23,880 nt of DNA from Candidatus Thorarchaeota archaeon (GTDB lineage: Archaea > Asgardarchaeota > Thorarchaeia > Thorarchaeales > Thorarchaeaceae), in assembly GCA_020348985.1 (NCBI GenBank), contig CP070761.1, positions 132,351-156,230 on the forward strand, in the 5' to 3' direction. Positions 1 to 23,880 of the stretch are shown here, one piece after another (position 1 is the stretch's first letter; each line of letters starts with the position of its first letter). A program made the position numbers and the translations under genes. The notes beneath the pieces were generated by a model, which was not told the DNA's origin, made no database searches, and saw only the letters and a program-made list of their open reading frames with translations.

Positions 1-1
1 C

Positions 2-88
2 ATCCTTACAAGGAAAGGTGAGAAGCTAGGTAAGCTTCTGAATTCAATCTCATCCTTCATCGAGAAGGATCTCGGTTGGAAGAGATAG
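2..88 (+). CDS. 3' end of a winged-helix transcriptional regulator (HxlR/MarR-like), truncated by window edge
   Basis: Frame 2 reads ILTRKGEKLGKLLNSISSFIEKDLGWKR*. LTxKGxxL is the typical wing-to-last-helix motif of wHTH proteins. It converges on the flavin reductase gene. Confidence 0.55.
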   Translation: MLTRKGEKLGKLLNSISSFIEKDLGWKR

Positions 89-92
89 ATTC

Positions 93-668
93 TCAACCGT
101 TCTCCTTCAGACGCTTGCCAACGGACCACGCCTGTGCGACTGCTTCGCCCAGATGCCAGTACGTGCCTATTGGGCCGGGACGTGTGAAGACAATAGGGTC
201 CATCTTCTTCGGATCGAGTGCACCATCGGTCATGTATTTCTCTTCGGTGTACAAGCGAAGCACCTCCCCCAAGACAATGACATGATCAGGTAGCTCTACA
301 TACTGCAGCACCGAACACTCCATGCAGACAGGACACTCTTCAATCATCGGTGCGCCTTCTAGCTCGCCATAAAACACCTTGAAAACACTCGATTTGTCAA
401 CATCTCTTCCAGAAACCAGGCCCACGTAGTCGGTCCTCTCGACAAGACCGGTTCCCGGGAAGTTGATGCTGAAGCAGCCGTTTTGTCTAATACCCTCAAG
501 TGTGTAATGCTTTGTATTGATTGATGCTGCGATGATGTTAGGGCTCCTATTCATGCGATTTATCCAAGCGATGTTCATGAAGTTAGGTTTGCCGTCAATG
601 CTTGATCCCACCAGCGCGATAGGTTTTGGAAAAGGCGCAATAGCAGGACTGATCTCGACCTTCGACAT
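93..668 (-). CDS. Flavin reductase-like (flavoredoxin-type) FMN-binding protein
   Basis: Motifs PKPIALV, GKPNFMNIAW, HYTLEGI, FSINFP, GLVSGRDVDK, APMIEECPVCMEC, DHVIVLGEV. Start taken at ATG 668 (MSKVEI); the ORF extends to 707. Confidence 0.9.
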   Translation of the reverse strand: MSKVEISPAIAPFPKPIALVGSSIDGKPNFMNIAWINRMNRSPNIIAASINTKHYTLEGIRQNGCFSINFPGTGLVERTDYVGLVSGRDVDKSSVFKVFYGELEGAPMIEECPVCMECSVLQYVELPDHVIVLGEVLRLYTEEKYMTDGALDPKKMDPIVFTRPGPIGTYWHLGEAVAQAWSVGKRLKENG

Positions 669-743
669 GGCTGGACGGCGCCGGTTCATTCTGATATAAG
701 CACCCATCTCTACGCAACGTGTAGGTTTCTCTTTCGGTTCAAG

Positions 744-1058
744 TCACTCGATCTTTCTTTCTCCTTCTCTGCGAAGCTCGAAGACCACAACGTTGTGCGG
801 GTCTGGACAGGCCACCAAGGCCTTGTCAGAATCAGGTTCCCAAGGTAGCGCCCCTCCAAACTCCAGAACCGATAGGAAAGGGAGCATCGAGTTGTATGCC
901 CATCTGCATACTTTCTCTTTTTCCTCAGGAATCGTCAGGTCAAACTCGTCTCCCATTTTGTATAATCCACAGGGAGTCTTACCAAGCTCAGCTCGAAGCT
1001 CTGCCACTCGTGCAACAATACGATACGCATCAGCCATCAGTATCATCGGGATTCTCAA
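744..1058 (-). CDS. TIGR04076-like small Cys-motif protein (copy 1)
   Basis: Pattern C..YKMGDEF ... VCRWAYNSMLP ... GGALPW ... ACPDPHNVVVFELRR. The true start may be the MADAY ATG near 1037. Confidence 0.75.
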   Translation of the reverse strand: MRIPMILMADAYRIVARVAELRAELGKTPCGLYKMGDEFDLTIPEEKEKVCRWAYNSMLPFLSVLEFGGALPWEPDSDKALVACPDPHNVVVFELRREGERKIE

Positions 1059-1286
1059 GCATTCTCACATATGAAGTAGACTGTATACTGCTTGTAAGAA
1101 GAAAGAGAGTATCAAGCGGATCGAAGCAGCTCTAGTCCGCCTCTGTCAACTCCGTCAGACAATCCTAGCGCCGCCTTCGGGCATTGTAGACTCCAAAATA
1201 AGAGTGTGAATGATAGTAGAACGAAGATGCTCCTCAAGGGTCTCCCTTCAGACTTATCTGAGGGCTCGATTTGTACAGCTGTCGTC

Positions 1287-1526
1287 TCACTCTGCATTCT
1301 TGAGCAACTCCTTGATGTCGTGTTCAGTCAGATCCATTCTCAATACTCCATTAGTGCCCTCTATTTCAAGCATCATGCGCTCAACAATCGTTACGCGTTG
1401 GATTTCGCCCAGAACTCCTTCAATCACAACTTCAGGGTCTTGTTCACTTGATATCTCAAGACGTCGAATGTGATCAAAGGACGCAAGCTCCAATGAAAGG
1501 GCGTGGTCATTCGTAAGTGTGTTCAT
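1287..1526 (-). CDS. Small conserved archaeal hypothetical protein (79 aa)
   Basis: MNTLTNDHALSLELASFDHIRRLEIS...VIEGVLGEI...MLEIEGTNGVLRMDLTEHDI is a compact beta-rich protein. The longer ORF (to 1643) overlaps the divergent gene and is probably over-extended. Confidence 0.7.
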   Translation of the reverse strand: MNTLTNDHALSLELASFDHIRRLEISSEQDPEVVIEGVLGEIQRVTIVERMMLEIEGTNGVLRMDLTEHDIKELLKNAE

Positions 1527-1641
1527 TATTGTATCACGGAGCATGTCAGCACCTGGAAGGACAATATAGTCTCCTAAGGCTGGATATTGAGATTTCATGA
1601 CCAAGTATGAATTATTAGGAGGAAGGGATGGTGATTCGAGC

Positions 1642-2397
1642 ATGGAACGCCTGTCAGAGCTGTTGTTTGAGCTCTCTAATGAGGATAGATTGCGAATACT
1701 TACGGAACTGGAAGAGTCTCCAGCAAAGCTAACTCATATCTCTCAGAAACTTGACTTGACAGTCCAAGAGACCTCGAGACACCTCGCAAGGATGACCAAG
1801 GCTGGTCTGATTGGCAAGACCTCCAAGGGCCAATACCAATCAACTTCGTACGGAACTCAAATCATAGAATTGCTTCCAAGCTTTGAATTCCTTTCTTCGA
1901 ATAGAGAGTATTTCACGGGGCATTCAGTGTCAGGACTTCCTAGGCGTTTCATAGGACGATTAGGAGAATTGGCTCAAAGCATCTTCGCTGATAATGCAGT
2001 TGTCTTGTTTCAGCAGGTTGATAGTCTTGTATCTCAAGCAGAGAAGTTTGTCTGGATCCAGTCGGATCAGGCACTCGCAAGTACGCTTCCTTTGATGGTG
2101 GGAGCGATGGAAAGGGGAGCGACCATAAGAACACTCTTGCCCCCAGATTTGGGACCGCCTAACATTCCAGGCGAGATGATACCAGACTTTTCATCCTATA
2201 GATCGGGTCAGATGGAGAATCGTCACCTAGAGAGTATAGACGTCTTGACTATCCTCTCCGAAAAGAGTGCAGTGGTTGCATTCCCAAACCTCGAGGGAAG
2301 AATGGACTATCTAGGATTCTCAATCAATGACGAGATGGGCCTTGATTGGTGCAAGGACCTCTTCCTTCATTTCTGGGAACAAGGTGTCCCTATATGA
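1642..2397 (+). CDS. ArsR-type wHTH regulator with C-terminal DUF1724/FilR1-like domain (copy 1)
   Basis: LSNEDRLRILTEL...ISQKLDLTVQETSRHLARMTKAGLI...YQSTSYG, then YFTGHSVSGLP and SEKSAVVAFP..GRMDY...WCKDLFLHFW. An SD-like GGTGA lies before ATG 1642. Confidence 0.85.
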   Translation: MERLSELLFELSNEDRLRILTELEESPAKLTHISQKLDLTVQETSRHLARMTKAGLIGKTSKGQYQSTSYGTQIIELLPSFEFLSSNREYFTGHSVSGLPRRFIGRLGELAQSIFADNAVVLFQQVDSLVSQAEKFVWIQSDQALASTLPLMVGAMERGATIRTLLPPDLGPPNIPGEMIPDFSSYRSGQMENRHLESIDVLTILSEKSAVVAFPNLEGRMDYLGFSINDEMGLDWCKDLFLHFWEQGVPI

Positions 2398-2550
2398 TCT
2401 AGTCAATCAACCTTGTACTGGCAATCATCATTCTGGGATCAGCTATTGCTTTGACCGCTGGAACTCAGAGAGTTCTGATTGACAGGAGTCAGAAATTGAG
2501 GCGTAGCTTTTTCTACATACTCTCAGAGTTACACATAGTTGTGAAAGTGA

Positions 2551-3411
2551 ATGCCAGAAATAAGAATACAACTGCCAAAAGAGAATTACTCACCTGGAGA
2601 GTCTGTTGAGGGATATGTTGTAGTCAGCTCTGACGATTACTTCGAGTGTAATGCAATACATCTTACTCTGAAAGGAGTGGAGAGTTCGAAAGTTGTGGTA
2701 AGCCACGGTAAATACTCAACTGTCTATGCTGAACAGAATGATTTTCTAGATGAACGGGTGGAATTCCCAGTTGCATCAGGCGTCCAAGCCGGAGATACTC
2801 GCCATGAGTTTAGTTTCGACTTGCCAAAGGACGTTCCGAACAGCTACAAGGGAATGCACGGTGTAATAGAATACTATCTCGTCGCTCAAATCGAACGCAC
2901 AATGAGACGCGACCCGAAAGAGAAGATCCAGTTGGTTGTGAAAGGGTCGTCAGGAGAGTCAGTTACTTCAGAACAGCATTCAGATGGACTCGAAGATGAT
3001 GGGGTTCTCGTGCTGAGAGGGAGCGTCGATGATGATGTCATAAACCGAGGCGATGACTTCACACTCAGCTTTATGCTGAGTGGTGATCCGAATATTCGGG
3101 GAGTGAGGGCCGAAATCATATCGAAGGAGCATGTGTCACCTAAGGGTCAAGAAAGGGATTGGCCCGTGGTCTTGATCAAGAGCCAAATGCCAAAGGAAGA
3201 AATCCCAATAGACACGTGGGTGAATGTTACCCTTCAGACCGAAGCAGATTGGCCCTCGCCTTTCCGGACCTCCTTGATACACTACCGCTACTTCCTAAGA
3301 TTGACATTGGATGTACCGTGGCGATTTGATAAGCATCTGGAGATTCCTCTCAAGATCATGCCAAATGTCGGCATACACGACGACCTAGGTGGATCGGGCT
3401 TCACCTTCTAG
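2551..3411 (+). CDS. Arrestin-fold (arrestin_N + arrestin_C-like; Vps26/Spo0M-related) protein
   Basis: N-domain YSPGESVEGYV...IHLTLKGVE...HEFSFDLPKDVPNSYKGMHGVIEYYLVAQIER, and a second homologous sandwich ...PSPFRTSLIHYRYFLRLTLDVPWRFDKHLEIPLKI. Confidence 0.8.
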   Translation: MPEIRIQLPKENYSPGESVEGYVVVSSDDYFECNAIHLTLKGVESSKVVVSHGKYSTVYAEQNDFLDERVEFPVASGVQAGDTRHEFSFDLPKDVPNSYKGMHGVIEYYLVAQIERTMRRDPKEKIQLVVKGSSGESVTSEQHSDGLEDDGVLVLRGSVDDDVINRGDDFTLSFMLSGDPNIRGVRAEIISKEHVSPKGQERDWPVVLIKSQMPKEEIPIDTWVNVTLQTEADWPSPFRTSLIHYRYFLRLTLDVPWRFDKHLEIPLKIMPNVGIHDDLGGSGFTF

Positions 3412-3458
3412 CTGCCGGACTCAACAGCTGAACTTAACCGTGAACGATAAGAAAGGAC

Positions 3459-3479
3459 AGGGGGCTGCTACTGCCCCCT
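3459..3479 (-). terminator. GC-rich hairpin at the end of the surface-protein gene, between convergent genes
   Basis: AGGGGGC-tgctact-GCCCCCT, followed on the minus strand by pyrimidine-rich GTCCTTTCTTAT. Confidence 0.55.
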
Positions 3480-5280
3480 AGCGTGCTTGTCGAACTCGAC
3501 CGACTCGAATGCATACTGCGGCAATAGCAACAATGCCAATGCCACCAAGCGCAATGGATGCCCACGTGATATTCCATATGAACTCGCCAACAATCCCAGG
3601 ACCCTTCATAGGAAAGACCGAGAAGACTGGATCATGTGTTATTGAGTATCCGTCCCAATTGCCGTAGCAAGAGCTGTAGTAGAAGAACTGGTAGGTCCAG
3701 ATACCCACATCATAGGCAAGTTCCGCAGTCGGAACGGCATCCAAATAGAAGCCAGTATAGAACAGTCCTGGCATTATTGCAGTCCCAACGTCATAGGTTC
3801 CTCCGTCTCTACCCCAGACGTATGTTCCACCGAACTCGATGGTCGTTCTGGTAGTGTCCTGCTCTGAAAAGCGAAGAGCTCCACCCGGACTGACCTCAGC
3901 TACGGGAGCGGCCGTATCAATCATCGTGCCGTCGTCAGTTTCTGCAACAATCGTGTAGCTCGAGAACCAGCTCATGTAGTTGAAAGAAAGACTCAGACCG
4001 TCAGCCTCTTCCAAGATAGCCCCAGTGTCTGGATTTCGGAAATCGCCAATGTGTTGGTCAATCTTCAGAACTGCCGCTTCATTGGTCACTTCAAACCTGT
4101 AGACCATCTCAAGTCTATCAACATTCACAGGAATCGACTCTGGTCCTTCTTCTATCACAGCTGGGTCGCAAGTATCACAACCGCCGTACCAGACAATTGG
4201 TGCATACTCCAAGAGCTCTCCCTCAATGTCGACAACCTCTGCACCCCACTCAATCTGGCCTTGCGCATTGATGTAAGGCGTGACAATCTCGCCGACAGTC
4301 CCTGAATTGGGATAGAACTCGTACATATACTCCGAAGCTGTGCTGTTCATTTCGTACATTACCCAGTCTACAATGCTGTCGTTATCCCAGTCGTACTCTA
4401 TTTCATCGTAGACTATGTCCATGATTCCGTCTTCGTCATAGTCATCGAAAATGCTCATTCCCGAGTAGTAGTGATTCATCCACATAGATTCGTTGCCTTC
4501 GAGAAACATCTCATTGACATCATAACCATATCCGGAATACTCCCAATCATAGTCATACTCGTAGGATTCGTTCATGAACGAGACCCACTCGTATTCTTCG
4601 GCTAGAAATGGAATAACCTCGTTGGCGTCAACTTGAGTCTTGTTCTCATCGAACCAAGTATAGTTGGAATGGTGGTAGCCACTCTCATTGAACTCGGTGA
4701 AGTAGAACTGTGAATAGATGAAAACCTCATCACCCGACATCGCTGTAGGCTCAGGCCAAAGGTAAAGGCCCCAGACATAGACGTCCATGGTCTCATCCGG
4801 TAAATCCGTAGAAGGTGCATTTGCCGCAAGCCATGCAACATACGAGGCATCCGGGTCAACCAAGATCGTCACAAGCAAGTTCGTAAAGGCCCACTCGGAC
4901 TGCCATCTGTAGTCGTAGGTCTCCTCAATGTAGTAGATATTGCCAAAGATATCCTCAACAACATAGACCCAACCGTACCACCAATCAGACCCCCCGGTGG
5001 TATTCCCAGGGTCTGGATCGGTCACATTTCCAGGGAGTGGTTCAGGAACGGCATAGCGAAGCGGAACTTGCCCACTATCATATGATCCTGAGTCAATCCA
5101 CCAGTCCCAAGCCACGTAGACTCCAGGAAGCATCTCCGTGAACGGGTCTACAATTTGGGCAGGATTGAGTTCATTGGGCTGAGCGTACGCTGTAGCCTGA
5201 CTGAAGTTCAGTGTCAAGATACTCACTAACAAAACAAGAACCAAGAATCGCGAATTATACGTGCTCATAGAGATCCCCAT
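3478..5280 (-). CDS. Large acidic secreted, C-terminally membrane-anchored cell-surface (glyco)protein
   Basis: Signal peptide (SRFLVLVLLVSILTLNFSQATAYA), D/E/Y/W-rich body, at least 10 N-x-S/T sequons, DxDxDG-like motifs, and a C-terminal TM (WASIALGGIGIVAIAAVCI) with basic tail RVGRVRQAR. Confidence 0.85.
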   Translation of the reverse strand: MGISMSTYNSRFLVLVLLVSILTLNFSQATAYAQPNELNPAQIVDPFTEMLPGVYVAWDWWIDSGSYDSGQVPLRYAVPEPLPGNVTDPDPGNTTGGSDWWYGWVYVVEDIFGNIYYIEETYDYRWQSEWAFTNLLVTILVDPDASYVAWLAANAPSTDLPDETMDVYVWGLYLWPEPTAMSGDEVFIYSQFYFTEFNESGYHHSNYTWFDENKTQVDANEVIPFLAEEYEWVSFMNESYEYDYDWEYSGYGYDVNEMFLEGNESMWMNHYYSGMSIFDDYDEDGIMDIVYDEIEYDWDNDSIVDWVMYEMNSTASEYMYEFYPNSGTVGEIVTPYINAQGQIEWGAEVVDIEGELLEYAPIVWYGGCDTCDPAVIEEGPESIPVNVDRLEMVYRFEVTNEAAVLKIDQHIGDFRNPDTGAILEEADGLSLSFNYMSWFSSYTIVAETDDGTMIDTAAPVAEVSPGGALRFSEQDTTRTTIEFGGTYVWGRDGGTYDVGTAIMPGLFYTGFYLDAVPTAELAYDVGIWTYQFFYYSSCYGNWDGYSITHDPVFSVFPMKGPGIVGEFIWNITWASIALGGIGIVAIAAVCIRVGRVRQAR

Positions 5281-5311
5281 ATCGAAGTAAATCTAGACAA
5301 AGCTTAGCACA

Positions 5312-5343
5312 AAGTATATAGAGTGTTTCCGGTGAACCGTTCA
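5312..5343 (-). promoter_or_regulatory. Putative TATA box and upstream palindrome for the surface-protein gene
   Basis: Minus-strand TATATACTT (5320-5312) lies about 35 nt before the ATG. The inverted repeat TGAAC-C-GTTCA (5333-5343) is just upstream of it. Confidence 0.5.
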
Positions 5344-5431
5344 ATAGGGGTGTCAGAAAAGCGGCCATAAGTCCCAATCTGCTCCGAAAAGGGGGGATAG
5401 CGTTCAGAATCGTTCCAAAGACGTGGTAATG

Positions 5432-5926
5432 CTATCTAGGTACACTCTTCTTCAGGATTACAGTCTTGGTGCGACCGCTCTCTTCCCTTGCAATTAGACT
5501 CTTCCTCTCTAGCGCACTCAGTGAGACACTCAATGTAGACTTGCTAATTCCCGTCACACGCCTAAGCTCATCCTGTGACATATGCCCGCCACTTTCCTCA
5601 AGCCTGTTCAGAATCCTTCGTTCGACATTAGTCAGCGTAACAACAATGACTCGGTCTTCGGCAGGAGATTCGCCTTCCTCATCCGGAATGACCATACGCT
5701 CCTCGAGATCAGTGATTCTTCTCTGCAATCTGAAGAGAATCAAGACGAATACATTGACAACTAGGACTAATGAAACAACGAGGGCTATCGTCGCTGCCAG
5801 AATGACAACTTCGCGGGCGATTGGCATTGCCGCAAGCCAGATCCAAACAGATCCTAGGAGAACGAACACGGCAACAGCTACCAGTAATGCATCAACTCTC
5901 GTGCCCCAGTGCCGCTCTGTACTCAA
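5432..5926 (-). CDS. Membrane-anchored (2 TM + short coiled coil) winged-helix transcriptional regulator
   Basis: Two hydrophobic helices, then LQRRITDLEER, then LTNVERRILNRLEESGGHMSQDELRRVTGISKSTLSVSLSALERKSLIAREESGRTKTVIL. The probable start is TTG 5926, which avoids overlap with DinB. Confidence 0.85.
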   Translation of the reverse strand: MSTERHWGTRVDALLVAVAVFVLLGSVWIWLAAMPIAREVVILAATIALVVSLVLVVNVFVLILFRLQRRITDLEERMVIPDEEGESPAEDRVIVVTLTNVERRILNRLEESGGHMSQDELRRVTGISKSTLSVSLSALERKSLIAREESGRTKTVILKKSVPR

Positions 5927-5966
5927 TCGTTCATCGCCATCCACGTGCCTTTGAAGCTTTGGTCTA

Positions 5967-6464
5967 TTACTTCGGACGGCTCTCTGCCATCCAGCTGTTC
6001 TTGAGAGCCGCCAAATGCCCAGTGTGGTAGTTGAGATGCGTGAACATTGTGGCAACTATCTCACGGACCGACCTGCCAAGGAAGAACTTCGGCACTCTCT
6101 CACCTTCGATTATTCTATCGAATTCTTGGGCATCCGCGTTCTCAGTCCATTGAAGGAACTCTCTCTCGGTCGTGTCAAAGAATTCGAGGATTTCTTCGAG
6201 AGGTGTTTCCAACCATTCGCCTGATGTGCCTGGACGATAGTTATTGAACATCTCGGAGTGTTTAGGACCCTCTCCTCTTATCAGGAAATTGAGCGAGAAA
6301 TCATAGACAGCTCCCTGATGAGCTAGTAGCCACCCCATTGACGACATTCCAGAGCTTGGACGATAGGACAGTTGGCATCCAAGTTTTGTAAGCTCGTTTA
6401 GCTCCATGTCACGCCATTCACGCATGCATTTCGCGGCACTTCGGATGTATTTCAGGTCGTCCAT
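5967..6464 (-). CDS. DinB/YfiT-like superfamily protein
   Basis: Motifs SMGWLLAH near the N-terminus and HLNYHTGHL near the C-terminus form the DinB metal-binding His triad. Confidence 0.85.
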   Translation of the reverse strand: MDDLKYIRSAAKCMREWRDMELNELTKLGCQLSYRPSSGMSSMGWLLAHQGAVYDFSLNFLIRGEGPKHSEMFNNYRPGTSGEWLETPLEEILEFFDTTEREFLQWTENADAQEFDRIIEGERVPKFFLGRSVREIVATMFTHLNYHTGHLAALKNSWMAESRPK

Positions 6465-6662
6465 GCGAATGAACCCAGAGAGCCTGTGGTCAGAGTGCTA
6501 TTGTATCTGTCGGACAGGTAATCATTCCTTGTTTGAGATTTGGAATTGCTCGAAAGGATAAATCGTGGAGGCAGGAAAAGAGGCAAACAGGAAGTGCTTA
6601 AAGGTCGACATTTGGAACCACGGGTGGCCCAATGACTAGCTACTACGGAGGAGTGTACCAGA

Positions 6663-7691
6663 ATGCTGAAGGAGATCTTTGTGATTAGCGAAGGACTCCT
6701 CCTGCTTCATTATAGTAGCGACAGGTCAAGAAGCGAAGACGACCAGGCAATCATGTCTTCTGGTCTCCTTACTGCTATCCGGGATTTCAGCACCCATACA
6801 AGGTCCGACGTTCTCGAATCTTTCTCGACAGAAAACGAGTACTTCATCTTCGCGCCAGACTCTGAAGGGAAGAGGGTTGTCGTCGGTGTCTTTGATCGAA
6901 GAGCTCAGGTTCCGATAGCACGAAAGGCCCTTGAGAAAACGATAGATCTGCTTGCACAGATTGACATGCCCTTGGACCAAGGTCGGCAGCTAAGCCCTGA
7001 AGTGAAGGAAAGATTTCGAGCACAGGTAGAACAGACAAGTCAGCAGCTGTTTGGGACTGAACAGATTGTCTCCTTTGTAGACGAGCTGCTATCCAAACGG
7101 TCCGACATACCGTTGGCTTTTGTAGTAGACGTTGAGGAGAGAAAAGCAATCGCTAAGTTCGCAAGACCACGCCCTCTGTTCAAGGACTCTCATGTGAACG
7201 AGTTTCTACTAATGCATTCAACTCTATGCCGCACAATCTCGAATCTCGGAATTGGTGACTCCTACGTTTATTTCACTCTGAGCTCTCCAGAGTACACAGT
7301 TGCGGCATGCTGGAGCGGCAATATCCTGAGCGTTGCTAGCGGTGCGATGAGAACAAGAGAGGGAAATGTCCTCGGTGCCGCAGTGAATCTTTGTTACCAT
7401 GATTCAGTTGATTCTCTCGCAGAGATTTCTGACGAGCTAAGTCTTTCCAGCCGCCTTTTGATGAAGAAGAGTGGTGATATCAAACATCTAGAGGGAGAGG
7501 ATATCGCGCTCCTTGGTGAAATTGCGTTGTCGACTCTTGTCAAGAATCTAGATGGTTTCTTCAAAGCTCTGAACCGTAGGACGTTCACCGCTTTTGATGT
7601 TGTTACTAGTTCCAAACCGTCAAAGAGATTGAGGTTGCAGAGAGAAAGCAGTGGTGACATTGAGGCCAGCATTCTCTCACACGTACAGTAG
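6663..7691 (+). CDS. Longin-like + roadblock/LC7-like multi-domain protein (putative small-GTPase regulator)
   Basis: The N-terminal domain has the longin signature EIFVISEGLLL...D..IMSSGLLTAIRDFS. The middle domain has roadblock topology (LAFVVD...LGIGDSYVYFTL...ILSVA...EGNV). The C-terminal domain is a degenerate third unit. SD GGAGGAG at 6647-6653. Confidence 0.65.
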   Translation: MLKEIFVISEGLLLLHYSSDRSRSEDDQAIMSSGLLTAIRDFSTHTRSDVLESFSTENEYFIFAPDSEGKRVVVGVFDRRAQVPIARKALEKTIDLLAQIDMPLDQGRQLSPEVKERFRAQVEQTSQQLFGTEQIVSFVDELLSKRSDIPLAFVVDVEERKAIAKFARPRPLFKDSHVNEFLLMHSTLCRTISNLGIGDSYVYFTLSSPEYTVAACWSGNILSVASGAMRTREGNVLGAAVNLCYHDSVDSLAEISDELSLSSRLLMKKSGDIKHLEGEDIALLGEIALSTLVKNLDGFFKALNRRTFTAFDVVTSSKPSKRLRLQRESSGDIEASILSHVQ

Positions 7692-7757
7692 AGACATGGA
7701 AACTAATTTTAGGTCAAGAACTAGTCATCGTTTCCAGTAGACGTGTGGTCGTCAGTG

Positions 7758-8480
7758 ATGCAAGGACAGCTAGGAGAAGAATCAGAGCTTAACGCGGTTT
7801 TCCTCTACATGGGGATTCTGGATGCGTATGAGGCAGTAGGTGTGGAATTAATTGGTCCGGATGTGCTCGAGGAGCACGTGCTACCGAGAATGACCTACTA
7901 CGTGAGAGAGTTTCTCCCAGAGATCTTCTCAGAACGCGCCGATTCGGAGGAACTCACTACCGAGCTGCGTCGGTTCTTGACTGAATTCAGAGCTAGAGTT
8001 GAGGATGCCAGAGAGAAAGGGGTCGCTGGAGCAATGACAATGGAAGAGATATGGGAGCTACGAGCGGCCATTTTCGGATTCGAGTCTGTCTTCATAAACA
8101 TCCTCGGTGACAGCGCCATCAAAAACTACGTTCTCATCAGGATGGCCGACATTCTCTCTGCATATCTGCCGGAAAGTCTTCTCGACCCTCAGATTCCGCT
8201 TAAGACTAAATTGGAGTCTTATGCGAAGTACATCCAGGACAACAAGTTTGTCGGTTTTGCCAGAGTCAGCTTTGGAGATGATGAGATATCAGTAGCGGCC
8301 AACCGTTGTGAATTCTCAAGGATCCACGACTCTGAGGCTTACAGGAATCTCGATGTTAGGTTCTGTCCTTGGGGGATGATAGCTTCTGCAATAGTAGCCG
8401 CTCATGAGGGGAAGGAAACTAACTTGGAGTCCAGTCTGTTCACAACAAAGGGCAGTGTAAGCAAAATCAAGGCAAAGTAG
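7758..8480 (+). CDS. V4R/MetOD1/Bet3(TRAPP)-like fold protein with duplicated N-terminal helical module
   Basis: The C-terminal part EISVAANRCEFSRIH...RFCPWGMIASAI...GSVSKI matches the V4R/H-NOX/Bet3 superfamily pattern (strand-C-x-F...C-P-x-G-helix-two strands). The helical region is repeated internally. Confidence 0.6.
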   Translation: MQGQLGEESELNAVFLYMGILDAYEAVGVELIGPDVLEEHVLPRMTYYVREFLPEIFSERADSEELTTELRRFLTEFRARVEDAREKGVAGAMTMEEIWELRAAIFGFESVFINILGDSAIKNYVLIRMADILSAYLPESLLDPQIPLKTKLESYAKYIQDNKFVGFARVSFGDDEISVAANRCEFSRIHDSEAYRNLDVRFCPWGMIASAIVAAHEGKETNLESSLFTTKGSVSKIKAK

Positions 8481-8492
8481 GAGTGTACATGA

Positions 8493-8903
8493 ATGCAGAA
8501 CTCATGGATGTTTCTTGGAATCGAATCGCTCATAGTTGCAGTGCTCCTACTAGGTTGGTACTTTGGGGCTCGAAGGCTGAACTTCAATATCCATCATCTT
8601 GTTGTCTACACGGTCATTCTGGCTCATGCACTGGTAGTTTTCTTCTGGATGATACCGACTGCACAAGAGATTTCTAATTGGGTTTTCTCGAACCCCATAG
8701 GCAACTTGCGATTAGTCCTCCATTTTGGAATCGGCATGGTGGCTGATATTCTGTCAATCGCTCTCGCGGTTCTGTTCATCTTCCGACGTGACATGCCACT
8801 GAGCATCCTCAGAAGAGCCAGACCCGTCATGATTACCACGCTCACACTTTGGGTTATTGCATATGGGCTTGGCGTGGTAAACCTGCTGTTGAGATATCTC
8901 TGA
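8493..8903 (+). CDS. Four-TM membrane protein with intramembrane His residues (DUF420/cytochrome b-like)
   Basis: Four hydrophobic segments, with His in HHLVVYTVILAH and LVLHFGIG. It starts 12 nt after the V4R-like gene, preceded by AGGAG. Confidence 0.65.
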   Translation: MQNSWMFLGIESLIVAVLLLGWYFGARRLNFNIHHLVVYTVILAHALVVFFWMIPTAQEISNWVFSNPIGNLRLVLHFGIGMVADILSIALAVLFIFRRDMPLSILRRARPVMITTLTLWVIAYGLGVVNLLLRYL

Positions 8904-8978
8904 AGAACTTAGTACGACAGGTCTCCTTTCAAAAAGAGTATATACGTCCGCCCAAGGGTTTCAAAGAGGTTTCGGGAA

Positions 8979-9344
8979 GTGCAGGATTCGGATACAGGTC
9001 AGTTGACGAGAAAGGAGCTAGAAGAACTCAAACGGCTCAAGGCTGTAAGAGAGGCACTTGATGAATTCAAGCGTCGCGGCATTTCTGCCGACATTGCTGT
9101 TTGTCCAAACTGCAAGAGCCCGAGACTTGTTGACCTCACTTCATTTCATGATTTGGGCTACATTGGTTCATTTCAACCAGCCTACTATTGCCTTGATTGT
9201 GGATGGTACGGTCGTTCTATCACCATTATGTCAAACCGGCCTGAGAGAGACGTCGTTCTAGAGGATATGAAGAGCGCCTTTGGCTCACTCCGCGAACCGG
9301 AAGGAACCGAGATCGAGGACACTCCTGCTGAAGAGGATCTCTAG
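8979..9344 (+). CDS. Zinc-ribbon protein
   Basis: CPNCKS...YYCLDCGWYG, with an N-terminal charged helix and an acidic tail. TATA-like GTATATA at about 8938-8944. Confidence 0.75.
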   Translation: MQDSDTGQLTRKELEELKRLKAVREALDEFKRRGISADIAVCPNCKSPRLVDLTSFHDLGYIGSFQPAYYCLDCGWYGRSITIMSNRPERDVVLEDMKSAFGSLREPEGTEIEDTPAEEDL

Positions 9345-9631
9345 ACCCGTTTCTTTCTCTCAAGCTCGAAGATTACAGGATTGAACCCATCCGGACAGGC
9401 ATGCGTTGCAACACACTGGTCATTGAGCCATGGAAATCGAGCATTGTATCTCATTGCATAGACTTTCGGAATCATTGAATATAGCGCTGAGATGCAGATC
9501 ATTCCTTCTACTTCCATTCCGGTGAAGCGTATCGTGTCGCCCACCTTGTGTCCTGCTGCACATCTACCTTCCTGACTCTTGACCCTGCAAATGATATCCC
9601 AGGGATCATCGCCAACACATTCATCGGTCAT
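9341..9631 (-). CDS. TIGR04076-like small Cys-motif protein (copy 2)
   Basis: GRCAAGHKVGD...GMICISALYSMIP...ARFPW...ACPDGFNPVIFELER. Confidence 0.85.
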   Translation of the reverse strand: MTDECVGDDPWDIICRVKSQEGRCAAGHKVGDTIRFTGMEVEGMICISALYSMIPKVYAMRYNARFPWLNDQCVATHACPDGFNPVIFELERKKRV

Positions 9632-9673
9632 AGTAGAAAACCTACTCCCTCGGACTGATAAGCCCCATGATTC

Positions 9674-11011
9674 CTAGTCATCTTCTTTGTCGTCGAGGAG
9701 GCTTCTTTGATTATCTTCGTTCTCATCTGTAGGTCGACTAAGCGGCTCAATCGTGTACTGATTTGGTGGGAGATCAACAACATGAATGAGATCATCCGGT
9801 GATTCGCCCGCTCTCCTCAGACCCTCACTGGCCGCAACCGGTCCGAAAATCTGGAGTATCATTGTTGTAAGGATAATCACGCTTAGAATCAACTCGCCAG
9901 CAAAGATGGCTTCTGGAGTGCCAACAGCTTTTAGCTCGAATTCAATCACGAGAGCCAACCCAACGGCGACCCCTGCCTGTGACATCAAGCAAAACCCAAG
10001 GTATCTAGTAGTCAGGGGAGGCGAATTCGTCACTTTAGCACCCGCAAGAGCCCCCACATACTTTGAGACTGTTCTTCCAACTACATAAACAATCGTAAGG
10101 GCAACAACAATAACGCCTGCTGTGTTAAAGGCATGTCCAAAATCCGGACTGCCAGCAACAATGACGAAGAAGATCATGACAATAGGTGTCATCACAACTT
10201 TCAGCGTGTGACTAACTGGGTCTTTCTCGGACTGGACGTAGTTCCCCACAACGAATCCGAATACCATGCATGCAAAGATTGAACTAGAGTGGATGAAAAC
10301 CATAGCACCGACGAGAAGGATAATCATTCCAAGCTCAAATTCGAGCAGTCTGCTTCGATCGCTTCCACGGTTGATGAAGTAGACCATTCCTGCGCCGAAG
10401 ACTCCGCCGACAAAAGCTGCAACCCCAAGGTATCGCAACATCTCCAAAATCAAAGCACCTATTGCGAAAGTGCCTGCCCCGGCGTAGAAGAAGACTGCAA
10501 TTGAGATAGCGACGTTTGCGAGGACTATAGCAACAACATCATCCATGGCAAGAACGAACATCAATGTATCAGTCAGGTAGCCTTTGCATCTCTTTTCCCA
10601 GATTACCATCACAGTTGATGCGGGGTCTGTCGCACTAGCTAGGCCTCCAAAAACAATGGCGAGATACCAGTTGTTCAGAATCCATCCTGTGAAGAGAGTA
10701 ACCACAACGAAGGTCAGGACGGACTCAAATGCCAAGATAGTGCCCATCTGCTTTGTCCTACCTTTGAATACATCTTTGCGTATCTCTAGACCGATGTTGT
10801 ATCCAATCAAGCCCAGAGCCAGATCAACCACTGGCTGTAGATTGTTGAATGCCTCTCTGAAAGGAGTAAAAGTGCCCAGAACGAGCCCGGCTATCATGAA
10901 TCCGAGAACCTCTGGAATCCCTACTTTCTTCATCAATGCGGCACCAATGAAAGCGAGCACAAGTGCGGCGCCAATCACCAGTAGGATATCGGTAGGCATT
11001 AGTTCTTGCAC
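9674..11011 (-). CDS. Cation:proton antiporter (CPA2/Kef-like Na+/H+ exchanger)
   Basis: About 12-13 TMs; motifs IGLE, SATDPASTVMV, LAMDDVVAI, GRTVSKYVGA, SQAGVAVGLA. Confidence 0.9.
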   Translation of the reverse strand: MQELMPTDILLVIGAALVLAFIGAALMKKVGIPEVLGFMIAGLVLGTFTPFREAFNNLQPVVDLALGLIGYNIGLEIRKDVFKGRTKQMGTILAFESVLTFVVVTLFTGWILNNWYLAIVFGGLASATDPASTVMVIWEKRCKGYLTDTLMFVLAMDDVVAIVLANVAISIAVFFYAGAGTFAIGALILEMLRYLGVAAFVGGVFGAGMVYFINRGSDRSRLLEFELGMIILLVGAMVFIHSSSIFACMVFGFVVGNYVQSEKDPVSHTLKVVMTPIVMIFFVIVAGSPDFGHAFNTAGVIVVALTIVYVVGRTVSKYVGALAGAKVTNSPPLTTRYLGFCLMSQAGVAVGLALVIEFELKAVGTPEAIFAGELILSVIILTTMILQIFGPVAASEGLRRAGESPDDLIHVVDLPPNQYTIEPLSRPTDENEDNQRSLLDDKEDD

Positions 11012-11088
11012 GTGTTGGTTCTCTCCAATTCGCAGGCCGGACGGGCTCTTGTGGTTTAGTCCGCTATTATGAAGCTTATGTTGCTAAC

Positions 11089-11871
11089 TTAGAGCGACGT
11101 ATAGTATTCACATTCGTGCTTTAGGAAGCAGCTAGAGCAATTGGGCTTCTGTGCACGACATATTTCCCTACCATGTTTTATTAGATTGTGGTTTATTGAA
11201 TAAACACAGCTTCCTGGTACTATCTGTTCTAGCTCGATTTGTGCTTTCTCACGAGTGGAACTATTCGAAACAAGTCCGATTCTCTTTGTGACACGCCAAA
11301 CGTGCGTATCAACCGGCAAAACAGGACGCCCAAACGAGAAAAGCAAGACAATCGCGGCCGTCTTTGGACCCACACCGTGAAGTGATGTGAGCCAGTCTCT
11401 TGCGGCCTCGAGCTCCATGTCCTCAAGTAGGGACAAGTCGAGACTTCCAACTCTGGAGACTATTTCTGAGAGTGAGGCTTTGATTCGCTTGGCCTTCACT
11501 CTGAAAGTACCTGAGGATCTGATAGTATCTGCAAGTAGTTCCTCAGGAGCCGCAAGAACTTCTTCCCAAGTTGGAAATCTAGTCTTCAAACTCTCGAATC
11601 CCCGAAGCATGTTAACGTCTGAGGTATTCTGACTAAGAATCGTCATCACTAGCTCATCTATCGGAGGTAGCTTTCTCTCAGCCACGACCGATCCGTATTC
11701 TGATATCAATAGTCTGCAGACTCTTACGGCCTTTTCTTTCTTGGATACGACACTATGCGAATTCAAGTTAGAACGAGAGCGCACTGGGTTCTCTGTATTT
11801 GAAACTAGGGGTAACGGTGGGAGAGTCTTTAGGTTATTGCAGAAGTCTTTTTTTTGGTACTGTAGTCGCAC
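11089..11871 (-). CDS. nth: Endonuclease III (HhH-GPD DNA glycosylase with 4Fe-4S cluster)
   Basis: TILSQNTSD, HhH LHGVGPKTA, PVDTHVWRV, and FCL motif C-x6-C-x2-C-x5-C (CRAQKPNCSSCFLKHEC). The real start is probably about 30-40 codons downstream of the ORF start. Confidence 0.9.
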   Translation of the reverse strand: MRLQYQKKDFCNNLKTLPPLPLVSNTENPVRSRSNLNSHSVVSKKEKAVRVCRLLISEYGSVVAERKLPPIDELVMTILSQNTSDVNMLRGFESLKTRFPTWEEVLAAPEELLADTIRSSGTFRVKAKRIKASLSEIVSRVGSLDLSLLEDMELEAARDWLTSLHGVGPKTAAIVLLFSFGRPVLPVDTHVWRVTKRIGLVSNSSTREKAQIELEQIVPGSCVYSINHNLIKHGREICRAQKPNCSSCFLKHECEYYTSL

Positions 11872-11883
11872 TATTGACTCTGA

Positions 11884-12303
11884 ATGAAAGTTGCAATTGT
11901 TTACGAGAGTACTAGGGGAAGGACTCTTGCCATGGCTAAGGCATTCTGCGAAGGGGTGGAATCTGCTTCAATGGAGTGCAACCTCATCGACGCGAAAGAT
12001 TTCGAAGGCATACAAGATGCATGCGCCATTGCGGTTGGAAGCTCTACCAGAATGAAGAGACCTCTACCGCATGTGAGACGTGTGCTTTCTGAACTCAGTA
12101 ATCTGAGTGAACTTCCTGCAGCGTCATTTGGATCCTATGGATGGAGCGGAGAAGCACCAGATGAGATAGCGAGCTTGCTAGAAAAGAGCGGGGCTGCATT
12201 GGTTGACAGCCAACCGATAAAGGCGAAGGACTATCCAAGCGAAGAAATCTTGGAAAGCTGCAAAAGACTTGGCCGCGCTCTTGCTGAACGGTGCAGCAAA
12301 TAA
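11884..12303 (+). CDS. Flavodoxin-domain protein (FprA C-terminal-like)
   Basis: IVYESTRGRTLAMA, AVGSST, AASFGSYGWSGEA, CKRLGRALA. Confidence 0.9.
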   Translation: MKVAIVYESTRGRTLAMAKAFCEGVESASMECNLIDAKDFEGIQDACAIAVGSSTRMKRPLPHVRRVLSELSNLSELPAASFGSYGWSGEAPDEIASLLEKSGAALVDSQPIKAKDYPSEEILESCKRLGRALAERCSK

Positions 12304-12363
12304 GGTCTTGAAAGACATAACTCTTATCTCTTAGAGGTTATCTGAGCGCGCAGGGATGTTCAG

Positions 12364-14268
12364 ATGGGCCACATATCAAGACTCACAAAGTATGCCCTGA
12401 AGCATAGGGGACACTTTGTAGGCTTTATGAGCACAGCTCTCGTGGCCACGATCTTCAATCTGTACACTCCTCTTGTCCTGGTCGAAATCGTTGATTTGGC
12501 AACGGCTGGAGCGGCTTACAGTACGCTCCTCTTGTTTGCATTATTCTATCTTGGGATTACTGGCTTGTATGGCCTTTCGGATTTCATTCAGAGATACGTC
12601 AGTGCCCTTATGGCGCAACATGTTATCTACGACCTGAGGACGGAGCTGTATGAGAGCCTCATGATGAAGGACCTCGCATTCTACGATGACAATGAGACTG
12701 GTCAGATTCTCGCGAGGGTAACGACAGACGTTACTACAATGCGTCAGTTTCTACTTTGGGGATATCGCGTCATTTTCATCGGAGTTCTCAATTTCATAGG
12801 CACGTACTATGTCATGTGGTTGATAAACCAGCAGCTGACCATCTATATGCTTGCAGTCATTCCAGGAATTGTCATCTTCATCTACGTCTTTGCAAAGAAA
12901 GTCCGGCCGGTCTATTTTGAATCAAGAAGGAAGTACGGTTCTCTTAGTGCGGTGCTACAAGAGAATGTTGTAGGAATGAAGGTAGTCCAATCGTACGTGT
13001 CTGGAGACCGTGAGAGCAAACGTGTGGAACGTGAGAATCGGGACTATCTTGACTTAATCGTTGAAGCAAATCGACTGTCCGCATTTTACAGCCCCCTAAT
13101 AACTGCGGTACTGGGCATTGCATTGGGTGCCATTATCTACATTGGGGGGTGGGATTTTGTACTTGGCAACTTGTCTTACGGCGAGTTCGTTGGTTTTGTG
13201 AGTCTAATCTCCATGCTTCATCTCCCAGCAAGGTTTCTTAGCTGGGGTGTAGGAATGTATCAAAGAGCATCTGCCGCCGCAGAGAGAACATTCTATGTCC
13301 TTGATGTGCAAGATGAAGTCAGAAGTCCAGAGAACCCAGTCCAATTTGATCAGATTGAAGGAAGAGTCACCTTTGACCGTGTGGATTTCAGCTATCGAGG
13401 GGAGAACTGGATCCTAAAAGACGTCTCTTTCACTGTAGAACCGGGGCAAGTCGTAGCTCTGCTTGGGAGCACTGGATCAGGAAAGACGAGTATCGTTAAC
13501 TTGATTCCGCGTTTCTATGACGTTGAGAACGAGCGAACGATAACATATCAAGGCAGAACACATAGACTGGATTCCAGGGGCAAGATTAGACTAAACGGCA
13601 ATGAGTACCAAGAAAGACACGGTACTATCTGGATTGATGATGAACTACTAGAAGTAAAGGATCCCGGAACTGCATACATTGACAACATTGATGTCAGACA
13701 GTACCGTATTCCCGAACTGCGCTCATCGATTGGGATGGTCCACCAAGATCCGTTTCTGTTCTCGGCATCAATCCGTGAGAACATAGCATTCGCAAGACCT
13801 GATGCATCAGAGGAGGAGATAGTCTCAGCGGCAAAAGCAGCTATGATACATGACTTCATAGAGAGCTTGGACGAAGGATACGACACCGAGGTTGGTGAAA
13901 GAGGTGTAACCCTCAGCGGCGGACAGAAACAACGCGTCGCGATTGCAAGAGCCATATTAGCTGATCCGAGAATCTTGATTCTCGATGATTCTACCAGCTC
14001 CGTTGATGCAAAGACCGAGATGCAGATTCAGCAAGCATTAGAGAACTTGATGGTCGGTCGGACGACATTCATCATAACACATCGACTCTCAACTATACGA
14101 AATGCAGACATGATCATAATCATGGACCGAGGCCGAATTATCGAGATGGGTACTCACGATGAGCTGGTGAAGCTAGGTCGAATCTACGCAGACCTATTTG
14201 CTACCTTGACCAAGATGGAAGAGATAGCTGACGAGACCTTAGAATACGGAGGGCTGGTTCATGGGTAG
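12364..14268 (+). CDS. ABC exporter half-transporter (TMD+NBD), heterodimer subunit 1 (TM287-like)
   Basis: Six-TM TMD; Walker A GSTGSGKT, signature LSGGQKQR, degenerate Walker B ILILDD, H-loop ITHRLST; 45-aa insertion after Walker A. Confidence 0.95.
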   Translation: MGHISRLTKYALKHRGHFVGFMSTALVATIFNLYTPLVLVEIVDLATAGAAYSTLLLFALFYLGITGLYGLSDFIQRYVSALMAQHVIYDLRTELYESLMMKDLAFYDDNETGQILARVTTDVTTMRQFLLWGYRVIFIGVLNFIGTYYVMWLINQQLTIYMLAVIPGIVIFIYVFAKKVRPVYFESRRKYGSLSAVLQENVVGMKVVQSYVSGDRESKRVERENRDYLDLIVEANRLSAFYSPLITAVLGIALGAIIYIGGWDFVLGNLSYGEFVGFVSLISMLHLPARFLSWGVGMYQRASAAAERTFYVLDVQDEVRSPENPVQFDQIEGRVTFDRVDFSYRGENWILKDVSFTVEPGQVVALLGSTGSGKTSIVNLIPRFYDVENERTITYQGRTHRLDSRGKIRLNGNEYQERHGTIWIDDELLEVKDPGTAYIDNIDVRQYRIPELRSSIGMVHQDPFLFSASIRENIAFARPDASEEEIVSAAKAAMIHDFIESLDEGYDTEVGERGVTLSGGQKQRVAIARAILADPRILILDDSTSSVDAKTEMQIQQALENLMVGRTTFIITHRLSTIRNADMIIIMDRGRIIEMGTHDELVKLGRIYADLFATLTKMEEIADETLEYGGLVHG

Positions 14269-16150
14269 CCATATGGACTTCGATGAAGAAGAGCGGACTC
14301 ACGTCTACTCTGATTGGACTCTGCTGAGGAGAATGGTGGGCTATCTACTAAGATATCGGGGTCTCGTTGCTGTAGTTGCTGTGCTTATCATCGTAGACAT
14401 CGCGGTCAGTATCGCGGCACCATTTGTCCTAAGACATGCACTGGACGTAGACTTTGTCAGTGGAGACCTTCAGGCACTTCTTTTTTCGTCTCTTCTATAC
14501 ATTGCATTGGTTGTGGTGACATGGTTCTCGACCTACGGACATGGTTACTACTCGGCCCTGATGGGGCAGAGAGCTGTCTTTAGGTTACGTCAGGATCTAT
14601 TCGAACATCTCCAGATAATGTCACAGGATTACTATGACAAAACATCTAGTGGATCAATAATCTCTCGTTTAACAAACGATATAGACCGAATTAGCGAGCT
14701 TCTATCTGGTGGCCTATTCAACACGCTCGCTCAGTTCTTCATAGTATTCGCGGTTGGGGCGGTAGTGTTCACAGTTGATTTCCAGTTGTCCCTGGTCTTG
14801 TTGACAGTGGTCCCAATACTTGCGGTCTCAACCCATGTGTTCCGTATGAAAGCAAGAGAGGCTTATAGACGAACAAGAAGAACAATCTCAAGTGTCACGG
14901 CGAACTTGGCTGAAAGCATATCCGGCGCAAAGGTCACGAAAACATTCACGCGTGAACGTGAGAGTGTCATTAAGTTTGCAGAATTGAATCAAGCAGACTT
15001 TCAGTCAAATGTTGACGCTGCCAAGTTTGCCTCAGCCTTCTTTCCAGCAATCCGTTTCATTGGAGGATTGGGAGTGTTCCTTATACTCTGGATTGGAGGC
15101 ATTAGAGTAGTTGAAGGAACCTTGTCTGTAGGATCGCTTTTGTTCTTCCTCCAGATGAACTCCATCTTCTTCAGGCCGATTATCATAATCACCAGCTTTT
15201 ACAACACAGTGCAGAGTGCTTTCGCTGGCTCAGAGCGTGTCTTCGCCATTCTTGACACAACACCGTCAATCGAGGACCAGCCAGGCGCCATAGATCTGCC
15301 TCCTATTCGGGGTCACGTGAAGTATAGCAATGTCAATTTCAGCTATGTTGAGGGAACCCCGGTTCTGCAAGACTTCTCACTCGAGATAGAAGCTGGCGAG
15401 ACAGTTGCACTAGTCGGCGACACAGGGGCAGGGAAAACAACTGTGGTGAATCTTCTGAACAGATTCTACGATGTCGACTCAGGCAGAGTGTTGATTGACG
15501 GAATTGACATCCGCGACGTGACTCGGGAGTCTCTACGTGCGAGCCTAGGATTGGTCCTCCAAGATTCCTTCCTTTTCTCGGGTACAGTCATTGAGAACAT
15601 AAGGTATGGGAGACCTTATGCAACGGATGATGAGGTTGTCAATGCAACCGAGACAATCGGAGCAAAGAGGTTGATTGAGAGCCTGGAGAATGGGTTCGAT
15701 ACCGAAGTCGGAGAACGAGGAAGCAGGCTTTCGGAGGGCGAGCGTCAACTGGTTAGCTTCGCCCGAGCACTTCTAGCCAATCCCCGAATCCTTGTTTTGG
15801 ACGAAGCAACTAGCTCGATAGACATCTACACTGAACATACAATTCAGAGAGGGATGAAAGCACTCCTCAAAGGTAGAACATCAATCGTGATTGCACACAG
15901 ACTGTCAACAATTGTCAATGCAGACCGGATTATCGTTCTGGAAGATGGTAGAATAGTTGAGACCGGTCGTCACGGAGAACTTATGGCAAAGAGAGGGAAG
16001 TACTACTCGTTGTATGAGCTCCAGATTAAGCCCCGAGCCATACTAGTCAGAGAACACGAAATATCAGAAGAGCCGCTGCTTGAAGCTGCTGTTGCAAGTG
16101 GAGGCGTCCCCGTCAGCGAAAACGGAACCGTCGCCGATGACAGGGACTAA
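14261..16150 (+). CDS. ABC exporter half-transporter (TMD+NBD), heterodimer subunit 2 (TM288-like)
   Basis: Walker A GDTGAGKT, degenerate signature LSEGERQ, canonical Walker B LVLDEATS, IAHRLST; 8-nt overlap with the upstream gene. Confidence 0.95.
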   Translation: MGSHMDFDEEERTHVYSDWTLLRRMVGYLLRYRGLVAVVAVLIIVDIAVSIAAPFVLRHALDVDFVSGDLQALLFSSLLYIALVVVTWFSTYGHGYYSALMGQRAVFRLRQDLFEHLQIMSQDYYDKTSSGSIISRLTNDIDRISELLSGGLFNTLAQFFIVFAVGAVVFTVDFQLSLVLLTVVPILAVSTHVFRMKAREAYRRTRRTISSVTANLAESISGAKVTKTFTRERESVIKFAELNQADFQSNVDAAKFASAFFPAIRFIGGLGVFLILWIGGIRVVEGTLSVGSLLFFLQMNSIFFRPIIIITSFYNTVQSAFAGSERVFAILDTTPSIEDQPGAIDLPPIRGHVKYSNVNFSYVEGTPVLQDFSLEIEAGETVALVGDTGAGKTTVVNLLNRFYDVDSGRVLIDGIDIRDVTRESLRASLGLVLQDSFLFSGTVIENIRYGRPYATDDEVVNATETIGAKRLIESLENGFDTEVGERGSRLSEGERQLVSFARALLANPRILVLDEATSSIDIYTEHTIQRGMKALLKGRTSIVIAHRLSTIVNADRIIVLEDGRIVETGRHGELMAKRGKYYSLYELQIKPRAILVREHEISEEPLLEAAVASGGVPVSENGTVADDRD

Positions 16151-16178
16151 TTGTCGAGTTGATAATGGCAGAAGACTA

Positions 16179-16949
16179 TCACTCATCGTCATGCCAATCG
16201 AGATCGTCAATGTCGTCCCAATATCCCGCGGACCTAGGATAAGAGTAATCGATATGCTTGAGCTTCTTCAACTTCTTGAGATCCTTCATTGCATGACCTA
16301 CTGATCTAGAGATTCTGGGGCCGATATCTCTCAGCCCGTCGATGCCGGCAATTCCATCCTTGGTCACTGTTATCGTCTTGCCATCGTAGTTTGTGACGGC
16401 AACCCCATCCCCGCTCACTGATACTAATCCATTCTCTCCAATAACAAAGACATTCTTGTCGTAGACAAAGATGAGCTCACGCTCTCTGACGACCAAGATC
16501 ACTTCTATGTCTTCTTCATCTTTTCCAAGGAATATCTGCCCGTCTCTTCTCTCGAAATCAGTCTTGCTGTGTTCTCCGGCGTACTCATCTCGGGCCCGTG
16601 CAACTTCTTTCAGGAATTCGGATATGCTGTTGAAACCAAATGCTGCAACCTGTTGCTCGCGTGCGTCACTGGAAATGCCTTCAATGGCCTTGGTGTCGCC
16701 AACATAGAATTGGATTCCGCCAAGTCGGCCAGAGAAAGACCTGCCCATGGCCCCCACGTCAGTCTCCGCGATAGCATCAACTGCAAATCGTGATGGTCCA
16801 GTGAAAGCAACACCAGTTCTCATGCCTTTATCAAGAAGGCCGGTCCAGATACAACCAGGCTCCAGTTCCACTATCGCCATTTCATGCGATATCAGCTCAA
16901 GCGCTGAGGTTGTGATCATCACTTTGTCTTCTATCTCCAAGTTCTTCAT
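16179..16949 (-). CDS. Hypothetical protein, beta-rich, translationally coupled to the ArsR-type regulator
   Basis: 256-aa ORF with an ATGA overlap with the upstream gene and SD GGAGGA. I recognised no family. Confidence 0.75.
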   Translation of the reverse strand: MKNLEIEDKVMITTSALELISHEMAIVELEPGCIWTGLLDKGMRTGVAFTGPSRFAVDAIAETDVGAMGRSFSGRLGGIQFYVGDTKAIEGISSDAREQQVAAFGFNSISEFLKEVARARDEYAGEHSKTDFERRDGQIFLGKDEEDIEVILVVRERELIFVYDKNVFVIGENGLVSVSGDGVAVTNYDGKTITVTKDGIAGIDGLRDIGPRISRSVGHAMKDLKKLKKLKHIDYSYPRSAGYWDDIDDLDWHDDE

Positions 16950-17890
16950 TCCAATTCCTCCGAGTCTTTCACTTGGTCTTCTTCGCTTCTCCTCTCTTCT
17001 TCGTCATCGAAAGTAACAGCGACCGCCATTGATTCGTCGTCATCTGCGGTCTCAGTTCGTCCGTTGTCTCGGCGTTCTCGCTCGACGCGGCTGGTGAGCC
17101 ATTGAGCAAGCCGATAGGCTAGACTTCCAATCACTGTGACATAGTACGTGCCCCTGACTTCACCCTTCACAACATACTTAGCCTCTAGGAGCGGAGCTAG
17201 GTGGTGAGTAAGAGAACTACCTGTCTTGCCAGTGTGTTCCTCTAGTTCGTTGAACGTCTTCCCCCCATCCTTGAGGAACTCTAGGATTTTCAAACGTTCT
17301 TCACTACCAAGGGGACTTACTACCTTTGCTACCCTTTCAGGTGGTATCTGCCTGATGCTCGTCTTGCTTTTTCTCTTGTCACGCTTACGCCGCCCTTTCC
17401 GGAGTCTGATGTGTGGCATCCGGATTGAACTCTCGATGTCGGTACCCAAGCCCTTCAGAGACATCTCGATCTGTTCGCCCAGTCCTTCCATCATATCCTC
17501 GAGACCCTCAGTGATTCCAGTCAGGTCGACAACTCTAGGAGGCCGGGGTGGTTTTGATGGCTCGGCCGGTTTGGGCGGCTTAGGCATTCGCCTTGCCACA
17601 CGTATCCGACGAGAGTCGATTCTCTCCCTTCGGATGTCCTCAATCTCGCGCTGAAGATCTTCTTTCATCCTCCGGACATCTTCGATTTCGCTTCGAAGTC
17701 TCTCGACCTCATCCAGGTCAGCTTGGGTTTCGTGAACGCGATCTATCAGCTCTTCTTCGTGGTCGACAAGCTCGTCTTCTTGGTCTATGAGCTCATCCTC
17801 TTGGTCCAGCAATTCATCTTCTTCTTCGAGAAGTTCGTCTTCTTCGTCATCAGCAAACTCCTCATCATAATCATCATAGTTGTCGTACAT
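16946..17890 (-). CDS. ArsR-family wHTH regulator with long acidic heptad-repeat/coiled-coil N-terminus
   Basis: PLGSEERLKILEFLKDGGKTFNELEEHTGKTGSSLTHHLAPLLEAKYVVKGEVRGTYYVT, preceded by an acidic repeat, a coiled coil, a Pro-rich linker and a basic patch. Confidence 0.85.
   Translation of the reverse strand: MYDNYDDYDEEFADDEEDELLEEEDELLDQEDELIDQEDELVDHEEELIDRVHETQADLDEVERLRSEIEDVRRMKEDLQREIEDIRRERIDSRRIRVARRMPKPPKPAEPSKPPRPPRVVDLTGITEGLEDMMEGLGEQIEMSLKGLGTDIESSIRMPHIRLRKGRRKRDKRKSKTSIRQIPPERVAKVVSPLGSEERLKILEFLKDGGKTFNELEEHTGKTGSSLTHHLAPLLEAKYVVKGEVRGTYYVTVIGSLAYRLAQWLTSRVERERRDNGRTETADDDESMAVAVTFDDEEERRSEEDQVKDSEELE
17741..17845. repeat. Five degenerate 21-bp tandem repeats encoding (E/Q/H)-E-(D/E)-E-L-(L/I/V)-(D/E)
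   Basis: Units: atctatcagctcttcttcgtg / gtcgacaagctcgtcttcttg / gtctatgagctcatcctcttg / gtccagcaattcatcttcttc / ttcgagaagttcgtcttcttc. Confidence 0.8.
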
Positions 17891-17902
17891 TATCTGACAC
17901 TA

Positions 17903-17931
17903 ACTGTAAAAATGTACAGTAATGATATAAA
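17903..17931 (-). promoter_or_regulatory. TATA box plus downstream inverted-repeat operator for the ArsR regulator operon
   Basis: Minus-strand TTTATA (17931-17926). ACTGTA-N6-TACAGT (17903-17920) lies between the TATA box and the ATG, with an extra half-site TACAGT at 17950-17955. Confidence 0.6.
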
Positions 17932-17982
17932 GTTTTTGTTCGGCTCAATTACAGTTCTGTCGTGTCTGACTCAGTAAGTGCA

Positions 17983-19254
17983 TCAAGCATCCAGATTCTC
18001 AATAATTGTGGCAACCCCTTGTCCACCGCCTACACAGGCATTGGCAAGGCCATACTTTGCCTTCTTGTCTTTGAGGATTCTTGCAAGGGTCCCTGTCAAT
18101 CTGATCATCGTTGCGCCCAATGGATGCCCTATGGCAATCGACCCGCCCATGACATTCACCTTCTCCTCGGGAATGCCAAGTTTGTCCATGCAGTTGAGAG
18201 GTACAATGCTGAATGCCTCGTTTATCTCCCAATAGTCAATATCATCGACACTCAACCCCGCATGCTCCAGAGCTTTCTTGCTGGCTGGTACTGGTCCACG
18301 ACCCATTACAGTGGGATCAACTCCTGCCCATCCCATAGAGACGATTCTTGCCATGGGTTCCAAGCCTCTTGATTCCGCCTCCTTCGCTTCCATCAAAACC
18401 GCCGCTGCAGCACCTGCATTAAGAGGTGAAGCATTACCCGGCGTAATGACGCCCTCATCTGTCCCCTCTCGCTTGATGTACCCCTCCTTTCCACCATTCT
18501 TCTCAAGAAACAGGGGTGTCGACACTCTAGGTAAGGTTGAGACTTTTTCAAGTGTTGAAGGTCGGGCGCTCAGATCCCTATCCACCAGCATGGGTTCGTC
18601 GATGTTACCAGGAGTGTGACCCTCAAAGGTTATTATCTCACCTTTGAACCATCCATTCTCCTGATTCTTGACTGCCAGATTATGACTTCTCACACCAAAC
18701 CTATCCAGATCCTCCTTGGTGAAGGTAGGAACCTCTTCCTCATACAGCTTCTGTGCTGTTTGAATCATGTTGAACGTTGTAGCGATATCCATGTCTGGCC
18801 TATAGAACTCAGACTCCTCGTCACCAATCGAGAGGTTGGGTTCCACCCCGCGTCCCCTTACCCTGGTCATATGCTCAAAACCAGTTGAAAGCACAGTTGT
18901 GCTGAACCCGGTCATGATTTCCATGATACCAATGTGCATCCCAGTACCTGCAGAACCACATTGCCGATCAACGAACAGGGACGGCACATGATGCGGAAAC
19001 CCTGACATGAAGGCGACAATCTTTCCTCCATAAACCCAGTTCTCAAGAACGCCTGAGGCCACACCCACGGTAATCTCATCGATGTCCTTCTTCTCGATTC
19101 CCATGTTTGCAAGCGATTCATCAAACATCTTCAAGAGCAGCTGAGACAGGAGCGTGTCTCCCCTGATCTCACCAAATGCGTCAGTCTCTGGCTTATTGGG
19201 ACGCGATCGTGAGAATGGGGTACGTGCATAATCAACCAACCAGACTTCTTTCAT
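17983..19254 (-). CDS. Acetyl-CoA C-acyltransferase (thiolase)
   Basis: YARTPF, catalytic RQCGSA, NEAF, GHPLGA and CVGGGQG motifs. SD GGAGGG precedes ATG 19254 (MKEVWLVD). Confidence 0.95.
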   Translation of the reverse strand: MKEVWLVDYARTPFSRSRPNKPETDAFGEIRGDTLLSQLLLKMFDESLANMGIEKKDIDEITVGVASGVLENWVYGGKIVAFMSGFPHHVPSLFVDRQCGSAGTGMHIGIMEIMTGFSTTVLSTGFEHMTRVRGRGVEPNLSIGDEESEFYRPDMDIATTFNMIQTAQKLYEEEVPTFTKEDLDRFGVRSHNLAVKNQENGWFKGEIITFEGHTPGNIDEPMLVDRDLSARPSTLEKVSTLPRVSTPLFLEKNGGKEGYIKREGTDEGVITPGNASPLNAGAAAAVLMEAKEAESRGLEPMARIVSMGWAGVDPTVMGRGPVPASKKALEHAGLSVDDIDYWEINEAFSIVPLNCMDKLGIPEEKVNVMGGSIAIGHPLGATMIRLTGTLARILKDKKAKYGLANACVGGGQGVATIIENLDA

Positions 19255-19463
19255 ACTCCCCTCCGGTAGGGTCACGGGTATTAATCCTTGTTTCATCGAT
19301 GAAATCTGAAAGTCTCAATTGCGCATTTCGACTATCAATATGCGCAAGTTCAGAGACTAGCGCCTAGAAGCCGTGAAAGTGGCGTCTGTAAGCACCTCAC
19401 AGAAACGCCTAAATAGGCTTGAAACATCCTTTTTCGTGCGTTTCTCGTCTAAAGACGACACGC

Positions 19464-19491
19464 TTATAACCACCGGGAGGAAACAATTGTT
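19464..19491 (+). promoter_or_regulatory. Putative promoter of the histone gene
   Basis: TTATAA at 19464-19469 and the perfect palindrome AACAATTGTT at 19482-19491; ATG at 19518. Confidence 0.5.
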
Positions 19492-19517
19492 AACTCTCAG
19501 TTGGGGGTATAGGAAAA

Positions 19518-19691
19518 ATGGCGACATATTTTGTTAAATCAGCTATAAAGGAGTATGCGAAAAAGAAGGGTTTCAACGTTGGCAGTGACACATACGATCG
19601 TCTCAACAAAGAGATTGAATCTATGCTAGATGCTGCATTCAAGCGCACAAAGGAAAACAAGCGCAAGACCCTGAAAGCATACGACCTGTAA
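19518..19691 (+). CDS. Histone-fold protein, truncated-alpha3 type (face-to-face/DUF1931-like), 57 aa; not in ORF track
   Basis: MATYFVKSAIKEYAKKKGFNVGSDTYDRLNKEIESMLDAAFKRTKENKRKTLKAYDL*. It shows alpha1, L1 (NVGSD), alpha2 and the L2 RKTLxxxD signature. It is basic and has its own TATA box and a downstream hairpin. Confidence 0.88.
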   Translation: MATYFVKSAIKEYAKKKGFNVGSDTYDRLNKEIESMLDAAFKRTKENKRKTLKAYDL

Positions 19692-19713
19692 AAGAACGAC
19701 CTAGTATAAATTC

Positions 19714-19750
19714 GAGTGGAGGGGTCTGCACGGATGCGACCCCGTCACTC
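19714..19750 (+). terminator. Stem-loop downstream of the histone gene
   Basis: GAGTG-ga-GGGGTC-t-GCA-cgga-TGC-GACCCC-gt-CACTC, followed by TTCTACTTCT. Confidence 0.55.
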
Positions 19751-19801
19751 TTCTACTTCTGCTCATTGTTGCTGAATCAGGCGACAGTGACTTGAGCGAT
19801 T

Positions 19802-20266
19802 CTAAATGGACCAATCCTTCGACACTAGAGAGTAGTCTAGAACTCCTGTGTGCATAATCAATTTCCACTTCGAATCCACACGTGTGTAAACCTTGCAGAC
19901 CCTGCCCAACCAGTGGTTCGGGCTTCCATCTGAGTCAACCCAGAGCGTATCGATATCCAGCACCGCAAAAGCGCCGTCTCCTTCATCTGATACCTCAATC
20001 CTTCGAATCGCCCTCTTGTTGTGTGCGAGCTTATGCGTGTCGAACATATCCTGATAGTCTTGTTTCCAACGCTCATAGTTGAAGCGGCCCATCGGAATTT
20101 CCCAGGTTGCAGGATCATGTGCTTGCGGATTAGGCGGCCAAGGCCATACCATATCGGGATGAAAGATGGATAGCAGAAGTTCCACGTCTTGTGTGTCCCA
20201 TGCCCTCGTCTCTCGGCTGACAATCTCCTCAATCTCTTTAGCGATTTCCTGTTTATCGACAGTCAT
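19802..20266 (-). CDS. NTF2-like / SnoaL-like (DUF4440) protein
   Basis: RETRAWDTQDVELLLSIFHPD...GDGAFAVLDIDTLW...KVYTRVDSKWKLIMH. SD AGGAG lies 9 nt before ATG 20266. Confidence 0.85.
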   Translation of the reverse strand: MTVDKQEIAKEIEEIVSRETRAWDTQDVELLLSIFHPDMVWPWPPNPQAHDPATWEIPMGRFNYERWKQDYQDMFDTHKLAHNKRAIRRIEVSDEGDGAFAVLDIDTLWVDSDGSPNHWLGRVCKVYTRVDSKWKLIMHTGVLDYSLVSKDWSI

Positions 20267-20281
20267 ATTCACAGTCTCCTT

Positions 20282-21058
20282 TCACAGAATGAAGGGTCTA
20301 GATTGTCTCTTTAGATGCTTGAAGAGCTTCTTCAACCAGGCGACTTCATTAGGGCCATGAGAATAAAGACATTGGTGGAAGTCAACTGTGAGATCTAGTC
20401 TAGGGAGGAAAAGAAGGCCGGCGTCATCACCTACACCCAGACCGAAATCGCAGTCTTCAACGGAGAATAGACTTGTTTTTTTGGTGTCGAACTGGCTTAG
20501 GAAAAGTGTTTCTTCTCCACGTCCCTGGATCTCATCAATCAATTGGGTCGTCAGGATGATTTCGACGTTTACGTCTTTATGACTAAGCATGCCTGATCCA
20601 TAGATACCCTTCCCAAGATCATGGTCCATGGCTCCCCCTGCTTGTATTGAATTCTGTGGCTTCTCGAAGTCTTCCTTGATTCTGTTTACAATAGAGATTA
20701 TGTCTGTAATGACGTCGAAGTTCAGAGATCTGAATTCCCTTTGGAGATTCTCATCATCAAGAAGCAACGTGTGATTCGAGAAGTATGGGTGCTTTGGGAT
20801 GGTCCGGAAATTACCAAGTGCCTTCCAGATCAGGCCAGAGTTCAGAGTTGGCATATAGCGATTGGATTCGTGGGCGATAACTTCATCCTTCACCAACCTT
20901 GTTAGGTGTTTTTCCAGCGTTGATGGGTAAACATTCAGAGTCCGTCCAATTTCGCTGAACCGGAGCCCATGAGAATTATCGAGTAGCAATTCCAATATTC
21001 TCCGTCTCGTTTGAGACCTAAGCGCCCCCAGTATTCGATCTAGATAGTCATCACTCAT
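20282..21058 (-). CDS. ArsR-type wHTH regulator with DUF1724/FilR1-like C-terminal domain (copy 2)
   Basis: ALRSQTRRRILELL...LRFSEIGRTLNVYPSTLEKHLTRLV, YFSNHTL, and AGLLFLPRLDLTVDF...AWLKKLF, which parallel the 1642-2397 protein. Confidence 0.8.
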   Translation of the reverse strand: MSDDYLDRILGALRSQTRRRILELLLDNSHGLRFSEIGRTLNVYPSTLEKHLTRLVKDEVIAHESNRYMPTLNSGLIWKALGNFRTIPKHPYFSNHTLLLDDENLQREFRSLNFDVITDIISIVNRIKEDFEKPQNSIQAGGAMDHDLGKGIYGSGMLSHKDVNVEIILTTQLIDEIQGRGEETLFLSQFDTKKTSLFSVEDCDFGLGVGDDAGLLFLPRLDLTVDFHQCLYSHGPNEVAWLKKLFKHLKRQSRPFIL

Positions 21059-21174
21059 CCCATTCAACCGCCTTTGGGAAAGGATTCGTTTATACCCCTT
21101 TTGTCGTACAATACGAGATTCTGGTCGCTACTCCTTATATTAGTTCAGAACGATGTCTACGTGAGACATTGAAA

Positions 21175-21882
21175 ATGAAGATTGAGAATGAGAGTCATCA
21201 TGACTTGGATCGATACTTGGAATCAACAGAGCTGTGTGATTGGAGAAACCCGAGTGTTGTTGAGACCGCTGAGAGAGTCACGCAGGGAGCCGGCTCGCCA
21301 GAAGAAAAAGCACTGAGAGTCTTTCATTTCGTGAGAGATGAAGTCGTTTTCAGCATAAGCGATCCCAAATCAAAAGCTTCACAGACATTGAAACGAAGGG
21401 CGGGCGAGTGTGGAACCAAGACGAATCTTCAAATCGCACTTCTTCGTGCATCAGGAATCCCGGCCAGGTTCCACGCATCCAAGTGTAGAAGTGAGGCTCT
21501 GAAGGGCATCATACCAGATTGGCTCTACACTCGAATGCCTGCTATCGTTTCACATTTCTGGACTGAAGTGCACATCAACGGACGTTGGCTAGCGTCTGAG
21601 GGGCTGTTTGACAAGCCGTTGTTTGAAGCATTACTAGACTTGGGTCTGATAGAAAGGCAAAAGATTCCATCTATTGAGTGGGACGGCGAGACCAGTCTAA
21701 TCCTCCTCAAACACTTCATAGTGGATGATCTCGGCATCATGACATCATATGATGATGTCTACTGTATGCTGGATAAACAGAGGAAAGAAGAGGGTATGCC
21801 TCCACGTATTGTGGAACGCCTCCTTGGCAGGTTCATCTACTATATGTTCAAGCGTCGTACAGACAGAATTAGGGAGGCCTAA
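21175..21882 (+). CDS. Transglutaminase-like cysteine protease superfamily protein
   Basis: YLESTELCDW, FHFVRDEV, ASQTL...GECGTK (catalytic Cys), LLRASGIPAR, HFWTEVHINGRW (His). Confidence 0.9.
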   Translation: MKIENESHHDLDRYLESTELCDWRNPSVVETAERVTQGAGSPEEKALRVFHFVRDEVVFSISDPKSKASQTLKRRAGECGTKTNLQIALLRASGIPARFHASKCRSEALKGIIPDWLYTRMPAIVSHFWTEVHINGRWLASEGLFDKPLFEALLDLGLIERQKIPSIEWDGETSLILLKHFIVDDLGIMTSYDDVYCMLDKQRKEEGMPPRIVERLLGRFIYYMFKRRTDRIREA

Positions 21883-21934
21883 CCTTCCCATCAGACGTGA
21901 GCGCTAGGGGAGCCTTGTGCGAGTCTTCAGCCAT

Positions 21935-23134
21935 CTATCTCTCTGACTGCAGTGTTTCCAATTCCTCAATGAGGGCAGGTACAACGGCAAATAGGTCGCC
22001 TACAATACCGAAATCGGCTATCTCGAATATCGGGGCCTCTGGATCCTTGTTTATCGCGACGATTATGTCTGCACTTGACATTCCAGCCAGATGCTGAATA
22101 GCTCCTGAGATTCCGAGTGCGAAGTAGAGCTTTGGACAAATAGTTCGCCCTGACTGTCCTACTTGTTGGGAGGGTGGCAACCATCCGGCATCGACGATTG
22201 GTCGAGAGCCACCGATGGCGGCATCCAGTAACTCTGCTAGCTGCTTGGGCAAGTCGAGGTTCGATGGGTCCTTTATCCCTCTGCCGCTACAGACGACAAT
22301 CTCGGCTTCTTCGACCGACTTCATGCCTTCTGCAACTTCGTTGACCTTCTCTAGAATCCTAGTGCGAACTTGAACTGGACTGATGGTGATTTCCACCTTT
22401 TCGATATCGCCTGTACGAGAGGTGTCTGGCTCTGTCGGCTTGAACACGTTCGGCCTCACAGTGGCCATCTGGGGTCTCGTATATGGAGAGAGAATCTCAG
22501 CCATGATGTTCCCACCGAAGGCAGGCCTGGTTTGAACCAACTGACGTTCGTCATCTATGTCAAGACCGGTACAGTCAGCCGTGAGGCCAAGACCAAGTCG
22601 TGCAGCGATTCTCGGTGCGAGGTCTCTGCCATTGCCTGTTGCTCCAAACAAAACCACTGCAGGTTTGCGCGGCGCAATCAATGATGTGACTACGATTGTG
22701 TACGCATCTGTGGTGTAATCGGCAAAGATCTTGTCGTCTGCGATTAGTACTTTGTCCGCACCTTGGTGGATTAAACTGTCTGCTACGTGCTCAATCTCAT
22801 GGCCAACAACAATGGCAATGACGTCTTCGCCCAGCTTGTCTGCCAGCTCGCGCCCCTTCGTGACCAACTCGAGAGACACACCCCTGAGTCGACCGTCTGT
22901 TGCTTCACAGACAACCCAGACATCCTTGTACTGAGCGATAGCTTCTTTGTCCACGGTCTTGCGCTCTATCTTGATTGCGTCAGCGGGGCAGATCGCCTCA
23001 CACGAACCACAGAGAACGCATTTGTCCATGTCGAACTTTACCTTGTCACCGTCCTTCTCAATAGCTGCGAAATTACAGGCCTTGGGGCACAACATGCAAC
23101 CTGTACAGGCATCTCTGTCGAATATCAGTGTCAT
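21935..23134 (-). CDS. etfA: Electron transfer flavoprotein alpha subunit with N-terminal 2x[4Fe-4S] ferredoxin domain
   Basis: CTGCMLCPKAC and CVLCGSCEAICP; GRDLAPRIAARL, GLTADCT, TRPAFGGN, QVGQSG, GISGAIQHLAGM, AINKDPEAPIF. Confidence 0.95.
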   Translation of the reverse strand: MTLIFDRDACTGCMLCPKACNFAAIEKDGDKVKFDMDKCVLCGSCEAICPADAIKIERKTVDKEAIAQYKDVWVVCEATDGRLRGVSLELVTKGRELADKLGEDVIAIVVGHEIEHVADSLIHQGADKVLIADDKIFADYTTDAYTIVVTSLIAPRKPAVVLFGATGNGRDLAPRIAARLGLGLTADCTGLDIDDERQLVQTRPAFGGNIMAEILSPYTRPQMATVRPNVFKPTEPDTSRTGDIEKVEITISPVQVRTRILEKVNEVAEGMKSVEEAEIVVCSGRGIKDPSNLDLPKQLAELLDAAIGGSRPIVDAGWLPPSQQVGQSGRTICPKLYFALGISGAIQHLAGMSSADIIVAINKDPEAPIFEIADFGIVGDLFAVVPALIEELETLQSER

Positions 23135-23136
23135 CT

Positions 23137-23880
23137 CTAGATCGCCCCCTTCTTTGCCAAGTACTCCACAAGTTGCTTTGCAGCCTCCTTGGGATCATCG
23201 GCTTCTATCTTCACGCCTCCCTTTCTCTTCTCAGGCGGGAATACCTTGCGAACGGTAGTGGGGGATCCCTTGAGGCCAATCCGGTCAGGGTCGGTGCCAA
23301 GCTTCTCGGCATCGACGACCTCCAGCGGCTTCTTCTTGGCTTTCATGATTCCCATTATGTTGGGGAGCCGTGGTTCATTGAGACCCTTAGTGGCGGTTAG
23401 AAGAACAGGCAGCTTTGCCCTGACGACTTCGTATCCTTCATCGGTCTCTCTGTGCGCAACCACGAACTTGCCATCTTCGGATATCTCAAGATGCCTGACG
23501 TAGCAAATCTGAGGGATGCCTAGTAGTTCTGCGATCTCCGGGCCAACCTGAGCTGTATCACCATCGATAGCCTGCTTACCGCAGATGACCAAGTCATATT
23601 CCATCTGTTTGATTTGCTCAGCGAGGGTAAGTGCAGTCGCCCACGTGTCAGCACCGGCAAATGCACGGTCGGTCATGTGAATCGCTGTGTCACCACCCAT
23701 GGCTAGAGACTTGTAGAGAACGTCTACGGCTTGTGGGGGACCCATAGTTATTATTGTCACTTCGCCACCATATTGCTCCTTCAATTGGATAGCAGCTTCG
23801 ACGGCGTATTCATCAAACGGGTTCAAAATGCTGGGAACTCCGTCACGTATCAGAGTGCCAGTCTCGGGATTGACCTTGAC
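23137..23880 (-). CDS. etfB: Electron transfer flavoprotein beta subunit (5' end beyond window)
   Basis: The frame stays open to the window edge (VKVNPETGTLIRDGVPSILNPFDEYAVE). Motifs DRAFAGADTWAT, GKQAIDGDTAQVGP, NEPRLP, GLKGSPT. Confidence 0.95.
   Translation of the reverse strand, partial: VKVNPETGTLIRDGVPSILNPFDEYAVEAAIQLKEQYGGEVTIITMGPPQAVDVLYKSLAMGGDTAIHMTDRAFAGADTWATALTLAEQIKQMEYDLVICGKQAIDGDTAQVGPEIAELLGIPQICYVRHLEISEDGKFVVAHRETDEGYEVVRAKLPVLLTATKGLNEPRLPNIMGIMKAKKKPLEVVDAEKLGTDPDRIGLKGSPTTVRKVFPPEKRKGGVKIEADDPKEAAKQLVEYLAKKGAI

Follow-up and report, generated by a model that had tools for sequence, protein, structure and literature searches.

A Thorarchaeal genome (Candidatus Thorarchaeota archaeon, GCA_020348985.1) carries three consecutive, co-oriented genes, here called A, B, and C, that recur together in Asgard archaea and encode a longin-roadblock protein, a V4R/Bet3-fold protein, and a four-helix membrane protein (Table 1). 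Proteins A and B are predicted to bind each other in a complex model that stands clear of its controls, and we judge it probable that the three genes form one conserved cassette whose products associate. The genes lie in a 23,880-nucleotide stretch of contig CP070761.1 (the window), in which the original prediction had described a two-gene module. The two co-oriented neighbors and the spacing it gave are present as claimed; the limit of two genes does not hold, because the third conserved gene, C, which had been overlooked, belongs with them.

A three-gene cassette conserved across Asgard archaea

Same-length homolog clusters, numbering about 65 for A and more than 150 for B and nearly all labelled Asgard, indicate that both are real genes; neither gave a meaningful sequence match in Pfam, NCBIfam, or the PDB, whether searched as single sequences or as profiles. 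A GTG at position 7743 is in frame with gene B, and a start there would leave a spacer of 51 nt instead of 66 nt. The AT-rich run aaactaatttta, suggested as an independent promoter, is found at positions 7700 to 7711. An internal promoter is nevertheless not a conserved feature, since the A-B spacer measures only 1 to 83 nt among relatives; at one further locus it reaches 789 nt and holds an inserted opposite-strand open reading frame.

Table 1. Features of the cassette (positions within the window)
Feature	Position	Strand	Description
Gene A	6663..7691	+	342 aa; ORF
A domain 1, longin	6663..7055	+	residues 1-131, topology bb-a-bbb-aa
A domain 2, roadblock/MglB-type	7041..7400	+	residues 127-246
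A domain 3, longin/roadblock-like	7437..7682	+	residues 259-340, bb-a-bbb
A-B spacer	7692..7757	.	66 nt
Gene B	7758..8480	+	240 aa counted from ATG; ORF
B N-terminal helix triplet	7758..8033	+	residues 1-92
B core, V4R/Bet3/H-NOX-superfamily domain	8034..8480	+	residues 93-240
Gene C	8493..8903	+	136 aa

Conserved adjacency of the first two genes, a claim of the original prediction, is borne out by the genome sample: of the 34 sampled genomes that hold both genes, 33 have A immediately 5′ of B in the same orientation. This arrangement spans at least four Asgard families (f1, f14, f19, and f22), and some of its loci match exactly proteins that bear the labels Freyarchaeum and Hodarchaeota. Family f9 has a more distant version, in which diverged A-like and B-like genes sit side by side and an N-terminal multi-TM region is joined to the V4R-like core; homology between C and the TM region fused to this distant B-like protein was rejected by hhalign. 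Overall, the MAGs that carry the cassette bear Thor-, Frey-, Hod-, Heimdall-, Hermod-, and Kariarchaeal labels. Gene C follows B in all 10 of the close loci at spacers of −1 to 15 nt, and this tight spacing is consistent with translational coupling. All labels in the C family are Asgard, and the locus tags of its members adjoin those of B.

The distribution of the cassette is patchy. Both A and B are carried by 27 of the 76 genomes of the organism's own family, and the cassette is therefore dispensable. In two genomes of the same genus the entire A-B-C trio is missing from the conserved site, where 158 to 215 bp are left with zero remnants of the genes. Fusions of related domains are also seen: one Atlas cluster of Asgard longin-V4R fusions contains 75% V4R members, and a longin-TRAPPC3 fusion has been reported in a Heimdall MAG (protein MBD3190748.1) (PMC10933270).

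Structure of the three proteins

The AF2 model of protein A (pLDDT 84.8) consists of a longin domain, a roadblock domain, and a third longin/roadblock-like domain, with consecutive secondary structures bb-a-bbb-aa, a-bb-a-bbb-a, and bb-a-bbb. The longin-type start that had been read from the sequence is upheld by structure comparison (VIA), in which domain 1 matches TRAPPC4/synbindin (2j3t_D; Z 12.2, rmsd 3.4, 122 aligned), followed by COPI zeta, VAMP7, SRX, and sedlin. The same domain matches the first longin domains of Fuzzy, Inturned, and CCZ1 (VIA, Z ~10) and the eukaryotic Sybindin/Sedlin cluster (Atlas, TM by row 0.66). It holds 28 of the 74 conserved positions of protein A and is the second most conserved region of the protein. 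Domain 2 superposes on MK-D1 roadblock proteins (Z 9.7 to 9.9, rmsd 2.2 to 2.3; for Roadblock3, 9jue_C, Z 9.9, rmsd 2.2, 113 aligned) and on MglB (Z 9.4 to 9.6, rmsd 2.6 to 2.7; for 3t1s, Z 9.6, rmsd 2.7, 118 aligned), and protein A has no PF03259 match in Pfam. Domains 2 and 3 together resemble an archaeal di-Roadblock/LAMTOR2 cluster (Atlas, TM 0.51/0.52). Unlike MglB- and Ragulator-type platforms, A has its roadblock domains fused behind a longin domain; unlike classical mglA-mglB operons, the cassette has no adjacent MglA-type GTPase gene.

Taken as a whole chain, A fits the tri-longin subunits of Rab activators. Ranks 1 to 21 of its Foldseek PDB list are all Mon1, Ccz1, Fuzzy, Inturned, or BLOC-3 chains (E 7e-10 to 5e-6, probability 1.0, ~400 columns), and Bet5 ranks 40th. 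Like A, the tri-longin Rab GEFs (Mon1-Ccz1, Fuzzy-Inturned, and HPS1-HPS4/BLOC-3) carry three longin/roadblock-type domains in the same order on one chain of ~340 to 400 residues, and the A model shares with them an accessory protein on domains 2 and 3 with the first domain free. However, the global TM is only ~0.24, so the domain arrangement differs, and A lacks sequence-level membership in these families: it has zero Pfam matches at E values up to 10, Fuz_longin_1 and Intu_longin_1 included. A profile search of its own 3.16-Mb genome found no second full-length A paralog with which a Mon1-Ccz1-type heterodimer could form; the sole other match is a protein with a longin and a probable winged helix (E 9e-7, positions 3 to 140). 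In addition, partners with a V4R fold and a small membrane protein are found here and in no eukaryotic TLD complex.

Among distant relatives of A, one in the same gene context (P0239) reaches Fuz_longin_1 at 28.3 bits against a cut-off of 26.1, and P0237, a short protein with a single longin, scores 26.2 and 26.0 bits. Links to Fuz_longin_1 and Intu_longin_1 run only through such relatives, most of them archaeal longins of one domain. The A family itself is small: in a set of 1.84 billion proteins it forms only 54 clusters. Our literature search found no tri-longin or three-longin-domain protein in Asgard or other archaea (the papers retrieved on Asgard, Mon1, and longin proteins leave A undescribed) and no paper on an A-B-C module. 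Judged from its model, A appears to be the only archaeal protein found with the three-domain architecture of Mon1/Ccz1/Fuzzy-type Rab activators.

The AF2 model of protein B (pLDDT 83.5) shows the two-layer fold of the V4R/Bet3/H-NOX superfamily, with N-terminal helices and a bb-helices-bb sheet. The V4R/Bet3-like end assigned from sequence is supported: the best VIA-wide match is Thor TRAPPC3 (7yh2_A; Z 7.8, rmsd 3.7, 138 aligned, model residues 94 to 240), followed by H-NOX, YslB, yeast TRAPP 3cue_B, BcsD, the V4R protein MJ1460, and PoxR. Superfamily members make up 7 of the 8 best VIA-wide matches (Z 6.6 to 7.8), and the common fold extends to PoxR and MJ1460 (Z 6.0 each) and, across residues 14 to 240, to H-NOX (Z 7.7). 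In the ESM Atlas, B resembles V4R clusters at TM 0.55 to 0.66, including Chloroflexota clusters at 0.55 to 0.64 over nearly the whole chain; the structural scores of B are middling throughout (Z <8, Foldseek E 0.01 to 0.1). These nearest Atlas shapes agree with the earlier caution, drawn from the Cys/His pattern, that B stands closer to the V4R proteins of prokaryotes than to Bet3 itself. In Pfam, B matches neither PF04051 (at E up to 10) nor PF02830.

The ~90 residues that precede the core are an internal duplicate of its first three helices (residues ~23 to 80 against ~107 to 162; hhalign probability 82 to 87%, E 1e-5 to 4e-6). The suggestion that each gene supplies a fused pseudo-oligomer is therefore partly right: both proteins contain internal repeats, three longin/roadblock domains in A and the helix triplet in B, but a full single-chain pseudo-dimer was rejected for B, in which the helix triplet alone is duplicated and a second sheet is absent. 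Given these duplicated dimerization helices, B probably acts as a single chain.

Across 38 sequences, four residues of B do not vary, namely C184, H190, C203 (in the motif C203-P-W), and H216, and they are predicted to form a probable metal site. In this superfamily, the metal site that ties the sheet to a helix is Cys4 in Thor-TRAPPC3 and Cys/Glu/Cys/His in MopR; B has an invariant Cys2His2 set where Thor-TRAPPC3 has Cys4. Of the four positions that hold Zn-binding cysteines in the TRAPP-domain proteins of this genome, two correspond in the alignment to C184 and C203, and Zn binding has been demonstrated for Thor-TRAPPC3 (PMC10933270). That protein (PDB 7YH2; Tran et al. 2024, PMC10933270), from the same phylum, is a homodimer and lacks the N-terminal triplet; for B, the predicted partner is protein A. 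B is also a paralog separate from the two PF04051 genes of its genome. With the prokaryotic V4R sensors (PoxR/MopR/DmpR, MJ1460, and MetOD1) and H-NOX, B would share the placement of its putative metal site between sheet and helix. It differs from the V4R sensors in having no fused transcriptional or signaling output domain and is instead encoded between a longin/roadblock gene and a membrane protein gene.

Alignment and hydropathy describe C as a four-TM protein with three invariant histidines (H34, H35, and H77), all placed in TM helices, and a W-M-x-P motif. One of four C-family members matches DUF420 (PF04238) over its full length, weakly and below the 30.5-bit cut-off (21.2 bits, E 3.8e-4); the copy in the window has no DUF420 match in Pfam.

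The predicted A-B complex and candidate GTPases

Binding between A and B, as originally proposed, is supported by the complex model, which scores an ipSAE of 0.64 against 0.00 for the best of three controls (all 0.00); in calibration, 58 of the 80 solved complexes attained that ipSAE mark, as did 2 of the 110 mismatched pairs. This score is the model's own confidence, and the alignments behind it were ones that we built ourselves. The runs agree on at least 96% of contacts, with partner pLDDT of at least 74. On the A side, the interface comprises residues 144 to 150, 168 to 174, 210, and 228 to 229 of domain 2, the main predicted docking surface, and residues 301 to 307 of domain 3; on the B side, helix 1 (residues 19 to 34) touches A. 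Predicted interface residues include R168, P169, P171, L172, A228, and M229 of A and D22, A26, E30, R128, D131, and I132 of B. Interface residues are enriched in invariant or nearly invariant positions in both proteins (A, 10 of 19 against a background of 22%, P = 0.002; B, 14 of 24 against 40%, P = 0.049). The original prediction had proposed to look for a Bet3-Bet5/Trs23-like interface; the predicted interface uses domains 2 and 3 of A and spares domain 1.

As the original prediction had cautioned, the window contains no GTPase gene; about 30 Ras-superfamily GTPase genes lie elsewhere in the genome. Three of these have no close ortholog in the cassette-less genomes of the same genus, and when they were sought in genomes of the family with the cassette (27) and lacking it (25), none of the three proved to track it: one is present in 9/27 and 5/25, respectively, one everywhere, and one in 17/27 and 10/25. 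A GTPase gene lies ~1.4 to 1.5 kb downstream in 2 of 11 loci (L004 and L012), which, given ~30 such genes per genome, is not above chance. In the cultured Asgard archaeon MK-D1, small-GTPase genes were found generally not to share an operon with genes for roadblock, longin, or TRAPPC3 proteins (Tran et al. 2024, PMC10933270). Regulators are therefore hard to match to GTPases.

Elsewhere, the same genome also encodes two genuine PF04051 TRAPP genes, each with a different partner, and one V4R gene. Besides A-B, two gene pairs of this genome have a 310- to 330-aa protein encoded upstream of a TRAPP-domain gene, a recurrence of the theme; its N terminus looks roadblock-like by eye only, with Pfam support absent. 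Among the other V4R/TRAPP genes of the genome, the paired proteins show a weak winged-helix (DNA-binding-type) match.

Proposed role and alternative explanations

We propose that A, B, and C form a membrane-associated complex in which C serves as the anchor, B is docked on A, and the free longin of A regulates a GTPase, a reading that we regard as evenly balanced when taken as a whole. C, with its four helices and conserved histidines, would sit in the membrane as the anchor, and we lean slightly toward its tethering the cassette products to the membrane. B, a V4R-superfamily protein that is probably Zn stabilized and ligand capable, would dock on domains 2 and 3 of A, both of roadblock type, and leave the strongly conserved N-terminal longin free. 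By analogy with all the longin/roadblock platforms that have been well studied (MglB, Ragulator, TRAPP, Mon1-Ccz1, and SR-alpha), this longin would engage and control a GTPase among the ~30 of the Ras superfamily in the genome; regulation of a small GTPase by the cassette is a tentative proposal that falls somewhat short of an even chance.

The V4R, MetOD1, RdxA_C, ATC_hydrolase, and H-NOX families are recognized ligand or heme binders. The most serious alternative, which we think rather unlikely, is a ligand- or redox-sensing membrane module without a GTPase, with B a small-molecule or tetrapyrrole sensor, C a DUF420-like heme or metal binder, and A a scaffold or adaptor relaying to, for example, a transcription factor or an enzyme. 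The nearest whole-chain look-alikes of B are just such proteins (prokaryotic V4R, MetOD1, RdxA_C, and ATC_hydrolase clusters, at the TM values given above), as is H-NOX; the invariant TM histidines and weak full-length DUF420 match of C, the winged-helix pairings of the other V4R/TRAPP genes, and the failure to find an adjacent (in the window) or co-distributed (among the three candidates) GTPase all point the same way. Nearly all longin and roadblock platforms characterized so far, however, act on GTPases, and the longin of A is both highly conserved and left free in the complex model. Moreover, no ligand can be named for B, in which neither the H-NOX proximal histidine nor the Y-x-S-x-R heme motif was identified.

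A more specific form of the proposed GTPase function makes the cassette an archaeal survivor related to the machinery from which the eukaryotic tri-longin Rab activators (Mon1-Ccz1, Fuzzy-Inturned, and BLOC-3) arose. Combining both folds of TRAPP, it would be a membrane-anchored exchange factor or GAP whose V4R/Bet3-fold subunit and small membrane protein hold a tri-longin platform at the membrane to switch an Asgard Rab/Arf-like GTPase; we consider this reading unlikely. Still less probable is the strict proto-TRAPP reading of the original prediction, which casts A as the longin part (Bet5/Trs23/Trs20-like) and B as the Bet3-like part of an ancestral TRAPP core that would serve a Rab-like GTPase of Asgard archaea as exchange factor. 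TRAPPC4/synbindin and the Sybindin/Sedlin cluster are the nearest structures to domain 1, Thor TRAPPC3 is the best solved match to B (with yeast TRAPP 3cue_B at Z 7.0), and the model supports A-B binding. Against this, longin Z scores of 10 to 12 are also common to COPI, AP sigma, SNARE, and SRX longins and are not TRAPP specific; the full-length matches of A are tri-longin Rab-GEF subunits (Mon1/Ccz1/Fuzzy/Inturned/HPS) rather than single-domain TRAPP longins; B fails both PF04051 and PF02830 in a genome with two true PF04051 genes; the ten nearest Atlas shapes of B include no TRAPP cluster; and the predicted interface runs through the roadblock domains with the longin uninvolved.

That A and B are co-inherited neighbors without a physical complex, acting in successive steps of one pathway or with A as a lone homodimeric roadblock/longin protein, seems equally improbable: the score for the complex is no more than the confidence of a model, the A-B spacers exceed the B-C spacers in length, and A evolves much faster than B (44 to 54% against 55 to 76% identity), but all three controls fell to zero, invariant positions are enriched on both sides of the interface, and gene order and orientation are kept across at least four families with the three genes lost together.

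The cassette thus provides a defined, conserved set of three proteins with a predicted interface that passes its controls and a membrane subunit. If the complex binds a GTPase, the origin of the tri-longin GEFs and the longin-Bet3 partnership would predate eukaryotes; if it is instead a ligand sensor, folds now associated with trafficking would have held other roles in archaea.

Three-gene cassette and its conservation

The host genome is a single contig of 3.16 Mb, and the closest relatives of the window's proteins carry the label Candidatus Thorarchaeota. The original prediction described two co-oriented genes, here A and B, as a longin-roadblock protein beside a V4R/Bet3-like protein forming a candidate two-gene proto-TRAPP or GTPase-regulator module; both open reading frames are present. 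Searches of Pfam and NCBIfam at E values up to 10, and of PDB sequences, gave no match for either protein, with family profiles included. A and B are real genes despite these blank searches. Homologues of A form ~65 clusters (~340 aa, 44-54% identity) and those of B more than 150 clusters (55-76% identity), indicating much greater constraint on B. The A family is small, as its profile, run against all 1.84 billion cluster representatives, returned only 54 clusters.

We searched 301 genomes of the phylum for both genes. Besides the host genome, 35 carry a strong match to A (27 of them in the host's own family, f1); a strong match to B was found in 35 genomes, and both in 34. In 33 of these 34, A directly precedes B in the same orientation, so the adjacency holds across the Asgard genomes sampled; in the remaining genome, the two are on separate contigs. 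The only exception to tight spacing, locus L008, is still among the 33. Families f1, f14, f19, and f22 contain such pairs; proteins labelled Freyarchaeum deiterrae and Hodarchaeota are identical matches to one f19 and one f22 locus, respectively. In the single-contig genome G242, A is full length and the adjacent B homologue may be truncated or frameshifted, matching only profile positions 11-158 in a 196-aa open frame.

The pairing of A with B therefore stands, and the proposed two-gene size does not: a homologue of a third gene, C, follows B in 10/10 close loci fetched, at a spacing (-1 to 15 nt) that fits translational coupling. C contains four hydrophobic helices, and its H34, H35, H77, W-M-x-P motif, and R110 are invariant. 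Its family carries only Asgard labels (Thor, Hod, Heimdall, Hermod, Kari, Odin, and Loki), with NCBI locus tags adjoining those of B; one member has a weak full-length DUF420 match under the Pfam cut-off. Family f9 encodes a more divergent A-like/B-like pair, also adjacent, whose V4R-like core aligns with B residues 83-239 (hhalign 96%) and is preceded by a fused N-terminal multi-TM region. We considered this region as a C homologue and rejected it as unrelated; the fusion is a second, independent link of this V4R-like domain with the membrane.

Only 27 of the 76 f1 genomes carry both A and B, and two genomes of the host's genus, one 98% complete, lack the cassette. At both syntenic sites, the flanking genes are kept, 158-215 bp are left in place of A-B-C, and no remnants of the three genes are detectable; this clean same-site absence indicates that they were gained or lost as a single dispensable unit. 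The remaining neighbours are kept only among close relatives. The zinc-ribbon-like gene just 3' of C is still present in both cassette-less genomes; the upstream DinB-family gene is also missing in G005 and present in G290. An arrestin-fold protein of eukaryotic-signature type (Pfam Arrestin_N, E 3.7e-18; Arrestin_C, E 4.5e-12; weaker Vps26 and Spo0M) is encoded ~3 kb upstream and is not kept beside the cassette in other genomes.

Features of the cassette, its proteins, and related loci (L, fetched locus; G, genome; C1, contig)
Feature	Location	Strand	Description
Gene A	window 6663-7691	same as B	ORF, 342 aa
A domain 1	residues 1-131		longin; best VIA match TRAPPC4, Z 12.2
A domain 2	residues 127-246		roadblock; VIA: MK-D1 Roadblock3 Z 9.9, rmsd 2.2; MglB Z 9.6
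A domain 3	residues 259-340		third bb-a-bbb unit (AF2 model)
Predicted interface, A	144-150, 168-174, 210, 228-229; 301-307		domain 2; domain 3
Gene B	window 7758-8480	same as A	ORF, 240 aa counted from ATG
In-frame GTG of B	window 7743
B match, Thor TRAPPC3 7yh2	model 94-240		Z 7.8
B match, H-NOX	model 14-240		Z 7.7
B match, yeast TRAPP 3cue_B			Z 7.0
Predicted interface, B	19-34; 124-136; 214-220		helix 1; helix 5; residues
Gene C	window 8493-8903		136 aa; starts 12 nt past B
Zinc-ribbon-like gene	window 8979-9344	+	121 aa
DinB-family gene	window 5967-6464	-
Arrestin-fold gene	window 2551-3411	+	286 aa
A-B gap	L008 4188-4976 (G182:C18)		789 nt
ORF in A-B gap	L008 4309-4890	opposite	193 aa
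Short B homologue	G242:C1:1005758-1006201	-
TRAPP/V4R cluster	L014 (G000, host genome:C1:2597000-2609000), locus 4343-9306; genes C1:2601366-2605291	-	V4R 182 aa; TRAPP 170 + 168 aa
Longin-like gene	L002 1447-2400 (G000:C1:1543768-1544721)	+	317 aa
Small-GTPase gene	L004 6848-7897	+
Small-GTPase gene	L012 7760-8437	+

Domain architecture of A and B

AF2 models built on family alignments were confident for both proteins (pLDDT 84.8 for A and 83.5 for B). The longin signature noticed at the start of A is borne out by its first domain, for which TRAPPC4 is followed in VIA by COPI zeta, VAMP7, SRX, sedlin, and AP sigma, with the first longin domains of Fuzzy, Inturned, and CCZ1 at ~Z 10. Domains 2 and 3 resemble archaeal di-Roadblock/LAMTOR2 proteins (TM 0.51/0.52). 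In Foldseek against the PDB, ranks 1-21 are occupied only by tri-longin Rab-GEF subunits (Mon1, Ccz1, Fuzzy, Inturned, and HPS1/HPS4; E 7e-10 to 5e-6 over ~400 columns, global TM only ~0.24), and the TRAPP longin Bet5 is at rank 40. A thus has the three-domain architecture of these GEF subunits but not their rigid-body arrangement. The sequence link is indirect: P0239, A-like but distant and found in the same gene context, scores above the Pfam cut-off for Fuz_longin_1, but short single-domain archaeal longins pass it too, so the match means an archaeal longin of Fuz/Mon1/Intu type and not a tri-longin family member. The only other A-profile match in the host genome (E 9e-7) has an N-terminal longin-like domain, a 'DGGVPIFHY' loop, and a probable winged-helix C terminus.

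B is modelled as six helices followed by a bb-helices-bb unit. As predicted for a V4R/Bet3-like protein, its best solved matches make up one superfamily (V4R/Bet3/H-NOX), led by Thor TRAPPC3 and further including YslB, BcsD, the MJ1460 V4R protein, and PoxR; Foldseek matches agree, with weak E values. The caveat, drawn from the Cys/His pattern, that B is closer to prokaryotic V4R/MetOD1 sensors than to Bet3 also holds: its nearest whole-chain predicted shapes are prokaryotic (RdxA_C cluster, TM 0.66; Chloroflexota V4R and V4R/MetOD1 clusters, TM 0.55-0.64; ATC_hydrolase also near), with no TRAPP cluster among the ten nearest. Within B, residues ~23-80 duplicate ~107-162 (hhalign probability 82-87%, E ~1e-5), so the helix triplet is doubled and the sheet single; Bet3/V4R proteins dimerise through the two N-terminal helices of the triplet (PMC10933270). 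All 38 sequences compared share C184, H190, C203-P-W, and H216, and C184 and C203 fall at the positions of two cysteines, out of four, in the host's TRAPP-domain proteins. Since Thor-TRAPPC3 binds Zn through four cysteines (PMC10933270), a putative Cys2His2 metal site can reasonably be proposed.

Predicted A-B complex

The complex model of A with B reached an ipSAE of 0.64 (0.61-0.66 in three runs), while three controls all gave 0.00. In calibration, 58/80 solved complexes and 2/110 mismatched pairs reached the ipSAE mark, counts that are only rough here because custom alignments were supplied. At least 96% of contacts are common to the runs, and partner pLDDT is at least 74. Binding is thus supported, though not demonstrated, by modelling. 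Invariant or near-invariant residues make up 10/19 of the A interface (background, 22%; p 0.002) and 14/24 of the B interface (background, 40%; p 0.049). Of A's 74 conserved positions, 28 fall in the longin domain, outside this interface, which suggests that the domain has a further partner or self-associates.

GTPases, TRAPP genes, and alternative readings

As the original prediction cautioned, no GTPase gene lies within the window; ~30 Ras-superfamily genes occur elsewhere in the genome. Three candidates, chosen as absent from the cassette-less same-genus genomes, showed no co-variation with the cassette, and a GTPase gene lies within 1.5 kb of the module in only 2/11 loci, not above chance. 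At two unrelated loci, a small-GTPase gene lies ~1.4-1.5 kb downstream on the same strand; the product at the f9 locus has 349 aa, with residues 172-346 forming an Arf/Ras domain, and the G236 protein (225 aa) is 45% identical to the host's gene at 295607. In six genomes of genus g12, a GTPase paralogue with a ~179-aa open frame carries one in-frame TGA (G179:C47, G248:C88, G170:C93, G152:C149, G233:C30, and G284:C101; G284 has an extra TAG, and the G233 frame is 223 aa). This recurring TGA could be selenocysteine, programmed read-through, or a shared pseudogene.

The host genome clusters two genuine PF04051 TRAPP genes with one PF02830 V4R gene, so B is a paralogue separate from the canonical Thor TRAPPC3-like genes. 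Each TRAPP gene immediately follows the gene for one of a pair of paralogous proteins (330/310 aa, 34% identical), whose N termini are roadblock-like by eye only and whose C termini have weak winged-helix matches. This is a second kind of roadblock and Bet3-fold pairing, its roadblock part judged by eye. A longin/roadblock gene upstream of a Bet3/V4R-fold gene occurs three times in the genome, two of these being the pairs with the roadblock-like proteins, and longin+V4R fusions occur in Asgard archaea (see also PMC10933270). A full-text literature search found no paper describing an archaeal tri-longin protein or the A-B-C cassette. The most closely related study, Tran et al. 2024, determined structures of Thor-TRAPPC3 and roadblock proteins, noted a longin+TRAPPC3 fusion, and placed small-GTPase genes of the cultured Asgard archaeon MK-D1 generally outside operons with roadblock, longin, or TRAPPC3 genes (PMC10933270).

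We infer all functions of A, B, and C from fold, synteny, and predicted interface. The main rival to a GTPase-linked role is a ligand or redox sensor acting without a GTPase, favored by the closeness of B to prokaryotic V4R and H-NOX proteins and by the conserved histidines of C. The strict proto-TRAPP reading is the weakest and is not borne out, as B fails the TRAPP family test, the longin domain is not involved in the predicted interface, and tri-longin GEFs are the better match to the architecture of A. Best supported is a membrane-associated A-B(-C) complex in which B would dock onto the roadblock domains of A and C would serve as membrane anchor. The longin domain would then be available to a further partner, for which the examples of MglB, Ragulator, TRAPP, Mon1-Ccz1, and the SRP receptor make a small GTPase the likeliest candidate.
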